Virus record (IMG/VR): IMGVR_UViG_3300043418_000114 | Location: 124,001-188,000 of that record | Strand: one strand, 5' to 3' | Length of the DNA: 64,000 bases | Part shown: positions 1 through 64,000 of the stretch, piece after piece | Layout of the letters: each line of letters begins with the position of its first letter | Position numbering within the stretch: the stretch's first letter is position 1 | The notes under the pieces: generated by a model | What the model was told of the DNA's origin: nothing | Database searches by the model: none | The model's input: the letters and a program-made list of their open reading frames with translations, nothing else | Made by a program: the position numbers and the translations under genes

Positions 1-2
1 CA

Positions 3-260
3 TTCTATAAGATCGTTATCAATAATCAAACTAAAGAGATTGCTGGTTGGGGATTCCCTCACGTTGAGCCATATCCTAACTTAGGTAATGACTTAACTAA
101 GTTCCGTGTTCCAGTTGCGACCCTAATGCAACAGGCCGGAGTTCAATATGCATTCCCACAAGGAGCAATCGAACTACAGCCTGGCAAAGAGTGGGCAGTT
201 GACTTTGGCGCACTCACTAAAGCAAAACGCACCAAATGTGGCGCGAATGCAGAAGATTAA
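3..260 (+). CDS. C-terminal fragment of a probable DNA/RNA non-specific endonuclease (5' truncated by window edge)
   Basis: Open frame FYKIVINNQTKEIAGWGFPHVEPYPNLGNDLTKFRVPV...AED* resembles the C-terminal half of NUC/EndoG-type nucleases; the catalytic His region is outside the window. Confidence 0.5.
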   Translation, partial: FYKIVINNQTKEIAGWGFPHVEPYPNLGNDLTKFRVPVATLMQQAGVQYAFPQGAIELQPGKEWAVDFGALTKAKRTKCGANAED

Positions 261-985
261 TTCTTAGTATAAACGAAGTACAATCTATCGTTGGCATCTT
301 TCTTGAAGGTGTCTAGCGTAAGATTGTACTTTTCAGCAAACTCATTCACGACTTCAAAACTCCAAGGGAAGATATCAACGTAGGGACCTGTCTTATGTGA
401 GATGCCTGGATTAGCACGTAGATAAAACTTGCCACCCTTCTTTAAGAGATTGACACAATGCTCAAATCGTGCTTCAATCTCATCCTTGCTATTAAAGTTA
501 ATTGATCCAAGAGCCAGAATTACATCATGTGATTCTGGTTTTACTTTATACTCAAGAATATCAACTTCATAGTCGGCTTGATTGTTATATGGGTCGATAC
601 CAATTAAGTTTTGAATGCGGCCCTTGAATGGGTGATAGCCACAGCCAACATCAAGTACCTTCTCTGGGTTTAGTTTGTTAACTTCATCAGCAAGCTCCCA
701 CCCTGTATGCTCATAGTCACCTGTGCGTGGCTTCCAAATCTCTCCAAAGAAGCGCAGGATATATCGTTCGCTCAAATCATCGACGATATCTTTCAATGTA
801 CCTACGTATTCGCATGGCAAGCTCAATTCGGCCTCTACAGCGTCTTTGAATTTGCGATAACGTGCAGGTGTCCATGGTAAGTCTTGCACAACGGTGTTTT
901 CGTCAATGGAAATCTTTGCATACTTTGGTAAATTAAACGCAAGTTTCAAATTTTCGCTAACTAGTTTAAAAATTTTAGTGTTCAT
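257..985 (-). CDS. Class I SAM-dependent methyltransferase with N-terminal acyl-carrier-protein-like domain
   Basis: VLDVGCG motif I, LIGID, DVILALGSINF, LLKKGGKFY; start moved to MNTKIF (985), downstream of a late promoter. Confidence 0.75.
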   Translation of the reverse strand: MNTKIFKLVSENLKLAFNLPKYAKISIDENTVVQDLPWTPARYRKFKDAVEAELSLPCEYVGTLKDIVDDLSERYILRFFGEIWKPRTGDYEHTGWELADEVNKLNPEKVLDVGCGYHPFKGRIQNLIGIDPYNNQADYEVDILEYKVKPESHDVILALGSINFNSKDEIEARFEHCVNLLKKGGKFYLRANPGISHKTGPYVDIFPWSFEVVNEFAEKYNLTLDTFKKDANDRLYFVYTKN

Positions 986-1024
986 AGTAATTTTTTCTAA
1001 AAAATATAAATTTCTTGGAAATTG

Positions 1025-1052
1025 TATAAATATTCTTGTCGTCATATTTATA
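1025..1052. promoter_or_regulatory. Divergent pair of T4-like late promoters
   Basis: TATAAATA on + at 1025-1032 and on - at 1052-1045, between divergent genes. Confidence 0.7.
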
Positions 1053-1064
1053 TTAGGAGGAACG

Positions 1065-2045
1065 ATGAAAAAACTTTTAGCAACACTCACACTAGTTATA
1101 TTACCTTTGTTCGCATTCGCATGGGAACCATCTAAGCCGGTGACTGTTATTGTGGGTAACACACCTGGAGCAGGCAACGAAATCGCATTTAGGAAACTAG
1201 CAGAGATTGTGCAGAAACAAAACCCAAAGTTTGTTTATGTCGTACAAAACATTCCAGGTGCTGATTCTGTGGTAGCAAATAATAAGGTACTAGATGCTCC
1301 GACTGACGGCTATACAATCAATTTGCCAAGTCATATGAGTTCATACGTGACTAATGATATTTGGGAAAAGAAAGTTAAAAAGTATCAATGGGATAGTTTC
1401 ATCGACGTACTTACAATGGGTAAGAGTCCTCTGGTATTGGTCGCTAGTACAAAAAGTAATGTTAACACGCCAATCGACTTCATTAGATATCTGCATACTT
1501 CTACAAAGCCGATTAATATCGCAGTAGGTGGTGGAGCACACAGAACAGCATATGAGTATTTGATGGAATCTGCACATGGTGACAAGAATCTAATCACCCA
1601 CGTGAAGTTCAATGGTCCGATGCCAGCAGTGTCGAGCGTAGCACAATATGATGGTAAGACGGGTACAGAGTTCGGTATCATACCAATTGCAGTTGCTCGT
1701 TCGTTGATTGATGCAGGTAAAGTTAAACCTATCGGATTCACTGGCACAAGACACATGCCGCAATACCCAGATGTTCCGTTATTGAACACAGTAGCACCTG
1801 GGATTAACGTGTATGCCGCATGGTCAATTCAACTGCCACCTAACACTAACAAAGAGATTGTAGATTGGTATCAAAAAGCATTTAGTACCGCAGTACGTAG
1901 TAAAGAATATGCAGAATGGTGCAAATTAAATGTAGTGTTCTATTCAGAAGACGAATTGACTCCGGTTGGTCTAAAGAAACACATGCAAGAATTACGCACA
2001 ACGTTCTTACCTGTACTAAGTAAGATAGACTTATCTAAGGAATAA
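1065..2045 (+). CDS. tctC: Bug/TctC tripartite tricarboxylate transporter substrate-binding protein
   Basis: Signal peptide, WEPSKPVTVIVGNTPGAG, VQNIPGA, APTDGYT, PQYPDVP; AGGAGG RBS before ATG 1065. Confidence 0.85.
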   Translation: MKKLLATLTLVILPLFAFAWEPSKPVTVIVGNTPGAGNEIAFRKLAEIVQKQNPKFVYVVQNIPGADSVVANNKVLDAPTDGYTINLPSHMSSYVTNDIWEKKVKKYQWDSFIDVLTMGKSPLVLVASTKSNVNTPIDFIRYLHTSTKPINIAVGGGAHRTAYEYLMESAHGDKNLITHVKFNGPMPAVSSVAQYDGKTGTEFGIIPIAVARSLIDAGKVKPIGFTGTRHMPQYPDVPLLNTVAPGINVYAAWSIQLPPNTNKEIVDWYQKAFSTAVRSKEYAEWCKLNVVFYSEDELTPVGLKKHMQELRTTFLPVLSKIDLSKE

Positions 2046-2047
2046 AA

Positions 2048-2674
2048 TTGAAGTATATCTTTGTAGCTGGTGCTCCAGGCAGTAAATGGAGCAGTGTCGT
2101 AAAGAACATTTATTATAGTCCTAGTATTGACCACAGTGATTATAGTGATGAACGTACTTACTATCACGATGCTAGTGGTGAAATGCAGTTAATGCATTTA
2201 GGTGCATATTTTGATCCAGGAATGGAATTCTCGTTACCAGAATCAATGTCAACACTTACAAAGGCGCAAGCAGAAGAAAGATTTGATGCACCATTTTCAG
2301 GCGAAGGTGTTCGCATCATCAAGAGTCACATCTTTTGTTATCAAGAGAATATCGAGTACTTACGTGAGTTGTGGCCTGAATGCCCAATCGTAACTGTGCT
2401 TAGACCTAATGACAGTTGTTTAGGATGGTGGGTACGATGTGGTCATTTCGACATTACATATCCCATCTACGAGCCTTACTACAAAGACTTAAAGACAATG
2501 GCTAAAATCATTGACAAGCAAAACTATGAACTTGAAGAATGTACGTTTAGAAACAAAGCAACCAGAGTTTACAACAACACTAGACTTGCAATGATTCTCG
2601 GCATCCAATCGCCACCTGATGAATATCGCCACAGCTACATTGACAATGATATCACAGTAAGCGTAATACTATGA
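2048..2674 (+). CDS. Sulfotransferase-fold / P-loop-like protein
   Basis: N-terminal IFVAGAPGSKWSS loop, IIKSH and PIVTVLR segments as in sulfotransferase-like proteins. Confidence 0.45.
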   Translation: MKYIFVAGAPGSKWSSVVKNIYYSPSIDHSDYSDERTYYHDASGEMQLMHLGAYFDPGMEFSLPESMSTLTKAQAEERFDAPFSGEGVRIIKSHIFCYQENIEYLRELWPECPIVTVLRPNDSCLGWWVRCGHFDITYPIYEPYYKDLKTMAKIIDKQNYELEECTFRNKATRVYNNTRLAMILGIQSPPDEYRHSYIDNDITVSVIL

Positions 2675-3303
2675 AACAAATGTTAATCATTACCGGGCCA
2701 CAAGGGTCTGGTAATCACGTTTTCAGCAAAATCTTTGCGTTACATAACGAAGTATATGGCTGGAAAGACTTACTTAATGAATATTGGATAGCACATGATT
2801 ATGAACCATTTAGTGATTGTTGGGATATGCCTAGCTTACTTAATAGCATTGACTGGACAAACATGGATAATTACGTCACTAGTATCAGTTGCCCATATGC
2901 AAACGAAGGAGTGGCTACAATCCCTCGGTACAAAGATTTCATCAGTGCATTAACTCAACTTGGTATCACTGTTAAAGTCTGTATCATTGGTAGAGACCAA
3001 ACTATCCTTAGACACCAGCAACAAAGAGTAAGAGATAGACACAGTTTACCTGATTTCGAAGGTGAACTAGAATTTTTAAATTCACTAGAGCCAATATATC
3101 TAAGTACAGAGTTGTTATATTTGTACAAAGACTATTATTTAAAGAGTTTGAGTAAAATCTTAGACTTCCCTATAGCATATGATGACCCTAGAGTGTTTGA
3201 AATATTGAAACAAGATGCAAACGAGAAATACTTTCAGAGTATTCCTCAACAAGAGTTAGACAAAACAGTCCGCAAAGTTAGCGGACTAAAGGAAAAAGAA
3301 TGA
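2671..3303 (+). CDS. Sulfotransferase-fold / P-loop-like protein
   Basis: LIITGPQGSGNH loop and VCIIGRD segment; ATGA-coupled to upstream gene. Confidence 0.45.
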   Translation: MKQMLIITGPQGSGNHVFSKIFALHNEVYGWKDLLNEYWIAHDYEPFSDCWDMPSLLNSIDWTNMDNYVTSISCPYANEGVATIPRYKDFISALTQLGITVKVCIIGRDQTILRHQQQRVRDRHSLPDFEGELEFLNSLEPIYLSTELLYLYKDYYLKSLSKILDFPIAYDDPRVFEILKQDANEKYFQSIPQQELDKTVRKVSGLKEKE

Positions 3304-3992
3304 TTAGTAACTGGGAAACAACAAAAGCAAAAAGCAAATATCACTTTGATAATTTTAAGAATGATCCAACCATGGACAAAGTTGAAGTATTAGGGCGAAT
3401 TACAGGCGACTGGTCGCATGAAGTACAGGATATTATTGCTAACAGCAAACCTGCAACTTGGGAAACACGTGGATACAAAGGCGAAGGTGTTATGCCACCA
3501 CGTGAAGATTTGATTGCAGAAGAATACGACTTAGAGAAAACTGGTTACGGAAAAGACCACCAGATAACACACTTAAACTGGAATGTTCCAGACAAGTTAA
3601 AAAAGATTACTGAAATGTTTGGTCTAGATGACTGCATGGAACGTATTCACGTGCAGATGCCAGGCGAAGTTTGGAATCTTCATATCGACAAACTAAACAA
3701 ATGGTGCCCAGAAGAACCATGGAAAGTAATGCGTGTTATGATTCACTTGACTGATTGGGAACAAGGTCACTTCTGGTCGTATGGCAATCACGTTCATACG
3801 CAATGGCATGCAGGTGATGTTACTACATTTGATTGGCAAAACTTGCCTCATTCTACTGCTAATGCAGGACATAATCCACGTGTTACGTTTCAGTTAACTG
3901 GTGTTGTAACACCCAAAACGCTTGATTTTCTTGCTAGGCTAAAACGGTTTAACACGATACAATTAGAGTACAAAAATGAGTCTTGGTTCTAA
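3300..3992 (+). CDS. 2OG-Fe(II) oxygenase (Asp/Asn beta-hydroxylase-like double-stranded beta-helix)
   Basis: HxD (LHIDK), distal His (PHSTAN) and Arg (PRVTFQ) in typical spacing. Confidence 0.7.
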   Translation: MISNWETTKAKSKYHFDNFKNDPTMDKVEVLGRITGDWSHEVQDIIANSKPATWETRGYKGEGVMPPREDLIAEEYDLEKTGYGKDHQITHLNWNVPDKLKKITEMFGLDDCMERIHVQMPGEVWNLHIDKLNKWCPEEPWKVMRVMIHLTDWEQGHFWSYGNHVHTQWHAGDVTTFDWQNLPHSTANAGHNPRVTFQLTGVVTPKTLDFLARLKRFNTIQLEYKNESWF

Positions 3993-4419
3993 ACGTATAT
4001 TAATCATGGGTCTTCCTGGTTCAGGTAAGACTACCCTAGCGGACGCACTGGAAGAACGGTTCAATTTACGTAACAAAAAGGTTATTAGGTTGAATGCTGA
4101 TAAGATACGTGAAGAATACGATGACTGGGATTTTACTACTGAGGGTAGATTGCGTCAAAGTAAGCGTATGTGTGAATTAGCTAGTAGAATCGAATGTGAC
4201 TATGTTATAGCTGATTTTGTGTGTCCACTTGTGGAAATGCGTAATAATTTTGCTCCAGACCATCTTATATGGATGGACACCATCAGATCCAGTGAATATG
4301 AAGACACTAATCAAATGTTTGTTCGACCAGAGAAGTGCACCTTCAGATTGATAGAAAAAGATGCTAAAAAATGGAGTGAGTACCTGGCGATAAATATAAT
4401 AAAGCTAGATAGCTTGTAA
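3976..4419 (+). CDS. Adenylyl-sulfate (APS) kinase-like protein
   Basis: Walker A GLPGSGKTT, LNADKIRE, DWDFTTEGRLRQ, VIADFVCP: CysC-like. Confidence 0.7.
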   Translation: MSLGSKRILIMGLPGSGKTTLADALEERFNLRNKKVIRLNADKIREEYDDWDFTTEGRLRQSKRMCELASRIECDYVIADFVCPLVEMRNNFAPDHLIWMDTIRSSEYEDTNQMFVRPEKCTFRLIEKDAKKWSEYLAINIIKLDSL

Positions 4420-4521
4420 GAACCCACCTTAGGGCCCGTTGTCGTAACGGTTAGAGCAATGCTCAGGCGTCCGCGCTAATGAACTGCACCGCGTAGTGTG
4501 CCCCGTATAAAGTAAGCGGGA
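4402..4521 (+). ncRNA. Candidate structured small RNA (no family assigned)
   Basis: 57 G+C in 4421-4520 by hand count; several stems; bracketed by ATAAATA at 4390 and 4524. Confidence 0.5.
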
Positions 4522-4534
4522 TGATAAATACATA

Positions 4535-5113
4535 ATGCGTTCCTATCAAATCATAAACGAGTCCCCTGCTACCGAATTGGCCAAGAAATTGCCATCTCTC
4601 CAAAAGCACGACTATGACACCATCGATACCCTGATGCGTAAAATCTCACAGCGTCATCGTATAACTGGTAAGCACTTACATGACTTGTTTGTTAAGCAAT
4701 ATGGAAAAACTCCAGATAACTGGATCAAAGACGATCTATCTGAAGGTGATTCTTCGGAATTAGACATTGATGCGGAAGTTCAGAAGTTTATCAAATGGGC
4801 CGCAAGACGCCTACATCTACAAACTACACCACATATTGAACTGAGCCAAGATACCAAAGACGCACAGGACAATCATCACACAGGACTACATCGTACTGAC
4901 ACTGGTGAAATCTGGATTTACGTAAAGAATCGCAATTTAGTTGATATCTTGCGTACTGTGTTTCATGAGTTGGTACATCATCGTCAAGGTGAGTTAAAGA
5001 TGATTAAGCCAGGTGATAGCTATCCTGGTAGTCCAATCGAAGCAATGGCAGACATGTTGGCTGGTAAATACATCAAGATTTACGGCGAACAAAACCATCA
5101 CATCTTCCAGTAA
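4535..5113 (+). CDS. Late protein with HExxH zinc-metallopeptidase-like motif
   Basis: RTVFHELVHHRQ; ATAAATA at 4524-4530; N-terminus MRSYQIINE. Confidence 0.55.
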   Translation: MRSYQIINESPATELAKKLPSLQKHDYDTIDTLMRKISQRHRITGKHLHDLFVKQYGKTPDNWIKDDLSEGDSSELDIDAEVQKFIKWAARRLHLQTTPHIELSQDTKDAQDNHHTGLHRTDTGEIWIYVKNRNLVDILRTVFHELVHHRQGELKMIKPGDSYPGSPIEAMADMLAGKYIKIYGEQNHHIFQ

Positions 5114-5162
5114 ACACTGGATCGATTCGTTCTGAATCGTTCACCAAAACTGAGTAAAAAAG

Positions 5163-5191
5163 TTGCATTCTTTGCAGGGTTGTTATATACT
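5163..5191 (+). promoter_or_regulatory. sigma70-type promoter of DsbA-like/polymerase operon
   Basis: TTGCAT-N17-TATACT. Confidence 0.6.
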
Positions 5192-5212
5192 AACTACTTA
5201 CAAGGAGAACTT

Positions 5213-5479
5213 ATGTCAGATTATAACCGCTCATTCAATGGCGATGCCAAAATTAAATTAACTCAATTGGTCAACGAAGGTATGACAGTCTTGCACGAGA
5301 TTGACACCCTTCAAGGCGGATTGAACGATACGATCAAGGCAGTCGCAGAAGAATTGGAAATCAAACCAGGCACTCTCAAGAAAGCAATCAAGATTGCACA
5401 CAAGGCAAGCCTGGGTCAAACAAATAAAGACCACGACGAATTGAACACTATTTTGGAAACTGTAGGTAAGACACTTTGA
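5213..5479 (+). CDS. T4 DsbA/GapR-like dsDNA-binding protein
   Basis: 88 aa helical protein, KAVAEELEIKPGTLKKAIKIAHK; AGGAG RBS before ATG 5213; directly upstream of the polymerase. Confidence 0.55.
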   Translation: MSDYNRSFNGDAKIKLTQLVNEGMTVLHEIDTLQGGLNDTIKAVAEELEIKPGTLKKAIKIAHKASLGQTNKDHDELNTILETVGKTL

Positions 5480-8184
5480 GCTACGTTGATGCCATTCATA
5501 GCAGGGATGAGGATCGCATCTACGTGGTAGAGCGTCAGTCAGATGGCCGACGCACCTACAATGAATTCCCTGCTAACTACGTTCTATACTACGACGATCC
5601 TAAAGGAAAGCAACGTAGCATCTTTAACACACCTGTATCTCGATTCAGTACCCGCAAGCGTAAAGAGTTTGAAACTGAAAAGAGAATTCACTCTAACAAG
5701 CAATTGTACGAGAGTGATGTTAACGTTGTGTTCCGTTGCCTAGCCGATAATTATTTAGGTGTTGATGCTCCAAAACTTCACACTTGCTTTTTCGACATTG
5801 AAGTAGACTTTGATCCTATCAAAGGGTTTAGTCCTACTAGTGATCCATTCAACCCTGTGACAGCTATCAGTTGTTATCTAGACTGGATGGACACTTGTTT
5901 CACGTTGGTTATTGCTCCAAAGCATATGACCAAAGAAACAGCAACTGAAATCATTGGTGAATTTGAGAATACAATCTTGTTTGACAACGAGAAGGACATG
6001 TTCGATGTGTTCTTTCAGTTAATCGAAGACGCCGACGTTCTAACAGGCTGGAACTCAGAAGGCTATGATATTCCATACATGGTCAATCGTGTTACACGTG
6101 TTATGTCTAAAGATGATACACGTAAATTCTGTTTGCTTGGACAACTTCCTAAGCCAAGAGAGTATGAACGTTTCGGTAAAGTCGAATTGACGTATGACTT
6201 AGTTGGTCGCATTCACCTAGACTATTTGCAACTCTACAAAAAGTATAACTATGAATCTCGTCATAGCTATAAGCTCGATGCCATCGGTGAGATGGAAGTC
6301 GGCGAGAACAAAACCCAATACGAGGGCACTCTTGATCAGTTATATAACAAAGACTTTAAAAAGTTTATTGAATATAACAGACAAGATACGATGTTGTTGG
6401 TTAAGATCCACAACAAATTGAAGTTCCTTGATCTAGCCAATGCGCTGGCTCATGAGAACACTGTATTGTTACCTACTGTAATGGGCTCCGTTGCCATGAT
6501 TGAAATGGCAATTTTAAACGAAGCTCATGAAAGAGGTTTAGTTGTTCCAGATAAAAAACGAAAGGTAGAAAATGCAGAAGACATTCAATCAGCGGCAGGT
6601 GCCTATGTTGCTACTCCCAAAAGGGGCCTCCACGAATGGGTTGGTGCAGTCGATATCAACTCACTCTACCCGTCAACGATCCGCGCTCTTAACATGGCAC
6701 CAGAGACCATCGTTGCACAAGTCAGACAAACACTTACCGATCAATACATGAGAGAACGCGGTGCCAAACTGGCCCGTGAAAAGAAGTATTACAAAGATGG
6801 TGACGATGACGTTACAGGCGCAATCTTGTGGGAAGGATTGTTTGGTGCTCTAGAGTACACAGCAATCATGAACCAAGAACGTGGTACTATCTTAACTGTA
6901 GACTACGAAGATGGTCGCAGTGTAGAAATGAGTGCCGCCGAGATTTGGAAGATGGTCTTTGATAGCCATAAGCCATGGATGTTAAGTGCAAACGGTACAA
7001 TTTTTACGTATGAGAAAGAGGGTGTAATTCCTGGTCTACTTACACGTTGGTATACTGAACGTAAATCAATTCAGAAACAGGCAAAAGAAGCGTATGGTAC
7101 TGATATGTATGAATACTATGACAAACGCCAGCTTGTTCGTAAGATTTTGCTTAACTCTGCATACGGCGCACTGTTGAATGAACATTGTCGTTTCTATGAT
7201 AAGCGCATTGGTCAATCAGTTACTCTATCTGGTCGTCAGATTGTTAAGCACATGATGAGTACAATCAATGAAACAGTTGAGGGTAAGTATACTCATGAAG
7301 GTGAAGCTATCGTTTATGGCGATACTGACTCATGTTACTTTAGTGCATATGCAACCTTAAAACCACAGATTGATGCGGGTGACTTAGAATGGAACAAAGA
7401 TATTTGTATTGGTCTCTATGACGGCATTGCTGATCAAGCTAACAATACTTTCCCTTCGTTCTTAGAGAAAGCGTTCCATGCTCCTCGCAAGAATGGTGAG
7501 ATCATCAAAGCTGGTCGTGAATTGATTGGTGATCGTAGTATCTTTATCACTAAGAAGCGTTATGCTATCAACATCTTTGACAAAGAAGGCAAGCGTAAAG
7601 ACAAAGACGGAGCATTGGGTGATATCAAAGCCATGGGTCTAGACTTGAAACGTGCAGATACTCCAAAGTATGTGCAAGAATTCTTGATGGATGTACTTGA
7701 AATGGTACTACAACGAGGCAAGGGTAGTGAAGAAGTCATTGAACGAGTGCGAGAATTTAAACGAGTTATGGTATCTCAAGATAGTTGGACAAAGGGTTCA
7801 CCTAAATCCGTTAACAACTTGACCAAGCATACACAAGCGTTTGAAAAGACTGGTACTTGTAAAGTGGGTCACGCACGTGCCGCTATTAACTGGAATTATT
7901 TGCGACGAGTCCATGGAGATAACTACTCTATGCAAATTGTAGACGGCATGAAGATTGTTGTTTGCAAACTCAAGCCAAATGCATTGGGTTTTAACTCAAT
8001 TGCATATCCAGTTGACGAACTCAGACTTCCAGAATGGTTTAAAGAATTGCCATTCGATGATGACGAGATGGAAAAGACACTGGTCGACGAAAAGATTGAT
8101 AACTTGTTAGGTGTTCTGAATTGGGACATTAAGAGTAATATCGACGTTAAATCGACATTCGCCGAATTGTTCTCATTCGGTTAA
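5476..8184 (+). CDS. Family B DNA polymerase (T4 gp43-like) with 3'-5' exonuclease
   Basis: FFDIEV, WNSEGYDIPY, YNRQD (Exo I-III); DINSLYPS, KILLNSAYG, YGDTDS. Confidence 0.97.
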   Translation: MSYVDAIHSRDEDRIYVVERQSDGRRTYNEFPANYVLYYDDPKGKQRSIFNTPVSRFSTRKRKEFETEKRIHSNKQLYESDVNVVFRCLADNYLGVDAPKLHTCFFDIEVDFDPIKGFSPTSDPFNPVTAISCYLDWMDTCFTLVIAPKHMTKETATEIIGEFENTILFDNEKDMFDVFFQLIEDADVLTGWNSEGYDIPYMVNRVTRVMSKDDTRKFCLLGQLPKPREYERFGKVELTYDLVGRIHLDYLQLYKKYNYESRHSYKLDAIGEMEVGENKTQYEGTLDQLYNKDFKKFIEYNRQDTMLLVKIHNKLKFLDLANALAHENTVLLPTVMGSVAMIEMAILNEAHERGLVVPDKKRKVENAEDIQSAAGAYVATPKRGLHEWVGAVDINSLYPSTIRALNMAPETIVAQVRQTLTDQYMRERGAKLAREKKYYKDGDDDVTGAILWEGLFGALEYTAIMNQERGTILTVDYEDGRSVEMSAAEIWKMVFDSHKPWMLSANGTIFTYEKEGVIPGLLTRWYTERKSIQKQAKEAYGTDMYEYYDKRQLVRKILLNSAYGALLNEHCRFYDKRIGQSVTLSGRQIVKHMMSTINETVEGKYTHEGEAIVYGDTDSCYFSAYATLKPQIDAGDLEWNKDICIGLYDGIADQANNTFPSFLEKAFHAPRKNGEIIKAGRELIGDRSIFITKKRYAINIFDKEGKRKDKDGALGDIKAMGLDLKRADTPKYVQEFLMDVLEMVLQRGKGSEEVIERVREFKRVMVSQDSWTKGSPKSVNNLTKHTQAFEKTGTCKVGHARAAINWNYLRRVHGDNYSMQIVDGMKIVVCKLKPNALGFNSIAYPVDELRLPEWFKELPFDDDEMEKTLVDEKIDNLLGVLNWDIKSNIDVKSTFAELFSFG

Positions 8185-8191
8185 ACTAGTG

Positions 8192-8220
8192 TTGACTTTC
8201 TTACTACATTTCAGCATAAT
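8192..8220 (+). promoter_or_regulatory. sigma70-type promoter
   Basis: TTGACT-N17-CATAAT upstream of the clamp-like gene. Confidence 0.6.
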
Positions 8221-8249
8221 ACATATATTAACTTCCACAAAGGATAAAA

Positions 8250-8981
8250 ATGAAAGATTATTTAAAAGATTTAATTGATCACACATACGGCCTAGGCTGT
8301 ATTGAGTTGATCAAAGTTACAGGCAGTGCCACAGAGACTCAGATTAATGCAATCGCAGAAGACAAGTCTGTTATTGTTAGCGGTGTTTTCAAGACACCAA
8401 TCACTGAGTTTGCCGGTGTATTTGGCATGCCAAACTTGAGCAAGTTGAAGACGATCATTGGTTTCGAAGACTATGATTCTAATGCTGTTATCAACGTTGT
8501 AACTAATAACGCCAGTGGCACAAACGTTCCAACTACGATTCACTTTGAGACTCAAGATAAGTCATTCGTCAACGACTATCGTTTAATGAGCCAAACAATT
8601 GTTGAAGAAAAGATTAAAGCAGTTGTGTTCAAAGGTGCATCCTGGAACGTTGAGTTTGAGCCTACCATCGCTGGTATCCAGCGTTTGAAGAAGCAAGCTA
8701 CTGCCAACAACGAAGAAAAGTATTTCACTACCAAGACAGATGGCAGTGACTTGAAGATTTACTTCGGTGATCCATCTACACACAGTGGTAACTTTGTGTT
8801 TCAACCAGGTGTTAGTGGCACACTAAGCAAGTCTTGGATGTGGCCAGTCAAAGAATTCATTAACATCATGGATCTAGTTGGCGACAAAACTGTTCGTATC
8901 ACAGATGCAGGTGCAACCTCTATCACTGTTGATTCAGGCATTGCAACCTATACATATCTATTGCCAGCACAAGCAAAATGA
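8250..8981 (+). CDS. Probable DNA polymerase sliding clamp (gp45-like)
   Basis: 243 aa two-domain alpha/beta pattern directly after PolB; size and position match gp45. Confidence 0.6.
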   Translation: MKDYLKDLIDHTYGLGCIELIKVTGSATETQINAIAEDKSVIVSGVFKTPITEFAGVFGMPNLSKLKTIIGFEDYDSNAVINVVTNNASGTNVPTTIHFETQDKSFVNDYRLMSQTIVEEKIKAVVFKGASWNVEFEPTIAGIQRLKKQATANNEEKYFTTKTDGSDLKIYFGDPSTHSGNFVFQPGVSGTLSKSWMWPVKEFINIMDLVGDKTVRITDAGATSITVDSGIATYTYLLPAQAK

Positions 8982-9361
8982 TCGACTACGTTTACGGCGG
9001 CGAGTTCATGACCGTGACTAGCAATAAGGGTTCAACTCCTTATATTAGCCCGTCCTCTCAGCCAATGACTGGAATGTTATCTTACGATAACTCCAGTCAG
9101 TCTATGAAAGTTTATGATGGTAATAGTTGGCAAACAGTTGGTGGTGGTACAGCTATGGTCAATCTGTCACCTGATGCCATCGAAACGCTCAAGTGGGCTA
9201 AAGAAAAGATGCGTCAAGAGCAAGAACTTAAAGCTCTTGCGGCAATCAATCCAACGATCAAGGATCTGGTGGATAGTATGACTGTCAGTGTTCGAGAATA
9301 TGAACATAAAATCGAAATGGTAAAAGCTCTGATTCAAAAAGAAGAAGTCACCGTTTCGTAA
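8978..9361 (+). CDS. Hypothetical protein (beta-rich N-terminus, coiled-coil C-terminus)
   Basis: 127 aa ORF ATGA-coupled to the clamp gene. Confidence 0.6.
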   Translation: MIDYVYGGEFMTVTSNKGSTPYISPSSQPMTGMLSYDNSSQSMKVYDGNSWQTVGGGTAMVNLSPDAIETLKWAKEKMRQEQELKALAAINPTIKDLVDSMTVSVREYEHKIEMVKALIQKEEVTVS

Positions 9362-9371
9362 CAAAGAATTC

Positions 9372-9424
9372 CAGAGAGATTGAAATCTCTCTGAGAATAT
9401 CAGATAATAATATCGTTATCTGAT
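9372..9424 (+). promoter_or_regulatory. Two tandem perfect inverted repeats overlapping a sigma70 promoter
   Basis: CAGAGAGAT-TGAA-ATCTCTCTG and ATCAGATAA-N8-TTATCTGAT; TTGAAA(9380)-N17-GATAAT(9403). Confidence 0.55.
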
Positions 9425-9474
9425 TAACATAAACTTTATTAACTACAACCCGCTGTTTAAAAGGAAATATTAAA

Positions 9475-9684
9475 ATGGCAAAATATCAAGTTCAACCCAA
9501 TGCAAAAGTTCGTCAGATTTTCGATGACCTCGAAAAGTATCTAACTTTCTGTCAAGATTTTGGCTACAAGTTCGACGAAGCTGATTTGTACAATCATCGA
9601 AGCTATGTCTTCCGTCAGTACAATAAATTTGCAACTGGTAAGGATGCGAAAGATCAATGGGCGGAGCTAATCGCGCGTTCATGA
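9475..9684 (+). CDS. Hypothetical protein
   Basis: 69 aa ORF with AAGGA RBS. Confidence 0.65.
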   Translation: MAKYQVQPNAKVRQIFDDLEKYLTFCQDFGYKFDEADLYNHRSYVFRQYNKFATGKDAKDQWAELIARS

Positions 9685-10442
9685 AAGTAGTTCTAGTCAC
9701 TGGTGGGTTCGACCCAATTCATAGTGGGCACATTGAATATTTCAAAGCCGCTAAACAACTCGGAGATAAATTAATTGTCGGGTTGAACAGTGACGCATGG
9801 TTGACCCGTAAAAAGGGTCAACCTTTTATGCCTTACTATGAACGAATGATGGTAGTTGGCAACCTATCTATGGTTGACGAGACTATCCAATACGACGATA
9901 GCGATGATTCAAGTATCAATGCTATCAAGCGTGTTAAACAAGATTATCCTGATGCTGAAATTATCTTTGCTAACGGCGGAGATAGAACTTCATACAACAT
10001 TCCAGAAATGTCAGTAACTGATGTAGAGTTTGTGTTCGGCGTCGGTGGAGAGAACAAAGCAAATAGTAGTAGCTGGATTCTACGGGAGTGGAAACAACCA
10101 AAGACTTCACGTACTTGGGGTTACTATCGTATTCTACATGATGTACCTGGTTGCAAGGTGAAAGAACTTACTGTAGAGCCTGGTCAAAGTTTGAGTATGC
10201 AACGCCATTTCAAACGTCATGAATTCTGGCATGTTACAGAAGGCAACTGCATCTTAGATATGCAACTGCCAAGTGGTTATGCATTGCCTCCAATGGATTT
10301 ATCGCAACATAGCCAGATACAAATTCCACAAGGTGATTGGCATCGACTAAGTAATCCCTATAGTGTCCCATGCAGAATCGTAGAGATTCAATATGGTGAT
10401 ATGTGTGTGGAAGAAGATATTGAACGTAAGAACAATTCATAA
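9681..10442 (+). CDS. Cytidylyltransferase-like (RfaE-type HxGH) fused to mannose-6-P-isomerase-type cupin
   Basis: TGGFDPIHSGH, LIVGLNSD, FANGGDR; C-terminal RTWGYY...PGQSLSMQRHFKRHEFW. Confidence 0.85.
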   Translation: MKVVLVTGGFDPIHSGHIEYFKAAKQLGDKLIVGLNSDAWLTRKKGQPFMPYYERMMVVGNLSMVDETIQYDDSDDSSINAIKRVKQDYPDAEIIFANGGDRTSYNIPEMSVTDVEFVFGVGGENKANSSSWILREWKQPKTSRTWGYYRILHDVPGCKVKELTVEPGQSLSMQRHFKRHEFWHVTEGNCILDMQLPSGYALPPMDLSQHSQIQIPQGDWHRLSNPYSVPCRIVEIQYGDMCVEEDIERKNNS

Positions 10443-10455
10443 CAGAGAAGTAATT

Positions 10456-10746
10456 ATGGCAACTAAGAAGATAAAACAAGATAGCATTACTTTAGAAATG
10501 CCTGGAACAATTGGCGGTGCAAAAGTTGTACTACCAAAAGAAAAGAAAACTAAACTAAAGAATGTAGACAGTGGTGGTTGGCCAAAGATTAATCAAGGCA
10601 CACACTTGACTGTAAAGACTTTTGAAGATGGTCGTACTGAACTAATTTGGGATGACGCACAACTCTTAAAAGAAGTCCAAGAAGCAATCGCATCAGTAAC
10701 AGTTACTGAGGCAAAACCAAAGCGTAAATCAAAGGAGAAAAAATGA
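10456..10746 (+). CDS. Hypothetical basic protein
   Basis: MATKKIKQ... ORF coupled to the next gene. Confidence 0.55.
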   Translation: MATKKIKQDSITLEMPGTIGGAKVVLPKEKKTKLKNVDSGGWPKINQGTHLTVKTFEDGRTELIWDDAQLLKEVQEAIASVTVTEAKPKRKSKEKK

Positions 10747-10937
10747 GCGCACATAACGAAATTAACACACATCTAGAAGCATACTTGGTAGAACATGAAA
10801 AGTTCGAGAAGGGCAACTCAGCCGCTGGTACTCGTGCCCGTAAAGCATTGGGTGAATTGGCTAAAGCAATCAAGGCTCGTCGTAATGAAATTACTGAGAC
10901 CAAGAATGCACGTGCCGCAGAAAAAGCAAAGGCTTAA
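10743..10937 (+). CDS. Histone H1-like Hc1-family nucleoid protein
   Basis: EKFEKGNSAAGTRARKALGELAK matches the Hc1 signature. Confidence 0.7.
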   Translation: MSAHNEINTHLEAYLVEHEKFEKGNSAAGTRARKALGELAKAIKARRNEITETKNARAAEKAKA

Positions 10938-10939
10938 TC

Positions 10940-11233
10940 ATGGCATTGACTCCAGCAAATGACCGCATCTTGGTCAAACCGCAGGAAGCAAAGACTAGAA
11001 CAGAATCGGGATTTTATATTCCTGATTCTGCTCAAGAAAAACTGCCACGTGGTACTGTATTCAAGGTAGGCAAAGGTCGTAGACTTGATGATGGTAGTTT
11101 TGCTTCACCTGAAGTCAAAGAGGGTGATGTAGTTATCTACACTCAAACAGGCCCTCAGAAGATTACAGTTGGTAATCAAGATTTCATCGTCATGAAAGAA
11201 GAAGATATTCTTTGCATCGTTGATGAAGAATAA
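10940..11233 (+). CDS. groES: Co-chaperonin GroES (Cpn10)
   Basis: LTPANDRILVK, TESGFYIP, VKEGDVVIY, KEEDILCIV. Confidence 0.92.
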   Translation: MALTPANDRILVKPQEAKTRTESGFYIPDSAQEKLPRGTVFKVGKGRRLDDGSFASPEVKEGDVVIYTQTGPQKITVGNQDFIVMKEEDILCIVDEE

Positions 11234-11239
11234 TTTATC

Positions 11240-11425
11240 ATGAAAGATATTCCAATTTGGCGTAAGGCCGTTTATACATTCTTTGCACCATTGTTCATTC
11301 TAGTATGGGTGATTTTTCATCCTAAACTTTTCTGGGCAGAAGCAAAGAGAACTTGGAACGAACCATCTGCATGTAATGGCAATTGTAATCAAGGACGTAA
11401 CTGTGACTGCAAAAACAAATCTTGA
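11240..11425 (+). CDS. Small membrane protein with Cys-rich tail
   Basis: One TM helix plus ACNGNCNQGRNCDC. Confidence 0.5.
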   Translation: MKDIPIWRKAVYTFFAPLFILVWVIFHPKLFWAEAKRTWNEPSACNGNCNQGRNCDCKNKS

Positions 11426-11429
11426 TTGG

Positions 11430-11702
11430 ATGAAAGAGGCGGCCGACAGGATCATGAATGATCCAGTGAAGCTCAAAGAGTTTATGCGTAGTGTAATAGG
11501 CCCTGAACAAAGAATTATCGAGGGACAAGAGAAAGAACATCTATTCACGATTTTCAATCTACTTGATCCTCTCGAAGAATCCAACAACCAACGTTCTTGG
11601 ACAACTGTATATGAACATGCAGGAAAAACGTACCACTACACTGTAGGTGATGGGTGGGATGAATTAGCAGAGATATTACCAGATGATTTTCAACAGGATT
11701 AA
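11430..11702 (+). CDS. Hypothetical protein
   Basis: MKEAADRIMNDP... fills the gap between neighbours. Confidence 0.55.
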   Translation: MKEAADRIMNDPVKLKEFMRSVIGPEQRIIEGQEKEHLFTIFNLLDPLEESNNQRSWTTVYEHAGKTYHYTVGDGWDELAEILPDDFQQD

Positions 11703-12147
11703 AGAATTAAAACAACAAGGTCTACGTATCGGTATCACCTTTTCGCAATTTGACTTGCTACATGCAGGTCATGTTGCTATGCTCAGTGAAGCAAAAAACC
11801 ATTGTGACTATCTTATCTGTGGACTGCAAAACAACGCTAGTTGGGATCGTCCTGAAAAGAATAGTCCTATTCAATCAATCGTCGAAAGACAAATCAGTTT
11901 AAGTGCAGTACGTTTTGTTGACGAGATTGTAGTCTACAACACTGAAAAAGACCTAGAAGATATCTTACTAACACTTCCAGTTGACGTTCGTATCTTGGGT
12001 GTAGAGTACATCGATAAAGAATTCACAGGTAAACAAATTTGCCTACAGCGTAATATTGAACTAGTATTCAATGGACGTGACCACAGTTTCAGTAGTTCAA
12101 GTCTACGTAAAAGAGTAGCAGAAGCACAAAATAAGGTACAACAATGA
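11683..12147 (+). CDS. Glycerol-3-phosphate cytidylyltransferase (TagD)-like
   Basis: GITFSQFDLLHAGH, YLICGLQ, VDEIVVY, RDHSFSSSSLRKR. Confidence 0.85.
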   Translation: MIFNRIKELKQQGLRIGITFSQFDLLHAGHVAMLSEAKNHCDYLICGLQNNASWDRPEKNSPIQSIVERQISLSAVRFVDEIVVYNTEKDLEDILLTLPVDVRILGVEYIDKEFTGKQICLQRNIELVFNGRDHSFSSSSLRKRVAEAQNKVQQ

Positions 12148-12446
12148 GTAATTTTTACGATTCATTCGCTAGTAGATACCGTGTCAAACACGTGCAAGTA
12201 AGTCGTGACCGTAGATATGAAACTATCAACTATGGTTATAATCAAACTGCTAGTTACTATGCTGACCGTGAAGAAATTATTGAAATGGAACTTACACGTA
12301 GTGGATTCGAAGATTTGGTCAAGGTAGACAAGGATCATGACAAGTTATGGCAAGACCAGCGCGATGAAGCATGGTTGCGTAAACAATACCCTGCACTCAA
12401 AGATGCATACGACAAATATCAAATGCTATTGGCATTATACAAATAA
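12144..12446 (+). CDS. Hypothetical protein
   Basis: 100 aa coupled ORF. Confidence 0.6.
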   Translation: MSNFYDSFASRYRVKHVQVSRDRRYETINYGYNQTASYYADREEIIEMELTRSGFEDLVKVDKDHDKLWQDQRDEAWLRKQYPALKDAYDKYQMLLALYK

Positions 12447-12457
12447 TAGGAAGTAAC

Positions 12458-13636
12458 ATGACAAAAACAGTAGCAGTTATCGGCGCAGGCATAGCTGGTC
12501 TTACAACTGCGTATTACCTTGTTAGAAAAGGTTATCGAGTTACCGTGTATGAGCAAGAGCGATACGCGGCCATGCGTACTAGCTTTGCCAACGGTGGACA
12601 AATGTCTGTTAGCAATAGCGAAGTATGGACAACCTGGAGCAACGTCAAAAAAGGCGTTAAGTGGCTATTCACCAAAGATGCACCTTTGCTCATTCGTCCA
12701 TGCTTTGACTGGAAGCAATGGAAATGGATCGCTAAATTTCTGTACTACACTGCCAAAGGTGACTACAAAGAGAATACAGCATGGACTGTTCGAGCTGGTC
12801 TAGAAGCCAGAGAACTGTACAAAGAAATCATGTTTGAAGAAGGCATTTCGTTTGATTACTTGGGAACAGGTATCGTACACTTCTACAAAGACAAACAGTA
12901 CTGGGACAATGCTCAAACTGTTAAACAGATTTACAACGACAATGGTTGTGAGTGGGATTTACTAACACCGATGCAAGTGAAAGCTCTTGATCCTGCACTA
13001 GAAAATATCGACAACATGATTGGTGGCACATTCACTCCAAGCGATAGTACAGGCGACATTCACAAATTCTGTATGAATCTAGCGTTAGTTCTAGAGAACA
13101 AATACGGCGTTGAATTCAAGTATGAATCAAACATTACTCGCAACTGGGGCATTGAAGCATTAGCTGATGTGTTCGATGCAGTAGTCATTGCCGCTGGTGT
13201 TGGTAGCACTGAATTAGCAGGGCAAATTGGTGACACGCTAGACGTATATCCAGTCAAGGGCTACTCTATCACAATCAACAATGTTGATCCTAAGTATTTG
13301 CCTAAAGTAAGTCTGTTAGACGATCAAGCCAAGATCGTGACAAGTACATTGGGCAATCGATTCCGTGTTGCTGGTACTGCTGAGTTGACTGGAGAGAACT
13401 ACGATATCACTAGAGATAGAGTTGAGCCATTGTTAGAATGGGTTCATACGAACTTTCCTAATATCAATACAAGCGACTACACCCAGTGGGCATGCTTACG
13501 TCCTATGACACCTAACATGATGCCTATCACCAAACAGAGTGACAGGAACAAGAAAGTGTTCTACAATACAGGACATGGTCATCTTGGTTGGACTCTGAGT
13601 CCATACACCTCTAAGACTGTAGCAGATTTAATCTAA
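12458..13636 (+). CDS. dadA: D-amino acid dehydrogenase (FAD-dependent)
   Basis: VIGAGIAG, TSFANGGQMS, YPVKGYS, RVAGTAE, WACLRPMTP, NTGHGHLGWT. Confidence 0.9.
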   Translation: MTKTVAVIGAGIAGLTTAYYLVRKGYRVTVYEQERYAAMRTSFANGGQMSVSNSEVWTTWSNVKKGVKWLFTKDAPLLIRPCFDWKQWKWIAKFLYYTAKGDYKENTAWTVRAGLEARELYKEIMFEEGISFDYLGTGIVHFYKDKQYWDNAQTVKQIYNDNGCEWDLLTPMQVKALDPALENIDNMIGGTFTPSDSTGDIHKFCMNLALVLENKYGVEFKYESNITRNWGIEALADVFDAVVIAAGVGSTELAGQIGDTLDVYPVKGYSITINNVDPKYLPKVSLLDDQAKIVTSTLGNRFRVAGTAELTGENYDITRDRVEPLLEWVHTNFPNINTSDYTQWACLRPMTPNMMPITKQSDRNKKVFYNTGHGHLGWTLSPYTSKTVADLI

Positions 13637-13637
13637 C

Positions 13638-13880
13638 ATGTCACAAATACACGCAGAGTACCAAGAAGTTTCTAGAGAAGAATATGAACGTAAGACCAGA
13701 GGATGGTCTTACAGGTTCAGTCTTTTGCCAAGACGATGCATGGAAACTGGAAAGCTATTGTGGATGAAACGTGCATATCGTGGCCGTAAGATTCGTCGGT
13801 ACGATATGGATTTATTCTTTCATGACAAGTGGATGTGCAGAGAAGAATTTGTTAAATTAAGATTATTGGAAAAAATATGA
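13638..13880 (+). CDS. Hypothetical protein
   Basis: 80 aa ORF in operon. Confidence 0.55.
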   Translation: MSQIHAEYQEVSREEYERKTRGWSYRFSLLPRRCMETGKLLWMKRAYRGRKIRRYDMDLFFHDKWMCREEFVKLRLLEKI

Positions 13881-14086
13881 GCGAACGAAATAATGACAAA
13901 GAATGGTTAGACAAAGTTATATTAGGATGCACAGTCTATAACGAAACACGAATTCATACAGATTTTCAAGAAGATGAAGTATTGAAATTCGTAGAGTGGC
14001 TACACAAGCAATACGGCATTGAGTACGTGAAGCCTAAGGCAACGCATCAAAATACTCCAGAACATAAAGCAAAGGGCAAGCAATGA
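13877..14086 (+). CDS. Hypothetical protein
   Basis: ATGA-coupled 69 aa ORF. Confidence 0.55.
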   Translation: MSERNNDKEWLDKVILGCTVYNETRIHTDFQEDEVLKFVEWLHKQYGIEYVKPKATHQNTPEHKAKGKQ

Positions 14087-14271
14087 GACAAGTGGTAATT
14101 ACACGTAAACAGTATGAAAAACTAAAAGAAGTTTTCGAAATGTACGATTTGGATAGAGTTATATACACCGAAGATTCAAGTAAAGGCGCAGGTATCGGTG
14201 CGGTCACTACCATCGAATTTGATCCTAGACAATCTATCAAGATGGATATCACTGACGTAGAGAGTTGGTAA
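14083..14271 (+). CDS. Hypothetical protein
   Basis: ATGA-coupled 62 aa ORF. Confidence 0.55.
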   Translation: MRQVVITRKQYEKLKEVFEMYDLDRVIYTEDSSKGAGIGAVTTIEFDPRQSIKMDITDVESW

Positions 14272-14432
14272 TGGAACTACGTTATTTGCGTACACGAGAA
14301 GTAGACGGCACTGTGCATCAGGTGTTACAGTATAGAACACAGATTCAAGTGCCTGACTATAGCACAGAAAAGCATATTCCTAAGGTAGTATGGACTGACT
14401 GGAAAGATGTGCCAGTAGTCGAGAGTAATTAA
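14271..14432 (+). CDS. Small hypothetical protein missed by the ORF track (53 aa)
   Basis: TAATG coupling; MELRYLRTREVDGTVHQVLQYR...WTDWKDVPVVESN*. Confidence 0.6.
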   Translation: MELRYLRTREVDGTVHQVLQYRTQIQVPDYSTEKHIPKVVWTDWKDVPVVESN

Positions 14433-14983
14433 AGGCTTTTGCCCCAGCGAGTATTAATAACGTTCCAGTTAATAATCTTCCACTGTTCTTTCAAGTATTT
14501 TTTCTTGTCAGAGCCATAATCTAATAGCCATGCATGTTCCCACCAGTCTACTAATAGTAGAATGTCACTGCGAACTTCATGGTTTTTTATGGTCTTGATT
14601 TTGCCATCAGTGGATAGATAGATCCAGCCGCTACCTTCTATCTTCATAGCTTCTTCTTGGAATTGCTCCTTGAAGTCATCCCATGAGTTATAATGCTTGT
14701 TGATAAAGCCAAGCATGGGACCATTTGGCTTGTTAACGTTTCGTACTTCACGAAACTGAGGGAATAACATGTTATGCAAGAATGCACCTGCATAGTTGAA
14801 ATCCCTATCACCTTCTTTGTTGTTGTAACGTTCAGCATAACCATGCGCTAACTTGCCATAGTGTAAGTCCAATGTCTCTTTAGACAGCACAGGACTTACA
14901 TCTTTTGGCTCGAAGTTTAGTTGAATGATTTCTATATCTTGAGGCTTGCTTTTAGCCTCAAGTAGCTGAATCAAGTCACGCAT
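14429..14983 (-). CDS. sod: Fe/Mn superoxide dismutase
   Basis: LHYGK, AFLHNM, GSGWIYL, DWWEHAW metal ligands. Confidence 0.9.
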   Translation of the reverse strand: MRDLIQLLEAKSKPQDIEIIQLNFEPKDVSPVLSKETLDLHYGKLAHGYAERYNNKEGDRDFNYAGAFLHNMLFPQFREVRNVNKPNGPMLGFINKHYNSWDDFKEQFQEEAMKIEGSGWIYLSTDGKIKTIKNHEVRSDILLLVDWWEHAWLLDYGSDKKKYLKEQWKIINWNVINTRWGKSL

Positions 14984-14984
14984 T

Positions 14985-16550
14985 TTAGTGTCTCAACAAT
15001 AGAGTACTTAGAACGTTTTGATCGTTCGCAGAGATATCGCCTTCACCTGGTGCAACAATGACGTTGTACTTCATGCCACCAACTTTAGGCTTGCGTGTAT
15101 ATTCATCATAAGATAGAATAGAGTTTGGTGCTAGACCATACTGTTTAGCTAGACGTTGTTTTAGTTCACCTAGCTTGTCTGGTTGAACTTGCCATTGACC
15201 TTCACCACCTTTGACTAGGTTGCCCTTTTGATCTTTAACCAACAAGTCTTGGAACAATTCATCAGGAACAATACGTGAGTTCTTTGTCTTTTCTAGACTT
15301 GGATCGCTAGCTTTGACTTGTTTCTCTTGTGATGTATGAGCGCCTTCACTCCAGTTGATAATGAAGTTAGCTGGCTTCTTAGCAAGTGCCGCATTAGCCA
15401 TCTTTGTGTAAGCATAGAACTTAACACCAGGATGCTTTTCAGCCATCTTTAGTGCCATGTCTAGATATTCTGGAGAGAAGAAATCACCAGCATCGTGCCA
15501 ACGAATTGTTACTTCATAACCACCCTTGTCGCCAAGTTTTTCTTCTTTGGTAATCTCTGCACTTAGTTGATTGAAGAAACCATCTGGATCATTCAATAGA
15601 TATGTCAAGATACGACCATCACTTTGCCAAGCATTCTTGAACTGAACTTTACCGCCCTTCATAGCGAAGCAATCTACTTTACATGAACCAGCACCTGGGC
15701 ATGTGTTCACAATGATTAGCTTGTCAGTTTGTTCGTCTACTGCAATACCAGTTAGTGCGGCGAAACCAACGTTAAAGAACTGTTCTAGTTCACCGTTGCT
15801 GTGCTTCATCTTCTCGTTCTGCTTTAGCAATGCCTTAGGGCGTTGCTTTAGTGTGGCTTTAACAGCATCTTCGCTGTATGTCTTGCCATCAGGACCCAAG
15901 TATTCAACAACACTAGAACGATGAATATAAGGCATCTTATACTTGTCCGTCTTTGTCTTACCAGAAACATACTTTTCAGCACCTGATTTTTTATCTAATT
16001 TAACTTGACCAGTTTTCTTATCAATGTCTGGAGTACCAACAATACGTTTCATGTAGTCTTGAAATTCATCACCGCCAAATTCACGACTTTGTGCTGGCAA
16101 TGCAGTAGCCTCATCTAAACCAGATAACTTACGAATTCTGGATAGATGTTCTTCGCTTTCCTTGAATGTTAAGCCTTCACCTGCTCTGGTTCTAACATAG
16201 CGAATAACTTGTTCTACCCATCCACTAACATCACTAGAACCGATTTCATCATCAGGACCCAAGTCAACCCAATCAGCAACTTCATCAATTGCATCCATGA
16301 TTGCCTGTGGGCCATATTTTGCCAACAATCCATGATGTTGATTTAAGATACGACGAGTGATTGCTTGAGATACCGGACTGTCTACACGACCTTCTGATAA
16401 TTCTTGCTCAACTTCTGCTTGTTCGCCTTCGGTTTCACCTGGCATATCGCCAGATTTAGCAACGAATTGCTGTGGTGTCATAATCTGGATGCCCGATGGT
16501 GCACCTGGCATTTTTGGCTCTGAGCCCTCTAGTAAATGTCTGATTTTCAT
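14985..16550 (-). CDS. GP88-like (radical-SAM-like Fe-S) protein with long acidic N-terminal extension
   Basis: NTCPGAGSCKVDCFA (Cx5Cx3C), IRWHDAGDFF, FYAYTK. Confidence 0.65.
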   Translation of the reverse strand: MKIRHLLEGSEPKMPGAPSGIQIMTPQQFVAKSGDMPGETEGEQAEVEQELSEGRVDSPVSQAITRRILNQHHGLLAKYGPQAIMDAIDEVADWVDLGPDDEIGSSDVSGWVEQVIRYVRTRAGEGLTFKESEEHLSRIRKLSGLDEATALPAQSREFGGDEFQDYMKRIVGTPDIDKKTGQVKLDKKSGAEKYVSGKTKTDKYKMPYIHRSSVVEYLGPDGKTYSEDAVKATLKQRPKALLKQNEKMKHSNGELEQFFNVGFAALTGIAVDEQTDKLIIVNTCPGAGSCKVDCFAMKGGKVQFKNAWQSDGRILTYLLNDPDGFFNQLSAEITKEEKLGDKGGYEVTIRWHDAGDFFSPEYLDMALKMAEKHPGVKFYAYTKMANAALAKKPANFIINWSEGAHTSQEKQVKASDPSLEKTKNSRIVPDELFQDLLVKDQKGNLVKGGEGQWQVQPDKLGELKQRLAKQYGLAPNSILSYDEYTRKPKVGGMKYNVIVAPGEGDISANDQNVLSTLLLRH

Positions 16551-16567
16551 ATTAATTCCGTATATAG

Positions 16568-16610
16568 TTGACTTTATTGCGTAACTGTGCTACACTTATC
16601 TATTATTTAT
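16568..16610. promoter_or_regulatory. Back-to-back sigma70 promoter (+, uvsE) and late promoter (-, GP88-like/SOD)
   Basis: TTGACT-N17-TACACT at 16568-16596; TATTTAT at 16604-16610. Confidence 0.65.
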
Positions 16611-16625
16611 CTCTTTGGACTCCAT

Positions 16626-17660
16626 ATGCACTCTTTTGACCTTACCACAAAACGCATCGGTTTTGCTTGTAAATTCGCTGAAATTAACAAGAAAGGCGAG
16701 ATTGCATCCGTCGATGGACTGAACACTGGTGGTACTACACTAGCTTGGGCAAGACGCAACAATCGCAGTACAGTAGAAGATAAGCTACTTGACGTTGCAA
16801 AAACCAACATTAACAACACTCATGCACTTATCAAGCGTGTGGCATCCCTGCCAGAGCCACTGCGTATGTTGCGTATCACTAGCGACATGCTGAGTCTCTA
16901 CACTCATCCAGAATTCAAAGATTTCTGGCAGTCTGCCGACATGCAATCCAGTCTAGAACGCTGGATGGCACCACTTGGTGAAACTGCACGTGCCAACAAT
17001 GTTCGTCTTTCATTTCACCCTGGACAATTCGTTGTTTTGGCAAGTGACAGCGACGATGTTCTAAATAACAGTATCGAAGAATTTGAATATCACGTGGACT
17101 TGGCCAAATGGATGGGCTACGGTAAGCAATTTCAAGATATCAAAATCAACGTACATATCGCAGGTCGTAAAGGCCCACAAGGCATCCGCGATGCGTACAA
17201 CCGTTTGTCGCCAGAAGCGAGAAACACACTCACACTAGAAAATGAGGAATACACACATGGACTATCTGACTGCCTATCACTATCTGACCTCTGTCCTACG
17301 GTCATGGACATTCACCACAATTGGATTCGTGAAGGGTCCTATATTGATCGCAATGACGATCTTGTTAAAAAGGTTATTGACAGTTGGCGCGGTGTTCGTC
17401 CTACTATGCACTATTCTGTTTCTCGGGAAGACGTACTTGGAGAACATCCCGGACACATCCTTCCCGATCATGGTGCGTTGATTCTTGAAGGCCACACAAA
17501 AGCAAAGCTCCGTGCCCACTCAGACTTTTACTGGAATGATGCAGTGAATGATTGGGCATTGACTTTCATGGACGGCTTTGATATCATGTGCGAATCAAAA
17601 GCTAAGAACCTTGCTAGCTATAAACTATACGAAAGAGCAAAACAAAATGGGATTATTTGA
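16626..17660 (+). CDS. uvsE: UV-damage endonuclease
   Basis: RIGFACK, LRITSD, RLSFHPGQF, INVH, TLENEE, MDIHH, MCESKAKN. Confidence 0.92.
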   Translation: MHSFDLTTKRIGFACKFAEINKKGEIASVDGLNTGGTTLAWARRNNRSTVEDKLLDVAKTNINNTHALIKRVASLPEPLRMLRITSDMLSLYTHPEFKDFWQSADMQSSLERWMAPLGETARANNVRLSFHPGQFVVLASDSDDVLNNSIEEFEYHVDLAKWMGYGKQFQDIKINVHIAGRKGPQGIRDAYNRLSPEARNTLTLENEEYTHGLSDCLSLSDLCPTVMDIHHNWIREGSYIDRNDDLVKKVIDSWRGVRPTMHYSVSREDVLGEHPGHILPDHGALILEGHTKAKLRAHSDFYWNDAVNDWALTFMDGFDIMCESKAKNLASYKLYERAKQNGII

Positions 17661-18072
17661 CAAACTATTCGGCAAAAAGCCAGAACCAGAAAAGGTAGAG
17701 GCTCCTAAGCCTGCACCTAAGCAAAAAGAAAAGAAAGTTCCTGAACTATCAGCCAAAGAAAAGGCAACTCAAGCGGGTGAGCCTTATGTTAATATCTTAA
17801 GCATGGAAGTTGATCCTAAAGATATTAATTCAGGTGCGTTTGAACTTGACTGGAACGACAAGTTTGTGTTAAACTTGATTCGTGCTGGGTTCAAGATTCG
17901 TGATGACGACACTGATAGTCAAATTGTTGACAGATGGTTTCAAACTGTATGCCGCAATGTGGCACTTGAACTCTATGAACAACAACAAGCTGATCCAGAT
18001 AATCGCTACAAGGCAGACCTACGCACGGTCAGTACAAAAGATATCGGTGATGGCAGAACAGAAGTAAGCTAA
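17647..18072 (+). CDS. Conserved-looking hypothetical protein
   Basis: MGLFDKLFGKK...FELDWNDKFV; coupled to the exonuclease. Confidence 0.65.
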   Translation: MGLFDKLFGKKPEPEKVEAPKPAPKQKEKKVPELSAKEKATQAGEPYVNILSMEVDPKDINSGAFELDWNDKFVLNLIRAGFKIRDDDTDSQIVDRWFQTVCRNVALELYEQQQADPDNRYKADLRTVSTKDIGDGRTEVS

Positions 18073-19073
18073 TGAAATACGCATTGATCGATACCGCAAA
18101 TACATTCTTCCGTGCCCGACACGTAGCGGCACGTGGTGCTGACACATGGGAAAAAGTTGGCATGGCAATTCACTTGACGATGGCCAGCGTCAATCAAATG
18201 GTACGCAAGTTTGGCATTGACCACGTTGTGTTCTGCTTAGAGGGTCGTAGCTGGCGCAAAGATGTTTATCCTCCATATAAGAAGAATCGTGTCGTTGATG
18301 AACAATCGACTACCGAAGCTGAGAAGGAAGAAAACGAAATGTTTTGGGAAACGTATGATGCGTTTACCACCTATCTCCGTGAGAAAACCAATTGCTCAGT
18401 GTTGCGTCAAGGTGAAGCAGAAGCGGATGATCTGATTGCCCGTTTCATTGCACTGCATCCAGATGATGAACACTTTATTATCAGTACAGATACGGACTAC
18501 GTACAACTGATTACACCAAAAGTCAAACAGTACAATGGCGTTACTGGTCAGTTGATCACACTCGAAGGCTACTTTGATGACAAAGATCGTCCTGTCAAAG
18601 ACAAAGTTACCAAAGAACCTAAACTATTGGGCGATCCACAATACTTGTTGTTCCTCAAGTGTATGCGCGGAGACACATCCGATAACGTATTCTCTGCATA
18701 TCCTGGGGTGCGTGAGAAAGGTTCTAGTAAGAAAGCTGGCATTATGGAAGCATATGCTGACAAAGACAAGCAAGGCTTTACCTGGAACAACATGATGCTC
18801 CAGCGTTGGGTCGATCACAATGGTGTTGAACACAAGGTTATCGACGACTATAAGCGTAACGTTATCTTGATTGACTTGACTGCACAACCTCAAGAAATTA
18901 AAGACAAGGTTGATCTTGAAATTATTCGAGGTGTTCGCACCGAGACTGTGCCTCAAGTTGGCATTCATCTGATGAAATTCTGTGGTAAATATGAACTTAA
19001 TAAAATCTCTGAAAATGTTGAAACTTATAGTAAGTGGCTTAATTCACCGTATAAAGGGATCCTACATGAGTGA
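18072..19073 (+). CDS. rnh: 5'-3' exonuclease / T4 RNase H-like (FEN family)
   Basis: LIDTAN, EADDLIA, STDTDYVQL, MRGDTSDNV. Confidence 0.88.
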   Translation: MKYALIDTANTFFRARHVAARGADTWEKVGMAIHLTMASVNQMVRKFGIDHVVFCLEGRSWRKDVYPPYKKNRVVDEQSTTEAEKEENEMFWETYDAFTTYLREKTNCSVLRQGEAEADDLIARFIALHPDDEHFIISTDTDYVQLITPKVKQYNGVTGQLITLEGYFDDKDRPVKDKVTKEPKLLGDPQYLLFLKCMRGDTSDNVFSAYPGVREKGSSKKAGIMEAYADKDKQGFTWNNMMLQRWVDHNGVEHKVIDDYKRNVILIDLTAQPQEIKDKVDLEIIRGVRTETVPQVGIHLMKFCGKYELNKISENVETYSKWLNSPYKGILHE

Positions 19074-19302
19074 TTTACTTGAAAAACAACTGTACATGGG
19101 CATCGTTGCTATACTGAAGGATGACAAAATATACTATCAGTCTAGTATTGGTAAGAAGGGCGAATACAATCACTTTAAAGAAGGTGGTCAGGAAGCTCTA
19201 CTAACCTATCTTGATTACATGGCTCCACTCATTATGAAGAATGAGCGTGATAAAGTTGACAAACGTGCCAAAGAAATGATGTGGGAAGAGTTGAAAAAAT
19301 GA
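19066..19302 (+). CDS. Hypothetical protein
   Basis: MSDLLEKQ... coupled ORF. Confidence 0.55.
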   Translation: MSDLLEKQLYMGIVAILKDDKIYYQSSIGKKGEYNHFKEGGQEALLTYLDYMAPLIMKNERDKVDKRAKEMMWEELKK

Positions 19303-19526
19303 CATTCACCCAACCTGAAAATCGTTTTAGAGAAATTCGTCCAGGCGATGATCACTTTATGATGACTGATGGTATCAAGCTGGTACCACGTGCTAGTCTC
19401 GAATTTAGTAGCGACTGTCCAAAAAAATATATTGACATTATTGCACGTTGTTACGAGAATGGATGGATCAAAACTGTTGCACATGTAAAGACAAAAGAAC
19501 TTTTCTGGGAAGTACTAGAACAATGA
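19299..19526 (+). CDS. Hypothetical protein
   Basis: ATGA-coupled. Confidence 0.55.
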   Translation: MTFTQPENRFREIRPGDDHFMMTDGIKLVPRASLEFSSDCPKKYIDIIARCYENGWIKTVAHVKTKELFWEVLEQ

Positions 19527-19669
19527 CACTCATTTTAGATGACTACAATCAAGTCTACGTATGGGTCGACGACAATGATCACGAACATGAACTAAGCCCA
19601 CGCTTTGATTATGAAGAAGATGCGAATCAGTGGTTTGAGCGCATCAAGCAAGAAGTGGTTGACAAATAA
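19523..19669 (+). CDS. Small acidic hypothetical protein
   Basis: ATGA-coupled, 48 aa. Confidence 0.5.
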   Translation: MTLILDDYNQVYVWVDDNDHEHELSPRFDYEEDANQWFERIKQEVVDK

Positions 19670-19687
19670 TCAGACCAGTGATACATT
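19659..19687 (+). promoter_or_regulatory. sigma70-type early promoter
   Basis: TTGACA-N17-TACATT. Confidence 0.55.
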
Positions 19688-19726
19688 AAAGTTTCTCGTT
19701 AATTAAACATTCTTTGAAAGGTATAT

Positions 19727-20053
19727 ATGTTTAAAGGTATTTTGGCAGGTGTTGGTGCGTTAGTTATTTTTCTAGCGTTTGTGTTTGGCATGAATCTTTT
19801 TGGTCTTGCTAGTTATAGTTTCTTTGCTCCGAAATACCGTGCAGTAGAGAATCAAGTGTTCAAAGAATCAGAACAGTATAATGACGGCATGATTCGTGAC
19901 TTGGAAAACTTGCAACTTGAATACATCAAAGCCGATGACGCAGGCAAACAAAGTCTCCGTGCTATCGTATTGCATCGTTTCTCTGTCTACCCAGTAGAAA
20001 AGATGCCACCAAATCTCCGTAACTTCTACGAACAACTGAAGGCAGGTAAGTAA
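19727..20053 (+). CDS. Membrane-anchored protein (N-terminal TM, helical soluble domain)
   Basis: Hydrophobic residues 4-32 followed by a charged helical region. Confidence 0.7.
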   Translation: MFKGILAGVGALVIFLAFVFGMNLFGLASYSFFAPKYRAVENQVFKESEQYNDGMIRDLENLQLEYIKADDAGKQSLRAIVLHRFSVYPVEKMPPNLRNFYEQLKAGK

Positions 20054-20055
20054 TC

Positions 20056-20538
20056 ATGAAAAAAATTCTCGCATTTATCGTTGTTGCATTCGCATTGACC
20101 GCATGTGACCAAGCTCCTACTAGCACTCAAATCGAGCGCCGAAAGCAAGAAGAAATGTCTATGCAGGCAGTGACTCAAGTTGGCATGCCAGCTATCACGA
20201 ACTTCGCTGAAAAGCGCATGATGAAGGACATTATGGAGTTGCGTGACCAGAACGTGGCTACTACTGTCTACATCACGGACATGAACGGCAAGTTGCACAA
20301 GGTCTGTAATGCAGTTGGATATGGCTTGCCGTATGCAACACAGTACACCAACCCAAGTCGTGTAGTTTACGACAGTGGTCACGGCAATGCAGTCATTCCA
20401 CAAGCTGATCCTAATGGTCTGTACAGCCCTGCAAGTGCAGATGGCACTTGGGTCTTGTGTGTTGCCAAAGATGGTAAAGCAAAGCCAGTGTTCATTGAGC
20501 CTCGTGTAATTGTTTCACCAATCCCTCTGGGAGAATAA
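20056..20538 (+). CDS. Lipoprotein, paralog 1
   Basis: Lipobox ALTA-C; VGMPAITNF.EKRMMKD; GYGLPYATQYT; ADPNGLY; SADGTWVLC. Confidence 0.75.
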   Translation: MKKILAFIVVAFALTACDQAPTSTQIERRKQEEMSMQAVTQVGMPAITNFAEKRMMKDIMELRDQNVATTVYITDMNGKLHKVCNAVGYGLPYATQYTNPSRVVYDSGHGNAVIPQADPNGLYSPASADGTWVLCVAKDGKAKPVFIEPRVIVSPIPLGE

Positions 20539-20539
20539 T

Positions 20540-20995
20540 ATGAAAAAGATTCTGCTTGCAGTGGCAGTACTTGCGGCAACCATGCTTACAGCATGTGGCC
20601 CGCAAACAGATACTCGTTCTAGTTGGCAAATTGAGCGTGACACGCAAGAACGTACTCTCAAGCAAATTGCACAGAGTGTTGGCATGCCAGCTATCACTAA
20701 CTTCTCCGAGAAGCGAATGATGAAAGATGTACTGGAGTTGCGTGACAAGATGAAGCCAACATACACATACTTGGTTGGAATGAACAACCAACTAACTTTG
20801 CTTTGCAACAGTCTTGGCTATGGCTTGCCCTATGCCACACAATACACTGATCCGAAGCTAGCTGATCCTAACGGACTGTATACTCCATCAAGCGCAGATG
20901 GTACGTGGGTGCTTTGTTTGAATCCCAAAACAAAACAAGCTGAACCACAGTACGTTGAGCCTCGTGTTATTGTGTCAACTTATCCTCTTAACTAA
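20540..20995 (+). CDS. Lipoprotein, paralog 2
   Basis: Lipobox MLTA-C; same conserved blocks as paralog 1. Confidence 0.75.
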   Translation: MKKILLAVAVLAATMLTACGPQTDTRSSWQIERDTQERTLKQIAQSVGMPAITNFSEKRMMKDVLELRDKMKPTYTYLVGMNNQLTLLCNSLGYGLPYATQYTDPKLADPNGLYTPSSADGTWVLCLNPKTKQAEPQYVEPRVIVSTYPLN

Positions 20996-21012
20996 TCCTC
21001 AAAGGAAATAAA

Positions 21013-21909
21013 ATGTTTTTAATCTCTATCGCCCTGTTGGTAGCAATCGTTGCTTCCATCGCACTGTATTTCGTTTCCCTCGTAAATCATGATCGAAACT
21101 CAAATCAACATGTAACGACATATCCCTTGCGTAAGTTGGCAATGTTGCCTTACTTGCTAGTTGTAGCTGTCATTGCGTTTGAATCATTCACTATTGTGCC
21201 ACCTGGTCACGTTGGTGTGCAAGTCACTCTAGGTAAAACAAACTTAGATAACGTATTGCCTGAAGGTGTTACCTTTGTTAACCCTATTTCTAGTGTTCGT
21301 AATGTGAACGTACAGTTGCAACGTGCAGAACTTGAGAATCAGAACGCAGGCACTACAGATATGCAACAAGTTCACACTGATATTGTGGTTAACTATCGAC
21401 TAACTGCTAATATGGTCCCGACTATCTATAAAGAGTTTGGTTTGAATGTAGCAGACAAAGTTCTTGGTCCAGCTATCAGCGAAGCATTTAAGACTGTAAC
21501 TGGTCAGTACACAAGCCAAGAATTGATTTCAAAGCGTGAAGAAGTTTCCGCTAAGATTCTTGAACGTTTGGCACATAAAGTTGCACCATTCGATATCACA
21601 GTCAGTAACATCAGTTTGGTGAACTTTGGCTTCTCTAAAATCTATCAAGATTCTATTGATGCTAAGATGGTTGCCACGCAAACTAAGTTGAAAGCTGAAC
21701 AGGATTTGCAACGCATTGAAATTGAAGCTAAGTCACGTATCGCACAAGCTGAAGGTGAAGCTAAAGCTATCTCGATTCAAGCACAAGCTATTCAAAGTAA
21801 CGGTGGCGCTCAGTACGTACAGTTGCAATGGATTGAAAAGTGGAATGGTGCTCTCCCAAGTACTGTAGTAGGTGCAGACAGTAAAACACTGATGAACATT
21901 GGCAAGTAA
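21013..21909 (+). CDS. SPFH/band-7 (prohibitin-like) membrane protein
   Basis: TIVPPGHVGV, EGVTFVNP, VNYRL, ELISKREEV, QAEGEAKA, WIEKWNGALP. Confidence 0.9.
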   Translation: MFLISIALLVAIVASIALYFVSLVNHDRNSNQHVTTYPLRKLAMLPYLLVVAVIAFESFTIVPPGHVGVQVTLGKTNLDNVLPEGVTFVNPISSVRNVNVQLQRAELENQNAGTTDMQQVHTDIVVNYRLTANMVPTIYKEFGLNVADKVLGPAISEAFKTVTGQYTSQELISKREEVSAKILERLAHKVAPFDITVSNISLVNFGFSKIYQDSIDAKMVATQTKLKAEQDLQRIEIEAKSRIAQAEGEAKAISIQAQAIQSNGGAQYVQLQWIEKWNGALPSTVVGADSKTLMNIGK

Positions 21910-21912
21910 TCT

Positions 21913-21951
21913 AAGAAAGCGGTTGACACGACGACCGCTTTCTTGTATACT
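21913..21951 (+). promoter_or_regulatory. 11-bp inverted repeat (possible terminator) enclosing the -35 box of a sigma70 promoter
   Basis: AAGAAAGCGGT-TGACACGACG-ACCGCTTTCTT; TTGACA(21923)-N17-TATACT(21946). Confidence 0.65.
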
Positions 21952-21981
21952 CAATCATCTTTTAACACACAGGAGTTTTCC

Positions 21982-23160
21982 ATGAAAAAGTTTATCGCAA
22001 TTCTCGTACTCGGTCTGGCAAGTATGTCAGCCTTTGCAGAAGCATCATTCGAACAGATCGAAGGTCTGATTCAACAAAAGAATTATGCCGCCGCGGCATC
22101 AGGTCTTGAAGGTATCATTCAAAACCATCCAAAATCAGCCAAAGCATTCTATGCAATGGCACAAGCTCAAGCTGGTCTCGGTAATCTTGAGAAGGCAAAC
22201 AAAGCACTCACTATTGCAACTGGGTTGAATCCTGCTCTTGACTTTGCTCCTGAAGGCTCAGTGCAAAAGCTCAAGCAAGCAATTACTCCTCAAGTAGCAA
22301 AGATTGAGGCAGTCGAGGAATCTCATGTGTATCGTAATATGCTGATTCTCTTGGGTCTAGGTGTGATTGGCTTCTCTATCTGGTTCGCTTATGGCCAGAT
22401 CAAGATTCAACGTGAAGAAGACGCTGAACGTCAAGCACGAGAGCAAGCAGATGCCGCAAAGCGTGAACAAGCCAGAGCAGAGCGTGACGCACGTTGGGAA
22501 AAAGAACGTGCTGAACTTGCTACTAAGATGGCCGCCGAACGTGCCGCAATTGAAGCAGAAGAAGCGGCATTGAAAGCACACAAGAACTATGGTCATGAAC
22601 GTTTCGACCCAGCTAATCCTGACAAGTTGAAATCAGTGAAGCAGTTCAAGGAAGAAAAACTTGCAGAAGAAATGGTAGCAAAAGCTCGTGCAGAGGCGGC
22701 AGAAGCCAAAGCTCGTGCAGAACGTGCGGAACTTGATGCGCGACTCGCCCGAAGCAATGCATCATCTGGCCCAGCATATGCTCAACCAACTCATACTACT
22801 GTTGTCAATAACTCCGGCAACGACATGTTGACTGGTATCATGATTGGCAACATGATGGGTGGTTCACATCACCATGACCATGACACCACAATCATTCGTG
22901 AGCGTGAAGTAGTTCGTGAAACTCCTCGTAGCACTCGTGATAGTTCGTGGGACGATACTCCTACTCCTAGCATTAGCACAAGTCGTAGCTCTAGCTGGGA
23001 TGACGCTCCAAGTTCTAGCTCGTCACGTTCTAGCTCTTGGGATGATGACAGTTCTAGTCGTAGTTCTAGCTCTAGTTCTTGGTCTAGCTCAAGCTCCAGT
23101 GATTCTAGCTCTAGCTGGTCTAGCAGTGACAGTTCTTCTAGCTCTAGTTCTTGGGATTAA
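21982..23160 (+). CDS. Exported TPR-domain membrane protein with coiled coil and Ser-rich tail
   Basis: Signal peptide, TPR-like helices (HPKSAKAFYAMAQA), second TM, Ala/Glu/Arg coiled coil, SSW(D) repeats. Confidence 0.7.
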   Translation: MKKFIAILVLGLASMSAFAEASFEQIEGLIQQKNYAAAASGLEGIIQNHPKSAKAFYAMAQAQAGLGNLEKANKALTIATGLNPALDFAPEGSVQKLKQAITPQVAKIEAVEESHVYRNMLILLGLGVIGFSIWFAYGQIKIQREEDAERQAREQADAAKREQARAERDARWEKERAELATKMAAERAAIEAEEAALKAHKNYGHERFDPANPDKLKSVKQFKEEKLAEEMVAKARAEAAEAKARAERAELDARLARSNASSGPAYAQPTHTTVVNNSGNDMLTGIMIGNMMGGSHHHDHDTTIIREREVVRETPRSTRDSSWDDTPTPSISTSRSSSWDDAPSSSSSRSSSWDDDSSSRSSSSSSWSSSSSSDSSSSWSSSDSSSSSSSWD

Positions 23161-23174
23161 TTTAAGGAAAAATC

Positions 23175-23675
23175 ATGATTGATTATTTGGCTATTTTCTT
23201 TGCAACATACTTTCTGACTTGGCCTGCACTGGTCGCATTGTGTGTATTTGGTATCTGGGCAGAACACGTTGAAGCTCGTGGCTTTGCAGTGTTCTGGGCA
23301 TTGGTAGCAGGTGTTTCGGCATTCTTCTACTTCAATGTTTCACTTGAATCTATTGCTATCAGTTCAATCGGTTATGTATGTTTTGGTATCGTATGGAGTT
23401 TCTATCGATACAAGCGATTCATTACTGCTAAAGTAGATTCAATCACTGAAATGAACTATCGCATTGAGCGACTTGAACAGTATCATCCAAGCAAGATGCT
23501 TGACACTATCACAGCATGGATCATTATCTGGCCATTTAGCTTGATTGAAAACTTGTGTGGTGATATCATTAACGGCATCGAGAATCTTGTGAAGACTGTT
23601 TTCAAGGGTGTCTACAATCGAATCTACAATGCCGCTATGGCAGACTTGATTCGCAAAGATGAAGGTGTACGATGA
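23175..23675 (+). CDS. Multi-pass membrane protein
   Basis: 3-4 hydrophobic segments. Confidence 0.65.
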   Translation: MIDYLAIFFATYFLTWPALVALCVFGIWAEHVEARGFAVFWALVAGVSAFFYFNVSLESIAISSIGYVCFGIVWSFYRYKRFITAKVDSITEMNYRIERLEQYHPSKMLDTITAWIIIWPFSLIENLCGDIINGIENLVKTVFKGVYNRIYNAAMADLIRKDEGVR

Positions 23676-23778
23676 TTGTTCTAGTTGAACTTTTGATGGC
23701 AGTTGGCATTGTTGCAATCGCTGGCTCACTGTTATACAGTGGCTATCGATTGGGCAAGTCTGACAAGGATGAAGAAAA

Positions 23779-24069
23779 ATGAACTTCTTGGAATGGATGG
23801 GATGGAAGAAAATGAATGACGATAATGTTGTAAAGTTTCCGTCTGTAGCACCAGTTGCACCTCCAATGCCGAGAGTCGAACCACCTAAAACAGTGAACAG
23901 AGAACACTATCGCATTGGTTATGATTATGAACGTGAAATGGCAACGTTGACATTGTTGGATAATTATAATCAAGCAGTTACCACATTGAGCATGAATCGT
24001 ACTGCCGCGGAACAGATGATTCGCATGTTACGTGCGGCATTCCCAGTTAAAGGAGAAAATGATGATTGA
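23779..24069 (+). CDS. Hypothetical protein
   Basis: 96 aa; DNVVKFP...Pro-rich. Confidence 0.55.
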   Translation: MNFLEWMGWKKMNDDNVVKFPSVAPVAPPMPRVEPPKTVNREHYRIGYDYEREMATLTLLDNYNQAVTTLSMNRTAAEQMIRMLRAAFPVKGENDD

Positions 24070-24427
24070 TGCAGTATTACTTTTATTGTTCTTGCTTTTT
24101 GTTAAGCACTGGTACATTGATTTTGTCAATCAAAACAATGTCGAAGTAGCAAGCAAAGGCATCTATGGTGACTTTCATGGCATAATGCACAGTACAAAGC
24201 AAGGCATAGGTACAGTCTTGTGCGTCTTGTTTGTGACTGGACCAGCATATCTGTTTTATGCACTTGTGTTGGGATTACTTGATTTCGTAATTCACTATCA
24301 CGTTGACTGGATCAAAATGAACTATGGCAATCGTGACATTCGCACTCCAGCATTCTGGAATCACTTAGGGCTAGATCAACTAGCACACTACACAACTTAT
24401 CTCGTTATCGCAAGGATGATCGTATGA
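24059..24427 (+). CDS. DUF3307-like membrane protein
   Basis: KHWYIDFVNQ, HYHVDW, GLDQLAH His-rich TM pattern. Confidence 0.7.
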   Translation: MMIDAVLLLLFLLFVKHWYIDFVNQNNVEVASKGIYGDFHGIMHSTKQGIGTVLCVLFVTGPAYLFYALVLGLLDFVIHYHVDWIKMNYGNRDIRTPAFWNHLGLDQLAHYTTYLVIARMIV

Positions 24428-24599
24428 ACGACTTTATGAGCAAATTTCGCCGTTGGTATCTAACATATTGGACTGAGATTACTTGGTTCATTATTGGTTG
24501 GCTAGCCATGGCATTGCTAGAGGCCATTGGCCGTCAGCAATGGACTACCGCATTGATCGATGCAGGTCTTATCTATATCAACTACGCAATGGCAAGACG

Positions 24600-24932
24600 A
24601 TGAAAAAGCCTGTTAAAAATCTACCTAACATGTTTCGTCCGAGTTCAAGTTCGAATAAAATCAATGTTATGAAGATGCGTTTAAAGTATGGGCGCACTGA
24701 CAACTACAACTGGCGCTCCAGGGTTGAGTGGTATCCAGTCGGGTTCAAGCTCAATCACAGAACCATCTTTAAACAATTTGGCAGACTTCACGGCCTAGCA
24801 TGTCACTCACCTGAGCCAATTGAAAAGCGTTGGCAAAACGCATACAATGCGTTTCAAGCAAAGCATTTTGGTGCATTCAAGGGCGCGAGTATGCGATATT
24901 TGAATAAGTGGTCGTGTCATAGTTGGCTATGA
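24600..24932 (+). CDS. Hypothetical basic protein
   Basis: Start at ATG 24600. Confidence 0.5.
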   Translation: MKKPVKNLPNMFRPSSSSNKINVMKMRLKYGRTDNYNWRSRVEWYPVGFKLNHRTIFKQFGRLHGLACHSPEPIEKRWQNAYNAFQAKHFGAFKGASMRYLNKWSCHSWL

Positions 24933-25144
24933 ATATTGAACATGAAAACACTGCCAGAGCGTTAAGAGACCAGCCATTGTTTGCAACAAGACAGTGGCGG
25001 TGTCGCTTTGGCATACACACATGGTTAATGTGGGGTAAGCCTGCCGCTAATAGGCGTGGTGCCTACGTGATGGTTGAGCAGTTCCGCACATGTGGATGTT
25101 GTGGACAAGCTGACAGAAAAGTATTATCTAAGGAGATAGGATAA
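24929..25144 (+). CDS. Small Cys-containing hypothetical protein
   Basis: WRCRFGIHTW...CGCCG. Confidence 0.5.
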   Translation: MNIEHENTARALRDQPLFATRQWRCRFGIHTWLMWGKPAANRRGAYVMVEQFRTCGCCGQADRKVLSKEIG

Positions 25145-25482
25145 TGTCCAATCTAGCAGAATATTTCGCAAAAAATAGATATCAAGCTAAATATAGTCTC
25201 GGCGATAGGATCATCGGTAAATGGAACAAGATACCCTTCGTCGGCACTGTCGGCAACGACACTTTAATTAGTGAGATAGAAGGTCCTAGAATCTCTGTTC
25301 ATCTTGATTTGCCAATTAAGTATGAAGATAAAGTGTTTAACTTTATAATCGTTAAGCACAAAGACGTTAAGAGATTACCGTTAATTGAAATAGAGGAAAC
25401 AAATGACAAAAGCACTAATCGCAAAGCCAGTAGTAAAGAACCAGTTCTGGATAGTGACAGACGGAAACGAAAAAGTAGGTAA
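25144..25482 (+). CDS. Hypothetical protein (SH3-like beta pattern)
   Basis: KYSLGDRIIGKWNKIPFVGTV. Confidence 0.5.
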   Translation: MSNLAEYFAKNRYQAKYSLGDRIIGKWNKIPFVGTVGNDTLISEIEGPRISVHLDLPIKYEDKVFNFIIVKHKDVKRLPLIEIEETNDKSTNRKASSKEPVLDSDRRKRKSR

Positions 25483-25864
25483 TGTAATTGCCGATGGCTC
25501 TGGGTTCGAAGTAAAGCTAAACGGAGGTATTGCTCACTTTAAGAATACCAATGCTATTACAAAGCAAACTCATATCGAATTTGAGCGCAATGTCAATGCT
25601 AAAGTAAAACAAGAAATTCCATTCAACGAGTTTCCTACTACCACTAAAGTATACAACAGTATGCTTGACATTAAGCGCAAACTCCATCTTTTTACTAAGA
25701 CTAGTAATAGTAAATGCTACTATGCGGCAGGTTGGTTCACGTTGACTCAATGTAACGAAACTACAGTGGAATTCTGTCCAAAGTATATTTTTATTCAGAG
25801 ATATGCATACCAAGGGCCATTTAAAACTAAAGAAGAAGCAGAGAATGCGCTAAATATACGATGA
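25403..25864 (+). CDS. Hypothetical protein
   Basis: 153 aa with GAGG RBS. Confidence 0.65.
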   Translation: MTKALIAKPVVKNQFWIVTDGNEKVGNVIADGSGFEVKLNGGIAHFKNTNAITKQTHIEFERNVNAKVKQEIPFNEFPTTTKVYNSMLDIKRKLHLFTKTSNSKCYYAAGWFTLTQCNETTVEFCPKYIFIQRYAYQGPFKTKEEAENALNIR

Positions 25865-26058
25865 TTCACATTAAACGATTCATTGATAAAGTATCATATA
25901 CTGAGTCCAAACAGAGCAAAGATTTGATTCTGCCAATGGCAGACGCACGTGGTTTACGTGACGAGTTAGCTAAACTATTAGCTGACTTACACAACACCAA
26001 TGAGTCACCGTCCAAAGAAGAGCCAATTGAAGTACAGATTGTAGGAGGCAAGTTCTAA
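25861..26058 (+). CDS. Hypothetical protein
   Basis: Coupled 65 aa ORF. Confidence 0.6.
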   Translation: MIHIKRFIDKVSYTESKQSKDLILPMADARGLRDELAKLLADLHNTNESPSKEEPIEVQIVGGKF

Positions 26059-26354
26059 TGAGCCGCACTCAACCTAAAGTCTTACTTGAATTGGTTGATA
26101 AGACCACATACAAATGTGATCAAATCGTCGAGGCCTCTGGTATTTGGGCTGTATTCTATGATGGGCAACCTATCAATTTAAAGTCTCAGCATTATCTTGA
26201 CAGCGAAGCGACACCAAAGTACAAGAAAACTAGTTTTAGTAATCCAGGTCACGCACGTAACCTATGCAGAAAGCTAAACAAGCAATTCAAAACTGACAAA
26301 TTTACTGTCGTGTTTATGAATAACGGTACAGTCGTGTACCCAGATGCACCCTAA
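26058..26354 (+). CDS. Hypothetical protein
   Basis: MSRTQPKVLLE...KYKKTSFSNPGHA. Confidence 0.65.
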   Translation: MSRTQPKVLLELVDKTTYKCDQIVEASGIWAVFYDGQPINLKSQHYLDSEATPKYKKTSFSNPGHARNLCRKLNKQFKTDKFTVVFMNNGTVVYPDAP

Positions 26355-26745
26355 CACTCACAAGTACAAAATCACGGAAGCTGTTCGCAAGCAACTTCCT
26401 AGTGATGACACCCCCATAGAAATCATCATCAAGGATTGGTGGTTTACTAAATCCAGTGAGAATCTTAGATTAACTGCGTATGGAGACCAGGCACTTCGAC
26501 ACGCTGAGATAGAGTACTTTGATGTGCCGATAAACATAACACAGGACAGGTGGTACGCATTCATTGTTGATTGTGGTAAAAAATTAAAGTGCCCATTTTA
26601 CATTGGCACTAATAAGAAACACTCAAGATTAGACGGCACCACTGGTGGACCATTCATCAGACTCTATGACAGCAAGATTGCCATGATGCTGACTCTTTAC
26701 GGTGACATTTATGGCTACCTCGACTCAATTAAAGTAAGAAAATAG
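26344..26745 (+). CDS. Hypothetical protein
   Basis: 133 aa ORF in operon. Confidence 0.55.
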   Translation: MHPNTHKYKITEAVRKQLPSDDTPIEIIIKDWWFTKSSENLRLTAYGDQALRHAEIEYFDVPINITQDRWYAFIVDCGKKLKCPFYIGTNKKHSRLDGTTGGPFIRLYDSKIAMMLTLYGDIYGYLDSIKVRK

Positions 26746-26805
26746 TCAACTGAATCCGTGGTTGAAGCGTTAAATATATGTACTTGTTTTTATAAGGAGA
26801 TAACC

Positions 26806-26991
26806 ATGAAACAATTATTCGCAATCGTATTAGCACTATTCGCATTCTCAACATTTGCCGCTGAGCCAGCAGTTGCCCCAGCAGGTGCACCAAAGCAAGA
26901 AATGAAGTTGGCCAAGAAGAAAGATCACTCAAAGGACAAGAAGGTGGACGCCACCAAAAGTCCCCAGAAAAGTAAAGCTGTTAAGAAGTAA
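26806..26991 (+). CDS. Small exported Lys/Ala-rich protein
   Basis: Signal peptide MKQLFAIVLALFAFSTFA then a basic low-complexity tail; AGGAG RBS. Confidence 0.65.
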   Translation: MKQLFAIVLALFAFSTFAAEPAVAPAGAPKQEMKLAKKKDHSKDKKVDATKSPQKSKAVKK

Positions 26992-27263
26992 TCCACATCA
27001 TAAATCAGTTCTCGTTATCGACGATGAAGATGACGAGATTGATGACGATGGACTAGCTACATTCTATCGTAGACCTAGACTGGTGAAGTATAACCCAGAT
27101 GAAGATTTGGAAGATTTGCCAGAACACATCACGCTTAGGCTAGCAGAGATTAGAGAGAAAGCTCTACAAAAATATCGTGATCAATGCTATAATACAGCAT
27201 AAATAAAGTAGTTAGAGTTCTACTTAAAAACTCAACTTAAACACACTTACACAGGAGAAAATT

Positions 27264-27557
27264 ATGTTTAATACATTCGCATTTCAAGGCGTGGACGCCA
27301 TTCAATCAGCCAAGAAACAATTCGTTTCTACATTCGTTCAAAACGAACAAATCAAAGAAGCTCTTAACGGTTTCATTGATGCTCAAGCATCATACACCAA
27401 AGAAGCTATCACTGCAGGTTCTGTAGCTGTTACTAAGGTAACTGAAACCTTCACTGACCGCACTCCATACGTTGAAGCAACTAAGAAAGTTTCTGACTTC
27501 TTAGCTCCATTCTTCCCAACAGCGGCATGTGCTACTCCAGCTAAGAAGGCTAAGTAA
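27264..27557 (+). CDS. Phasin-like protein
   Basis: 97 aa amphipathic Ala-rich helices (VDAIQSAKKQFVSTFV...FIDAQASYTKEA); ATAAATA at 27199; assignment by recalled resemblance only. Confidence 0.45.
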   Translation: MFNTFAFQGVDAIQSAKKQFVSTFVQNEQIKEALNGFIDAQASYTKEAITAGSVAVTKVTETFTDRTPYVEATKKVSDFLAPFFPTAACATPAKKAK

Positions 27558-27559
27558 TC

Positions 27560-27751
27560 ATGTTATCAGTTCTACTATCATTTTTAGTGTTAGCAGTCAT
27601 GGGCAGTATCGTGCCTATGATTGGACTACTAAGTGAAGGTACATCATACGGTTCGAAGTTAGAAGAATACATCACAAGTCGTAATCCAAAAGACACTGCC
27701 GATGTAGAGCGTTATACACGTGATTTTGATTCAAAGAAGAATTTTCTATGA
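27560..27751 (+). CDS. Small membrane-anchored protein
   Basis: TM then YGSKLEEYITSRNPKDTADVE. Confidence 0.6.
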   Translation: MLSVLLSFLVLAVMGSIVPMIGLLSEGTSYGSKLEEYITSRNPKDTADVERYTRDFDSKKNFL

Positions 27752-27831
27752 AGAAGTTTTTCCTAGCATTAATCGAAGCCATACAACTAGCACGTGACGC
27801 CCAAGCAAAAAGAATCGTTCGCGGATCATGA
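27748..27831 (+). CDS. 27-aa peptide
   Basis: ATGA-coupled at both ends: MKKFFLALIEAIQLARDAQAKRIVRGS. Confidence 0.45.
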   Translation: MKKFFLALIEAIQLARDAQAKRIVRGS

Positions 27832-28403
27832 TGCAAATTCACCACACTAACATATACAAGATTAGTGATTATAGTCGTCACTTGAAGGCGCTAACACCTG
27901 AGGATAAAGTCTCACGTTTTGGTTACCCTGCAAATGACTTCTCTATCGATCAAATGATTTTGAGTATGTGCTACAATCCTAGCGACCATGAACTATGGTA
28001 CGCACGTGATGATGGCGATAGAGTGGGCTGGGGACATATGGCAAAGAATCGTGATGGTTCTTGGGAACTAGCAGTTTCTGTTAACAAAGACTATCAACGT
28101 CAGGGCATTGGTAATATGCTTATTACTGAAATGCTCAGATGGGCTAAGTTTCACAAAATCAGTGAGGTGTATATGCACTGCATTGAAGATAACAAAGTCA
28201 TTCAACACTTAGCATCAAAAAACGAACTACAAACTAGAAGTCGTGGCGACGGTGAACGTACTGCCGCGATTGAAGTCCCTGAACCATCGTTCTTGGAAGC
28301 TAACACACAACTCTGGAAAGAGCAAAAAGAAATTTTCAACGAATTCAGTAAACTACGCAATCGCTTAACTCAATTATGGGCATTGCCAATGTTACCGAAA
28401 TAA
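27828..28403 (+). CDS. GNAT family acetyltransferase
   Basis: ELAVSVNKDYQRQGIG acetyl-CoA motif A; HLKALTPEDKVSRFG N-terminus. Confidence 0.85.
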   Translation: MMQIHHTNIYKISDYSRHLKALTPEDKVSRFGYPANDFSIDQMILSMCYNPSDHELWYARDDGDRVGWGHMAKNRDGSWELAVSVNKDYQRQGIGNMLITEMLRWAKFHKISEVYMHCIEDNKVIQHLASKNELQTRSRGDGERTAAIEVPEPSFLEANTQLWKEQKEIFNEFSKLRNRLTQLWALPMLPK

Positions 28404-28460
28404 TTGCATTACACAATGCAGTACAATAAACTTAACACACATTAACACAGGAGACAGAAA

Positions 28461-28733
28461 ATGTCACAATTCGAAGCACCAAAATTACCACAAGTTAAAT
28501 TCAACAAAAACGGCTATGAGATTCGCGCCGACGTTCTAGCAATGGCTAAGGAAGTAGTCATGCAAGACTATCAAGTTAAGATGCATGGTTGGGAAATCAC
28601 TGCTGGTCGTGATGAACGTACCGGTCAACTTACAACTACAGTAGCAATGCCAGAGTTTCCGGGCATGGACAAGATTCTAGAAGCCGCAGAAAAGATGTAT
28701 GTCTTCGTCAATCAAGGTTCTACACAAAAGTAA
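28461..28733 (+). CDS. Hypothetical protein
   Basis: KNGYEIRADVLAMAK...ILEAAEKMYVFV; strong RBS. Confidence 0.7.
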   Translation: MSQFEAPKLPQVKFNKNGYEIRADVLAMAKEVVMQDYQVKMHGWEITAGRDERTGQLTTTVAMPEFPGMDKILEAAEKMYVFVNQGSTQK

Positions 28734-28751
28734 TACTTTCTTACTAACAAC

Positions 28752-28775
28752 ATAGGCCCTATAGGGGCCTATTTC
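28752..28775 (+). terminator. Rho-independent terminator
   Basis: ATAGGCCC-TATAG-GGGCCTAT followed by a T-rich run. Confidence 0.7.
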
Positions 28776-28782
28776 ATTTTGG

Positions 28783-28811
28783 TTGACACTAAATGGGTTT
28801 GGACATATAAT
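28783..28811 (+). promoter_or_regulatory. Consensus sigma70 early promoter
   Basis: TTGACA-CTAAATGGGTTTGGACA-TATAAT. Confidence 0.8.
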
Positions 28812-28817
28812 GCAATC

Positions 28818-30101
28818 ATGAAAAAACTTATTATTCTCCTGTCTATCGTTTTAACTGCATGTGGCGGAGGTGGTGGCGGATCAGCCAGTACTGCAACTGC
28901 TCCAGTTAACCCATGTGTGTTGAAAACGTATAACTCTCAGCCTCTTCCTGAGTATGCAGGTGCTCATTCACTTCCTGCTCCGTCGAATTTGAAATTTGAT
29001 GCGTCGGTGCAACGTGCAATTGGATTGAAAGACTATTACCCAGGCGGCGAAAACAACGGCTGTGCATCTAACAAAGACTATGCTCGTCTGTTGTATCAGA
29101 AGACATTGGATCGACTGCAAACACTGAACATTGATGTTGTTGAAATCTACCAGTACGGACCAGTTGATGATTTCAATGCAACAACGTGGACTGCGGATAA
29201 ATCTAAATGGCAAATTCCAGAGAGTGAATTGATTTGGTTTATCAAAGAAGCAAATAGCAGAAACATCAAAGTGAGTTTGATCTGGCAACTGTGGGGCGTT
29301 GATTCCAAAGGCAACACCATTGATACCAGCATGTCTACATCCGAAGCCTACATGTTGAAGGTTCTTCGTGGCTGGCACAACATCATTGTTGATATGGCAA
29401 AGTTAGGTGGTAGCAATGGTCTAAACATGTTGACCATTGAGTGGAATGCGTTCTACTTTCCTGTGATGACTAATTATCCGGTGAGTGCAACGACCGAATT
29501 CGTAGCTATCGTGGATGATATTCGTCAATACTTTAATGGCAAGTTGTTCATGCAAGCATCGCCAATCTTCTTTGATGGCCGATTGCTCAACAAAGTAGAT
29601 GCAGTCATTGTGCCGCTGAACCCAGCGAACTGGACGCACGTAGATGACACAAACATGTCTGTTGGTCTACTCAAGAGTAGGTATGCAGATGATATTTTTG
29701 GTAAAGCACTTGCACTGTCGATTGCAACTGGTGTGAATGCATCTAGTATTCCTGTGATCTGGGACTTGAACATTCAGAGTCGTGACCGAGCATTAAGCGA
29801 TGGCTGGGTAGAAGATGGATTCTGCATCACACAGGTTGGCAGTTCACCAACGACCTTTTCTAACCCATCATGTATGCAAAAAAACTATGTAACTGATTTT
29901 AGTGTGCAGGCAAATGCAGTCGAGGCAGTGTTCCAAGCTATCAAAGAGCAAACATATGTAAAGACGTACGGCATTATTTTCAGCACTAGTTACTGGCTCA
30001 CTGACACCATGACACCTGGCGAAGAAGGCTTTCCTAATTTGTCACAAAGCATTCGTGGCAAGCCAGCAGAAACTATCGTGAAGAATTGGTTTAGTAAATA
30101 A
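28818..30101 (+). CDS. Lipoprotein with glycoside-hydrolase-like TIM barrel (GH113/clan-A-like)
   Basis: Lipobox LTA-C plus Gly linker; alternating beta/alpha pattern; LTIEWN candidate catalytic Glu. Confidence 0.5.
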   Translation: MKKLIILLSIVLTACGGGGGGSASTATAPVNPCVLKTYNSQPLPEYAGAHSLPAPSNLKFDASVQRAIGLKDYYPGGENNGCASNKDYARLLYQKTLDRLQTLNIDVVEIYQYGPVDDFNATTWTADKSKWQIPESELIWFIKEANSRNIKVSLIWQLWGVDSKGNTIDTSMSTSEAYMLKVLRGWHNIIVDMAKLGGSNGLNMLTIEWNAFYFPVMTNYPVSATTEFVAIVDDIRQYFNGKLFMQASPIFFDGRLLNKVDAVIVPLNPANWTHVDDTNMSVGLLKSRYADDIFGKALALSIATGVNASSIPVIWDLNIQSRDRALSDGWVEDGFCITQVGSSPTTFSNPSCMQKNYVTDFSVQANAVEAVFQAIKEQTYVKTYGIIFSTSYWLTDTMTPGEEGFPNLSQSIRGKPAETIVKNWFSK

Positions 30102-30104
30102 ACG

Positions 30105-30722
30105 ATGAAGTATAAAATCTTAGGTCGATTAGGTGGAAGTGGTCCATTCATTGCAACAGTCCTACAAAAGATGGGACTTGATGCTCAGTATGATCCTGTC
30201 AATAAGCCAGGTGACAATGATGTAGCTATTCTAGTTACATATCAATACGATATGTTTGCATGGGTGATGACTTCTCGCCATGTCGAAGACACCATATATC
30301 AATATAACTTGGGCAACCGTGAACGATTTGATGCGTGGATACAACACTATGTTGGCCCTGGTGATCCTCAAACGCTAGAAGAAATCTCAATGAGTGACTG
30401 GGCAGAACATGTGGTGCAAAGCTATAGACACATTGGTATGTATGCACCATTGAATGGAATCTTTGAAGATTTAGAATTGATCTGCAAAGATTCACTATGT
30501 GCAAAGCATGATTTGCCACTAGAATTGATTGTAGATAAACCAGAAGAAGCTATTAGTGTAATAGAAAAGATCACAGAAAAAACGATGGACAGTAATACTA
30601 AAGACTTCTTTTTATCTGAACTCAGCAAACAAAAGGCATTACTTTCAACATGGATGGAAGAATACGCTAAAGCAAAAGAAAAATCAACAGATAGTTATTT
30701 GTGGCTAAAACGGTTGACTTAG
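30105..30722 (+). CDS. Hypothetical protein (possibly sulfotransferase-like)
   Basis: 205 aa; weak resemblance only. Confidence 0.45.
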   Translation: MKYKILGRLGGSGPFIATVLQKMGLDAQYDPVNKPGDNDVAILVTYQYDMFAWVMTSRHVEDTIYQYNLGNRERFDAWIQHYVGPGDPQTLEEISMSDWAEHVVQSYRHIGMYAPLNGIFEDLELICKDSLCAKHDLPLELIVDKPEEAISVIEKITEKTMDSNTKDFFLSELSKQKALLSTWMEEYAKAKEKSTDSYLWLKRLT

Positions 30723-30742
30723 AATAATTTTGGGCATATAAT
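30714..30742 (+). promoter_or_regulatory. sigma70 early promoter
   Basis: TTGACT-N17-TATAAT. Confidence 0.75.
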
Positions 30743-30774
30743 ACACTCATTGTTCAACGCACCGGAGAAATCAA

Positions 30775-31041
30775 ATGGGTTACATCGTTTTTCATACTGC
30801 CGCACCTCACGCTGAAAAGCGTTATTTCAAGACTGCCGCAGGCGCGAAGCGTAGTGCAACTTGTTCTAATCGGAATGCCGGTACTAATGTGTACCAAGCA
30901 ATGGAAGAAACTTTCTTTGCTATCGTTCATCCTCGTGGCACCAAGACTGTAAAGAGTTTGATGACAGGTCAAAACGTTGAAATTCCGGAAGACACTCCTT
31001 GGTGTTGCAATCCTGCTAGCGAATCGTACTGGAGCATGTGA
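30775..31041 (+). CDS. Hypothetical early protein
   Basis: GGAG RBS; VKSLMTGQNVEIPEDTPWCCNPASESYWSM. Confidence 0.7.
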   Translation: MGYIVFHTAAPHAEKRYFKTAAGAKRSATCSNRNAGTNVYQAMEETFFAIVHPRGTKTVKSLMTGQNVEIPEDTPWCCNPASESYWSM

Positions 31042-31238
31042 TGAAAGTCTATCAACTGACCGCAAGACGAGCAGATGGTGGTATCACTGATTGGAACTAC
31101 AATCCAATCTATGCTACACTCGAAGGTGCTGAAAAGCAAAAAGAAATCGAATTCAATGCATACACCAAAGTCAACGGCGTGGTGATGTTTGAATGTCCCT
31201 ATATTTTTGAGATTAGAGAATTTGAGGTAAAAGAATGA
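31041..31238 (+). CDS. Hypothetical early protein
   Basis: Coupled ORF. Confidence 0.55.
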   Translation: MKVYQLTARRADGGITDWNYNPIYATLEGAEKQKEIEFNAYTKVNGVVMFECPYIFEIREFEVKE

Positions 31239-31459
31239 ACAACCGAATCAATGAACTCGCAGTCCAAGCTGGTGGAATCTGGCGTGGTGGCTATGTTGAA
31301 CAACCCAACGGTGATAGTGTCTACACAGACCAGAAGTTTGTTCACGGTGGAGACATGGATGTAGAACAATTCGCCCGACTGTTGGTGAAAGAATGTTGCG
31401 ATGTAGTTGATTACAACAATGCTCGGGCAATCGTTAATCATTTAGGAGTTGAAGAATGA
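31235..31459 (+). CDS. MNERIKEL-family cassette protein
   Basis: MNNRINELAVQA...EQFARLLVKEC...HLGVEE. Confidence 0.7.
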   Translation: MNNRINELAVQAGGIWRGGYVEQPNGDSVYTDQKFVHGGDMDVEQFARLLVKECCDVVDYNNARAIVNHLGVEE

Positions 31460-31659
31460 ACAAATACTTTCACATCGTTTATGTCCACCCCGTAGAGAAC
31501 GGTGAGCCCAACACTTACAAGGTTGTTCTTGAAAAAGAATTTACAACCAAACAGCAGGCAGACAAGTTCATTTTGTTGTTCAACACACCTGATATCAAAT
31601 TATATGTTGAGGCAGTCTATCTAGGCTGTGTCAACGATGAAACCGGAGAACTGGTATGA
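31456..31659 (+). CDS. Hypothetical early protein
   Basis: ATGA-coupled. Confidence 0.6.
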   Translation: MNKYFHIVYVHPVENGEPNTYKVVLEKEFTTKQQADKFILLFNTPDIKLYVEAVYLGCVNDETGELV

Positions 31660-31892
31660 ACGAACGAATTAAACAACTTGCTGAACAGGCTACGACTTAC
31701 ATTGAGCCAACATCAACAAGCGGTGAAGGTTGGATCTTTGACAAAGAAAAGTTCGCCGAGTTGATTGTCAAGGAATGTGCTAAAGTTATCGTGAACGGTG
31801 GTTATTGGTCGGGTGGTCCACTTGGTCCTAAGAGACAATGCACTCCGCCAGAGATTGCTCAAATGATTAAAGAATATTTTGGAGTTGAATGA
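31656..31892 (+). CDS. MNERIKEL-family cassette protein
   Basis: MNERIKQLAEQA...EKFAELIVKEC...EYFGVE. Confidence 0.75.
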   Translation: MNERIKQLAEQATTYIEPTSTSGEGWIFDKEKFAELIVKECAKVIVNGGYWSGGPLGPKRQCTPPEIAQMIKEYFGVE

Positions 31893-32098
31893 TGGACGAC
31901 TATAAACATTCAGTAAGTGTAATTCTTGTTGACAACATGAACCGATTACAACGAGGAGAAATCACTAAGCAACAATTACTGGCACTAGTCCACAGTCTAG
32001 AAGCGATTAGCATTGACGAAACGCAGAGCAATTTTTTCAAGTCGTATTATGAACTTTTGGATCAGGTTGAAAAACAACATTTCGGAGTTGAAGAATGA
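31889..32098 (+). CDS. Cassette protein sharing only the HFGVEE end
   Basis: Ends KQHFGVEE. Confidence 0.6.
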   Translation: MMDDYKHSVSVILVDNMNRLQRGEITKQQLLALVHSLEAISIDETQSNFFKSYYELLDQVEKQHFGVEE

Positions 32099-32277
32099 CA
32101 CGAGAACAAATGATGGCGTTGTTTGAAAAGTCCTGTGCTAACTGGGGATTTGATTTCACTAAAGATGATACAGGTCCTAATGGAGTAATCTATGCTTCAT
32201 ATGAAACCGGTGTGATGTTTGGCATGTTTGATATAGGCTTTGATACAGCAAAAGAACATTTTGGAGTTAAAGAATGA
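32095..32277 (+). CDS. Cassette protein sharing only the HFGVxE end
   Basis: Ends KEHFGVKE. Confidence 0.6.
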   Translation: MTREQMMALFEKSCANWGFDFTKDDTGPNGVIYASYETGVMFGMFDIGFDTAKEHFGVKE

Positions 32278-32540
32278 AAACAAATGACGAACTATTTGAT
32301 ATGGTGACAAAACTGGACCATCCTATGGCTCGTAAACTGAAAGAACTACGCATTGAGGCTTTCAAGTTGCCAACCACTAGTGATGCTGAAAAGTTTTTAT
32401 CAGAGTGGAAGAAGAACAACCCCGAAGAAGCAACAGCCATGCGTGAGTTTATCATGAGTATTGAAATTGAATATAAAGAAGGTCGCCGTGAAGTTAAATC
32501 ACAGTTAGGTTACAGTCGCATTGGATTGGGTAATGTATGA
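32274..32540 (+). CDS. Hypothetical early protein
   Basis: ATGA-coupled. Confidence 0.6.
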   Translation: MKTNDELFDMVTKLDHPMARKLKELRIEAFKLPTTSDAEKFLSEWKKNNPEEATAMREFIMSIEIEYKEGRREVKSQLGYSRIGLGNV

Positions 32541-32791
32541 ACAAACAACTAATATATGATCTTGCTGTAAAGCATAAGCATATTTGTGGTGAACTACCAT
32601 TGAATGTAGTTGAAGAACTCGCCCTTGTTGGATTGGAACTATTTGCTGAGGTAATTGTTCGGGAATGTATTAAGTCTATTCAATCAGACATGGATCGTGA
32701 GACAATGAACGGAACTATATCTTTAGCAAAACACGCAGGTATGGTATCAGCAAAAACGGTTATCAAAAAACACTTCGGAGTTGAAGAATGA
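32537..32791 (+). CDS. MNERIKEL-family cassette protein (divergent)
   Basis: ELFAEVIVREC...KKHFGVEE. Confidence 0.65.
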   Translation: MNKQLIYDLAVKHKHICGELPLNVVEELALVGLELFAEVIVRECIKSIQSDMDRETMNGTISLAKHAGMVSAKTVIKKHFGVEE

Positions 32792-32976
32792 CACGGTATT
32801 ATTTGAATCTAAAGTTTAACAACTTAGACAACAGTTTATATACTGATTATCAAGCTGTTATGCAGATTGAAATCATCACTGATGATATCAGTCACGCACA
32901 TTTGCTTGGTCAACGTTGGATGAAGGTCATGGACGCCGATGAATATCAACTGGTAAAAATGTACAAGGTATCGTAA
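32788..32976 (+). CDS. Hypothetical early protein
   Basis: ATGA-coupled. Confidence 0.55.
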   Translation: MTRYYLNLKFNNLDNSLYTDYQAVMQIEIITDDISHAHLLGQRWMKVMDADEYQLVKMYKVS

Positions 32977-33173
32977 TGGAACTGACGATTTCTATAGCCT
33001 TGATTGGTAAGAGTATGCTGTTCGCACTCTTATCGATGCTCTTGGTAATGTTCATTCTGTTTCCAATCAATGATCGCCCAACTAGTCGAGGGCAAGTTAT
33101 TGTTTGGATCATTAGTGAAGTGCTTCTACTCTCCGTGATCTTTGATTTTATTTCTTTTCGAATAGTTGCTTGA
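32976..33173 (+). CDS. Small two-TM membrane protein
   Basis: Two hydrophobic helices. Confidence 0.55.
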   Translation: MELTISIALIGKSMLFALLSMLLVMFILFPINDRPTSRGQVIVWIISEVLLLSVIFDFISFRIVA

Positions 33174-33198
33174 CAATAAATGGTTTTGGGTATATAAT
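33170..33198 (+). promoter_or_regulatory. Consensus sigma70 early promoter
   Basis: TTGACA-ATAAATGGTTTTGGGTA-TATAAT. Confidence 0.8.
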
Positions 33199-33229
33199 TC
33201 ATCCATTGTCAAACAAAACGGAGATTATC

Positions 33230-33472
33230 ATGAACAAAGCCAAAGTCACTAAAATTCTTGTTAACTGCAAAGATTTCAACGGTTACAAAAATTGCATCTT
33301 CATGATGAAGTCTGATGATTTCCGTCTGACTAACAGCTACATGGGCAATGTCATTGAGTTTGGCTACACAAAGATTGCTGATGGCAAATTCAACACAAAA
33401 GAACGTAAGTTTGTAACTGATGCTGGTGATACTTACAAAGTCTACCGCGATTGGTCAGCAGAAAAAATTTGA
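33230..33472 (+). CDS. Hypothetical early protein
   Basis: GGAG RBS before ATG 33230. Confidence 0.65.
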   Translation: MNKAKVTKILVNCKDFNGYKNCIFMMKSDDFRLTNSYMGNVIEFGYTKIADGKFNTKERKFVTDAGDTYKVYRDWSAEKI

Positions 33473-33479
33473 AAAATGG

Positions 33480-33508
33480 TTGACAGTAAATAATTTTGGA
33501 CATATAAT
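33480..33508 (+). promoter_or_regulatory. Consensus sigma70 early promoter
   Basis: TTGACA-GTAAATAATTTTGGACA-TATAAT. Confidence 0.8.
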
Positions 33509-33538
33509 ACAGTCATGTTTAATATACGGAGAATCAGA

Positions 33539-33742
33539 ATGTCACTCGAAGATGTAGCTCTTGGAATTGTCAACCCATCATTGCAAAATGGCGAAATGGC
33601 TGAATTCGATTATGGCACTTTGTTTTTGCACTGCACTGAAAAGACTAGTCGCAAAGTGTTCTCCGATCTGTTCATTGAATTCAACGGTAAAGTAAAAATC
33701 TCTACTGTTGGTTACGAATACGCAATTGACTTCACCGCTTAA
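33539..33742 (+). CDS. Hypothetical early protein
   Basis: GGAG RBS before ATG 33539. Confidence 0.6.
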   Translation: MSLEDVALGIVNPSLQNGEMAEFDYGTLFLHCTEKTSRKVFSDLFIEFNGKVKISTVGYEYAIDFTA

Positions 33743-33751
33743 GGAATAATC

Positions 33752-34528
33752 ATGCCAGGTTTTATTGACGTTTCTCATATGTCTAATGAAGATGTTCGTC
33801 GCATGGGTCATGCTGATGACTATGATGAAGAATACGTGCCTAGTAAACCATCGTATCCTACGTACACTCGTAGCACATACACTAACAAGCCTCGTGCTAC
33901 TCGCCAAGTTGTCAGCCACAAAGCTGATGATGTATGGTCTGCCTCATGTGCGGCATTCCGTATCAACGGTTCATATGTCAAAGTCGCTGTGGTTGATGAA
34001 CGTGGTCTTAAGACCAACCGTGCAATCATGGATGAACTCTTGCTGGATCCTACTAAGATCACCCAAGAAGATCGTGAACAAGGTGAAGCTGTTCGTCGTT
34101 ATTTTAAAAGCCAGACCTTTAAGATTCTTGAAGGCAGAGACTTGAGCCAGTTTATGCGTAGTGCAATGGAGATTGCAGAGAAGGATAACATCGCTTCGGC
34201 GTATGATATCGCTGTGATCACCAGCTTGCCTGCCACTTATGTTAATGCGGCTAAGCGTGATGGCGTCGATAGTCGTATCAAGTGGGCGCGTGGTGGCTAC
34301 ATTGGTGATGTAGGTCACAAAGTCGAAACTAAGATTGAAATCGTTAAGCGCCTGTGGTCTGAAAAGTATTCCACTTGGTATGTAACTGGTATCAATGAAC
34401 AAGATCAAGTTGTTTTCTTTTCTTTTAAGAAACAAGTTGAAATTGGTGATACAATGACTATCGAAGGCAAAGTCAAATCACAACGTGAAACTTCCACTCA
34501 ACTCTCTCATGTAAAGGTGAAATCATGA
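33752..34528 (+). CDS. Hypothetical protein with C-terminal OB-fold-like domain
   Basis: GGYIGDVGHKV...VEIGDTMTIEGKVKSQ...TQLSHVKV. Confidence 0.6.
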   Translation: MPGFIDVSHMSNEDVRRMGHADDYDEEYVPSKPSYPTYTRSTYTNKPRATRQVVSHKADDVWSASCAAFRINGSYVKVAVVDERGLKTNRAIMDELLLDPTKITQEDREQGEAVRRYFKSQTFKILEGRDLSQFMRSAMEIAEKDNIASAYDIAVITSLPATYVNAAKRDGVDSRIKWARGGYIGDVGHKVETKIEIVKRLWSEKYSTWYVTGINEQDQVVFFSFKKQVEIGDTMTIEGKVKSQRETSTQLSHVKVKS

Positions 34529-34649
34529 AAAACTTTATTCTTGGTACTATTTTTGGCATCGTCATTGCTACTGTCGGATTCGGTGGCATCGCAAAAATGC
34601 TTGACAACGGCATCGAGAAAACAAAAACAATCGCAGTGGAGAGCGCAAA

Positions 34650-34865
34650 ATGATCTTCACTAAAGAACAAATTGCACAAGCACTTGATGCACTGCCAAAA
34701 GAAAATCGCCCAGTGATGACTGCGATCATTGGTCAACTTCAGGCTAAACTGTTCGAACTCAAGCACGAAGTAAGCACCGATCCAATTAACAAGCCATTTG
34801 AATTGAATCCAAAGTTTGTTGCCAAGTGTGACGAAATCGGTCGTAGCCGTCGTCAATTTCAATAA
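34650..34865 (+). CDS. Hypothetical protein
   Basis: 71 aa with GGAG RBS. Confidence 0.6.
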   Translation: MIFTKEQIAQALDALPKENRPVMTAIIGQLQAKLFELKHEVSTDPINKPFELNPKFVAKCDEIGRSRRQFQ

Positions 34866-34873
34866 GGAGTTGA

Positions 34874-35116
34874 ATGATGAACGAACACACAAAACTACTT
34901 ATTATGAAGGCAGGTGGAATCATTTGTTCCACAGAAGCCACTGGTCACATTGACAAAATTGATTACTTACACTTTGATGCGGAAAAGTTCGCCGAGTTGC
35001 TTGTTAAGGAATGTGCGACCATAGACTTCACTGAAAAATCTAAAGGTAACTTCAATGCCCTGCAAACTAATTGGATTAGTAATATCATCATTGAACACTT
35101 TGAGGACGAAGAATGA
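34874..35116 (+). CDS. MNERIKEL-family cassette protein
   Basis: EKFAELLVKEC...IEHFEDEE. Confidence 0.7.
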   Translation: MMNEHTKLLIMKAGGIICSTEATGHIDKIDYLHFDAEKFAELLVKECATIDFTEKSKGNFNALQTNWISNIIIEHFEDEE

Positions 35117-35475
35117 GAACACTTAATAAAACAGGCTTGCTAATTTGTTTAGCATTGGTGTCTGCATCGGCCTTGCTTACTGGTTGCAATGAAAATCGTG
35201 ACCGAACAGTGGGCAACGTTGAATACGAAATCAAAGCTGATGGATGTGTTGTCAAAGCTATTGACAACCCCAAAGGTCCTAACTTCTTCATTGCTAAGTG
35301 CCCAGCGGCTAGCGAAACAACTACTTACCAATACCAACAGGGTAAGACTACACGACCACTGGCAACAGTAGTCACAAGTGACGACCTCCGCAATCAATTA
35401 GCTGAGGTTGAAGCAAAAGAAAAAGCCCTGTCTAAATTGACAGAAACAGAAAAGAAACTTCTAGGAGTACAATGA
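35113..35475 (+). CDS. Lipoprotein
   Basis: Lipobox LLTG-C. Confidence 0.65.
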   Translation: MRTLNKTGLLICLALVSASALLTGCNENRDRTVGNVEYEIKADGCVVKAIDNPKGPNFFIAKCPAASETTTYQYQQGKTTRPLATVVTSDDLRNQLAEVEAKEKALSKLTETEKKLLGVQ

Positions 35476-35635
35476 TGGAAATCAAATGGTTTATGATTGC
35501 AATGTCAGTGATGTTCGGTGGTGGCATGGCTGCCGCTGGTATTGGTGAATATCAAAAAGGTCAGTGTAAGATTGCTTACGTGCAGTCGAACAAGACTGCC
35601 GAAGAAATCAATCGAATCTGTAAGTGAAGTGAATC

Positions 35636-36079
35636 ATGGGTCTAGATATGTACGCATACGTTGGTCGTGCTGGACAACGTGAGGAATACTGGGACCAGTA
35701 TGGTGAAGATATTTCCGAGGATAAAAAAGTAAGTAAGCCTCAAGAACTTGCCTACTGGCGTAAACATCCCAATCTTCATGGTTGGATGGAACGACTTTGG
35801 TTGAGAAAGAATGGGTACGCACTTTCAGAAGATCAGCAGTTCATCGAAGGCAAGCAAGCGCCAGACTTCAACGGGGTTGAACTTGAATTGACCTTTGACG
35901 ATATTCTTGCACTTGAGCGTGATATCAATAATGGTAAGATGGCAAAGTTGGGTACTACTGGTTTCTTCTTTGGTAATCCTAGCGATGACCACTACAAAGA
36001 ATATGACCTTAAGTTTTGCATTGATGCTAAGGCAGAATTGTTCCTTGGTCGTAAAGTTTTCTACAATTCAAGTTGGTAG
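35636..36079 (+). CDS. Phage hypothetical protein (MGLDMY...YWRKHPNLHGWM type)
   Basis: Recurrent phage motif; ends FYNSSW. Confidence 0.75.
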   Translation: MGLDMYAYVGRAGQREEYWDQYGEDISEDKKVSKPQELAYWRKHPNLHGWMERLWLRKNGYALSEDQQFIEGKQAPDFNGVELELTFDDILALERDINNGKMAKLGTTGFFFGNPSDDHYKEYDLKFCIDAKAELFLGRKVFYNSSW

Positions 36080-36106
36080 CAACTAAATACGCTACACAGG
36101 TGCGGC

Positions 36107-36313
36107 ATGCTTAAAAATATAATAATCACAATTCTCGGTCTTTTCATTGTAGTCTTTTGGCTAAAAGAAGAACCAGAGGACATGGTGAGTGATGATCCAA
36201 ATGATGTTACAATTGAATACAAATGTAACGAACTGGATACGTATGAAAGTGTGCCTGTCGAAGTCATCGAAGAATGCAAGAGTCGTGGCTTTGCTGTGCG
36301 CGATACTATTTGA
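36107..36313 (+). CDS. Small membrane protein
   Basis: N-terminal TM and two Cys. Confidence 0.6.
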   Translation: MLKNIIITILGLFIVVFWLKEEPEDMVSDDPNDVTIEYKCNELDTYESVPVEVIEECKSRGFAVRDTI

Positions 36314-36338
36314 CATACAACCATCAATCTGATATAAT
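36310..36338 (+). promoter_or_regulatory. Consensus sigma70 promoter of the ligase
   Basis: TTGACA-N17-TATAAT. Confidence 0.75.
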
Positions 36339-36362
36339 CTATCAATTGATTAGGAGAAACTA

Positions 36363-37712
36363 ATGTCCGCATCGTGGATTCAAAAACTGAATGAGTCTGA
36401 TAGTCGTCTTCACAAAGAGGACGTACTGCAACAAGCACTCGAAGCCGCTACGCTCGGTAGCACAAATTCAATTACTTTCTTGAGCTATCTCAAGTCATGT
36501 TATAACCCATTCTTGACTTTTGGTGTCAAGCAGATTCCTGACACTGTTGGCATCACTGGTGCTGATAATCCCTGGAGTGAATTCAATCAACTCATGATCG
36601 ATCTTGGTCAACGCAAGTTGACTGGACACGCCGCACGTGATGCGATTCTAGAACTGTCAGAGCGTTTTGATTCGGAAGAATGGAACACATTCCTTGCTCC
36701 GGTACTGCGCCGCGACATGCGTTGTGGTATCAGCGAGAAGACTATCAACAAAATCTGTAAAAAGACTGACTACGAAATCCCCGTGTTTGGTTGCCAACTA
36801 GCAACTAACTCGGAAGGTCGTCCTGAAATGAAGGGTATCAAACGACTTGAGCCTAAGTTGGATGGTGTTCGTGCCCTGTTCATGGTCATTCCAAGTGACG
36901 ACGGTGAAGTGACTACAATCTGTTTCAGTCGCAATGGCAAACAGTTTGATAACTTTACTCACATTGAAGATCAACTTCGTACTAACTTCATTAACATTGT
37001 TAATGCATGTAACGGCACTGATCAAGGTCGTGGACTAGTTCATGGCTTTGTTATGGATGGCGAAGTGATCGGCAATACATTCCAAGAATTGATGCGCCAA
37101 GCTCGTCGCAAGAGTGACGTACAAGCTGATGATAGCGTATTCAATATCTTTGATATCGTACCACTAGCTGACTTCCGTCGTGGCTACTGGAATGCTCAAC
37201 TTGAAAAGCGTATCAAGCTCCTCGAAGCTATGCGTACGGTGGTCGACGACATGCCTAACGTTGAACTGTTGCCTCATTTGATGGTCGACTTGAGCACCGC
37301 AGAAGGCCAAGATCAATTGCATCGTTATGCTGTAGATCAAGTCAATGCTGGATTTGAAGGCATCATGATTAAAGAAATGCAATCCCCATATCAGTGCAAG
37401 CGTAGTACTGATTGGATGAAATGGAAGCCTACTATCACTGTTGACCTTGAAGTCATTGGCGTTGAAGAAGGTACTGGTCGTAACGTTGGTCGTCTTGGTG
37501 CACTTGTATGTGCAGGCATTGATGATGGCAAAGAGATTTTCGTAAACGTTGGTAGTGGTCTCAGTGATGCAGACCGAGATGAATTCTGGGCCAATCGTAA
37601 TGTAGTTATTGGTCGCACTGTTGAAATTTTATGTGATGTGATTACACAAAACCAAGATGGTACTTACAGCCTGCGTTTCCCTCGCTTTGTTCGCTTCCGT
37701 GATGACAAGTGA
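36363..37712 (+). CDS. lig: ATP-dependent DNA ligase
   Basis: EPKLDGVR (motif I), VMDGEV, FNIFD, FEGIMIK, WMKWK, SLRFPRF. Confidence 0.95.
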   Translation: MSASWIQKLNESDSRLHKEDVLQQALEAATLGSTNSITFLSYLKSCYNPFLTFGVKQIPDTVGITGADNPWSEFNQLMIDLGQRKLTGHAARDAILELSERFDSEEWNTFLAPVLRRDMRCGISEKTINKICKKTDYEIPVFGCQLATNSEGRPEMKGIKRLEPKLDGVRALFMVIPSDDGEVTTICFSRNGKQFDNFTHIEDQLRTNFINIVNACNGTDQGRGLVHGFVMDGEVIGNTFQELMRQARRKSDVQADDSVFNIFDIVPLADFRRGYWNAQLEKRIKLLEAMRTVVDDMPNVELLPHLMVDLSTAEGQDQLHRYAVDQVNAGFEGIMIKEMQSPYQCKRSTDWMKWKPTITVDLEVIGVEEGTGRNVGRLGALVCAGIDDGKEIFVNVGSGLSDADRDEFWANRNVVIGRTVEILCDVITQNQDGTYSLRFPRFVRFRDDK

Positions 37713-38026
37713 TGTTATACGTTGAATATAAATGGGCCAAACGCCCAGGACGCATGGGAATATTCCACAAGAGCAAACGAGTTGGCGTTAGGTCTAAGTT
37801 TGTTCGTGGAAGTCAACCAGGTCTAGCGCGTTGGAAGATTGCCAATCTAACAGACGAATACAAACCGCATGAATTCTTTGCTATTCTGAGTTTTGATAAT
37901 CTCAGTAATTGGGTTGAGAATAGTCCGCAGTGTAATCCAAGACTACAAGCGGCCTACAATAAACATAGATTCATACGTGGCAATATTGCACATCGTTATA
38001 TTAGACGACTGAGTGGTGAAGAATGA
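37709..38026 (+). CDS. Hypothetical protein
   Basis: Coupled to the ligase stop. Confidence 0.45.
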   Translation: MMLYVEYKWAKRPGRMGIFHKSKRVGVRSKFVRGSQPGLARWKIANLTDEYKPHEFFAILSFDNLSNWVENSPQCNPRLQAAYNKHRFIRGNIAHRYIRRLSGEE

Positions 38027-38144
38027 CATTAACTAAGATTGAATTAAACAAGGACAATCGCATGTTGCGTATTGGCTTTGGTAAGAATGACGGCAACTGG
38101 TTTGCCCGTGTTGACTTGTGGTGTGTGGGATTTAGGATCATACA

Positions 38145-38381
38145 ATGAACGAACGAATTAAAGAACTTGCTGAACAGGCTTATGAACAACAGCCGCTGAT
38201 GATTGCTAATCCCGAAACATTTGAAATTGAACATAAGATTGGCAACGGTGGAGTTCCTATATATCATAAAGTGTTTAACCAAGAAAAGTTCGCCGAGTTA
38301 ATTGTTCGGGAATGTATTGCTCAATGTAATGATGGTGATAGTCGGTGGTTTATCGCACAACATTTTGGAATTGAAGAATGA
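38145..38381 (+). CDS. MNERIKEL-family cassette protein
   Basis: MNERIKELAEQA...EKFAELIVREC...QHFGIEE. Confidence 0.75.
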   Translation: MNERIKELAEQAYEQQPLMIANPETFEIEHKIGNGGVPIYHKVFNQEKFAELIVRECIAQCNDGDSRWFIAQHFGIEE

Positions 38382-38725
38382 ACGAACGAATTAAAGAACT
38401 AGTAAGACTAGTCCAATCCCTTAAAGATAGATTTTTTGTCAAGCGACCTGTAGATATACTACTAGGTGAGTATTGGGCACAATTAGAAGAATTGTGGAAA
38501 AGTGAACTTATTAATCTGCCCAGGTGTGCCCCGGGTAAACTGTATTACGCCAGTGATATCATAAAATTTATAGAACAAGATGTGGCACCAAAATATGGAT
38601 TTAAATTAATCCGTAAACCAAATGAAACCCACAATGGGTTGTTGAAGGATATACCCTGTTACTGGATTAGATTCAATGACCCCAAGAAGGTAACAAGATT
38701 TACAACAGAGTTCGGAGTTGAATGA
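38378..38725 (+). CDS. Chimeric cassette protein (family termini, unrelated core)
   Basis: Begins MNERIKEL and ends EFGVE but lacks EKFAEL/EC. Confidence 0.65.
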   Translation: MNERIKELVRLVQSLKDRFFVKRPVDILLGEYWAQLEELWKSELINLPRCAPGKLYYASDIIKFIEQDVAPKYGFKLIRKPNETHNGLLKDIPCYWIRFNDPKKVTRFTTEFGVE

Positions 38726-38931
38726 TGAACGAGCAAACAAGAATTAAGTATTCGTATGTTTCTATTTTACCAGAAGAAATGTCACCATATTCATCTGCGG
38801 TTAGAATAAGTCACAAGGATTCTACTGTTAAAGAATTGTTAGATCAGTTGTGTGTGAATAGTCAGATCAAAGATGAAAATGGTAAAATTGTGAGCAGTAT
38901 TTTCGATATCAATTACGAGGTTATTGAATGA
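38722..38931 (+). CDS. Hypothetical protein
   Basis: ATGA-coupled. Confidence 0.55.
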   Translation: MMNEQTRIKYSYVSILPEEMSPYSSAVRISHKDSTVKELLDQLCVNSQIKDENGKIVSSIFDINYEVIE

Positions 38932-39185
38932 ACGAACGAATTAAAGAACTTGCTGAACAGGCTGGCTGTGGCTATTTGTATGATTATTCAGCAGACGGAC
39001 ATGCAATGGTTTGTAATGTAAATGACATTGAAAAGTTTGCCGAGTTGCTTGTCAAGGAATGTGCTATGCTTGTCGAGGGATTTATACTTGATCAAGAGGT
39101 AGCTCTTGACGAATATGTTGAATATGAAGCAAGTAGTGTACTTCGAGAACACTTTGAAATAAACAGTGAAAGTAAATCTACATGA
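38928..39185 (+). CDS. MNERIKEL-family cassette protein
   Basis: MNERIKELAEQA...EKFAELLVKEC...REHFEI. Confidence 0.75.
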   Translation: MNERIKELAEQAGCGYLYDYSADGHAMVCNVNDIEKFAELLVKECAMLVEGFILDQEVALDEYVEYEASSVLREHFEINSESKST

Positions 39186-39379
39186 AAGAATCAGTAAGCC
39201 GTGAAGAACTCTCTGAAATTATCAACCGAGAGTTATTGGCATTTGTCGGGCATCCTAATACCGAAAAGACTAGACAAGCCATCTTTGAAATGATATTATC
39301 TTTAGTTAATAGGTTTCCTGAGAAAATTGATTTGATTCAAGAAATCATACAAGAAGGAATGAAGAATGAATCCACATGA
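39182..39379 (+). CDS. Hypothetical protein
   Basis: Coupled ORF. Confidence 0.5.
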   Translation: MKESVSREELSEIINRELLAFVGHPNTEKTRQAIFEMILSLVNRFPEKIDLIQEIIQEGMKNEST

Positions 39380-39572
39380 TTTAGAGGGCAAGAAATATAT
39401 ATTTGAAGATGGTGCTGAAATATTCATTAAGCACGTAAAAGACGTTGATGCTGAACGCGGTACACTTCAGGTAACATATCTTGTCACAACTAGTCCTAGA
39501 AGCATACCTAGACAACTCATACTACCATGGCAAGAGTTTCAGGAGCACTATGGACACTTGTTTAAAGAATAA
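39366..39572 (+). CDS. Hypothetical protein
   Basis: 68 aa with AGGA RBS. Confidence 0.55.
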   Translation: MNPHDLEGKKYIFEDGAEIFIKHVKDVDAERGTLQVTYLVTTSPRSIPRQLILPWQEFQEHYGHLFKE

Positions 39573-39579
39573 ATATTAG

Positions 39580-41289
39580 ATGTATAAAAAAATCATAAAT
39601 TTACCAAATCTAACTCTATTGGTCGCACTGTGTTTGAGTACAGTAGCGGCCTATTATAGTATTATTGGTTTAACTGCAATTTTTGCAGGGGCAGTTATTC
39701 CAGTTATTATCATGGGTAGTATGCTCGAAGTGGCAAAGATTACTACCACTGTATGGCTACGCAAATACTGGAATCGTGCTGGCTGGGTCATCAAGATGTA
39801 CCTTGTTCCTGCTGTTATTGCATTGGCTCTACTCACTTCGATGGGTATCTTTGGATTCTTGTCTAAAGCTCACTTAGATCAAAACATTGGATCTGGTGAT
39901 GTACAAGCAAAAGTAGCATTGCTTGATGAAAAGATCAACATTCAACGTGACAACATTAAAGCTAGCAAAGCGGCACTAGCACAAATGGATACCCAAGTCA
40001 ATGATATCATGACTAAGGGTGATAGCGAACGCAGTGTTGAACGTTCCGTTATGATTCGCAAGCAACAAGCCAAAGAACGTGCTAGCTTGATGAAAGATAT
40101 TGAAGTTGCCAATAAAGAGATTCAAGCTCTTAATGCAGAACGTGCGCCTATTGCAAGTGAACTCCGCAAAGTAGAAGCCGAAGTTGGCCCTATCAAGTAT
40201 ATTGCCGCCTTAATTTATGGTGACAATGCAGATCAAAACATGCTAGAGTCTGCCGTTCGTTGGGTTATCATTCTGTTAGTTGTTGTATTCGACCCACTTG
40301 CCATTGCACTTGTATTAGCTGGCAATCAAAGTAAAGAATGGAACGATGACGAACCTGAATACGAACCTGATAATGGTCCTATTAATGAAGAAGCACTGGC
40401 ATTATTACGTGCCAAAGTAGAACAAGATTTACCAACTGGTGAATTAATCACAAAGTCAGAATTGTTTCCTGATCCAGAAGAAGGTAACAAACTTATTGAT
40501 GAACTCGAAAAAGAAGTACCAGAAGTTGTTCTTCCAAATGAACCAATGCAGTTTGTTGATTTTGGTGAGCATCCAAAAGACTACGATGAAAATCAAGTTG
40601 AAGAACCTGTGGTTGAAGAAGAAAAATCTATTCTTGAACAACATCCATACTTGTTGAATGGGTTTGATCACTTCTCTAATACTACGCCAATTGTTCATAA
40701 GCCAGAGCCAAAGAAAGTTGACTTCACTCAAGGCAGATATGAAGTTAGCGATCCAGTCATGAGCTATAATATTGTCTTGCCAGAGCCAGCGATTGAACCA
40801 GCTCCAATGCCAGAGCCAACAAGTGAAGTGTTCGATAGACCAGGTGACTATATTGTTCCAGAAGACACTTCGGAACTTATTACACCAGAAGTCAAACAAC
40901 AATTTGTCGAAGAAGAAGATGGCTACGTGATCTATGACGGATTGCACATGAGTAAAGATGCCTTAAAAGGAATGCATCCAGAGTTGTTCACATTGAAAGC
41001 TGATGAAGGTCGACCAATTAAAACTAACTTTGGTATTGGTTTCCCATCACAAGCTGATAAAGGTGATATCTTTGTTCGTGTTGATATGCTACCAAATCGT
41101 GTGTACAAATTTGATGGACACGGCAAGTGGATAGAAGTCAACAAAGAAATCACTGACACATATCTACACAATCAAAAATATCTACAACACCTTGTCAACA
41201 TGATTGAACGTGGTCAATATGATGTAGAATTGCTTTCTGAAAATGAGAAGGCTGAGATTGAAGAATATCTACGCAAGCAAAATGGTTGA
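39580..41289 (+). CDS. Late multi-TM coiled-coil protein with acidic Pro-rich linker
   Basis: ATAAATA at 39569; three N-terminal TMs, long heptad region, fourth TM, Glu/Pro-rich linker, small C-terminal domain. Confidence 0.75.
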   Translation: MYKKIINLPNLTLLVALCLSTVAAYYSIIGLTAIFAGAVIPVIIMGSMLEVAKITTTVWLRKYWNRAGWVIKMYLVPAVIALALLTSMGIFGFLSKAHLDQNIGSGDVQAKVALLDEKINIQRDNIKASKAALAQMDTQVNDIMTKGDSERSVERSVMIRKQQAKERASLMKDIEVANKEIQALNAERAPIASELRKVEAEVGPIKYIAALIYGDNADQNMLESAVRWVIILLVVVFDPLAIALVLAGNQSKEWNDDEPEYEPDNGPINEEALALLRAKVEQDLPTGELITKSELFPDPEEGNKLIDELEKEVPEVVLPNEPMQFVDFGEHPKDYDENQVEEPVVEEEKSILEQHPYLLNGFDHFSNTTPIVHKPEPKKVDFTQGRYEVSDPVMSYNIVLPEPAIEPAPMPEPTSEVFDRPGDYIVPEDTSELITPEVKQQFVEEEDGYVIYDGLHMSKDALKGMHPELFTLKADEGRPIKTNFGIGFPSQADKGDIFVRVDMLPNRVYKFDGHGKWIEVNKEITDTYLHNQKYLQHLVNMIERGQYDVELLSENEKAEIEEYLRKQNG

Positions 41290-41314
41290 CAGTAAATCAC
41301 TTTGGTGATACACT
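41286..41314 (+). promoter_or_regulatory. sigma70 promoter
   Basis: TTGACA-GTAAATCACTTTGGTGA-TACACT. Confidence 0.7.
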
Positions 41315-41343
41315 GCAATCATTCTTAACTAACGGAGTAATCC

Positions 41344-41976
41344 ATGAAATTTAAACTCTTTGCAATTGCCGCAGTTACGGCGTTAATGACTGGCTGTGGC
41401 ACAACCAAGCTAACTGAGGATCCTATTCGCAGTCAGAAACTGTCCACTACTTTCGTTAACGAAAGCATCAAGCTGGAAACTGATTGCAAGTGGTACACTA
41501 TCAACAAAAGCGAGTGCAACATTGTTTCAATTGAATCTACTGGCGTAGCTACTACAAACGGTAACACTGAAAGCAATCGTCGTGTTGCCTTGATTCGTGC
41601 TGGTGACCGCGCACGTGCCGCCGTCCGCCACTTCATTCAAGAAGATGTGTCAAGCTCTCGTGTTAACCAGACGATTGCCAAGAACGTAGAGAAGGCAAAT
41701 GATCGCCTCAAGTCTAAGATGGACGGTGTTGATCCAGTTTCTATGAGCGACGATGAAGCCTCCAAAGATACTAACTGGTCAATTCGTGAAAATGCAAACA
41801 ATACTGCATATAGCTTGACTGAAACCATTCGTGTCAATGCCGCTGGTATCTTGAAGGGTTTCAAAGTTATCAAACAAGAAATGGTCGGACCTCAAGAAGT
41901 CGCTGTTACTATTCGCTGGGACCTCGAATCTGAGCGTATGTCCAACCAACTGCGTCGAAAGTTTGACGGACGATGA
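41344..41976 (+). CDS. Lipoprotein (LPP20-like)
   Basis: Lipobox LMTG-C; STGVA...RRVALIRAGDRARAAV. Confidence 0.6.
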   Translation: MKFKLFAIAAVTALMTGCGTTKLTEDPIRSQKLSTTFVNESIKLETDCKWYTINKSECNIVSIESTGVATTNGNTESNRRVALIRAGDRARAAVRHFIQEDVSSSRVNQTIAKNVEKANDRLKSKMDGVDPVSMSDDEASKDTNWSIRENANNTAYSLTETIRVNAAGILKGFKVIKQEMVGPQEVAVTIRWDLESERMSNQLRRKFDGR

Positions 41977-42977
41977 AATACATTCTAGCGATAGTTGTCT
42001 TACTACTCGCTGGATGTGCCACCACTACCAAGTCTGAATTCATTCGTACTACGGGTGAAGGCAACACGTTCGAGCAAGCCAAACTGGCTGCCTTTCGTGA
42101 AGCTATTCAGACTAAAGTAGGTGCCGTCGTCCTCAGTGAGCGTTTACACAACATTGAAAAAACAGTCCAGGACGATATCACCGTTCATAGCTCTGGCTAT
42201 GTAGATGACTATAAAGTTATCAATACGACAAACATCAGCGGCACATATCGTGTCACCGTAGATGTATTGGTAGCTGAAAGTAAGTTAGCTAATCAAATCC
42301 TAACAACCGCAAAAGCAGAAAAAGATTTTGCAGGTGACCGAGCAACTAATGCCTATTCTACATACATGAATCAAGCAAACGATGCAGACAAAATTGTTGC
42401 ACGAGTGCTTAGTGGATATCCACGACATGCTTTCATCCTTGAACAAGGCCCATATGTGATTGGTGTAGATCAGTATCGATCTGGTAAAATCGTGCTACCA
42501 TTCAAAGTTCGATGGAGTAAAGACTATCTGACCGCAGTGGATGAAATTGTTCATCGATATGAAGACAAGCGTGGCGTTGTTGACAAGATCATGTACAAAC
42601 CAATGAACATTGTTGAATTTCATTCTAAAAATGATAACTACTTCGGCAAGAATTCAAAATATGAGATTGTTGATCAAAGACTGCTAAATACCATTGTCAA
42701 TAGCGTTTATGGCGCAAATGAAATGCGTATTCGTACCGATGTGTATGACGGCAATCACAATTCCATGTATACTACGTGCGTAGTGCCGTGGTGGCGTAAT
42801 TACGGCAAACAATTCTTTTCATCGGACACGTATAACAATATTCTGTTTGATGGCAATCTGGAGCGTAGTGGTGAGTTAACTCTTCCAGTGACTAATGCCA
42901 ATTTACAGATGTACGCTAGAGCCGTGTCTATTGAGTTGTCAATTGTGGCAGTAAAAGATTGTCCACGAGAGCGTTAA
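41973..42977 (+). CDS. Lipoprotein with LPP20/FlgT-N-like domain
   Basis: Lipobox LLAG-C; TGEGNTFEQAKLAAFREAIQ...SSGYVDDYKVI. Confidence 0.6.
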   Translation: MKYILAIVVLLLAGCATTTKSEFIRTTGEGNTFEQAKLAAFREAIQTKVGAVVLSERLHNIEKTVQDDITVHSSGYVDDYKVINTTNISGTYRVTVDVLVAESKLANQILTTAKAEKDFAGDRATNAYSTYMNQANDADKIVARVLSGYPRHAFILEQGPYVIGVDQYRSGKIVLPFKVRWSKDYLTAVDEIVHRYEDKRGVVDKIMYKPMNIVEFHSKNDNYFGKNSKYEIVDQRLLNTIVNSVYGANEMRIRTDVYDGNHNSMYTTCVVPWWRNYGKQFFSSDTYNNILFDGNLERSGELTLPVTNANLQMYARAVSIELSIVAVKDCPRER

Positions 42978-42990
42978 GATAAATTAATAT

Positions 42991-44193
42991 ATGAGTACTG
43001 AAAACAAACTGAACCATTGCTCCTTTTGTGGCAATCATAAAGATGTAGTTAAAAAATTGATCGTTGGCGATGACGTTGCTATCTGTAGCGACTGTATTGA
43101 CCTGTGTACTCAATTAATTGTTGATGACGGCACGGTAGAGGACAATTCTATCAAGACCAATGATCAATATGATCCTGCCTTAATTAAGACTTACTTGGAT
43201 CAACACGTTATTGGCCAAGATAGTGCTAAAATGGTACTATCGGTGGCTATCGCAAATCACTATAAGCGAATCACTCATCCACCTAAAGATTTAGATATCT
43301 CGAAGGGCAACGTTCTTATCGTAGGTCCCACTGGCAGTGGTAAAACATTGCTTGCGAAAACCGTAGCGAAATACCTTAACGTTCCATTTGTAGTGGCTGA
43401 TGCAACTAGCTTAACCGAAGCTGGCTATGTAGGTGATGACGTTGAATCAATGATCAGTATGCTAGTTGCTAATGCAAACGGCGATACTAAACTAGCAGAG
43501 CGCGGAATCGTGTTTGTTGATGAAATCGACAAGATTGCACGTAAGGGTGAGTCTACCAGCTTAACCAGGGACGTTTCAGGCGAAGGTGTACAACAAGCAC
43601 TATTGAAACTAGTCGAAGGTACTGTGTGTCGTGTTCCTGCACAGGGTGGTCGTAAGCACCCAGGTGGAGATATGCTAGAAGTCAACACCAAGAACATCCT
43701 GTTCATTGCTGGTGGCGCATTCGTTGGCTTGAAAGACGTTATCGAGCGTAGAACTAACGGCGGTGGCATTGGATTCGGAGCAACTGTAAAGAAATCCCAA
43801 CAAGAAAGCAATTTAGGTGAAGTCACTCCTGATGACTTGACTAAGTTCGGCATGATTCCTGAGTTTATCGGTCGATTCACTACTACTGTCGCTATTGAGA
43901 CACTAACAAAAGACGAACTTAAGCGTGTTCTTCTTGAGGTCAAAAACAACTATATCGCCCAGTATCAGTATCTGTTCTCCATTGACGGCATTGAGTTGGT
44001 ATTGGAGGATTCAGCACTGGATCAGATCGTAGATAATTGCGTCAAACTCAAGACTGGCGCACGTGGCTTGCACACTGAGATTGAACGTGCCCTAATGCCA
44101 CACATGTTTAACACTGGTAAATATCGTCAAAACAAGATTAAAAAGATAAATATTAATCAGGAGTTAATTTTAAACCCAAAACCAATTGTATGA
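42991..44193 (+). CDS. clpX: ATP-dependent Clp protease ATP-binding subunit
   Basis: CSFC/CSDC zinc finger, GPTGSGKT, FVDEIDK, RDVSGEGVQQALLK, RKH and IGF loops. Confidence 0.97.
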   Translation: MSTENKLNHCSFCGNHKDVVKKLIVGDDVAICSDCIDLCTQLIVDDGTVEDNSIKTNDQYDPALIKTYLDQHVIGQDSAKMVLSVAIANHYKRITHPPKDLDISKGNVLIVGPTGSGKTLLAKTVAKYLNVPFVVADATSLTEAGYVGDDVESMISMLVANANGDTKLAERGIVFVDEIDKIARKGESTSLTRDVSGEGVQQALLKLVEGTVCRVPAQGGRKHPGGDMLEVNTKNILFIAGGAFVGLKDVIERRTNGGGIGFGATVKKSQQESNLGEVTPDDLTKFGMIPEFIGRFTTTVAIETLTKDELKRVLLEVKNNYIAQYQYLFSIDGIELVLEDSALDQIVDNCVKLKTGARGLHTEIERALMPHMFNTGKYRQNKIKKININQELILNPKPIV

Positions 44194-44408
44194 GAAAAGG
44201 CAGACGAGTAATTGTTAATGATGGCAACGTTGAAAAGGCGTTGCGTAAATTTAAAAAGAAGATCGCGGATCAGGACCTGCTACAGGAAGTTCGTGATCGT
44301 GGACAGTTTGTTAAACCTACAATTAAGCGTAAGTTAGCTAAGAGCCAGGCTAAACGTAGATGGCAAAAGTACTTGCGTGATCAGAGTTTGCCTAAGAAAC
44401 TCTATTAA
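44190..44408 (+). CDS. rpsU: Ribosomal protein bS21
   Basis: VNDGNVEKALRKFKKKI...LLQEVRDR..FVKPTIKRK. Confidence 0.9.
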   Translation: MRKGRRVIVNDGNVEKALRKFKKKIADQDLLQEVRDRGQFVKPTIKRKLAKSQAKRRWQKYLRDQSLPKKLY

Positions 44409-44445
44409 ACCAAAATATTAGAATTTTTTGCGTATTTTTAGTTAA

Positions 44446-44517
44446 ATAAATACGACAGTAGATGCCGATGGTCGGGTCTACTACATGTCATAACTTGCTT
44501 ATTAAAGGAGAAAACAA
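44446..44517 (+). promoter_or_regulatory. Late promoter plus ROSE-like structured leader of hsp20
   Basis: ATAAATA at 44446; hairpin 44458-44481; CUUGCUU pairs with AAGGAG with a bulged G. Confidence 0.6.
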
Positions 44518-44955
44518 ATGACAAAAACTTTATCCCTTCGTTCCCTCGACATTCCGTCAATCCACAAATTTGGTATCGGCTTCGATAACATGTTTGATGA
44601 ATTAATGCGAATGAATGCTCAACAATCCCTTAACTATCCTCCATACAACATTCTCAAGAATACCGATGATTCATTCGATATTCAAGTGGCTGTTTCTGGC
44701 TTTAGTGAAGGTGAGATTGAGGTCAATCTTGACAATCGAGTATTGACTATCAAGGGTCAGAAGGCGGAAGATGTAGTTGCTGAATATCTGCATAAAGGTA
44801 TCAGTACACGTGATTTCGTGCGTGAGTTCACTCTAGCCGAACACGTTGAGGTAATCAATGCCTCACAAAAAGATGGTATTTTGACTATTCAACTAGAACG
44901 CATCGTTCCAGAAGAAAAGAAACCGAAAAATATCCAGATATCTTATTCTAAATAA
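44518..44955 (+). CDS. hsp20: Small heat shock protein (Hsp20/IbpA-like)
   Basis: IGFDNMF, NYPPYNI, AVSGF, YLHKGIS.R.F, DGILTI.LER.VPEEKKP. Confidence 0.95.
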
Positions 44956-45623
44956 GAATTGCATTTTTCAAAATGCCATCGTCGCATTCCTGGGGTAGCT
45001 CCAGATTTGCCACAATGCGGACAGGTAATCATGATTGAATTAGGATTAACATTCTTTTGAAAATTATGATTACCTTCTCGAACTAGCTCACGCGCCCGTA
45101 CTGATTCTTGGTTATATGTTCGACCACTTGATCTGATTCCAATACTAATATTTTTTCGATGTTGATCCGTCTTGAATCCTTTATAATTATCTTTGTTGGA
45201 TTTAGGGCCTTGTAATTTTCGGATAAACTCTGGATTTTTAACTTTCGCTTGATTTGCTAATTTAATTTTATTTGCATGATCTACTGATTTTGGACCTCTG
45301 AGTTTTTCTCTCGTTTCCAATGAATGCTTATGGCCAGTAGTTCCCTCTCCACCATCGGTTTGATTTCTTAGTATACCTGTCATGTTGTCCTTGCGACCAT
45401 ACCATCTTATCATGCGTCTTTCCAACGCAAAAGCTCCAATTTCAGATAGTGATTGTTCCATGATGATAATTCTACATTCATCTACTGGCAAATTTATGCA
45501 ATGATTTTTGTGCCATGCCCTACCATTAAATCCCTTTCCGATATAGTACGGCGTACCATCGTCGCGCAAATATGCGTAAACATAGAACCCAATCGGTGGA
45601 TTCTTTTTTGAATAAATAGTCAT
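44943..45623 (-). mobile_element. Free-standing GIY-YIG-like homing endonuclease gene with NUMOD-type repeats
   Basis: [45 protein letters not shown]-terminal CPHCG; antisense insertion with its own late promoter. Confidence 0.8.
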
Positions 45624-45646
45624 GCTGATTGCTCCTTGAAAGCGTT

Positions 45647-45694
45647 AGAGTAGTCGGAGAGGTTAGAGACTCGCGGACTACACTTTTATTTATA
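45647..45694 (-). promoter_or_regulatory. Late promoter and leader hairpin of the endonuclease gene
   Basis: TATAAATA (45694-45687) then a GTAGTC...GACTAC stem upstream of an AGGAG RBS. Confidence 0.6.
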
Positions 45695-45703
45695 CCAAAC
45701 CAA

Positions 45704-45764
45704 TTGATATTACTTAATTTAGTGATATAATTAACGAGAGTAGTCGAAAGGCTACTCACTTTTT
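45704..45764 (+). promoter_or_regulatory. sigma70 promoter with GNRA leader hairpin before clpS
   Basis: TTGATA-N16-TATAAT; GAGTAGTC-GAAA-GGCTACTC then ACTTTTT. Confidence 0.55.
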
Positions 45765-45783
45765 AAATTTAACCGTAAAGATT

Positions 45784-46092
45784 ATGCCTACCAAAACTGA
45801 TACAAAAATTAAAATCAAACCCAACGTTGCTCTACAAGAACCACCGTTGTTTAAGATCATTTATATCAACGATGACGTAACGAGCATGGAGTTTGTTGTG
45901 TCTAGTTTGATTGACTACTTCAATTACACCGAAGATACAGCCGAGAATATCACCATGGATATTCACAATCAAGGTAGTGCAGTTGTCGCTATTTTACCTT
46001 ACGAGATTGCCGAACAAAAAGGCATCGAGGTAACTCTTGACGCACGTAGTCAAGGATATCCACTTCAAGTCAAAGTGGAAGCTGAGGCTTAA
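45784..46092 (+). CDS. clpS: N-degron adaptor ClpS
   Basis: PPLFKIIYINDDVTSMEFV, DIHNQGSAVV, YEIAEQK, GYPL. Confidence 0.92.
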   Translation: MPTKTDTKIKIKPNVALQEPPLFKIIYINDDVTSMEFVVSSLIDYFNYTEDTAENITMDIHNQGSAVVAILPYEIAEQKGIEVTLDARSQGYPLQVKVEAEA

Positions 46093-46781
46093 ACCTCTAT
46101 TCTTTTTGCCCAATAAGGGCTCTTATCATAACAAGCGTTATTAATGTAGTTGATGCCATTTAAATTGGTGTCAACTACTTTTTTATATGTGCCGTACACC
46201 CAGTGATTGATCTTGTGTTCAGTATCTGCTTCTAATGCTATCTTCAATGGCAGATGACCATTCACGAAACTTGGCGCTTCGCCAAAATATAGCTTTTCAT
46301 CTGGCACACTATTCGATACTACAATAATATTCTTAACATCTAAGTGTTTTTGTAGTCTTTCGATTGTACTCTTGAGGTAAATAATATCCTCATGGCGTAA
46401 TTCTTCGACTTTTAAATCAGTGACCATGTCACTTGGTAACGTGTTGCCGTACCATCCATTTGCTCCTGCAATCGCAATCCCATCGATAATGACGACATGA
46501 TGATGCAGTAGAGCCAAGTTACGTATACTACTACATAGCTTGTGTATTTCTTTGGTTCTAGTATCAACGTCAGCTACACCATCATATTCCAGTGAACCGA
46601 GGGAATAGAACACTCCTTGATAAAACTTACTCAAATGAGATAGGGTTTGATGTATGGTTTTCAAGTCAGGACTAATATTACCAGCGATTATGCAATATAA
46701 ACTAGTCGCCTTGCCTTCCCAATTTAAACTTGCACCTGGTGCAAGATTTAAATCGCTAATTACATCAAACCCAATCTTCAT
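46089..46781 (-). CDS. Calcineurin-like metallophosphoesterase homolog with degenerate metal ligands
   Basis: SDLNL / AGNI / LGSLEY / VSNSVP / YGTYK in place of DLH / GD / GNHE / GHH / GHTH. Confidence 0.65.
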   Translation of the reverse strand: MKIGFDVISDLNLAPGASLNWEGKATSLYCIIAGNISPDLKTIHQTLSHLSKFYQGVFYSLGSLEYDGVADVDTRTKEIHKLCSSIRNLALLHHHVVIIDGIAIAGANGWYGNTLPSDMVTDLKVEELRHEDIIYLKSTIERLQKHLDVKNIIVVSNSVPDEKLYFGEAPSFVNGHLPLKIALEADTEHKINHWVYGTYKKVVDTNLNGINYINNACYDKSPYWAKRIEV

Positions 46782-47110
46782 TATTTTGCTACGCGAATTT
46801 TAGCTTTTTTGACTACGGCTTTAGTAGCCTTAGCTTTAGCTGGTTGCTTCGCCGAAGCGGGTTGCTTCTTTGTAGCTTGCTTCTCAGCAGGGGCTTTCTT
46901 GGCACGTGCTTTCTTTGGGGCGGCAACTGGTACCTCAACTGCAGGTGCAGGTTGAACTACTGGTTTTACTTCCTCAACGACAGGTGTTTCTACCTTGTAC
47001 GCGGCTACCGGTGCCTCAACAACAGACTCAACTTCTTGTTTACGTTTGCTGATGAAATACACTAGTGCACCGATGACTACGATGCCAATTGCAATGTCTA
47101 ATGGACTCAT
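46781..47110 (-). CDS. Membrane-anchored Lys/Ala/Pro-rich protein
   Basis: N-terminal TM plus histone-like tail; AGGAG RBS. Confidence 0.7.
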   Translation of the reverse strand: MSPLDIAIGIVVIGALVYFISKRKQEVESVVEAPVAAYKVETPVVEEVKPVVQPAPAVEVPVAAPKKARAKKAPAEKQATKKQPASAKQPAKAKATKAVVKKAKIRVAK

Positions 47111-47243
47111 TTTTATCTCCTAAACATATATTTACTATTGGACATTTACTACTAATTTTTTGTCTAAAAGTAAACCAAAAGATTTGATATGTGATAGTTG
47201 ATTTTTATATACTACATATCTCAATTAATTATTAAGGAGTATT

Positions 47244-47834
47244 ATGAGTCTAGTCCCTATCGTCATCGAACAAACATCTAAGGGTGAACGTAGTTATGAC
47301 ATTTACAGCCGTCTACTGAAAGATCGTGTTATTTTGCTTGAAGGTGAAGTCCATGATCAAATGGCAAACCTTATCGTTGCTCAACTACTCTTTTTAGAAA
47401 GCGAAGACCCTGGCAAAGATATCAACATGTATATCAACTCTCCAGGTGGCAGTGTCACCGCTGGCATGGCAATCTATGACACCATGCAATTCATTAAGCC
47501 AGATATCCATACTATCGTGATGGGTCAAGCGTGTTCGATGGGTTCATTGCTAGCACAAGCTGGAAGCCCTGGCAAGCGTTTCATGTTGCCTAATGCTCGT
47601 CATATGATTCACCAACCATCCGGTGGTGCTCGTGGCATGCAATCGGATATCGAAATCTCCTACAAAGAAATCACTTACTTGAAAAAGCGTTTGACTGAAA
47701 TCTACGTCAAACACAACTCCGCTGGTAAGACATACGAAGAATTCGAACGTGACATGGATCGTGATAAGTTCATGAGCGCAGACGAAGCATTAGCTTATGG
47801 TCTAATCGATCAAGTGTTGGAGAAACGTCCTTGA
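47244..47834 (+). CDS. clpP: ATP-dependent Clp protease proteolytic subunit
   Basis: [27 protein letters not shown] (Ser), MIHQP (His), DRD (Asp). Confidence 0.97.
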
Positions 47835-48502
47835 TTAAGTATACACCAGTTCCAGTATCAGAACACGAATCTATTTTAGGTAAGAATTTTAAAACTAAGT
47901 TTGCGGCAGAAATGTGTGCGTATTACGCACCATTTCAAAACAAAAAGCGAGCCATTCAAGTAGCAAAAGAAACCTGGGAATATGCAGTGTCTGACAGTAT
48001 CCCTAAAGCATCATGGGTTGGTGCAGGCAACTACGTAGCAGACGTTAGGGCGCCGACAGCCGACTTAGATGTTAAGGGTCTAAGCATCAAGAGCATCACT
48101 AATAAGCAAAGCTCAGAGGCAAGTGTGTTGCAAAACAACAAACAAGAAAACGATGGTTTCGGTAAGTTGTTTGAAAGCAAGGACTACAAATCCCTCAAAA
48201 CTATGTTTGTCGATCCGATTGATGAAAAGATCAAAGATACTAATAATCTACATCTTTTAGCTATCGTCAGGGAAACTTCTACTAAGAAAGTTTACTACTC
48301 ATTGTTGAAAGTTACTAAGTCCAACTTAAATAACAAACAATTTTTAGACCGAATGGTGGTCGATGGTAAACGCAGTATATCACTTCCTATGATTGATCCG
48401 CAATTCGGTTACACTTATCTTTATATCGCCAAGCGACGAATTGAGATTAGACTGAACTGCGAAGGCATGAAAGACTACTTAGTTTATTCACACTCTTATT
48501 AA
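47831..48502 (+). CDS. Hypothetical protein, possibly a PD-(D/E)xK nuclease
   Basis: KETWEY...VADV...LDVKGLS spacing. Confidence 0.35.
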
Positions 48503-48505
48503 TGG

Positions 48506-48533
48506 TTGACAATGGATTACTCCAGTGTATAAT
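48506..48533 (+). promoter_or_regulatory. sigma70 promoter
   Basis: TTGACA-N16-TATAAT. Confidence 0.7.
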
Positions 48534-48723
48534 GTACAAACATTCACAACTGGAGTAATTCCATGAAGTCTTTCATTCTCGGTCTTGTTGTTGTTCTCGG
48601 TGCTCTTGGTGGCATTGAATCTAGCATCAACACTATTCCCATGATTCAATCATTTGGCATTGCAATCGTCGGTCTCGCCATCATGTTGATCGGTGTCAGT
48701 AATCTCCAGTCAGGCAACTAATC

Positions 48724-48924
48724 ATGTATACTCTTGTACTATTAGCAAACATGACACTTCTTGGTACATATGCCAACATGGCATCATGTCAGAATGCGAT
48801 GCATGAAATCTATGCAGTCAAAATGAATCCTCATGGCAAGCGTTTACCAGAAGTAGACGAAGCAATCAAGGCGCGGATGCAGTACTCAAAAGATTATGTG
48901 TGTTTGCCTGTATCAAAAGATTGA
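48724..48924 (+). CDS. Small hypothetical protein
   Basis: 66 aa with a Cys pair. Confidence 0.5.
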   Translation: MYTLVLLANMTLLGTYANMASCQNAMHEIYAVKMNPHGKRLPEVDEAIKARMQYSKDYVCLPVSKD

Positions 48925-48969
48925 CAACAAATGGGTTTGGGTATATAATTCATTCATTGTTTAACACAC
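48921..48969 (+). promoter_or_regulatory. Early promoter cassette, copy A
   Basis: TTGACA-N17-TATAATTCATTCATTGTTTAACACAC. Confidence 0.8.
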
Positions 48970-48981
48970 CAGGAGATTCAG

Positions 48982-49230
48982 ATGCAAATCACCCGCTTCA
49001 ACAAAGATGAAAAGTTTCGTGTCATTATCAGTGGCATTTCTTTTTACGCAACTGCGAGTGAAATTCGAAATGGTGTAGGTGACACAGCAAAGCCTAATGC
49101 GGCAATTCAAAAATGTCTTGATGCACTTGAGTTCATTCGATCGGGTCAAGGCATTGCAGATCAATGCACGACAGGCCTTGCTGGCACATGGGAAGGCTTC
49201 AACGTTCAACTCGACAAACACGTTCGATAA
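48982..49230 (+). CDS. Hypothetical early protein
   Basis: AGGAG RBS. Confidence 0.65.
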   Translation: MQITRFNKDEKFRVIISGISFYATASEIRNGVGDTAKPNAAIQKCLDALEFIRSGQGIADQCTTGLAGTWEGFNVQLDKHVR

Positions 49231-49241
49231 GGAGTACTACC

Positions 49242-49445
49242 ATGGGTTATAAAATTCTCCGTGAGCGTGATGCTAAGTGGCAACCTCGCAAAGGTCTTGA
49301 AGGTCCTTTCTTCTATCCCAATGGTCAAGTCTTGTACTACGATCCTAAAGAAGGAATGTACTGGGACCCGACAACTGACTTTTTCGTTGAGTACGAACAA
49401 GTTCAGGAATTGCAAAATATGTTTTTGGAAGTTTTGAAAAAATGA
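49242..49445 (+). CDS. Hypothetical early protein
   Basis: RKGLEGPFFYPNGQVLYYDPKEGMYWDP; AGGAG RBS. Confidence 0.7.
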   Translation: MGYKILRERDAKWQPRKGLEGPFFYPNGQVLYYDPKEGMYWDPTTDFFVEYEQVQELQNMFLEVLKK

Positions 49446-49747
49446 AAATCATTCTAGCTCTCGTTATTGCACTCGCCGTAGGCACATGTTATGCCAAGGG
49501 AGGCGGAGGCGGTGGTGGTCATGGAGGTGGTGGCGGCCATGGTGGCGGCCATGCTAGCTCCAGTGGTCACTCGTCATCGTCTGGTGGCCATTCAACTTCT
49601 ACTGCAAAGAGTGGATCGACCAGTGGTGCTCATGAATCTGCACCAGCAAAGTCAACAAGTACTACTTCATCTACATGGTTTCCTTGGTGGAGTCGTGGCG
49701 GCTCTAGTTCGACCCAATGCGACAAGAATAAAGATAAAAACTGTTGA
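49442..49747 (+). CDS. Exported Gly/Ser/His-rich protein
   Basis: Signal peptide plus low-complexity body and a terminal Cys pair. Confidence 0.6.
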   Translation: MKIILALVIALAVGTCYAKGGGGGGGHGGGGGHGGGHASSSGHSSSSGGHSTSTAKSGSTSGAHESAPAKSTSTTSSTWFPWWSRGGSSSTQCDKNKDKNC

Positions 49748-49792
49748 CAATAAATCACAATGGATGTATAATTCATTCATTGTTTAACACAC
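49744..49792 (+). promoter_or_regulatory. Early promoter cassette, copy B
   Basis: TTGACA-N17, then 26 nt identical to copy A. Confidence 0.8.
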
Positions 49793-49802
49793 GGATTTCA
49801 AA

Positions 49803-50288
49803 ATGGGAACACGTTCTACTATCGCAATCGAGCATTCTAACGGTGCCATCGAACAGGTGTATTGTAATTGGGATGGCTATCTTTCCAACAACGGCAAGAT
49901 TTTGCTGAATCATTACATGGATCCTGAAAAGGTGCGTGAACTGATCAACTTAGGTTATCTGGCTAGCTTGCGTGAAGATATTGGCGTAAAGCATCCATTT
50001 GATAATCCTCACCAATACAATACAGTTGAATGGGAAGCACATCGTGAACAATATGGTAAGATGTGTACATTTTACGGTCGTGATCGAGGCGAAGATGGTC
50101 ATAATGCTTTGTATTTCAAAGACTATGACACATTCTTAGCAGATGGCATGAGTGAAGAATACGACTACATCTTACGTAATGACAGTGTGTGGTATGTTAA
50201 TCAAGGCGAAGGTTTTGAGCCATTGATGGAAGCATATATCGAAGTATTGCGACAAGAGCATGAAGAATCGATATCGGTTGTAGAATGA
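49803..50288 (+). CDS. Phage hypothetical protein (MGTRS...YCNWDGY type)
   Basis: Recurrent phage motif. Confidence 0.75.
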   Translation: MGTRSTIAIEHSNGAIEQVYCNWDGYLSNNGKILLNHYMDPEKVRELINLGYLASLREDIGVKHPFDNPHQYNTVEWEAHREQYGKMCTFYGRDRGEDGHNALYFKDYDTFLADGMSEEYDYILRNDSVWYVNQGEGFEPLMEAYIEVLRQEHEESISVVE

Positions 50289-50650
50289 AGTACTACCAGG
50301 AAACTACTGATTGGGGCAGTGACACTGCCTTGAATCATATATACTACCTGAACAAAGAAAAGTCATTCATGGTAGGATATATCAAGAATGGCGAGACAGA
50401 ACTATTTAAGTTCAAGAAGCCAATCAGAATTGATTCACGTGGTCGGCAGTTTAAAGTATTAAACATGAAGGGTGAACCTGATTCTGTTTACTTCGGTAAG
50501 AAAGAAGATGATACACCCAAGAATGCCATCGAAGTCGAAGGATCAAATGGCAAAAAGTATTACGTGAGTGAATTGGGTGCTAAGTATATATGTACTTGCC
50601 CTGGATTTACGTTTAGACATACGTGTAAACATATTGAGGTGATGAAATGA
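50285..50650 (+). CDS. SWIM zinc-finger protein
   Basis: YICTCPGFTFRHTCKHI (CxC...CxH). Confidence 0.75.
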   Translation: MKYYQETTDWGSDTALNHIYYLNKEKSFMVGYIKNGETELFKFKKPIRIDSRGRQFKVLNMKGEPDSVYFGKKEDDTPKNAIEVEGSNGKKYYVSELGAKYICTCPGFTFRHTCKHIEVMK

Positions 50651-50871
50651 AATATATTCCATTATTTGTTATTGTAACATTTTGTGGTATTGCCGGTCTT
50701 ATTGGATCGACTATCGTTATGACGTTCAGCAAGATCGAAACAAGATATAACTGTGAGTTAGCAGAAATTAGTCCTGACTTTCCAATCAAGGCAAAGCAGG
50801 AATGCAGAGAATTAAGGATAAAAAATGAAAAAGGAACTATTCAAGGAGATAGCACTACAAGCGGGCGGTAG
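50647..50871 (+). CDS. Small membrane protein
   Basis: TM plus C..EISPDFP....C. Confidence 0.55.
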   Translation: MKYIPLFVIVTFCGIAGLIGSTIVMTFSKIETRYNCELAEISPDFPIKAKQECRELRIKNEKGTIQGDSTTSGR

Positions 50872-51052
50872 TCATTATCCAGGTGTTGGTGGTGAAACGT
50901 TAGAGCGTTTCGCCGATTTGCTTTTGCAGGAAGTGATCAAGGCAGTAGAATCTACCCCAAGACATTGTGCATACACCACCTATGATTTGGGTGTAGTTGA
51001 ATGCACTATCGAGAAAACAATCAACACAATCAAAGAACGATTCGAGGTATAA
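50825..51052 (+). CDS. Distant MNERIKEL-family member
   Basis: KEIALQAGG...ERFADLLLQEV...IKERFEV. Confidence 0.6.
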   Translation: MKKELFKEIALQAGGSHYPGVGGETLERFADLLLQEVIKAVESTPRHCAYTTYDLGVVECTIEKTINTIKERFEV

Positions 51053-51053
51053 A

Positions 51054-51902
51054 ATGAAAATTGCAGTATGCAGTGACCTACATTTGGAGTTTCAAGACAT
51101 TAATCTCAAGAACACCGAGGGTGCTGAGGTTCTTATCTTGTCTGGTGATATCATGGTCGCTGATTATATGCACGATCATCCAAGCCCAGATCCATACACT
51201 CCAGGTGGCATGCGTGAGTACGGCCACAAGATGTTAATGAGTATCAGATTTCGTGACTTCCTTAAACGTGTAAGTTTTGAGTTCCCTCATGTTATCTACG
51301 TTGCTGGCAATCATGAGTTCTATCATGGTAAATGGAAAGGTAGCCTAGACGACTTGCGTTTTCAATGCGGTCAGTTACCAAACGTTTACTTCCTAGAGAA
51401 TGATATCAAGACGATTGGCGAACATACGTTCATTGGTTGTACTCTATGGACTGATTGTAACAATGGTGATCCGTTGACACTGCATTGTCTCAGTGACATG
51501 ATGAACGACTTCCGTATCATTCGCAATGATGAAGCTGGGTATACCAAACTGCGACCTGCTCATACATTGAGCCGTCACGTTAAGAGCAAACAGTACATCA
51601 AGAATATCATTCAAGGTATGCATGATGAAAAGTTTGTGGTTGTTGGTCACCATGCACCTAGCAAATTGAGTACACACGAACGTTACCAACATGCTGTCCA
51701 TTCTACAATGAACGGTGGCTATAGTAGTGACTTGAGTGAATTCATTATGGATCATCCTCAGATCAAACTCTGGACTCATGGACATACGCATGACCCATTT
51801 GATTATGTGATCGGTGAGACTCGCATTGTTTGCAATCCTCGTGGCTATGGTGGACATGATCCTCAAGCAGATTTGTTTGAGTTGAAGTTTTTGGATATCT
51901 AA
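51054..51902 (+). CDS. Calcineurin-like metallophosphoesterase (intact)
   Basis: SDLHL, SGDI, AGNHEFY, GHHAP, HGHTH, CNPRGY. Confidence 0.9.
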   Translation: MKIAVCSDLHLEFQDINLKNTEGAEVLILSGDIMVADYMHDHPSPDPYTPGGMREYGHKMLMSIRFRDFLKRVSFEFPHVIYVAGNHEFYHGKWKGSLDDLRFQCGQLPNVYFLENDIKTIGEHTFIGCTLWTDCNNGDPLTLHCLSDMMNDFRIIRNDEAGYTKLRPAHTLSRHVKSKQYIKNIIQGMHDEKFVVVGHHAPSKLSTHERYQHAVHSTMNGGYSSDLSEFIMDHPQIKLWTHGHTHDPFDYVIGETRIVCNPRGYGGHDPQADLFELKFLDI

Positions 51903-51992
51903 ATGCGTTCAGGTGTCCAAAACGTATTGTTAAGTGAAAAGTATTATCGTATAATCTATGTACGTTGTGAGAACAACGATATACATAAGGAA

Positions 51993-52256
51993 ATGAAAAT
52001 GAACGTAACTCAACAAACACGTGTCTTAGAGGCACTTAAGGCTGGCGAAGCATTGACTGCAAAACAAATCTCTGCACGTTTTGGTGCAAAGAATCCAACT
52101 GCAACCATTAGCAACATTCGCTATGAAGGCTATGCAGTTTATGCAAACCAACACACCGATACCAAAGGTCGTGTTACTACCAAGTATCGTCTTGGTAAAC
52201 CAAGTCGCGCACTTGTAGCCGCAGGTTACAAAGCAATGGCTCTTGGTCTAGTCTAA
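51993..52256 (+). CDS. Winged HTH-like DNA-binding protein
   Basis: RVLEALKAGEALTAKQISARFGAKNPTATISNIR; AAGGA RBS; own promoter and terminator. Confidence 0.6.
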   Translation: MKMNVTQQTRVLEALKAGEALTAKQISARFGAKNPTATISNIRYEGYAVYANQHTDTKGRVTTKYRLGKPSRALVAAGYKAMALGLV

Positions 52257-52278
52257 TCTCGGGAGAGATAAGCAATCA

Positions 52279-52300
52279 GAAGGCTCCTCACGGAGCCTTC
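52279..52300 (+). terminator. Stem-loop, probable terminator
   Basis: GAAGGCTCC-TCAC-GGAGCCTTC. Confidence 0.65.
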
Positions 52301-52359
52301 TCCACTTGCAAATGATTCAAAGCTGTGCTATAATTAGTCATAACTAATAGGAGTGTTAC

Positions 52360-52848
52360 ATGGGTTTTTTGCATAATTTGATGGTTAAACTTGATCGATA
52401 CAAACTTGTGCCCGATCGCACGACTGGTGAAGATTATCTTCATCGTTATTACTTGTTTCTCAAGGATCGAAAACATTTCCCATTCAACGTAACACTGCAC
52501 AAGATCGTGCGTAGTGATGAACCAGTGATGCATGATCATCCATGGTCATATCTGACTATCGTACTAAAGGGTGGCTACTGGGAACACACTCCTGTCTTTA
52601 ACTACGAAGGCAAAAAGATTGCAGAGTTCCAACACTGGCGAGGCCCAGGCTCTATCATTAAGCGTAGTGCTAATGAATATCACTGGCTTGAGCTTGATCC
52701 AGAAATTGGCCCTGCAACTACCCTGTTCTTTATGGGGTCACAGAAGCGTGAGTGGGGTTTCTTGAAAGATAATAAATGGTTCCAGTGGAAAGATTATTTG
52801 TCATCTAAGCAAGCCACTGTTAACAAAGAAGAAAAGAAAATTGCGTAA
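52360..52848 (+). CDS. Cupin-fold protein
   Basis: LHKIVRSD..MHDHPW..LKGGYWEH...YHWLEL; promoter TTGCAA-N17-TATAAT at 52306-52334. Confidence 0.7.
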   Translation: MGFLHNLMVKLDRYKLVPDRTTGEDYLHRYYLFLKDRKHFPFNVTLHKIVRSDEPVMHDHPWSYLTIVLKGGYWEHTPVFNYEGKKIAEFQHWRGPGSIIKRSANEYHWLELDPEIGPATTLFFMGSQKREWGFLKDNKWFQWKDYLSSKQATVNKEEKKIA

Positions 52849-52856
52849 GGTTCTAT

Positions 52857-53345
52857 ATGAAAAGAGAGAATTTTAAGCAATTTGTAGAAACTGATTTGTT
52901 CATCGATGCTAGTACCAACAAACCTGTTGTTTTAAACACACGACGATACAATCATCTTGGGAATCCATTATGCATCGAAGAAGGCTGTAATCATACAGCC
53001 CATAATCAAGGCAAAGATCATGGTGGATTTCAGCTAAGATGCAAACATCATTTAGGACGATTGGGTAAAAAAAGCTACAAGAGTCACAAATTAGTTGTAC
53101 CATATTGCGAGAATATTGATTCCAGACTTGGATTTATTTGCACAACAACAATCGTAGATTCATGTATGTTAGGCGTAGATCATATCAATGAGAATCATAA
53201 AGATCCTAGGGCAGAAAATTTGCAAACACTCTGTGCTGGTTGTCATGCATACAAAACAAAACATTTTCGAGGACTGGGCGAAGATGCTATCCTGCAACGA
53301 CTGCAGGAAAATATACAAGTCTACATCGATAGCAAAGGAAAATAA
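52857..53345 (+). CDS. HNH endonuclease
   Basis: VDHINENHKDPRAENLQTLCAGCHAYKT; N-terminal Cys/His cluster. Confidence 0.8.
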   Translation: MKRENFKQFVETDLFIDASTNKPVVLNTRRYNHLGNPLCIEEGCNHTAHNQGKDHGGFQLRCKHHLGRLGKKSYKSHKLVVPYCENIDSRLGFICTTTIVDSCMLGVDHINENHKDPRAENLQTLCAGCHAYKTKHFRGLGEDAILQRLQENIQVYIDSKGK

Positions 53346-53346
53346 A

Positions 53347-53634
53347 ATGAGTGGTGGACACTTCCAATACAAGCAATACGAATTTGGCTATATAGCTGAT
53401 GAAGTTGAACAATTGATTATCACCAATGGTAGTCAAGAGAAGGATCAGTGGGGTTACAATAAACATTGTGAATTCACGCCGGAAACTATCGAAGAATTCA
53501 AACGTGGCCTAGAAATCATGCGACAAGCACAAATCTATGCACAACGTATAGATTGGTTAGTTTCTGGTGATGATGGCGAGGATAGCTTCCATAAACGACT
53601 AAAAACCGACTTAGAACAGTTAAAACAACCATAA
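53347..53634 (+). CDS. Hypothetical protein (MSGGHF type)
   Basis: RIDWLVSGDDGEDSF. Confidence 0.65.
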   Translation: MSGGHFQYKQYEFGYIADEVEQLIITNGSQEKDQWGYNKHCEFTPETIEEFKRGLEIMRQAQIYAQRIDWLVSGDDGEDSFHKRLKTDLEQLKQP

Positions 53635-53649
53635 CTTTATAAATAAATC

Positions 53650-54012
53650 ATGCTCGAACTATTAATATTGGCTTTTGTATTCTATTGTGGATTCATTATC
53701 GGTGAGCATATCATGGCGTGGAAACTCCGTGATATCTTGGTTGAAGCCGCTAAAAAAGAGGGTATTGAAGTCACAGAAGACTACAAAATCAAAGACACAA
53801 GCAAGCCAAAAGTCTCTAAACTCTATGTTGAGAAAGAACAAGACACATTGTATTTGTATGACCACGAAGAAAAAGAATTCGTATGCCAGGCAAAATCAAT
53901 GGAAGAGCTAGCTAAATTGGCACTCCAGTACAAAAAAATCAAGTATGCCGCGGTGATCGACGGCGAACAGACATTTATGTTTGTTGATGGAGCAGTTAAA
54001 CAACACCTATGA
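53650..54012 (+). CDS. Membrane-anchored late protein
   Basis: TATAAATA at 53638; N-terminal TM. Confidence 0.65.
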   Translation: MLELLILAFVFYCGFIIGEHIMAWKLRDILVEAAKKEGIEVTEDYKIKDTSKPKVSKLYVEKEQDTLYLYDHEEKEFVCQAKSMEELAKLALQYKKIKYAAVIDGEQTFMFVDGAVKQHL

Positions 54013-54548
54013 AAACTAAAATTGGTAAGTTTCCTAAAGTAGGAGACAATCGCAAGATCGATATTCAAATTGAAAAATTTGACACCTGGTCTTTAGATCA
54101 CACCCTTGCACTAATCATTTACCCTGCGTTGATTCAGTTAAAAGAAACAAAGCATGGTGTACCAAATGAATTTGTCAACGATGTTGGTGGTGAAGACTTT
54201 AGAGAACAAGATAGTTTTGACTTCTACAAAGAATCACACAACGAAGCATTTGACATTGCGTGTAAGCGTTGGGATGAAGTTCTCGATAAAATGATTTGGT
54301 CATTCGAGCAACTTTTAAAAGACGACTACGATAGCAAGTATCATCATGGCAAGTCTGAGTATGACTTTGTGGAGAGTGGTACACTATATCCAAATCCCAT
54401 TTCTGGCAAGATGGAAGCAACCTATCAAATGGTTGACAAAGATCCATCGAGTCATTGGTACGATCATGTTGGGCATCGTTTACACGAAGACCGTATACAA
54501 GAAGGTCTAGAGTTGTTTGGTAAGTATTATCGTAATTTATGGGATTGA
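54009..54548 (+). CDS. Hypothetical protein
   Basis: DTWSLDHTLA...WDEVLDKMIWSF...EGLELFGKYY. Confidence 0.7.
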   Translation: MKTKIGKFPKVGDNRKIDIQIEKFDTWSLDHTLALIIYPALIQLKETKHGVPNEFVNDVGGEDFREQDSFDFYKESHNEAFDIACKRWDEVLDKMIWSFEQLLKDDYDSKYHHGKSEYDFVESGTLYPNPISGKMEATYQMVDKDPSSHWYDHVGHRLHEDRIQEGLELFGKYYRNLWD

Positions 54549-54549
54549 T

Positions 54550-54798
54550 ATGAATAGTTTTGAATCGATGATTGCTACCATCAAAGGTATCGAGAACTGG
54601 AATATGAGTAAGCAAAAGAAAACTATTACAAAAGCAGAGTATGAATTATTCTGTAAAGAATATGTTTTTGAGCAGATAAAAGGAATCAGTTTTGGACAGG
54701 CCTTTTGTAAAAGATTTAACATCGAAGATCATCTTATAAATAATGTCAGTAATGACACAGCCAAATTTCACATCGAAGCATTAGGATATATTAAGTGA
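54550..54798 (+). CDS. Hypothetical protein
   Basis: SFGQAFCKRF. Confidence 0.55.
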   Translation: MNSFESMIATIKGIENWNMSKQKKTITKAEYELFCKEYVFEQIKGISFGQAFCKRFNIEDHLINNVSNDTAKFHIEALGYIK

Positions 54799-55328
54799 AG
54801 CAAAAATACATAGACTATTACATGGACGTTGCAGAACGTACCGGTAAACTCAGCCACGCGATTCGCAGACAAGTGGGAGCCGTGATCGTCAAAGACAATC
54901 GCATTCTGTCATATGGCTACAATGGCATGCCAACTGGTTGGGACAACGAATGCGAGTACAAAGACTACATGAGTGGCGATGCTGGCGGTTGGCTCAATCC
55001 TGATGAAATTCAAGAACGTTGGCCAATCGTAGAGTATGATCCTTCGGTGCAAAGCAACAGACGATATCGTTTGGTAACCAAAGATGAAGTCTTACATGCA
55101 GAAAGCAACGCAATCGCTAAAGTGTCTGGTTCTACTGAGTCAAGTGAAGATGCTACACTATTTGTAACAACTGCACCTTGCATTCACTGTGCTAAGATGA
55201 TTTTTCAATCTGGCATCAGAAGCGTGTTCTACCGTGAAGCCTATCGAGATACGGCTGGAGTAGATTTCTTAACCAAAGGTGGAGTTAGTGTCACCCAATA
55301 CACAGCACAAGACAATAATAGTAATTGA
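54795..55328 (+). CDS. Deoxycytidylate deaminase
   Basis: VGAVIVKD, GYNG, HAESNAI, PCIHC zinc motif. Confidence 0.92.
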   Translation: MKQKYIDYYMDVAERTGKLSHAIRRQVGAVIVKDNRILSYGYNGMPTGWDNECEYKDYMSGDAGGWLNPDEIQERWPIVEYDPSVQSNRRYRLVTKDEVLHAESNAIAKVSGSTESSEDATLFVTTAPCIHCAKMIFQSGIRSVFYREAYRDTAGVDFLTKGGVSVTQYTAQDNNSN

Positions 55329-55488
55329 TTTTGGAGGTCTGAGACCAATCGCCAGTTGGTGCGAACGCAATTGCATCGGAGACTGGGGCTGGTCGCAGAT
55401 AGAGCCTGCTGGCGAAGATGCAGGTGTGTATGAGTTTTACTTTGAGGAAGAAAAAGATAAAGTTGCCTTTATCTTATGGAAGACATGA
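55279..55488 (+). CDS. Hypothetical protein
   Basis: WCERNCIGDW...FEEEKDKVAFIL. Confidence 0.55.
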   Translation: MELVSPNTQHKTIIVIDFGGLRPIASWCERNCIGDWGWSQIEPAGEDAGVYEFYFEEEKDKVAFILWKT

Positions 55489-55757
55489 AATACTTTACAT
55501 TTAAACGTGAATCAAATGATTTTGATGATATACTAAAAGACACTATCATCAAGAAACTGTTCTCTATGAAACTTCAATGGAGAAATCACTTGATGGTAGG
55601 TATCAGTGAAGCTGGCAACGATGGCACATTTAGCTACATTACACTGAAATACGGCGATGATATGGTAACTGATATTGTCCCAGATCGTTCACCTGTTATA
55701 TACGTAGATTACTTGCCAAAGGGCAACGAAAACTACAAGGGCTCAGTATCTAAGTGA
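55485..55757 (+). CDS. Hypothetical protein
   Basis: Coupled ORF. Confidence 0.55.
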   Translation: MKYFTFKRESNDFDDILKDTIIKKLFSMKLQWRNHLMVGISEAGNDGTFSYITLKYGDDMVTDIVPDRSPVIYVDYLPKGNENYKGSVSK

Positions 55758-56492
55758 TATTAGGCGGGCTTCTGGAATACGAGTATGAGTATTCTTGCTA
55801 CCTAATAGAACGACTGTTCTAATTCCATTCTTGGTTGGTAACATCATCACGATGCATCCACCACTGCGATTAATAAATCCTGTCTTACTTACAACGAATG
55901 ATTGTAATCCAACGATGGGATTTGTGTTGTGAAATACTAGTTTAGATTTCTTAACAGGAACAACAATCAACGACTTGTTACTAGCTTGTACGATTGTTGA
56001 ATAAGAGCTTGCCGCTTGTACCATTTTAATCAAATCTTCTGCCGTACTGACATTCATCACAGATAATCCAGTTGGCTCGGCAAATTTCGTGTTAGGCATC
56101 TCTAGTGCGTATGCTTTTGAATTCATAGCATGTATACATGCAGAGAACCCGCCAGGATAATACTCACAGAGCAACCTAGCCGCTTTGTTGTCAGACTTAA
56201 CTATCGCCAAATCAATCAACGTTTGTCGTGTTTGTTCTTGGTTGTAGAGCTTTGTAGGAATAGTCTCGTCAAGCGGCTGGTTTGCATCCATGACAATCAT
56301 TACCGTCATTAATTTAGTGATGCTGGCGATAGAACGGACGGCTGTAGTATTGATGCCGTCTATTATTTTTCCTGATTCGTCAGCCACCAACCATGACTTA
56401 GCGGTAATCACTGGTTCATGTTGAACTTTGGCATTGCCCACCAGCGAAGTGAACAAAGCCGTGATCAACACGGTCTTTTTCAAAAAGTTCAT
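55743..56492 (-). CDS. pbpG: D-alanyl-D-alanine endopeptidase/carboxypeptidase (peptidase S11, PBP7-like)
   Basis: Signal peptide; ASITK (SxxK), SDN, KTG; EPTGLS..NVSTAEDL. Confidence 0.88.
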   Translation of the reverse strand: MNFLKKTVLITALFTSLVGNAKVQHEPVITAKSWLVADESGKIIDGINTTAVRSIASITKLMTVMIVMDANQPLDETIPTKLYNQEQTRQTLIDLAIVKSDNKAARLLCEYYPGGFSACIHAMNSKAYALEMPNTKFAEPTGLSVMNVSTAEDLIKMVQAASSYSTIVQASNKSLIVVPVKKSKLVFHNTNPIVGLQSFVVSKTGFINRSGGCIVMMLPTKNGIRTVVLLGSKNTHTRIPEARLISLRY

Positions 56493-56498
56493 TTGATT

Positions 56499-56533
56499 AT
56501 TGTATCATAGATATGCATTAGATTCAATGCATA
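56499..56533 (-). promoter_or_regulatory. sigma70 promoter of the PBP7-like gene with an 8-bp inverted repeat around -35
   Basis: TTGAAT-N17-TACAAT on -; TATGCATT-N6-AATGCATA at 56512-56533. Confidence 0.6.
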
Positions 56534-56538
56534 CGGTG

Positions 56539-56560
56539 AAAAGCCCCCGAAGGGGCTTTT
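56539..56560 (-). terminator. Rho-independent terminator (UUCG tetraloop)
   Basis: AAAAGCCCC-TTCG-GGGGCTTTT on the - strand after the DUF4337-like gene. Confidence 0.85.
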
Positions 56561-56561
56561 A

Positions 56562-57107
56562 TTAGAACCAGAGCCAGATGCCCTGACTTAACAGTAATAC
56601 ACCTATAACAGCAACCACTTCGCTGATTTTGTACATTTTGTTGTTGACTGCTAGAATAGAAGCTGATAACAACACAATAGCTAATTGGAATGCCATGCTT
56701 GCGAACGTTAGCCATGGAGAGTGCTTTGCCGCATCGTCACGTGCCTTTTCAAATGCCTGTGCTTTTGCCAACAACTCTTTCTTGCCTTCGCCTTTTTCTG
56801 GATCACTTTCGTAACGAGCAATCTTAGCATCTAACTTTTCAGCCTTTGCTTTGTCACCACGGGCAACATAGTCGTCACGCTGACCTTCTGCAATAGCTTG
56901 CTTGATAGATTTAGACTGAAAGAAAGCGTATGTATCAGTTGCTTTCAGGGTATTCTTCAATATTGCACCACTATAAGTGTTTGCAAAGTATGTAGTGATT
57001 GCCATGAACAATGCCATGATAACGATTACTAAGCCCGCTTTGTCTTTGATTTGTGCTTCACGCTCGGAACGTGATAATGGTTTGGTTTCTTGTTTTAGTT
57101 CTGCCAT
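56562..57107 (-). CDS. DUF4337-like membrane protein
   Basis: KATDTYAFFQSKSIK, RYESDP, AFQLAIVLLSASIL; ATAAATA at 57126-57120. Confidence 0.7.
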   Translation of the reverse strand: MAELKQETKPLSRSEREAQIKDKAGLVIVIMALFMAITTYFANTYSGAILKNTLKATDTYAFFQSKSIKQAIAEGQRDDYVARGDKAKAEKLDAKIARYESDPEKGEGKKELLAKAQAFEKARDDAAKHSPWLTFASMAFQLAIVLLSASILAVNNKMYKISEVVAVIGVLLLSQGIWLWF

Positions 57108-57126
57108 TTTTTTCTCCTATATTTAT

Positions 57127-57300
57127 TTAGTGTAAGTGCTTTGCGTACCACTTGAGGAAAACATATAATATTCCTAAAGATACTGCAAATAACATGAAAA
57201 AGAACGAATTGACTATGAGCATGGATACTAGAGTTCCCTGTTCAAGTAGCCACCACCATAGATAATCGTATTGTTCTTTGATTTCTTTAAATATTTTCAT
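57127..57300 (-). CDS. Small membrane protein
   Basis: MKIFKEIKEQYDYLWWW... one long TM. Confidence 0.5.
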   Translation of the reverse strand: MKIFKEIKEQYDYLWWWLLEQGTLVSMLIVNSFFFMLFAVSLGILYVFLKWYAKHLH

Positions 57301-57301
57301 C

Positions 57302-58084
57302 TTATCTTCCAACGTACTTTTTAGGTAGTGCTTCAAGTTTGCGTTGTTCTTCTGTTTTTGGTATCCAATCGTCTCCATACTGTGGATACTTTCGAATTCT
57401 GTCTTCTACTACCATTGCCAATGCAAGTCCTATACCTGCGGCTAACATTACTGCACCTATTCCCCAGGCTGCCTCTACCCAGATCGTTTCAATGCGTTTC
57501 TTTCGCTTCATGGATCTGATATGCTGATTCTTCATTTGTTGTTGAATCAACACACGCTGGGTAGCACCCATCTTCTGCATCATTGCCTCAACCTCAGTGT
57601 AGAGCGCACCCAACTCAGGAGGACTTTGATATACCATTAACTCTCTCAAGTCAACACTCATTTGTTCTAGTTGCTTACGCATTAAAACACGCTGGAGGGC
57701 ACGTTTGCCCAGGGATGCATCACCCGTATAAACTTCTGTTTCCGCTCGGCGCTCCTCTTCCTCGAAGACGGCCATGCACTTATAGAAGTTATCGTAGTAT
57801 GTGCCTAAGTGATCACCGATTTCTTGGTAGATGCCTTGATGTGCGCCTTCATTGGCTTTCTTGTTGAGTTCTCTGACACGTTCCTTTTCTTCTAAGAACT
57901 GTCGCTTTTGCTCATTGGTTGCTGGTTTCTCAGGTGGATGTAGCTTATGAAACTGGTCGTCTAAATCTTTAAGAACTTCCTTGACTTCGCCAGCCGCACC
58001 TTTAATGTCCTTGTATAGTTTGCACCCAGCTTTGACTGCCGAAACAGCCCCATTGGCTAGAGCAAAGAGCGTTAGCGGATCCAT
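57302..58084 (-). CDS. Helical late protein with C-terminal TM
   Basis: MDPLTLFALANGAVSAVKAG...; TATAAATA at 58127-58120. Confidence 0.7.
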   Translation of the reverse strand: MDPLTLFALANGAVSAVKAGCKLYKDIKGAAGEVKEVLKDLDDQFHKLHPPEKPATNEQKRQFLEEKERVRELNKKANEGAHQGIYQEIGDHLGTYYDNFYKCMAVFEEEERRAETEVYTGDASLGKRALQRVLMRKQLEQMSVDLRELMVYQSPPELGALYTEVEAMMQKMGATQRVLIQQQMKNQHIRSMKRKKRIETIWVEAAWGIGAVMLAAGIGLALAMVVEDRIRKYPQYGDDWIPKTEEQRKLEALPKKYVGR

Positions 58085-58211
58085 CCCAACAAAATCCTTT
58101 ATTTATTATAGTTATCATCTATTTATAAAAAAGTTAGACTTTTTTGATTGGATTATTTGATAAATATCAATGTCAACATCTTAGACAATAACAATAATAA
58201 TAAAGGAATAG

Positions 58212-59246
58212 ATGATGAAGAAGACAATTTTGGCGCTGGCCATGATGGCTGGCCTCGGCGCGTATGCCCAAACCTCTCCTACCCTAATCAATCAGGGAAC
58301 CTACGATAGCAAGACTTTGGTAGATACTAATAGCACTTCCAATAGTGCTAGTTCAGTTACTACCAACAACACAAGTGTGAGTACCAGTACAAACACAAGT
58401 GCTAGTACGGTAAATAGCACTAGTGTAAACACGAACAACAACGTGAACAGTGGTACAATTACGTATAACAACAATAACGTATCCAGTGGCTCATTGACTA
58501 ACATAAATCAGAATACCAATAACGGTACGATGACTTATAACAACAATAATGCCATGAGTGGTTCAGTGACGTATAACAATAACAACGTGCAGTCTGGCAC
58601 ATTGACGAATAACAACAATAACGTCAATACCACTACAGCAACCACGGTTAATACAAACAACAACATTAACTCAGGAACACAAACGTTCAACAATAACAAC
58701 GTCAGTACCGCAGTTAATACCAATAACAACGTCAACACTGGCACCATGACGTACAACAATAACAATGCTAGTACCAGTTCTAACACCAACGTGAATCAGA
58801 ACAATAATAATAGTACTAGCACTGCTACAAACGTCAATCAGAATATTCAAAGCGGTTCGTTAACTAACAACAATAACAACGTTAGTAAGATTGACCAGAC
58901 ACTACATCAGCCACCTCCAACAGCTATCGCTCCAGCGATGATGAGCATGGGCACTGATTTGTGCGTTACCGGTGTTAGTGGCGCAACACAAACTCAAATC
59001 TTTGGCTTGAGCTTTGGCTCTACCATGCGTGATGCGAACTGTGAACGACTAAAGCTATCAAAGACTTTATTCGACATGGGCATGAAGGTGGCGGCAGTTG
59101 CCACAATGTGTCAAGATCGCCGTATCTGGGATGCTATGATGCAAGCTGGCACACCTTGCCCATATGAAGGCAAGATTGGTGAGCAAGCACGTGAAGCATG
59201 GGAAGCAAACCCTAAAAAGATTCCTACTATCGGCTTGAAAGAGTAA
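58212..59246 (+). CDS. Exported Asn/Thr-rich repeat protein with Cys-containing C-terminal domain
   Basis: Signal peptide; 12-aa repeats SGTITYNNNNVS; PPTAIAP...DLC...NCERLKLS...MCQD...GTPCP; ATAAATA at 58160. Confidence 0.8.
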   Translation: MMKKTILALAMMAGLGAYAQTSPTLINQGTYDSKTLVDTNSTSNSASSVTTNNTSVSTSTNTSASTVNSTSVNTNNNVNSGTITYNNNNVSSGSLTNINQNTNNGTMTYNNNNAMSGSVTYNNNNVQSGTLTNNNNNVNTTTATTVNTNNNINSGTQTFNNNNVSTAVNTNNNVNTGTMTYNNNNASTSSNTNVNQNNNNSTSTATNVNQNIQSGSLTNNNNNVSKIDQTLHQPPPTAIAPAMMSMGTDLCVTGVSGATQTQIFGLSFGSTMRDANCERLKLSKTLFDMGMKVAAVATMCQDRRIWDAMMQAGTPCPYEGKIGEQAREAWEANPKKIPTIGLKE

Positions 59247-59247
59247 G

Positions 59248-61134
59248 ATGAAGGGACTAGTACTCGGCTTGATGTTATTGAGCAATTCAGTTTTTGCTCA
59301 ATACATACAAAACGTGGGTATGATTGATGGTGCTACTGGTAACTTAGTATACACCTCTGTCAATCCACCACCTCCTGGCGCCGATCCAGTTACTTGGTCT
59401 GGCTTTACGGGCACAACTTCAACTGGTGGCGGATACAGCGGCGGCTATATGCCAGGATACAATTCAACCACTGGCACCTTCATGTTTGGTTATAGTAGAG
59501 GAACTATAGCGTATTCGACTCCAGTTAACTATGCATTAGCAATGGCCGGTACAAATATTCAGGTGAATGGGTTTAAGTATTCTTGGGAGTATATTAACCA
59601 AGACTACAGCAGAGGAACACTTAGTGGTAATATTAACTTGACTAGCAACACTGGTCAAGTATTGCAGAACTACAACTATAATATGCCACAGACAACTGCT
59701 GGCTGGACAACAATGAGTGGCATAGAAAACTTCAACACTCAGTATGCCGCATCATCATTGGGCCGTCTAAATGTCAGTTTCACTGGCAAAGATGATAGAT
59801 TCTGGGCTGGTTACTATGGTCCACAAATTAGAGATATCGATGTGAAGTTGTTATATAGCGTTGCACCTCCTCCTGTGCCAACGGACTTTCTAAAGTGGGT
59901 TCCTCTTACAAATGAAAACGGAGAGTTCACACTTACTAAGCCAGGTGTGGTTCGCTACGGTGCTAATGATGTGTATGTTTATCATGAATTTCAAGCTGGC
60001 ACGTATAGCTGTACTAACAGTGCTTGGGGCATTGATCCACTTAGTGGTGTTGGCAAATCTTGTTCACTAGGCACAAACACATCCACAACAACTACTCCCA
60101 CAGTTACTAAGACTACCACAACTGATACTTACACTAGTGGTGTGACATTGTTGGAACCAGTAACAACTGCATCGACACCTACTACCACAACGGTAGCAAC
60201 ACCGACAGTAGATTCTACATCCTTGCCAACTAGTTCCGCACCACAAACAAGTGTGATTAGTGCGGTTGTTTCTGCACCAGCACCGACTACTTCAACGAGT
60301 ACAACGACTGCAAGTACCTCAACCATATCGAGTACACAGAGTTCAAAAGAATCAAGTGGGTCAAGTGGTTCAACTAGTTTGGCACTAAGCATTATCAGTA
60401 AGAACAATGAACGTGATGCCGCTGGATCAGCAGTTGCACAATCAGCAATGGCACAAGCACAACAGGCGGCAACTCAAGCACAACAGGATGCCGCTAATGT
60501 AGCATCAAACGCAGTGTCAAACAGCGTGAGTGCTAACGCAGTGTCAATTGGTGGTCAGCAATCAACTGGTAATGGAATCAGAGCTACATCAAGTGGTAGT
60601 TCATCTGTATTGGCGTCGAACGCTTCCTTGTCTATTGGCACAACAGGAACTGCACAGCAACTAGTAATATCACAACAGCCTGGCACTACTTCTGTTATTA
60701 ACACAACAACACAAAGCGCAACTGCACAGACAGCATCCGCATATACACAGCAGAACGTTAGCACGACAATGCAAACGCAAGAGACTTACGTGTTGGTTCA
60801 ACCTAATACACTAACTGACAGAACAAACCCACTGACCGATATCGTTGAGGGTAAACAATCCGTTCCTCAAAGTAATTCAGTGGGAATGACAGGCCCTGCA
60901 GTGAATAAAAATGCACAGGACAATGACATTGCAGGTGGCGTATCTATCAACAAAATGGCTACTGCGCCTAATGGATACGGAGACTACTTAAACTTTACTA
61001 TGCGTGATGTTGCATTCTACGCACCAAAGGAAGTTTACAAGAATCAACGTAACGTTGATAACCAACGTGCATTGCGTACACTAACCAGTGACAGCAAGCA
61101 CAGAGAAATGGTGGAGATGCAATATGCTAAATGA
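59248..61134 (+). CDS. Exported multidomain protein with lectin-like Cys domain and Thr/Ser-rich stalk
   Basis: Signal peptide; VRYGA...CTNSAWGIDPLSGVGKSC; long T/S/A/Q low-complexity region. Confidence 0.75.
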   Translation: MKGLVLGLMLLSNSVFAQYIQNVGMIDGATGNLVYTSVNPPPPGADPVTWSGFTGTTSTGGGYSGGYMPGYNSTTGTFMFGYSRGTIAYSTPVNYALAMAGTNIQVNGFKYSWEYINQDYSRGTLSGNINLTSNTGQVLQNYNYNMPQTTAGWTTMSGIENFNTQYAASSLGRLNVSFTGKDDRFWAGYYGPQIRDIDVKLLYSVAPPPVPTDFLKWVPLTNENGEFTLTKPGVVRYGANDVYVYHEFQAGTYSCTNSAWGIDPLSGVGKSCSLGTNTSTTTTPTVTKTTTTDTYTSGVTLLEPVTTASTPTTTTVATPTVDSTSLPTSSAPQTSVISAVVSAPAPTTSTSTTTASTSTISSTQSSKESSGSSGSTSLALSIISKNNERDAAGSAVAQSAMAQAQQAATQAQQDAANVASNAVSNSVSANAVSIGGQQSTGNGIRATSSGSSSVLASNASLSIGTTGTAQQLVISQQPGTTSVINTTTQSATAQTASAYTQQNVSTTMQTQETYVLVQPNTLTDRTNPLTDIVEGKQSVPQSNSVGMTGPAVNKNAQDNDIAGGVSINKMATAPNGYGDYLNFTMRDVAFYAPKEVYKNQRNVDNQRALRTLTSDSKHREMVEMQYAK

Positions 61135-61266
61135 GATTATTAATTGGAATACAACTGCAATGATTATCGTCGCAGTGTTGAGTATACATGCCGGAATCAA
61201 ACTAATAAACCGAATGTTTGAAAACCTAGGCAAGAAAAAGAATTCATTATTTTAAAGGAAGTGAAT

Positions 61267-61833
61267 ATGTCAGAAGAAATTAAAGACTTAAACAGTCAAG
61301 TCGATAAACTAGAGGAAGCCGCTAAGAAGTATGCGAGTAAAGATACAGTCATTAGCATTGGTGGTTATGAGTTTACGCCAGCAAAGTTAATGGTTGCATT
61401 CACAATTGTGTCTTCAACTCTCGGCGGGCTTTATGGATGTTTTGAGGTCTACAAAGACTACACAAGCATGAAAAAACACATCGCGGAATACGTTGCACCT
61501 GATCTATCTGTATTTGATAAACGTTTAGCCGTTATCGAAGAAAATAGCCAGAAGTCAACTGACTACACCCGTGATATCAAAAACGATTTAAAGAACGATA
61601 TCCGTCGTTTGGAAGGAGTAGTTGAGAATGTAGAACGTAGTCAAAAACAAACTGCTAGAGAAACGGATGTTGCAGTGCGTGAAGTTCAAACCGAAGTGCG
61701 TAATACAACTCGCAGTGTCGAACAGGAACTACGTAAGAACACCCGTGAGATGGAACAGTCAGTAAAGAACATACAAAGAGAAGTTGACCAAAAAATCAAA
61801 CAGGCTATTGACAATCCACTAGCAAACAAGTAA
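61267..61833 (+). CDS. TM plus coiled-coil protein
   Basis: Single TM, then heptad repeats ending AIDNPLANK. Confidence 0.7.
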   Translation: MSEEIKDLNSQVDKLEEAAKKYASKDTVISIGGYEFTPAKLMVAFTIVSSTLGGLYGCFEVYKDYTSMKKHIAEYVAPDLSVFDKRLAVIEENSQKSTDYTRDIKNDLKNDIRRLEGVVENVERSQKQTARETDVAVREVQTEVRNTTRSVEQELRKNTREMEQSVKNIQREVDQKIKQAIDNPLANK

Positions 61834-61842
61834 AATGATTGA

Positions 61843-62403
61843 ATGAAAATCACAGAACTTGAAAAGAAAATGCCCCATCTGTATCTTGATATGGATGGGG
61901 TTCAAGCTGACTTCTTTGGTGCATGGGCTGACAAGCATAACGTTAGTCACTGGAGAGCTATCCAGGACAAAGAAGGTGAAATCGAAGAACTGGCAAACAG
62001 TACACCAGAACAAGTCTACGATTTCTTCCGCAAGCTAAAACCACTACCAGGTGGACAACTAATTATCAATTGGTTGAAAGAAAACAAAATCCCCTTTACC
62101 GTACTGAGTGCTCCTCTACGGGGCCCATACGCCGATGTTAGTAAGCAAGCCAAACGTGATTGGTTAGATGAACATAATCCAGGTACTAGCGAAGATGCTA
62201 TCTTTACTAGCGGCAAGCAAAAGTACGCAGTGACAGATGGTGTTGCTAATGTACTAGTTGACGATTTTGGACCCTATATCCAAAAATGGACAGATGCTGG
62301 CGGCATACCCGTCAAGCATGAGGATGAATCAGAAGTTGCAAGTGCCGCTGAGGACACTATTGAGAAACTAGAAAAGATTTATTCTCCTTATCTAAAACGA
62401 TAA
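61843..62403 (+). CDS. HAD-family 5'(3')-deoxyribonucleotidase-like protein
   Basis: YLDMDGV.ADF, VLSAP, LVDDF. Confidence 0.8.
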   Translation: MKITELEKKMPHLYLDMDGVQADFFGAWADKHNVSHWRAIQDKEGEIEELANSTPEQVYDFFRKLKPLPGGQLIINWLKENKIPFTVLSAPLRGPYADVSKQAKRDWLDEHNPGTSEDAIFTSGKQKYAVTDGVANVLVDDFGPYIQKWTDAGGIPVKHEDESEVASAAEDTIEKLEKIYSPYLKR

Positions 62404-62410
62404 GTAGTAG

Positions 62411-62596
62411 ATGACTGCTCCAGGACAAAACCAAACACGTTACGAAGTTATAACACAAGAAGATCCAGAAACTGGTGATCTTCTTATGCCTATTCCACCT
62501 GAACTATTGAAAAGTCTGGGATGGAAAGAAGGCGACGAAATAGAATTCGGCATCGACGACTCTGGTAATTATATTCTAAAACGAGTTGATAAATGA
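62411..62596 (+). CDS. AbrB/SpoVT-like swapped-hairpin DNA-binding protein
   Basis: LLMPIPPELLKSLGWKEGDEIEF. Confidence 0.7.
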   Translation: MTAPGQNQTRYEVITQEDPETGDLLMPIPPELLKSLGWKEGDEIEFGIDDSGNYILKRVDK

Positions 62597-63000
62597 GCGA
62601 ATACGACATAGATTTATCGGACATGGCTTACACAACACTAACATCACCTAATTCAAGTTTAGTCCGGGGTGCAACTGGAACAACAGCAACAAACAACGTA
62701 TACACAGTAGCAGGATCAAACGGGTCAAGTGCCATGTGGTCTGATACTGTTACTATATCTGCGGCACCCCACCCATCACTTGCAGTAAAAGGTGATGCCA
62801 CGTTTGAAGGCGATGTTAAAATCAATGGCAAGTCAATCGGTGACTCACTTGAGCGTATTGAAGAACGACTAGCTATCTTACGTCCTAACGAAGAACTAGA
62901 AGAAAAGTGGGAAAACTTACGTGGCTTACGTAAGATGTATATGGACCTCGAAGCTGAGATTATTGAGAAAGAAAAGATGTGGGGTATACTCAAAAAGTGA
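62593..63000 (+). CDS. Hypothetical protein
   Basis: Thr-rich N-terminus, LAVKGDATFEGDVKING, coiled coil. Confidence 0.65.
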   Translation: MSEYDIDLSDMAYTTLTSPNSSLVRGATGTTATNNVYTVAGSNGSSAMWSDTVTISAAPHPSLAVKGDATFEGDVKINGKSIGDSLERIEERLAILRPNEELEEKWENLRGLRKMYMDLEAEIIEKEKMWGILKK

Positions 63001-63003
63001 TAC

Positions 63004-63031
63004 TTGACAATTAACTAAATTCCAATATAAT
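63004..63031 (+). promoter_or_regulatory. sigma70 promoter
   Basis: TTGACA-N16-TATAAT. Confidence 0.7.
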
Positions 63032-63061
63032 AGCGCATATATCAACTATGTCCAAACAGCC

Positions 63062-63457
63062 ATGACAATGCATCTCGCACATCCCTCCCTTTCCATGGGT
63101 GGCAAGCGCAAAGGCAAAAAGAAATTTCGCAATGCAGACGAAGCACGTAAAGCACGTGAGCTTGATGCTGAGTGGGAACAAAAGCAAAAAGAGTGGGCTA
63201 AACTCAGTCCACTTGCTAACAAAAAAACAACATTCAAGCCTGCACCTTCCCTGAGTCCGCAGATTCCTGCAGGCCGTGATACAACTCGTCACATCAAGAG
63301 TCTAGACACTGGTCACACTGGTGCAATCGCTAGTAAACAAATCCCACAGTACACTGGCACTAAGATCATCGGCATTGGCACCCTGCACAAATCAAATGCT
63401 GTGCCTATTTTCAGTGATGAAGAAGCGGTTGAAATTTCAAGGATGCGCCGTGGCTAA
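63062..63457 (+). CDS. Basic hypothetical protein
   Basis: YTGTKIIGIGTLHKSNAVPIF...EISRMRR. Confidence 0.7.
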   Translation: MTMHLAHPSLSMGGKRKGKKKFRNADEARKARELDAEWEQKQKEWAKLSPLANKKTTFKPAPSLSPQIPAGRDTTRHIKSLDTGHTGAIASKQIPQYTGTKIIGIGTLHKSNAVPIFSDEEAVEISRMRRG

Positions 63458-63701
63458 TTTCTATTTTGAGATTGCTGACTGCATGATAGACAAAGTTGGC
63501 GGCAAGTATTACATGACCAGTAAGTCAATCACTAGTAATCTTGCCGGAAAATCTCAACGACTATTAGAGTATAGCGATAGGGCTTGGTGCGAAAAAGAAG
63601 GCGCAGTCTGGTTTATTAAACACCGCATGGATCCAACTGCCGAAGTTGACTTGAAGGAATTCATGTGGATCAAACTTAGTGCGGAGGATGTACGTGGTTA
63701 A
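63450..63701 (+). CDS. Hypothetical protein, tandem paralog 1
   Basis: GTG start; DRAW.EKEG.V..IK...LKEFMWIKL. Confidence 0.55.
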   Translation: MANFYFEIADCMIDKVGGKYYMTSKSITSNLAGKSQRLLEYSDRAWCEKEGAVWFIKHRMDPTAEVDLKEFMWIKLSAEDVRG

Positions 63702-63981
63702 TCAAAAAACTCCAGCAATGGTCAATCAATACTATTGTGAGTTAGAGCATGGCTATCAGAGCATTGAAGCTGGCATCTATACTTTCAACAAAGGCCAAGG
63801 CACAAGACACCCTGCTAGTAAATTGCGATATATAGATATTGCTGATAGAGTTTGGAAAGAAAACGAAGTTGGCGTATTTGTAATAAAAAATACTCACAAG
63901 AGCGTAGGTATACCAAACAAACTCGCAGGTGACGAGTTGAAAGAGTTTATGTGGATTAAACTCAAAGCACAAGATATTTAA
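63688..63981 (+). CDS. Hypothetical protein, tandem paralog 2
   Basis: DRVW.ENE.GV..IK...LKEFMWIKL. Confidence 0.55.
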   Translation: MYVVNQKTPAMVNQYYCELEHGYQSIEAGIYTFNKGQGTRHPASKLRYIDIADRVWKENEVGVFVIKNTHKSVGIPNKLAGDELKEFMWIKLKAQDI

Positions 63982-64000
63982 GGAGCGTAAAGCAAAACAC

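What the first reader, a model, noticed from the sequence alone, without database searches (positions are those of the whole stretch)
257..4419. Late tailoring cluster: carrier-like methyltransferase, two sulfotransferase-fold proteins, 2OG oxygenase, APS kinase and a Bug binding protein
Seen: six genes share a divergent late-promoter pair (1025-1052), and the + genes are tightly coupled. Known: APS kinase makes PAPS, the donor used by sulfotransferases; 2OG oxygenases and SAM methyltransferases are tailoring enzymes. Inference: the phage carries its own PAPS supply and a hydroxylate-sulfate-methylate line for one substrate (virion glycan, host surface polymer, DNA or small molecule). I know of no described phage pathway with this gene set.
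Basis: partly seen in the sequence, partly recalled or inferred. Interest (0 to 1): 0.7.

Follow-up and report, generated by a model that had tools for sequence, protein, structure and literature searches.

The report
Freshwater jumbo-phage import-and-sulfation gene module
An uncultured freshwater jumbo phage carries a conserved, apparently transcribed block of genes (a solute-binding transport protein, two minimal sulfotransferase-like enzymes, an iron/2-oxoglutarate oxygenase, an APS-kinase-like enzyme and a divergently transcribed methyltransferase) that most likely sulfates and hydroxylates an unknown substrate during infection, a pathway not yet described for phages.

Summary
Six genes sit at the stated coordinates, and the five + strand genes abut or overlap. 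Two inverted TATAAATA boxes lie in the 79-nt divergent spacer.

- **ST_A and ST_B:** both P-loop-like ORFs model confidently and resemble sulfotransferases best (TPST, CurM/OLS). Neither has a Walker-A GK[ST], so they are not ordinary nucleotide kinases. Their PAPS-binding motifs are non-canonical.
- **OXY:** it has an invariant HxD...H...R set typical of 2OG oxygenases, nearest the Asp/Asn beta-hydroxylase type.
- **KIN:** it is a truncated, divergent APS-kinase-family protein. Most copies found in relatives are fused or adjacent to a NadM-like nucleotidyltransferase.
- **PAPS supply:** the genome has no ATP sulfurylase, so "own PAPS supply" covers at most the last step.

In 80 related viral contigs ST_A and OXY co-occur in 79, with MT and a transport component in most. 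The transporter varies: TctC, TctA plus TctC, or an SSF symporter. ST_B is present in about half and KIN in about a third.

A freshwater metatranscriptome holds identical contigs over all six genes. The substrate is unknown. Published papers have noted phage sulfotransferase and cysC genes individually, but I found no description of this module.

The parts
257..985 (-). MT: class I SAM-dependent methyltransferase with an extra N-terminal region of about 70 aa. It is transcribed divergently from the + operon.
   Evidence: Pfam matches to Methyltransf_25/11/23 are weak and below cut-off. Atlas neighbours are AdoMet-MTase clusters, and class I MTase models align to residues from about 70 to 242. 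Motif I VLDVGCG is invariant in 24 relatives, with 75% mean column identity. The gene is present in 63 of 80 related loci. A shorter form is kept next to TctC/ST_A at 32-34% identity.
228..245 (-). Terminator-like hairpin with a T-run just downstream of MT.
   Evidence: Consensus scan only.
1025..1032 (+). TATAAATA box (T4-late-type, NATAAATA class) 33 nt upstream of the TctC start codon.
   Evidence: ATAAATA is enriched about 7-fold in sense orientation upstream of genes genome-wide. The box is partly conserved in relatives. An RNA contig starts at 1052.
1045..1052 (-). TATAAATA box on the minus strand, 60 nt upstream of the MT start codon.
   Evidence: An RNA contig covering the MT 5' part ends at 1028.
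1065..2045 (+). TctC/Bug-family periplasmic solute-binding protein with an N-terminal signal peptide (hydrophobic core, then FAFA|WEP).
   Evidence: PF03401 E 2.7e-19, 70 bits against a cut-off of 27. It is the only TctC in the genome, and the genome has no TctA. The signal-peptide-like N-terminus is conserved in relatives. In relatives this slot holds TctC, TctA plus a divergent TctC, or an SSF symporter.
2048..2674 (+). ST_A: minimal (208 aa) sulfotransferase-fold protein and core gene of the module.
   Evidence: AF2 model pLDDT 87.5. An exhaustive structural search ranks five sulfotransferases first: TPST1 Z 11.4, tick TPST 11.0, TPST2 10.9, OLS ST 9.9 and 3rnl 9.2. The best kinase scores 9.1. 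14 of 26 family members match PF13469 weakly and none matches a kinase family. Invariant motifs are GAPGSKWSS, K92-S-H94 and R119..D122. The family has 3752 homologs, almost all without annotation.
2671..3303 (+). ST_B: second minimal (210 aa) sulfotransferase-fold protein. It is not detectably homologous to ST_A at sequence level.
   Evidence: AF2 model pLDDT 92.3. The top nine structural matches are all sulfotransferases: CurM/OLS ST Z 12.0-12.1 and TPST 11.4. Foldseek gives TPST1 at E 2.5e-4. Atlas feature and shape neighbours are sulfotransferase clusters. Invariant motifs are GPQG-x-GNH, S73-x-P75 and R108...Q116..R119 (D109 in 90% or more). It is present in 39 of 80 loci at varying positions. 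hhalign against ST_A is not significant.
3300..3992 (+). OXY: Fe(II)/2-oxoglutarate oxygenase-like protein, nearest the Asp/Asn beta-hydroxylase (cupin) type.
   Evidence: H128-x-D130...H184...R194 is invariant across a family alignment of 24% mean identity. The family has 1079 representatives at 50% identity. Atlas neighbours carry PF05118, and one bacterial cluster fuses Sulfotransfer_3 with Asp_Arg_Hydrox. 3 of 34 family members match PF05118 weakly. The window's protein has no Pfam or PDB sequence match. It co-occurs with ST_A in 79 of 80 loci.
3976..4419 (+). KIN: short (147 aa) APS-kinase-family P-loop kinase.
   Evidence: PF01583 44.7 bits against a cut-off of 21.1, but only profile positions 4-91 of 152 align. 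It falls below the NCBIfam cut-offs. With the family profile, the best 21 PDB matches are all APS kinases or APS-kinase domains, best 8.8e-14; the next family, PSTK, scores 8.8e-6. Its motifs LNAD, DF[ST]xEGR and DFVxP correspond to LDGD, GFSxEDR and SFISP of APS kinases. 13 of 18 aligned relatives carry a C-terminal NadM-like nucleotidyltransferase domain. It is present in 25 of 80 loci.

Best explanation
The region is a conserved accessory operon of a widespread, uncultured clade of freshwater jumbo phages related to Rak2/Atu_ph07.

**Proposed working.**
- Transcription starts from NATAAATA-type promoters and runs divergently.
- The + transcript encodes a secreted TctC-type binding protein. 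It would plug into the host's TctAB permease to capture an anionic solute.
- It also encodes two minimal PAPS-type sulfotransferases (ST_A, ST_B) and an Fe(II)/2OG hydroxylase (OXY). These would hydroxylate and O-sulfate a substrate.
- An APS-kinase-like enzyme (KIN) converts host-made APS to PAPS, so that the sulfate donor is not limiting.
- The divergently transcribed SAM methyltransferase probably acts on the same substrate or product.

**Shown here.** Gene content, folds, conserved residues, conserved clustering and coupling, and presence of the region in an RNA library.

**Inferred.** Sulfotransfer activity, APS as the kinase substrate, the order of steps, and the substrate's identity. 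Candidate substrates are an imported small carboxylate or amino-acid derivative, or alternatively a peptide or protein. The second option arises because the best structural analogues (TPST, Asp/Asn hydroxylase) modify proteins.
For: - **Folds.** ST_A and ST_B models are confident and rank sulfotransferases first.
- **Sequence families.** ST_A family members hit only Sulfotransfer_3 among Pfam families, never kinase families.
- **No kinase P-loop.** Neither protein has a Walker-A GK[ST].
- **KIN.** Its family profile picks out APS kinases about 8 orders of magnitude ahead of any other kinase family, and keeps the catalytic Asp, the Phe and the Arg residues of the APS site.
- **OXY.** It keeps an invariant 2-His-1-carboxylate triad plus Arg.
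- **Independent link.** A bacterial protein cluster fuses Sulfotransfer_3 with Asp_Arg_Hydrox, which links the two activities outside phages.
- **Clustering.** ST_A co-occurs with OXY in 79 of 80 loci, mostly with 4-nt overlaps.
- **Rearranged relatives.** The set stays together when the order is scrambled. L075 reads ST_B(-), MT(-), OXY, an SSF transporter, KIN, NT, ST_A.
- **Deep divergence.** MT, TctC and ST_A stay adjacent at 32-53% identity.
- **Transporter slot.** A transport component sits next to ST_A in 67 of 80 loci despite changing family.
- **Transcription.** RNA-library contigs cover all six genes.
Against: - The PAPS-binding motifs are non-canonical. The basic residue at position 2 of the 5'-PSB loop is Gly in ST_A and Gln in ST_B.
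- Neither window protein reaches any Pfam sulfotransferase threshold.
- In AlphaFold/Swiss-Prot the top ST_A matches are NMP and shikimate kinases.
- Z-score margins over kinases are only about 2 units.
- KIN lacks the C-terminal lid region of APS kinases and fails the NCBIfam equivalog cut-offs.
- KIN and ST_B are dispensable in many relatives.
- No ATP sulfurylase is present.
- The neighbourhood is also a variable island that takes up unrelated genes: endonucleases, GATase, PP-loop ATPase and GDSL lipase. Adjacency alone may therefore overstate functional linkage.
- The relatives are fairly close (polymerase 71-89% identical), so much of the synteny is inherited.
- No substrate is identified.
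Confidence: 0.45

Rival explanations
1. The genes are not one pathway. The region is a hyperplastic accessory island next to the replication module. It collects independent auxiliary genes: TctC for nutrient or carboxylate scavenging, a cysC-like kinase to boost host sulfate assimilation, and oxygenase, sulfotransferase-like and methyltransferase genes with separate targets.
For: - Gene content between MT and the DNA polymerase varies among relatives. Insertions include an endonuclease, GATase/Peptidase_C26, a PP-loop ATPase, a GDSL lipase and GIY-YIG homing endonucleases.
- KIN occurs in only 25 of 80 loci and ST_B in 39 of 80.
- cysC in large freshwater phages has been read as an assimilatory sulfate-reduction gene (bioRxiv 10.1101/2020.02.13.942896).
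- Phage-encoded periplasmic binding proteins as stand-alone AMGs are established (cyanophage PstS; my own knowledge).
Against: - The TctC/ST_A and ST_A/OXY junctions keep 4-nt overlaps.
- The set re-clusters after rearrangement and at deep divergence.
- A transporter of changing family always occupies the slot next to ST_A.
- A cysC without cysH, cysD or cysN in the phage gives PAPS. PAPS is of little use for assimilation if the host reduces APS directly.
Confidence: 0.3
2. The 'sulfotransferase-like' proteins and the kinase handle a different 3'-phosphoadenylylated or adenylylated compound, not PAPS. In relatives, an APS-kinase-like domain fused to a NadM/PPAT-like nucleotidyltransferase would adenylylate a phospho-compound. 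It would then phosphorylate the adenosine ribose, with CoA-like or NAD(P)-like logic. ST_A and ST_B would then bind or transfer from that product, or act as degenerate NMP-kinase-like proteins.
For: - The C-terminal domain of the long KIN forms carries the GRWQPWHxGH and ISATxIR motifs. Its best matches are NadM NMN adenylyltransferase (2qjt, E 2.5e-3 alone, 3.4e-5 with the profile) and PPAT.
- In L075 the kinase and the NT are separate adjacent genes next to an SSF symporter, the family that includes pantothenate and proline carriers (family content from my own knowledge).
- The ST_A loop resembles an NMP-kinase P-loop with one residue missing, and Swiss-Prot AlphaFold matches are kinases.
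Against: - The kinase profile is specific for APS kinases, and dephospho-CoA kinase or NR kinase families do not appear among its matches.
- ST_A family members hit Sulfotransfer_3 but no kinase family.
- The best structural matches of both ST proteins are sulfotransferases.
- The window's genome already has a separate NadM-Nudix gene for NAD salvage.
- The window's own KIN lacks the NT domain.
Confidence: 0.15
3. The enzymes modify a phage macromolecule, either virion protein or glycan or the phage DNA, rather than a small molecule. The aim would be protection from host defences or altered adsorption.
For: - The promoters are T4-late-type boxes.
- The best structural analogues of ST_A and OXY are protein-modifying enzymes: tyrosylprotein sulfotransferase and Asp/Asn beta-hydroxylase.
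- The cluster lies beside the DNA replication genes.
- Phage DNA hypermodification pathways use P-loop kinases and 2OG oxygenases (my own knowledge).
Against: - A periplasmic binding protein or membrane transporter is an integral, conserved member, which fits small-molecule traffic.
- MT is not of a DNA-methyltransferase family.
- OXY shows no TET/JBP signal.
- No glycosyltransferase is linked.
- The NATAAATA motif also precedes a nucleotide-metabolism gene, so 'late' is unproven.
Confidence: 0.1

Closest known systems
Dedicated PAPS-supply plus sulfotransferase cassettes of bacteria, e.g. rhizobial NodP/NodQ (ATP sulfurylase/APS kinase) with NodH sulfotransferase for Nod-factor sulfation (my own knowledge, not tested here)
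   Same: An APS-kinase-family gene is placed beside sulfotransferase genes, so a tailoring reaction has its own donor supply.
   Different: There is no ATP sulfurylase in the phage. The kinase is truncated. The sulfotransferases are minimal 208-210 aa proteins with non-canonical PAPS motifs. The module is phage-borne and is joined to an oxygenase, a methyltransferase and a transporter.
Tyrosylprotein sulfotransferases (TPST1/2; Sulfotransfer_3 clan) and the activating sulfotransferase domains of CurM and olefin synthase
   Same: They are the best structural matches. ST_A scores Z 11.4-11.5 against TPST. ST_B scores Z 12.0-12.1 against CurM/OLS ST and 11.4 against TPST.
   Different: Sequence identity is only 10-14%. 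About 160-166 of 270-330 residues align. The phage proteins lack the substrate-binding inserts. The basic residue of the 5'-PSB loop is displaced in ST_A and absent in ST_B.
APS kinase (CysC; PF01583) and the APS-kinase domain of bifunctional PAPS synthases
   Same: The P-loop, the catalytic Asp of the DGD motif, and the FSxxxR and SFISP-like motifs are kept. The family profile matches APS kinases specifically. The domain order kinase-N / nucleotidyltransferase-C in relatives mirrors animal PAPS synthase (domain order of animal PAPS synthase from my own knowledge).
   Different: KIN has 147 aa against about 175-210. Only the first 90 residues or so align, and the lid region is replaced. It falls below the NCBIfam cut-offs. 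The fused domain in relatives is NadM/PPAT-like, not an ATP sulfurylase.
Asp/Asn beta-hydroxylase family (PF05118; includes LpxO-type lipid hydroxylases) and bacterial Sulfotransfer_3 + Asp_Arg_Hydrox fusion proteins
   Same: The HxD...H...R set is present. Atlas feature and shape neighbours carry PF05118. The bacterial fusion shows the same two activities linked in cells.
   Different: The window's protein has no significant Pfam or PDB sequence match. I produced no structural model of OXY itself.
Previously reported phage auxiliary genes: cysC in large freshwater phages (bioRxiv 10.1101/2020.02.13.942896), PF13469 sulfotransferases and 2OG oxygenases in OM43 phages and cyanophages (PMC10580990), and cyanophage PstS binding protein (my own knowledge)
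   Same: The same enzyme classes have been noticed one by one in aquatic phages. A phage-encoded periplasmic binding protein has precedent.
   Different: Those reports treat the genes singly and state that the role of phage sulfotransferases is unclear. The conserved operon of transporter, two sulfotransferases, oxygenase and kinase (with or without NT) is not described in the papers I could search. GenBank phages hold no close homolog of ST_A or OXY.

Membership tests
PAPS-dependent sulfotransferase superfamily (Sulfotransfer_1/_3) - ST_A and ST_B | Sulfotransferase alpha/beta fold as the closest structural neighbour | tested here: met
   ST_A: in an exhaustive search of 48,161 chains, the top five are sulfotransferases (Z 11.4-9.2) and the best kinase scores 9.1. 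ST_B: the top nine are all sulfotransferases, with Z up to 12.1. Caveat: Swiss-Prot AlphaFold matches for ST_A are kinases.
PAPS-dependent sulfotransferase superfamily - ST_A and ST_B | 5'-phosphosulfate-binding loop (strand-loop-helix, P-[KR]-S-G-T-T type) | tested here: inconclusive
   The strand-loop-helix is present in both models, with invariant loops GAPGSKWSS and GPQG-x-GNH. The ST_A loop has the same length as the sulfotransferase loop. The canonical basic residue at position 2 is Gly in ST_A and Gln in ST_B. I made no superposition with bound PAP.
PAPS-dependent sulfotransferase superfamily - ST_A and ST_B | 3'-phosphate-binding motif (Arg at the end of a strand, followed by a helix) | tested here: inconclusive
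   R119 in ST_A (strand 114-118, helix 121-130) and R108 in ST_B (strand 100-107, helix 110-121) are invariant. The Ser of the canonical motif is not conserved.
PAPS-dependent sulfotransferase superfamily - ST_A and ST_B | Pfam model match above the curated threshold | tested here: not met
   Neither window protein matches. 14 of 26 ST_A relatives match PF13469 weakly, best E 1.7e-5. No ST_B relative matches.
PAPS-dependent sulfotransferase superfamily - ST_A and ST_B | Sulfate transfer from PAPS to an acceptor | not testable with these tools
   This needs a biochemical assay.
   ST_A has G-A-P-G-S-K-W-S, which is one residue short and has Lys followed by Trp. ST_B has G-P-Q-G-S-G-N-H, with Asn in place of Lys. 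Both loops are invariant in their families. Neither family matches any kinase Pfam family.
APS kinase (CysC) - KIN | Family HMM match | tested here: inconclusive
   PF01583 scores 44.7 bits against a cut-off of 21.1 but covers only positions 4-91 of 152. NCBIfam scores are 41-44 bits against cut-offs of 127-139. With the family profile, the best 21 PDB matches are all APS kinases, best 8.8e-14.
APS kinase (CysC) - KIN | Catalytic and APS-binding residues (DGD Asp, FSxxxR, second Arg, SFISP) | tested here: met
   LNAD keeps the second Asp. F53, R45, R58 and R64 are invariant, and DFVxP replaces SFISP. The first Asp of DGD is Asn.
APS kinase (CysC) - KIN | C-terminal lid region and full domain length | tested here: not met
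   KIN has 147 aa and nothing aligns beyond about residue 94.
Complete PAPS supply (ATP sulfurylase plus APS kinase) | Sat-type or CysD-type sulfate adenylyltransferase in the genome | tested here: not met
   PF01747 and PF01507 are absent from the complete 364-kb genome, and the positive controls gave matches.
Fe(II)/2OG oxygenase, Asp/Asn beta-hydroxylase-like - OXY | HxD/E...H iron triad and a 2OG-binding Arg | tested here: met
   H128, D130, H184 and R194 are invariant in an alignment of 34 sequences with 24% mean identity.
Fe(II)/2OG oxygenase, Asp/Asn beta-hydroxylase-like - OXY | PF05118 match or a demonstrated double-stranded beta-helix fold | tested here: inconclusive
   The window protein has no Pfam match, and 3 of 34 relatives match weakly at 2.6e-4. 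The Atlas shape search used a neighbour's model, not this protein. Both structure-prediction jobs had gone to ST_A and ST_B.
TctC/Bug solute-binding protein of tripartite tricarboxylate transporters | PF03401 match, signal peptide, and a partner TctA/TctB permease | tested here: met
   PF03401 scores 70 bits against a cut-off of 27. The signal-peptide-like N-terminus is conserved. No TctA is present in this genome, so a host permease is required. Seven relatives carry their own TctA.
Class I SAM-dependent methyltransferase - MT | Rossmann-like MTase domain with the glycine-rich motif I | tested here: met
   VLDVGCG is invariant. Atlas neighbours and shape matches are class I MTases. Pfam matches are below cut-off at 20 bits against 27. 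Substrate class is unknown.
T4-type late promoter | TATAAATA box upstream of the gene, with late gp55-dependent transcription | tested here: inconclusive
   The boxes are present and the NATAAATA class is enriched upstream of genes. Ends of RNA contigs flank the boxes. Timing and sigma-factor dependence were not tested.

The most novel reading that the evidence does not exclude
This clade of freshwater jumbo phages encodes a self-contained, transporter-coupled sulfation pathway. In its full form it would include a new kind of miniature PAPS synthase: an APS-kinase domain fused to a NadM-derived nucleotidyltransferase that adenylylates sulfate. It would also include two of the smallest known sulfotransferases and a hydroxylase. 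Together these would convert an imported solute, or a peptide, into a sulfated product during infection. That would be the first phage-made sulfated metabolite or sulfated protein.
Probability: 0.15. Interest if true: 0.85.

Novelty: new variant of a known kind. Interest (0 to 1): 0.62.

Why it matters
Sulfotransferase-like and cysC-like genes turn up repeatedly in aquatic phage genomes, and the literature says their role is unknown (PMC10580990). This study places them in a conserved, translationally coupled operon that appears transcribed in situ. That operon also holds an oxygenase, a methyltransferase and an uptake component.

- **Scale.** The gene families are very common in metagenomes: thousands of homologs for ST_A (3752) and ST_B (2814), and 1079 50%-identity cluster representatives for OXY.
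- **A testable hypothesis.** These jumbo phages may run a PAPS-dependent tailoring pathway.
- **Concrete reagents.** Four small soluble proteins and one binding protein are available for expression. The ligand of the binding protein would point to the substrate.
- **If confirmed.** Sulfation would join the list of phage-driven metabolic reprogramming. The work would define two new minimal sulfotransferase families and possibly a new route to PAPS.

Tried and rejected
- **Sequence searches against solved structures.** Searches with ST_A, ST_B and OXY, as single proteins and as family profiles, gave only chance-level matches.
- **ST_A against ST_B.** hhalign found no significant homology, so they are not recent paralogs.
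- **GenBank phages.** There was no nucleotide match to the region. ST_A matched only two marine single-cell virus contigs at 30% identity, and OXY matched nothing.
- **ST_A/OXY complex prediction.** It scored 0.00, which the tool reports as no answer, so I do not use it either way.
- **TATAAATA as the general late promoter.** I rejected the full 8-mer because it occurs at chance frequency (17 per genome). The 7-mer NATAAATA class is the enriched motif.
- **'Carrier-like' N-terminus of MT.** It has no PP-binding match and is absent from diverged relatives.
- **Host inference from TctC.** The only 'bacterial genome' matches were contigs in Haliscomenobacter and Flavobacterium MAGs. These contigs carry the phage module themselves (two of them only its MT/TctC/ST_A part), so they are probably mis-binned phage DNA and not host evidence.
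- **The spacer 4420-4534.** I checked it for tRNA, Rfam families and stable structure, and found none.
- **A remnant of the nucleotidyltransferase domain downstream of KIN.** None was found. The only NT-like genes in the genome are elsewhere.
- **Ordinary nucleotide kinases for ST_A/ST_B.** Rejected on P-loop residues and family matches.

Full report
**Where the window lies.** The window is bases 124,001-188,000 of a 364,247-bp viral record with direct terminal repeats, rated complete. Its DNA polymerase is 43-48% identical to those of the jumbo phages Phosso, Atu_ph07, XaC1 and RaK2. No GenBank phage matches the region at nucleotide level. Sequencing runs that hold the region are mostly freshwater metagenomes. 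This is therefore an uncultured freshwater jumbo phage.

**The observation.**
- ORF listing gives the six genes at the stated coordinates. MT lies on the minus strand at 257-985. TctC (1065-2045), ST_A (2048-2674), ST_B (2671-3303), OXY (3300-3992) and KIN (3976-4419) lie on the plus strand. Their junctions are a 2-nt gap, two 4-nt overlaps and a 17-nt overlap.
- The 79-nt spacer holds TATAAATA on the + strand at 1025-1032 and on the - strand at 1045-1052, with a Shine-Dalgarno AGGAGG before the TctC start.
- The exact 8-mer occurs at chance frequency in the window and in the genome.
- The 7-mer ATAAATA occurs 49 times in sense orientation within 100 nt upstream of crude gene calls. That compares with 8 antisense and 6.8 expected, and GATAAATA is the main form.
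- Related phages often keep two inverted (N)ATAAATA boxes in the same spacer.
- The pair is thus a credible promoter pair of the T4-late type. Late timing is not shown, and the same motif precedes a dCMP deaminase gene.
- A freshwater metatranscriptome run holds 100%-identical contigs over parts of all six genes. Their depth is very uneven, and a gap at 1029-1051 lies between the boxes. The DNA run has flat depth. This points to transcription in nature, although DNA carry-over cannot be formally excluded.

**The genes one by one.**
- **TctC.** It is a clear member of the TctC/Bug binding-protein family (PF03401, E 2.7e-19). It has a signal-peptide-like N-terminus that is conserved in relatives. 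The genome has no TctA permease.
- **MT.** It is a class I SAM methyltransferase. Motif I is invariant, Atlas neighbours are MTases, and Pfam matches are below cut-off. An N-terminal extension of about 70 residues has no carrier-protein signal and is missing in diverged relatives.
- **ST_A.**
  - It has no Pfam match itself, but 14 of 26 relatives match Sulfotransfer_3 weakly and none matches a kinase family.
  - Its AF2 model is confident (pLDDT 87.5).
  - In an exhaustive structural search the five best chains are sulfotransferases (TPST1 Z 11.4). The first kinase scores 9.1.
  - Swiss-Prot AlphaFold models give kinases first, while the ESM Atlas shape search gives sulfotransferase clusters.
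- **ST_B.** Its model is better still (pLDDT 92.3). The nine best structural matches are all sulfotransferases, led by CurM/olefin-synthase ST at Z 12.1. The Atlas agrees.
- **Shared features of ST_A and ST_B.**
  - Both have an N-terminal strand-loop-helix with an invariant loop (GAPGSKWSS; GPQG-x-GNH).
  - Both have an invariant Arg at a later strand-helix junction (R119; R108). These are the positions of the 5'-PSB and 3'-PB motifs.
  - The canonical basic residue of the first loop is displaced or missing.
  - ST_A also has an invariant K-S-H after a strand, like the K-x-H of cytosolic sulfotransferases (comparison from my own knowledge).
- Neither protein has a Walker-A Lys-Ser/Thr.
  - ST_A and ST_B are not detectably homologous to each other.
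- **OXY.**
  - It matches nothing in Pfam or PDB by sequence.
  - H128-x-D130, H184 and R194 are invariant in a family alignment of only 24% mean identity.
  - Atlas neighbours carry the Asp/Asn beta-hydroxylase domain, and 3 of 34 relatives match it weakly.
  - One Atlas neighbour is a bacterial cluster of 603-aa proteins that fuse Sulfotransfer_3 with Asp_Arg_Hydrox. This is an independent hint that the two activities work together.
- **KIN.**
  - It passes the Pfam APS-kinase threshold but only over its first 90 residues, and it fails the NCBIfam equivalog cut-offs.
  - A family profile finds APS kinases as its 21 best solved relatives, best at 8.8e-14. The next family follows at 8.8e-6.
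  - The catalytic Asp, the Phe and the Arg residues of the APS site are kept, but the lid region is not.

**What the relatives add.**
- Eighty viral contigs carrying an ST_A homolog (59-93% identity) were fetched. Within them OXY is present in 79, MT in 63, TctC in 60, ST_B in 39 and KIN in 25. Many absences are due to contig ends.
- The commonest orders are MT(-) TctC ST_A OXY, and the same followed by ST_B and KIN. In the window, ST_B instead lies between ST_A and OXY.
- Junctions are mostly 4-nt overlaps.
- The slot upstream of ST_A always holds a transport component, but of varying kind. It is TctC in 57 loci, TctA plus a divergent TctC in 7, and a sodium:solute symporter in 2.
- In the most diverged viral loci (L054, L075; OXY 29-30% identical) the order is scrambled, yet ST_B, MT, OXY, transporter, KIN and ST_A remain within 6.5 kb.
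- Three contigs filed under Haliscomenobacter and Flavobacterium MAGs carry the module or its MT/TctC/ST_A part, with MT at 32-34% identity in two of them. They are probably mis-binned phage DNA.
- This persistence through rearrangement argues for functional linkage of at least MT, the transporter, ST_A and OXY.
- Against this, the same neighbourhood also accepts unrelated genes: endonucleases, a GATase/Peptidase_C26, a PP-loop ATPase and a GDSL lipase.

**The kinase in relatives.**
- In 13 of 18 aligned relatives the kinase is 262-285 aa long. It ends in a nucleotidyltransferase domain with the motifs GRWQPWHxGH and ISATxIR.
- The closest solved relative of that domain is NadM-type NMN adenylyltransferase.
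- In L075 the two domains are separate adjacent genes.
- The window's genome has the short kinase only. It has a separate NadM-Nudix gene elsewhere, and no ATP sulfurylase or PAPS-reductase-family gene.
- The phage can therefore at most convert host APS to PAPS.
- Whether the fused domain in relatives adenylylates sulfate (a miniature PAPS synthase) or another phospho-compound is open.

**Most likely working.**
- I think the operon is a PAPS-dependent tailoring module. A captured or cellular substrate is hydroxylated by OXY and O-sulfated by ST_A and/or ST_B. KIN tops up PAPS, and MT adds a methyl group. My confidence is about 0.45.
- The folds, residues, clustering and RNA presence are shown. 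The chemistry and the substrate are inferred.
- The main rival is that this is a variable island of independent auxiliary genes (0.3).
- A second rival is that the kinase, with or without NT, and the ST-like proteins handle another adenylylated cofactor (0.15).
- A third rival is that the target is the virion or the DNA (0.1).

**Comparison with what is known.**
- Papers in the searchable library mention cysC in large freshwater phages as a sulfate-assimilation gene and in Lake Baikal viromes.
- They also mention PF13469 sulfotransferases and 2OG oxygenases in OM43 phages and cyanophages. One states explicitly that the function of phage sulfotransferases is unclear.
- None describes this operon.
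- The nearest cellular analogues are dedicated PAPS-supply plus sulfotransferase cassettes such as NodPQ/NodH, recalled from my own knowledge.
- The module is best rated as a new variant of a known kind: known enzyme superfamilies, in highly diverged minimal forms, assembled into a phage operon together with an uptake component.

Noticed in passing
L028:9885-10685, L080:9917-10717 and 11 other related loci; L075:6510-7357: In most relatives that have it, the APS-kinase-like protein is fused to a NadM/PPAT-like nucleotidyltransferase domain of about 120 aa (GRWQPWHxGH ... ISATxIR). In L075 and L054 the two are separate adjacent genes. The fusion order (kinase N-terminal) mirrors animal PAPS synthase, but the second domain is not an ATP sulfurylase.
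   Followed up: partly
window 4420-4534: A 115-nt G+C-rich non-coding spacer lies between KIN and the next gene. A 38-nt piece (4417-4454) also sits on a separate low-depth contig with different flanks in the DNA run X1. I found no tRNA, no Rfam match and no unusual folding energy.
   Followed up: partly
window 4535-5113: The gene after the cluster encodes a 192-aa protein with an HELVHH (HExxH-type) motif. It has a weak Tox-MPTase3 match and matches phrog_10346. It shows the highest depth in the RNA library (about 37), and a GATAAATA box lies only 4 nt before its ATG.
   Followed up: no
whole genome G000; window 4390, 4524, 16604(-), 39569, 44146, 58160: The phage's over-represented upstream motif is NATAAATA with G preferred (GATAAATA: 29 sense-upstream copies against 3.2 expected). 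It is not the T4 consensus TATAAATA.
   Followed up: partly
L071:5486-8001, L023, L027, L070, L073, L078, L079: Seven related phages encode their own TctA large permease plus a divergent TctC directly upstream of ST_A. Phage-borne membrane components of a tripartite tricarboxylate transporter are unusual.
   Followed up: partly
L087:7053-7628 and L088:3522-4097: In some relatives a Peptidase_C26/class I glutamine amidotransferase gene lies between TctC and ST_A, overlapping both neighbours. This hints at gamma-glutamyl or amide chemistry on the same substrate.
   Followed up: no
L089, L090 (NZ_JBBAKG010000036.1, NZ_JBBAKG010000049.1) and L091 (JBBALV010000052.1): Contigs of 62 kb, 43 kb and 6 kb filed in Haliscomenobacter and Flavobacterium MAGs carry the phage module (L090) or its MT/TctC/ST_A part. 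They are therefore probably phage contigs mis-binned into bacterial genomes.
   Followed up: partly
L091:3924-5197: Next to the diverged MT/ST_A/TctC trio lie a ferredoxin-reductase-like flavoprotein and a PNP_UDP_1 phosphorylase-superfamily protein (177 aa). A nucleoside-cleaving role that clears methyltransferase by-product would be one speculative reading. ST_A in this contig appears split into two frames.
   Followed up: no
G000:C1:36357-37376 (L082:1507-2526); G000:C1:12026-12295 and 245313-245570: Elsewhere the genome encodes a NadM-Nudix bifunctional protein for NAD salvage. It also encodes two further Asp/Asn beta-hydroxylase-like proteins, one of them above the Pfam cut-off.
   Followed up: no
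L075:7357-8004; window 44943-45623 (-): Homing endonuclease genes occur in two places. A GIY-YIG/NUMOD3 gene is inserted inside the module of a relative, between NT and ST_A. A homing-endonuclease-like gene with an upstream TATAAATA lies in the window.
   Followed up: no

What the first reader, a model, noticed from the sequence alone, without database searches (positions are those of the whole stretch)
4390..4530. Candidate novel phage small RNA with its own late promoter
Seen: ATAAATA at 4390, inside the end of the APS-kinase gene, and another at 4524 bracket a GC-rich island (57 G+C in 4421-4520, against AT-rich flanks). Possible pairings: AAGCT-AGAT-AGCTT; an outer stem CCCAC-CTTA with TAAG-CGGG; GGGC(4432)/GCCC(4500); CCGTT-GTCGT-AACGG; GAGC-AAT-GCTC; GCAC-CGCGTA-GTGT. 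Together these would form a closed multi-way junction of ~100 nt. The next gene has its own promoter, so this looks like a stand-alone transcript rather than a leader. I could not match it to tRNA, SRP, tmRNA or any riboswitch/ribozyme I know.
Basis: partly seen in the sequence, partly recalled or inferred. Interest (0 to 1): 0.7.

Follow-up and report, generated by a model that had tools for sequence, protein, structure and literature searches.

The report
New pseudoknotted small RNA of phages
The GC-rich island is a real, transcribed, tightly folded small RNA, one member of a large uncatalogued family carried once per genome by freshwater T4-like and jumbo phages. Its most conserved stretch is the mirror image of a universally conserved piece of the bacterial large ribosomal RNA.

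Summary
ATAAATA sits at 4390 and 4524, and 4421-4520 has 57 G+C. The island (4420-4521, + strand) has no Rfam 15, tRNA or tmRNA match, and its folding energy is no better than shuffles. Comparative data settle the question. More than 300 phage and lake-metagenome contigs carry a homologue, once per genome. Compensatory changes support six helices: hairpins P0, hpA, stem C and hpD, plus two pseudoknots. About 94% of cells are paired against 76% in shuffles, and the covariation score is 0.45-0.49 against 0.14-0.17. A lake metatranscriptome holds an RNA contig that starts at 4438 and runs into the next gene. Function is not shown. The best lead is that the invariant 5' motif ACCUUAGGRCCG is antisense to 23S rRNA at the helix 69/70 junction. 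In the sister subtype, two further conserved loops are antisense to the adjoining 23S segment and to the 16S 530 loop. The window's subtype is also a perfect 12-nt complement of a unique site in Comamonadaceae RNase P RNA. Self-cleavage or transcript-end protection remain open. This is a new RNA class.

The parts
4390..4396 (+). ATAAATA, a possible T4-type late promoter core inside the end of ORF 3976-4419. Its role is uncertain.
   Evidence: Sequence. TAAATA lies within 45-60 nt upstream in 16-19% of family members against about 3% background. In this window 7 of 11 + strand ATAAATA sit 3-9 nt before an ATG, and this one does not.
4423..4434 (+). Hairpin P0: CCC (4423-4425), loop ACCUUA (4426-4431), GGG (4432-4434). 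The invariant family core CCUUAGG lies here.
   Evidence: Alignment A4: the outer pair is CG in 60 distinct sequences, UA in 14 and UG in 2, and the helix is 97.5% paired. Motif variants were seen once the search no longer fixed the motif.
4425..4436 (+). Conserved 5' motif CACCUUAGGGCC. It is antisense to 23S rRNA at the helix 69/70 junction and to the 3' strand of helix P9 in Comamonadaceae RNase P RNA.
   Evidence: Window 4426-4436 pairs with Limnohabitans 23S 1899-1909 over 11 bp, one of them G.U. The window-type (T2) member L191 gives 14 bp with one G.U. The sister subtype (T1) gives 12 perfect pairs, about 0.0002 expected by chance. GGCCCTAAGGTG occurs once in each of two Comamonadaceae genomes, inside rnpB.
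4436..4450 (+). Hairpin hpA: CCGUU (4436-4440), loop GUCGU (4441-4445), AACGG (4446-4450).
   Evidence: All four model pairs show changes on both sides in A4. The window has one extra C, so its register is shifted by one column in the model alignments.
4454..4464 (+). Optional hairpin hpB: GAGC, loop AAU, GCUC.
   Evidence: Present in part of the family with different sequences and lengths, absent in many others (alignments A1, A3, A4). Its variation was read by eye and not counted formally.
4467..4471 (+). GCGUC, the 3' strand of pseudoknot PK-A. It pairs with the hpA loop 4441-4445. The window has a U.U at the second position.
   Evidence: 89.7% of cells paired. L190 (GAUACA/UGUAUC), L271 (AAUGC/GCAUU) and L192 (GAUGU/AUAUC) change several positions on both sides. 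In A4 more than half the sequences carry the U.U.
4472..4493 (+). Stem C: CGCG (4472-4475) with CGCG (4490-4493). It encloses the conserved loop CUAAUGAACUGCAC (family consensus CAAUUGAACUG).
   Evidence: 93-97% of cells paired. The third pair is UA, CG, AU, GC or GU in different members.
4486..4501 (+). Pseudoknot PK-B: GCAC (4486-4489, in the loop of stem C) pairs with GUGC (4498-4501).
   Evidence: all four pairs change on both sides (GC, UA, AU, CG) and 92.9% of cells pair; 95.4% of cells pair.
4502..4520 (+). Hairpin hpD: CCCGU (4502-4506), conserved loop AUAAAGUAA (4507-4515), GCGGG (4516-4520).
   Evidence: all five pairs change on both sides and 99.8% of cells pair.
4438..4438 (+). Discrete RNA-derived end: either a 5' end of the RNA or a stop of reverse transcription.
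   Evidence: In metatranscriptome run X5, a 629-nt contig of depth 36.7 covers 4438-5043 and carries Illumina adapter letters directly before 4438. The upstream gene contig ends at 4202 with depth 6.2. A DNA run spans 4386-4536 unbroken.
4524..4530 (+). ATAAATA four bases before the ATG (4535) of the 192-aa ORF; a late-promoter-type motif that sits against the start codon.
   Evidence: The same TAAATA-N5-6-ATGCG arrangement follows the element in many relatives.

Best explanation
Window 4420-4521 (+ strand) encodes a compact, doubly pseudoknotted small RNA. It belongs to a large, previously uncatalogued family present once per genome in freshwater T4-like and jumbo phages. The fold, the coding strand, the family, transcription and independence from neighbouring genes are shown. 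The mechanism is inferred. The helices form a scaffold that holds a few invariant unpaired segments, and the RNA acts through them on a conserved cellular RNA. The best candidate partner is the host large-subunit rRNA. The invariant 5' module ACCUUAGGRCCG is the exact antisense of the universally conserved 23S segment CGGUCCUAAGGU (the 3' strand of helix 69 and the junction to helix 70). Pairing could happen on free or nascent rRNA. That would hold back or steer host ribosome assembly or subunit use during infection. In the window's subtype the same module is also a perfect 12-nt antisense of helix P9 of Comamonadaceae RNase P RNA, which is a second possible partner. The RNA is made by read-through from the upstream gene or from the ATAAATA at 4390. 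It is found joined to the downstream mRNA.
For: Family and fold. Covariance model R1 recovered 64 and 87 members at E below 1e-8. Pair counts gave 93.8% and 93.7% paired against 76% in shuffles, covariation 0.449 and 0.489 against 0.14 and 0.167 (0 of 500 shuffles reached it), and 0.016-0.089 when partners were slid by 1-3 columns. Many G.U to G-C changes fix the + strand as the RNA strand. There is one copy in the 364-kb genome. It is absent from Rfam. Transcription: RNA contig 4438-5043. Independence: neighbouring genes differ between phages, and some copies have divergent or convergent neighbours. Antisense lead, with matches expected by chance in brackets. In the sister subtype (T1), the 5' motif matches 23S 1898-1909 over 12 nt [0.0002]. 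Its third hairpin loop (L3b) matches 23S 1907-1915, directly abutting the first site [0.02]. Its second hairpin loop (L2) matches the 16S 530 loop [0.01]. A conserved loop of the hybrid subtype (T3) matches 23S 1949-1957 [0.03]. The reverse complement of a T1 member against 23S gives z = 4.7. Motif position 15 is A in T1 and G in the window's subtype (T2), and both pair with the U of 23S. The P0 stem covaries while its loop and GG never vary, as expected if the partner is invariant. For rnpB, the 12-mer is unique in two Comamonadaceae genomes and lies in rnpB. One contig (L001) physically joins that rnpB to this phage RNA.
Against: No experiment or read data show pairing with rRNA or RNase P RNA. 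For the window's own subtype only the 5' motif is antisense: 11 bp with one G.U, local-alignment z = 2.1. Its other invariant loops (CAAUUGAACUG, AUAAAGUAA, AGGCGUCCG) have no significant rRNA complement. A simple count of helices of 10 bp or more against rRNA is not above shuffles (P = 0.08 for T1, 0.74 for T2). The motif is partly closed in hairpin P0, and the T1 loop L2 is used in an internal pseudoknot. The 23S target is largely buried in the 70S ribosome. The rRNA and rnpB complementarities were noticed after the fact. A phage with 45 tRNAs that needs ribosomes and RNase P has no obvious reason to block them. The RNA end at 4438 would remove the motif from the rest if it is a true cleavage.
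Confidence: 0.45

Rival explanations
1. It is a self-cleaving ribozyme, or a site for a specific RNase, that cuts the polycistronic late transcript at the junction between P0 and hpA (about 4434-4438). That would leave the upstream mRNA with a 3' hairpin and the downstream mRNA with a structured 5' end.
For: An RNA-derived contig starts exactly at 4438 with adapter attached, and its depth is six times that of the upstream gene. The chimeric contig L001 joins foreign RNA at 4434-4436. The RNA has two pseudoknots and about 35 invariant, mostly unpaired bases, as in small ribozymes. In 54% of members an ORF stop lies within about 15 nt upstream of the element. HDV-like theta ribozymes are a precedent in phages (PMC10879173).
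Against: The two ends differ by 2-4 nt, which does not fit precise self-cleavage. Both could be artefacts: a reverse-transcriptase stop at an RNA hybrid, or template switching at the microhomology ACC..TAGG..CGTTG. No Rfam ribozyme family matches, even at E up to 10. The bases around the putative cut vary (G, A or U before it; C, A or U after it). The conserved motif lies upstream of the cut.
Confidence: 0.17
2. It is a cis-acting end-protection or insulator element. The pseudoknotted block stops exonucleases, in the manner of flaviviral xrRNAs or 3' stabilisers. This protects the downstream or upstream mRNA, whatever those genes are.
For: The element sits between transcription units, directly after a stop codon in 54% of members. 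It is followed by a T-run within 70 nt in 35% and by a new late-promoter motif within 45 nt in 36%. The RNA ends lie 0-3 nt from the base of the hpA/PK-A knot, and their scatter fits an exonuclease stalling there. Downstream RNA is more abundant than upstream RNA.
Against: A mere roadblock needs no invariant loops kept over hundreds of diverged phages. The antisense matches would be left unexplained. Contig depths are flat assembler means, so they are a poor measure of abundance. The host and its exonuclease set are unknown.
Confidence: 0.15
3. It is a riboswitch or protein-binding leader that controls the downstream 192-aa HExxH gene.
For: In the window and many relatives the element lies just upstream of that gene family, and the RNA contig is continuous into it. 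Conserved pockets formed by pseudoknots are typical of riboswitches.
Against: Many homologues of the gene lack the element. Many elements precede unrelated genes (Hsp20-like, ferredoxin-reductase-like, small secreted proteins) or convergent genes. A TAAATA motif or a terminator usually separates the element from the next gene. No expression platform overlaps a ribosome-binding site. No Rfam riboswitch matches.
Confidence: 0.05
4. It is a decaying fragment of host RNA genes (antisense rDNA or rnpB) picked up by recombination, with no function of its own.
For: The first 25-30 nt resemble the antisense of 23S helix 69 and its 3' flank. Contig L001 shows rnpB joined at this very spot.
Against: A remnant would not keep six covarying helices and invariant loops in more than 300 contigs whose flanking proteins are only 50-70% identical. 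The rRNA-like modules are not collinear with rRNA.
Confidence: 0.03

Closest known systems
T4 small stable RNAs, species 1 and 2 (rnaC, rnaD)
   Same: They are roughly 100-140-nt stable RNAs of still unknown function encoded by T4-type phages. A few members of the new family also sit inside tRNA arrays directly after a tRNA CCA end (L200, L331, L333). The rnaD hairpin CCGG-GUCGCUA-CCGG resembles the conserved third hairpin loop (AUUCGCUAC) of the family's sister subtype T1.
   Different: No alignable similarity beyond that one hairpin. The T4 RNAs have tRNA-like 3' domains and lie in the tRNA cluster. The new family mostly does not: a tRNA lies within 1.5 kb in only 7% of members. It is also built on pseudoknots. 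No GenBank phage matched by blastn.
HDV-like 'theta' ribozymes of gut phages (PMC10879173)
   Same: Small pseudoknotted RNAs in phage intergenic DNA, some next to tRNAs, thought to process transcripts.
   Different: No match to any HDV-type Rfam model. The helix order (P0, hpA, stem C, hpD with two H-type knots) is not the nested double pseudoknot. The observed RNA end is 15-18 nt inside the conserved region, not at its 5' edge.
Bacterial RNase P RNA, class A (RF00010)
   Same: One contig (L001) carries Comamonadaceae rnpB fused to this phage RNA, and the fusion scores 70.9 bits. The phage motif is a perfect 12-nt complement of the rnpB P9 3' strand.
   Different: The phage RNA alone gives no RF00010 hit at E up to 10, and none is found in the whole phage genome. 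It lacks the conserved regions CR-I and CR-V and helix P4. It is a candidate partner or substrate of RNase P, not a member of that family.
Antisense guide and chaperone RNAs for rRNA (eukaryotic and archaeal snoRNAs such as U3, C/D and H/ACA RNAs)
   Same: A structured scaffold carries short conserved segments complementary to universally conserved rRNA sites. Several sites are matched per RNA in subtype T1. This is a functional analogy only.
   Different: No C/D or H/ACA boxes, no Rfam match, and no partner proteins identified. Nothing comparable has been described in bacteria or phages to my knowledge.
Exonuclease-resistant RNAs (flaviviral xrRNA)
   Same: A compact pseudoknotted fold with RNA 5' ends mapping a few nucleotides before the knot.
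   Different: No sequence or modelled structural similarity. Resistance was not tested. The host RNases are unknown.

Membership tests
RNaseP_bact_a (RF00010) | Covariance-model score at or above the gathering threshold of 100 bits | tested here: not met
   No hit in window 4300-4650 at E up to 10. No hit in the whole 364-kb genome at E up to 10. Only the chimeric L001 scores (70.9 bits), through its bacterial part.
RNaseP_bact_a (RF00010) | Helix P4, formed by conserved regions CR-I (GGAAAGUCCGG) and CR-V (ACAGAAnCCGGCUUA) | tested here: not met
   Neither motif is present in 4420-4521. The model alignment of L001 stops at position 314, before CR-V. The bacterial rnpB continues differently after loop L15.
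tRNA / tmRNA | Cloverleaf with acceptor and T arms, detectable by ARAGORN or Rfam | tested here: not met
   ARAGORN finds no gene in the window. Rfam finds none. The genome's 45 tRNAs and its tmRNA-like gene lie elsewhere.
Known self-cleaving ribozymes (hammerhead, twister, twister-sister, pistol, hatchet, HDV-like, hairpin, glmS) | Match to the family covariance model or core motifs | tested here: not met
   cmscan of 4300-4650 with permissive filters gave only a snoRNA chance hit at E = 1.9. Sixteen relatives of several subtypes gave no hit for the element at E up to 1. Circularly permuted variants cannot be excluded.
Known self-cleaving ribozymes | Site-specific self-scission in vitro | not testable with these tools
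   Only indirect evidence: RNA-derived ends at 4438 and at 4434-4436.
Known riboswitch classes | Match to an Rfam aptamer model and a conserved link to genes of one pathway | tested here: not met
   No Rfam match. The downstream genes are heterogeneous.
T4 rnaC / rnaD | Alignable sequence, a tRNA-like 3' domain ending in CCA, and position in the tRNA cluster | tested here: not met
   The T4 sequences were read. Only one hairpin is similar. The window element lies about 100 kb from the tRNA cluster. No formal model of rnaC or rnaD was built.
New family defined here (model R1) | 5' motif CCUUAGG in hairpin P0, hpA whose loop pairs with GGCGUC, stem C with loop AAUUGAACUG knotted to the downstream strand, and hpD with loop AUAAAGUAA | tested here: met
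   The window scores 91.4 bits, E = 2e-19, over the full model. All helices are present at the coordinates listed under parts.

The most novel reading that the evidence does not exclude
Freshwater T4-like and jumbo phages encode a dedicated anti-rRNA small RNA. A pseudoknotted scaffold presents antisense modules against the most conserved functional centres of the host ribosome: the 23S helix 69/70 junction and, in the sister subtype, 23S 1929-1937 and the 16S 530 loop. In the window's subtype it also matches helix P9 of the host RNase P RNA. The RNA would pair with free or nascent host RNA to reprogramme or shut down host ribosome or tRNA maturation. This would be the first guide-like or snoRNA-like RNA acting on rRNA in the bacterial and phage world.
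Probability: 0.2. Interest if true: 0.95.

Novelty: categorically new. Interest (0 to 1): 0.82.

Why it matters
Phage genomes are thought to hold few structured non-coding RNAs beyond tRNAs, tmRNA, introns and some ribozymes. Here a single 100-nt island leads to a family with hundreds of members and several architectural subtypes. It has two covariation-proven pseudoknots and invariant loops, and it is absent from Rfam and from cultured-phage records. That degree of conservation usually marks a ribozyme, a ligand pocket or a partner of core machinery. If the antisense relation to 23S and 16S rRNA or to RNase P RNA is functional, it would show a new way for viruses to take over the translation apparatus: by RNA-RNA pairing with its most conserved sites. 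It would also hint at Comamonadaceae hosts for the window's subtype of these uncultured phages. Even if the function is processing or stabilisation, it is a compact, portable RNA module with possible uses in synthetic biology.

Tried and rejected
1. Folding energy: not different from shuffles on either strand, so thermodynamics alone could not confirm the finding.
2. Rfam at gathering and permissive thresholds on the window and 16 relatives: nothing for the element.
3. blastn against GenBank phages and E. coli genomes: no match.
4. 'The element is the 3' third of a phage RNase P RNA' was prompted by L001. I rejected it. The bacterial part of L001 is 94-96% identical to Hydrogenophaga rnpB and ends at loop L15. 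Bacterial rnpB continues differently. The phage part lacks CR-V and P4. L001 is therefore a chimera.
5. Promoter of a phage RNA polymerase (the motif looks like a T3 promoter by eye): rejected. The motif is single-copy in 364 kb, and it pairs within the RNA (P0 covaries, and it pairs in cis in other subtypes).
6. tRNA-array association: rejected as a general rule, only 7%.
7. A search for contigs starting at the putative cleavage site in lake metagenomes gave DNA contigs with random ends.
8. A second read-laying run on four further runs gave only a relative's contig.
9. RNAduplex of whole molecules gave meaningless long duplexes.
10. Phage-encoded RnpA or protein-only RNase P (HARP): none found.
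11. Sense mimicry of 16S helix 44 or the 23S sarcin-ricin loop, seen by eye, was not supported by alignment.
12. Literature searches found no description of the motif.
13. A kissing interaction between the P0 loop ACCUUA and the hpD loop UAAAGU cannot be tested, because both loops are invariant.
14. Genome G041 was flagged unpublished.
Full report
**What is in the window.** The window is part of a 364,247-bp IMG/VR virus record with direct terminal repeats. It is a T4-like jumbo phage. It carries a family B DNA polymerase at 5476-8184, 45 tRNA genes and a tmRNA-like gene elsewhere in the genome. The finding lies in the 115-nt gap between a P-loop/APS-kinase-like ORF (3976-4419) and a 192-aa ORF (4535-5113). 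ATAAATA occurs at 4390-4396 and 4524-4530. Positions 4421-4520 contain 57 G+C, against 36 in the preceding 100 nt and a window mean of 41%. The description is therefore correct.

**Tests that were silent.** Single-sequence tests said nothing. Rfam 15 gave no hit at gathering thresholds and only a chance snoRNA hit at E = 1.9 with permissive filters. ARAGORN found no tRNA or tmRNA. The minimum free energy is no better than shuffles on either strand. No sigma-70 promoter or intrinsic terminator was scanned on the + strand.

**A large family.** Relatives fetched through the downstream protein showed a homologous element in many contigs. It starts right after a stop codon with GAACNCACCUUAGGRCC.
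- A scan of lake metagenomes with a 3' part of the element found 107 more contigs.
- The element occurs once in the window's genome.
- It is absent from GenBank phages by blastn.

By eye the family has several architectures that share the 5' motif and a 3' motif AAAGU(A/G)A:
- T1, about 80-95 nt.
- T2, the window's type, 92-130 nt, with long forms of about 230-260 nt.
- T3, a hybrid of the two.
- A further type in which the motif pairs in cis with CUAAGGUG.

**The fold.** I built a covariance model from 28 T2 sequences and re-aligned 64 and then 87 members with it. Pair counting on a structure with two pseudoknots gave these results:
- 93.8% and 93.7% of cells paired, against 76% in column shuffles.
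- Covariation scores of 0.449 and 0.489, against 0.140 and 0.167. None of 500 shuffles reached them.
- Scores of 0.016-0.089 when the 3' partners were slid by 1-3 columns.

In window coordinates the helices are:
- P0: 4423-4425 with 4432-4434. The outer pair is CG in 60 sequences and UA in 14.
- hpA: 4436-4440 with 4446-4450.
- hpB (optional): 4454-4457 with 4461-4464.
- PK-A: hpA loop 4441-4445 with 4467-4471.
- Stem C: 4472-4475 with 4490-4493.
- PK-B: 4486-4489 with 4498-4501. All four pairs covary.
- hpD: 4502-4506 with 4516-4520. All five pairs covary.

Frequent G.U to G-C exchanges fix the + strand as the RNA strand. T1 is structured too. Its P2 stem and the inner stem of its third hairpin (P3b) covary. 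A pseudoknot between its P2 loop and its 3' tail shows compensatory changes in L242 and L287. The outer stem and GGGC/GCCC clash with covarying helices.

**Genomic context.** I examined 214 distinct elements.
- In 54%, an ORF of at least 45 codons ends within about 15 nt upstream.
- In 36%, TAAATA follows within 45 nt. In 16%, TAAATA precedes within 45 nt. Background is about 3%.
- In 35%, a T-run follows within 70 nt.
- In only 7%, a tRNA lies within 1.5 kb.

About 70% of elements have co-directional genes on both sides. Some have a divergent upstream gene or a convergent downstream gene (the screen was loose and includes some false motif hits). The element is therefore an independent unit, not a leader or trailer of one particular gene. 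In the window, 7 of 11 + strand ATAAATA lie 3-9 nt before an ATG, and none of 6 on the - strand do. The copy at 4524 is of that kind, and the copy at 4390 is not.

**Transcription.** A freshwater metatranscriptome (run X5) holds a 629-nt contig of depth 36.7 covering 4438-5043. At its other end, Illumina adapter letters abut 4438. I recognise the adapter from my own knowledge of the TruSeq read-2 sequence. The upstream gene is covered only to 4202, at depth 6.2. A DNA run spans 4386-4536 without a break. The island is therefore transcribed on an RNA continuous with the next gene, with a discrete RNA-derived end at the junction of P0 and hpA. A second read-laying run gave nothing further.

**The chimeric contig L001.** This 2,050-nt IMG/VR contig is 100% identical to the window from 4434 onward. 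Upstream of that point it carries 200 nt that score 70.9 bits (E = 1e-19) against bacterial RNase P RNA. That part is 94-96% identical to rnpB of Hydrogenophaga and other Comamonadaceae, and it ends in loop L15. Genuine rnpB continues differently. Other contigs with the same protein have the normal arrangement. L001 is thus a chimera. Its junction lies in a patch of microhomology, ACCAAATAGGCCAGCGTTGACGT against CACCTTAGGGCCCGTTGTCGT. Template switching is therefore as likely as ligation at a true RNA end.

**Complementarity to host RNAs.**
- The rnpB part of L001 contains GGCCCUAAGGUG, the 3' strand of helix P9. This is the perfect complement of window 4425-4436.
- In two Comamonadaceae genomes this 12-mer occurs exactly once, inside rnpB.
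- The P9 sequence is confined to a narrow clade. It was found in 0 of the 30 best-scoring rnpB loci from a class-wide sample of 141 genomes, in 5 of 401 genomes of the order, and in 1 of 91 of the family, that one being the reference genome itself.
- Inspection of those five hits showed that similar sequence also occurs in 23S rRNA.

I then tested the family's motifs against the 23S and 16S rRNA of Limnohabitans. The number of matches expected by chance is in brackets.
- T1 motif ACCUUAGGACCG: perfect antisense of 23S 1898-1909, CGGUCCUAAGGU [0.0002].
- T2 member L191: 14 bp with one G.U.
- The window: 11 bp with one G.U. By hand, 22 of 24 positions pair through hpA against helix 69.
- T1's third hairpin loop (L3b), UUCGCUACC: antisense of the directly abutting 23S 1907-1915 [0.02].
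- T1's second hairpin loop (L2), CGGCUGCUG: antisense of the 16S 530 loop [0.01].
- A T3 loop: antisense of 23S 1949-1957 [0.03].
- The reverse complement of T1 against 23S gives z = 4.7.

By my memory of E. coli numbering, the 23S site is about 1920-1931, the 3' strand of helix 69 and the junction to helix 70. It is universally conserved, which would explain why CCUUAGG never varies while the P0 stem around it covaries. Motif position 15 is A in T1 and G in T2, and both pair with the U of 23S. The rnpB match holds only for T2.

Several caveats apply.
- The relation was found after the fact.
- For the window's subtype only one module matches (z = 2.1).
- T2's other invariant loops have no rRNA complement.
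- Counts of helices of 10 bp or more are not above shuffles.
- The motifs are partly engaged in internal pairs.
- The 23S site is largely buried in 70S ribosomes.

The end at 4438 could be a reverse-transcriptase stop at such a hybrid. The phage encodes neither RnpA nor a protein-only RNase P.

**Verdict.** It is firmly established that this is a real, transcribed member of a new, widespread family of pseudoknotted phage RNAs. Function is inferred only. I favour a scaffold that presents invariant segments to a conserved host RNA, with 23S rRNA first and RNase P RNA second. The combined confidence is 0.45, most of it resting on the structural and family claim. Self-cleavage or processing at the P0/hpA junction (0.17) and end protection (0.15) are live rivals. 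A leader for the HExxH gene (0.05) and a dead host-RNA fragment (0.03) are unlikely. Nothing in Rfam 15, in the phage records or in the searched literature describes it.

Noticed in passing
L001:1-201 joined to L001:202-2050 (equivalent to window 4434 onward); same record as L402: An IMG/VR contig fuses the 5' two-thirds of a Hydrogenophaga-like RNase P RNA gene (up to loop L15) to this phage's small RNA and downstream genes. It is probably an RT/PCR or ligation chimera at microhomology. It hints that both RNAs were abundant together and that the host may be a Comamonadaceae.
   Followed up: yes
window 4524-4537, and 7 of 11 + strand ATAAATA sites in the window; 28 of 65 on the genome + strand: The late-promoter-like motif ATAAATA sits only 3-9 nt before ATG start codons (0 of 6 on the - strand of the window). 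With T4-type spacing, transcription would start at or next to the ATG. Late mRNAs of this phage group may therefore be leaderless, or the motif may have a translational role.
   Followed up: partly
window 4535-5113: The 192-aa ORF downstream (PHROG 10346, no Pfam hit) contains an HExxH motif (VFHELVHH) typical of zinc metallopeptidases. Homologues follow the RNA element in many T1 and T2 phages but also occur without it.
   Followed up: no
genome C1:225695-240882 (- strand) and 361980-363482: The phage carries 45 tRNA genes in one 15-kb cluster, one with a 4-base anticodon call. It also has a permuted tmRNA-like gene and a tRNA with anticodon CUA near the genome end.
   Followed up: no
L191, L217, L223, L192: about 70 nt upstream of the element: A second conserved, apparently structured segment (CGGGAUGGGAAC-AAGGUUGAAGGUAACCUUG-...) precedes the element in the subgroup that is followed by a terminator and an Hsp20-like gene. 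It may be another non-coding RNA.
   Followed up: no
L200:2060-2135: Directly after the element in a tRNA array lies a tRNA-like sequence ending in GGGCACCA with an odd T loop (UCCGAUU). Neither Rfam nor ARAGORN called it.
   Followed up: no
L510, L511 (rnpB of Limnohabitans and Hydrogenophaga): Comamonadaceae RNase P RNA scores only 180-197 bits against RF00010, whereas other Gammaproteobacteria score about 300-358. It has a long P9 and a reduced P12-P14 region, so it is a divergent class A variant.
   Followed up: partly
window 2048-3992: Three consecutive ORFs upstream (208, 210 and 230 aa) have no Pfam or PHROG hit. The first two begin with P-loop-like motifs (GAPGSKWS, GPQGSGNH), so with the APS-kinase-like ORF they may form a small nucleotide or sulfate-metabolism cassette.
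   Followed up: no
L264, L282, L331, L333, L356 (long forms): Some members carry a 100-150-nt insertion between AGGCGUCC and the last hairpin, whose loop reads GGAGUCGUAACC or GGAAUCGUAACC. L264 ends in a clear intrinsic terminator. These long forms have no Rfam match and were not modelled.
   Followed up: partly
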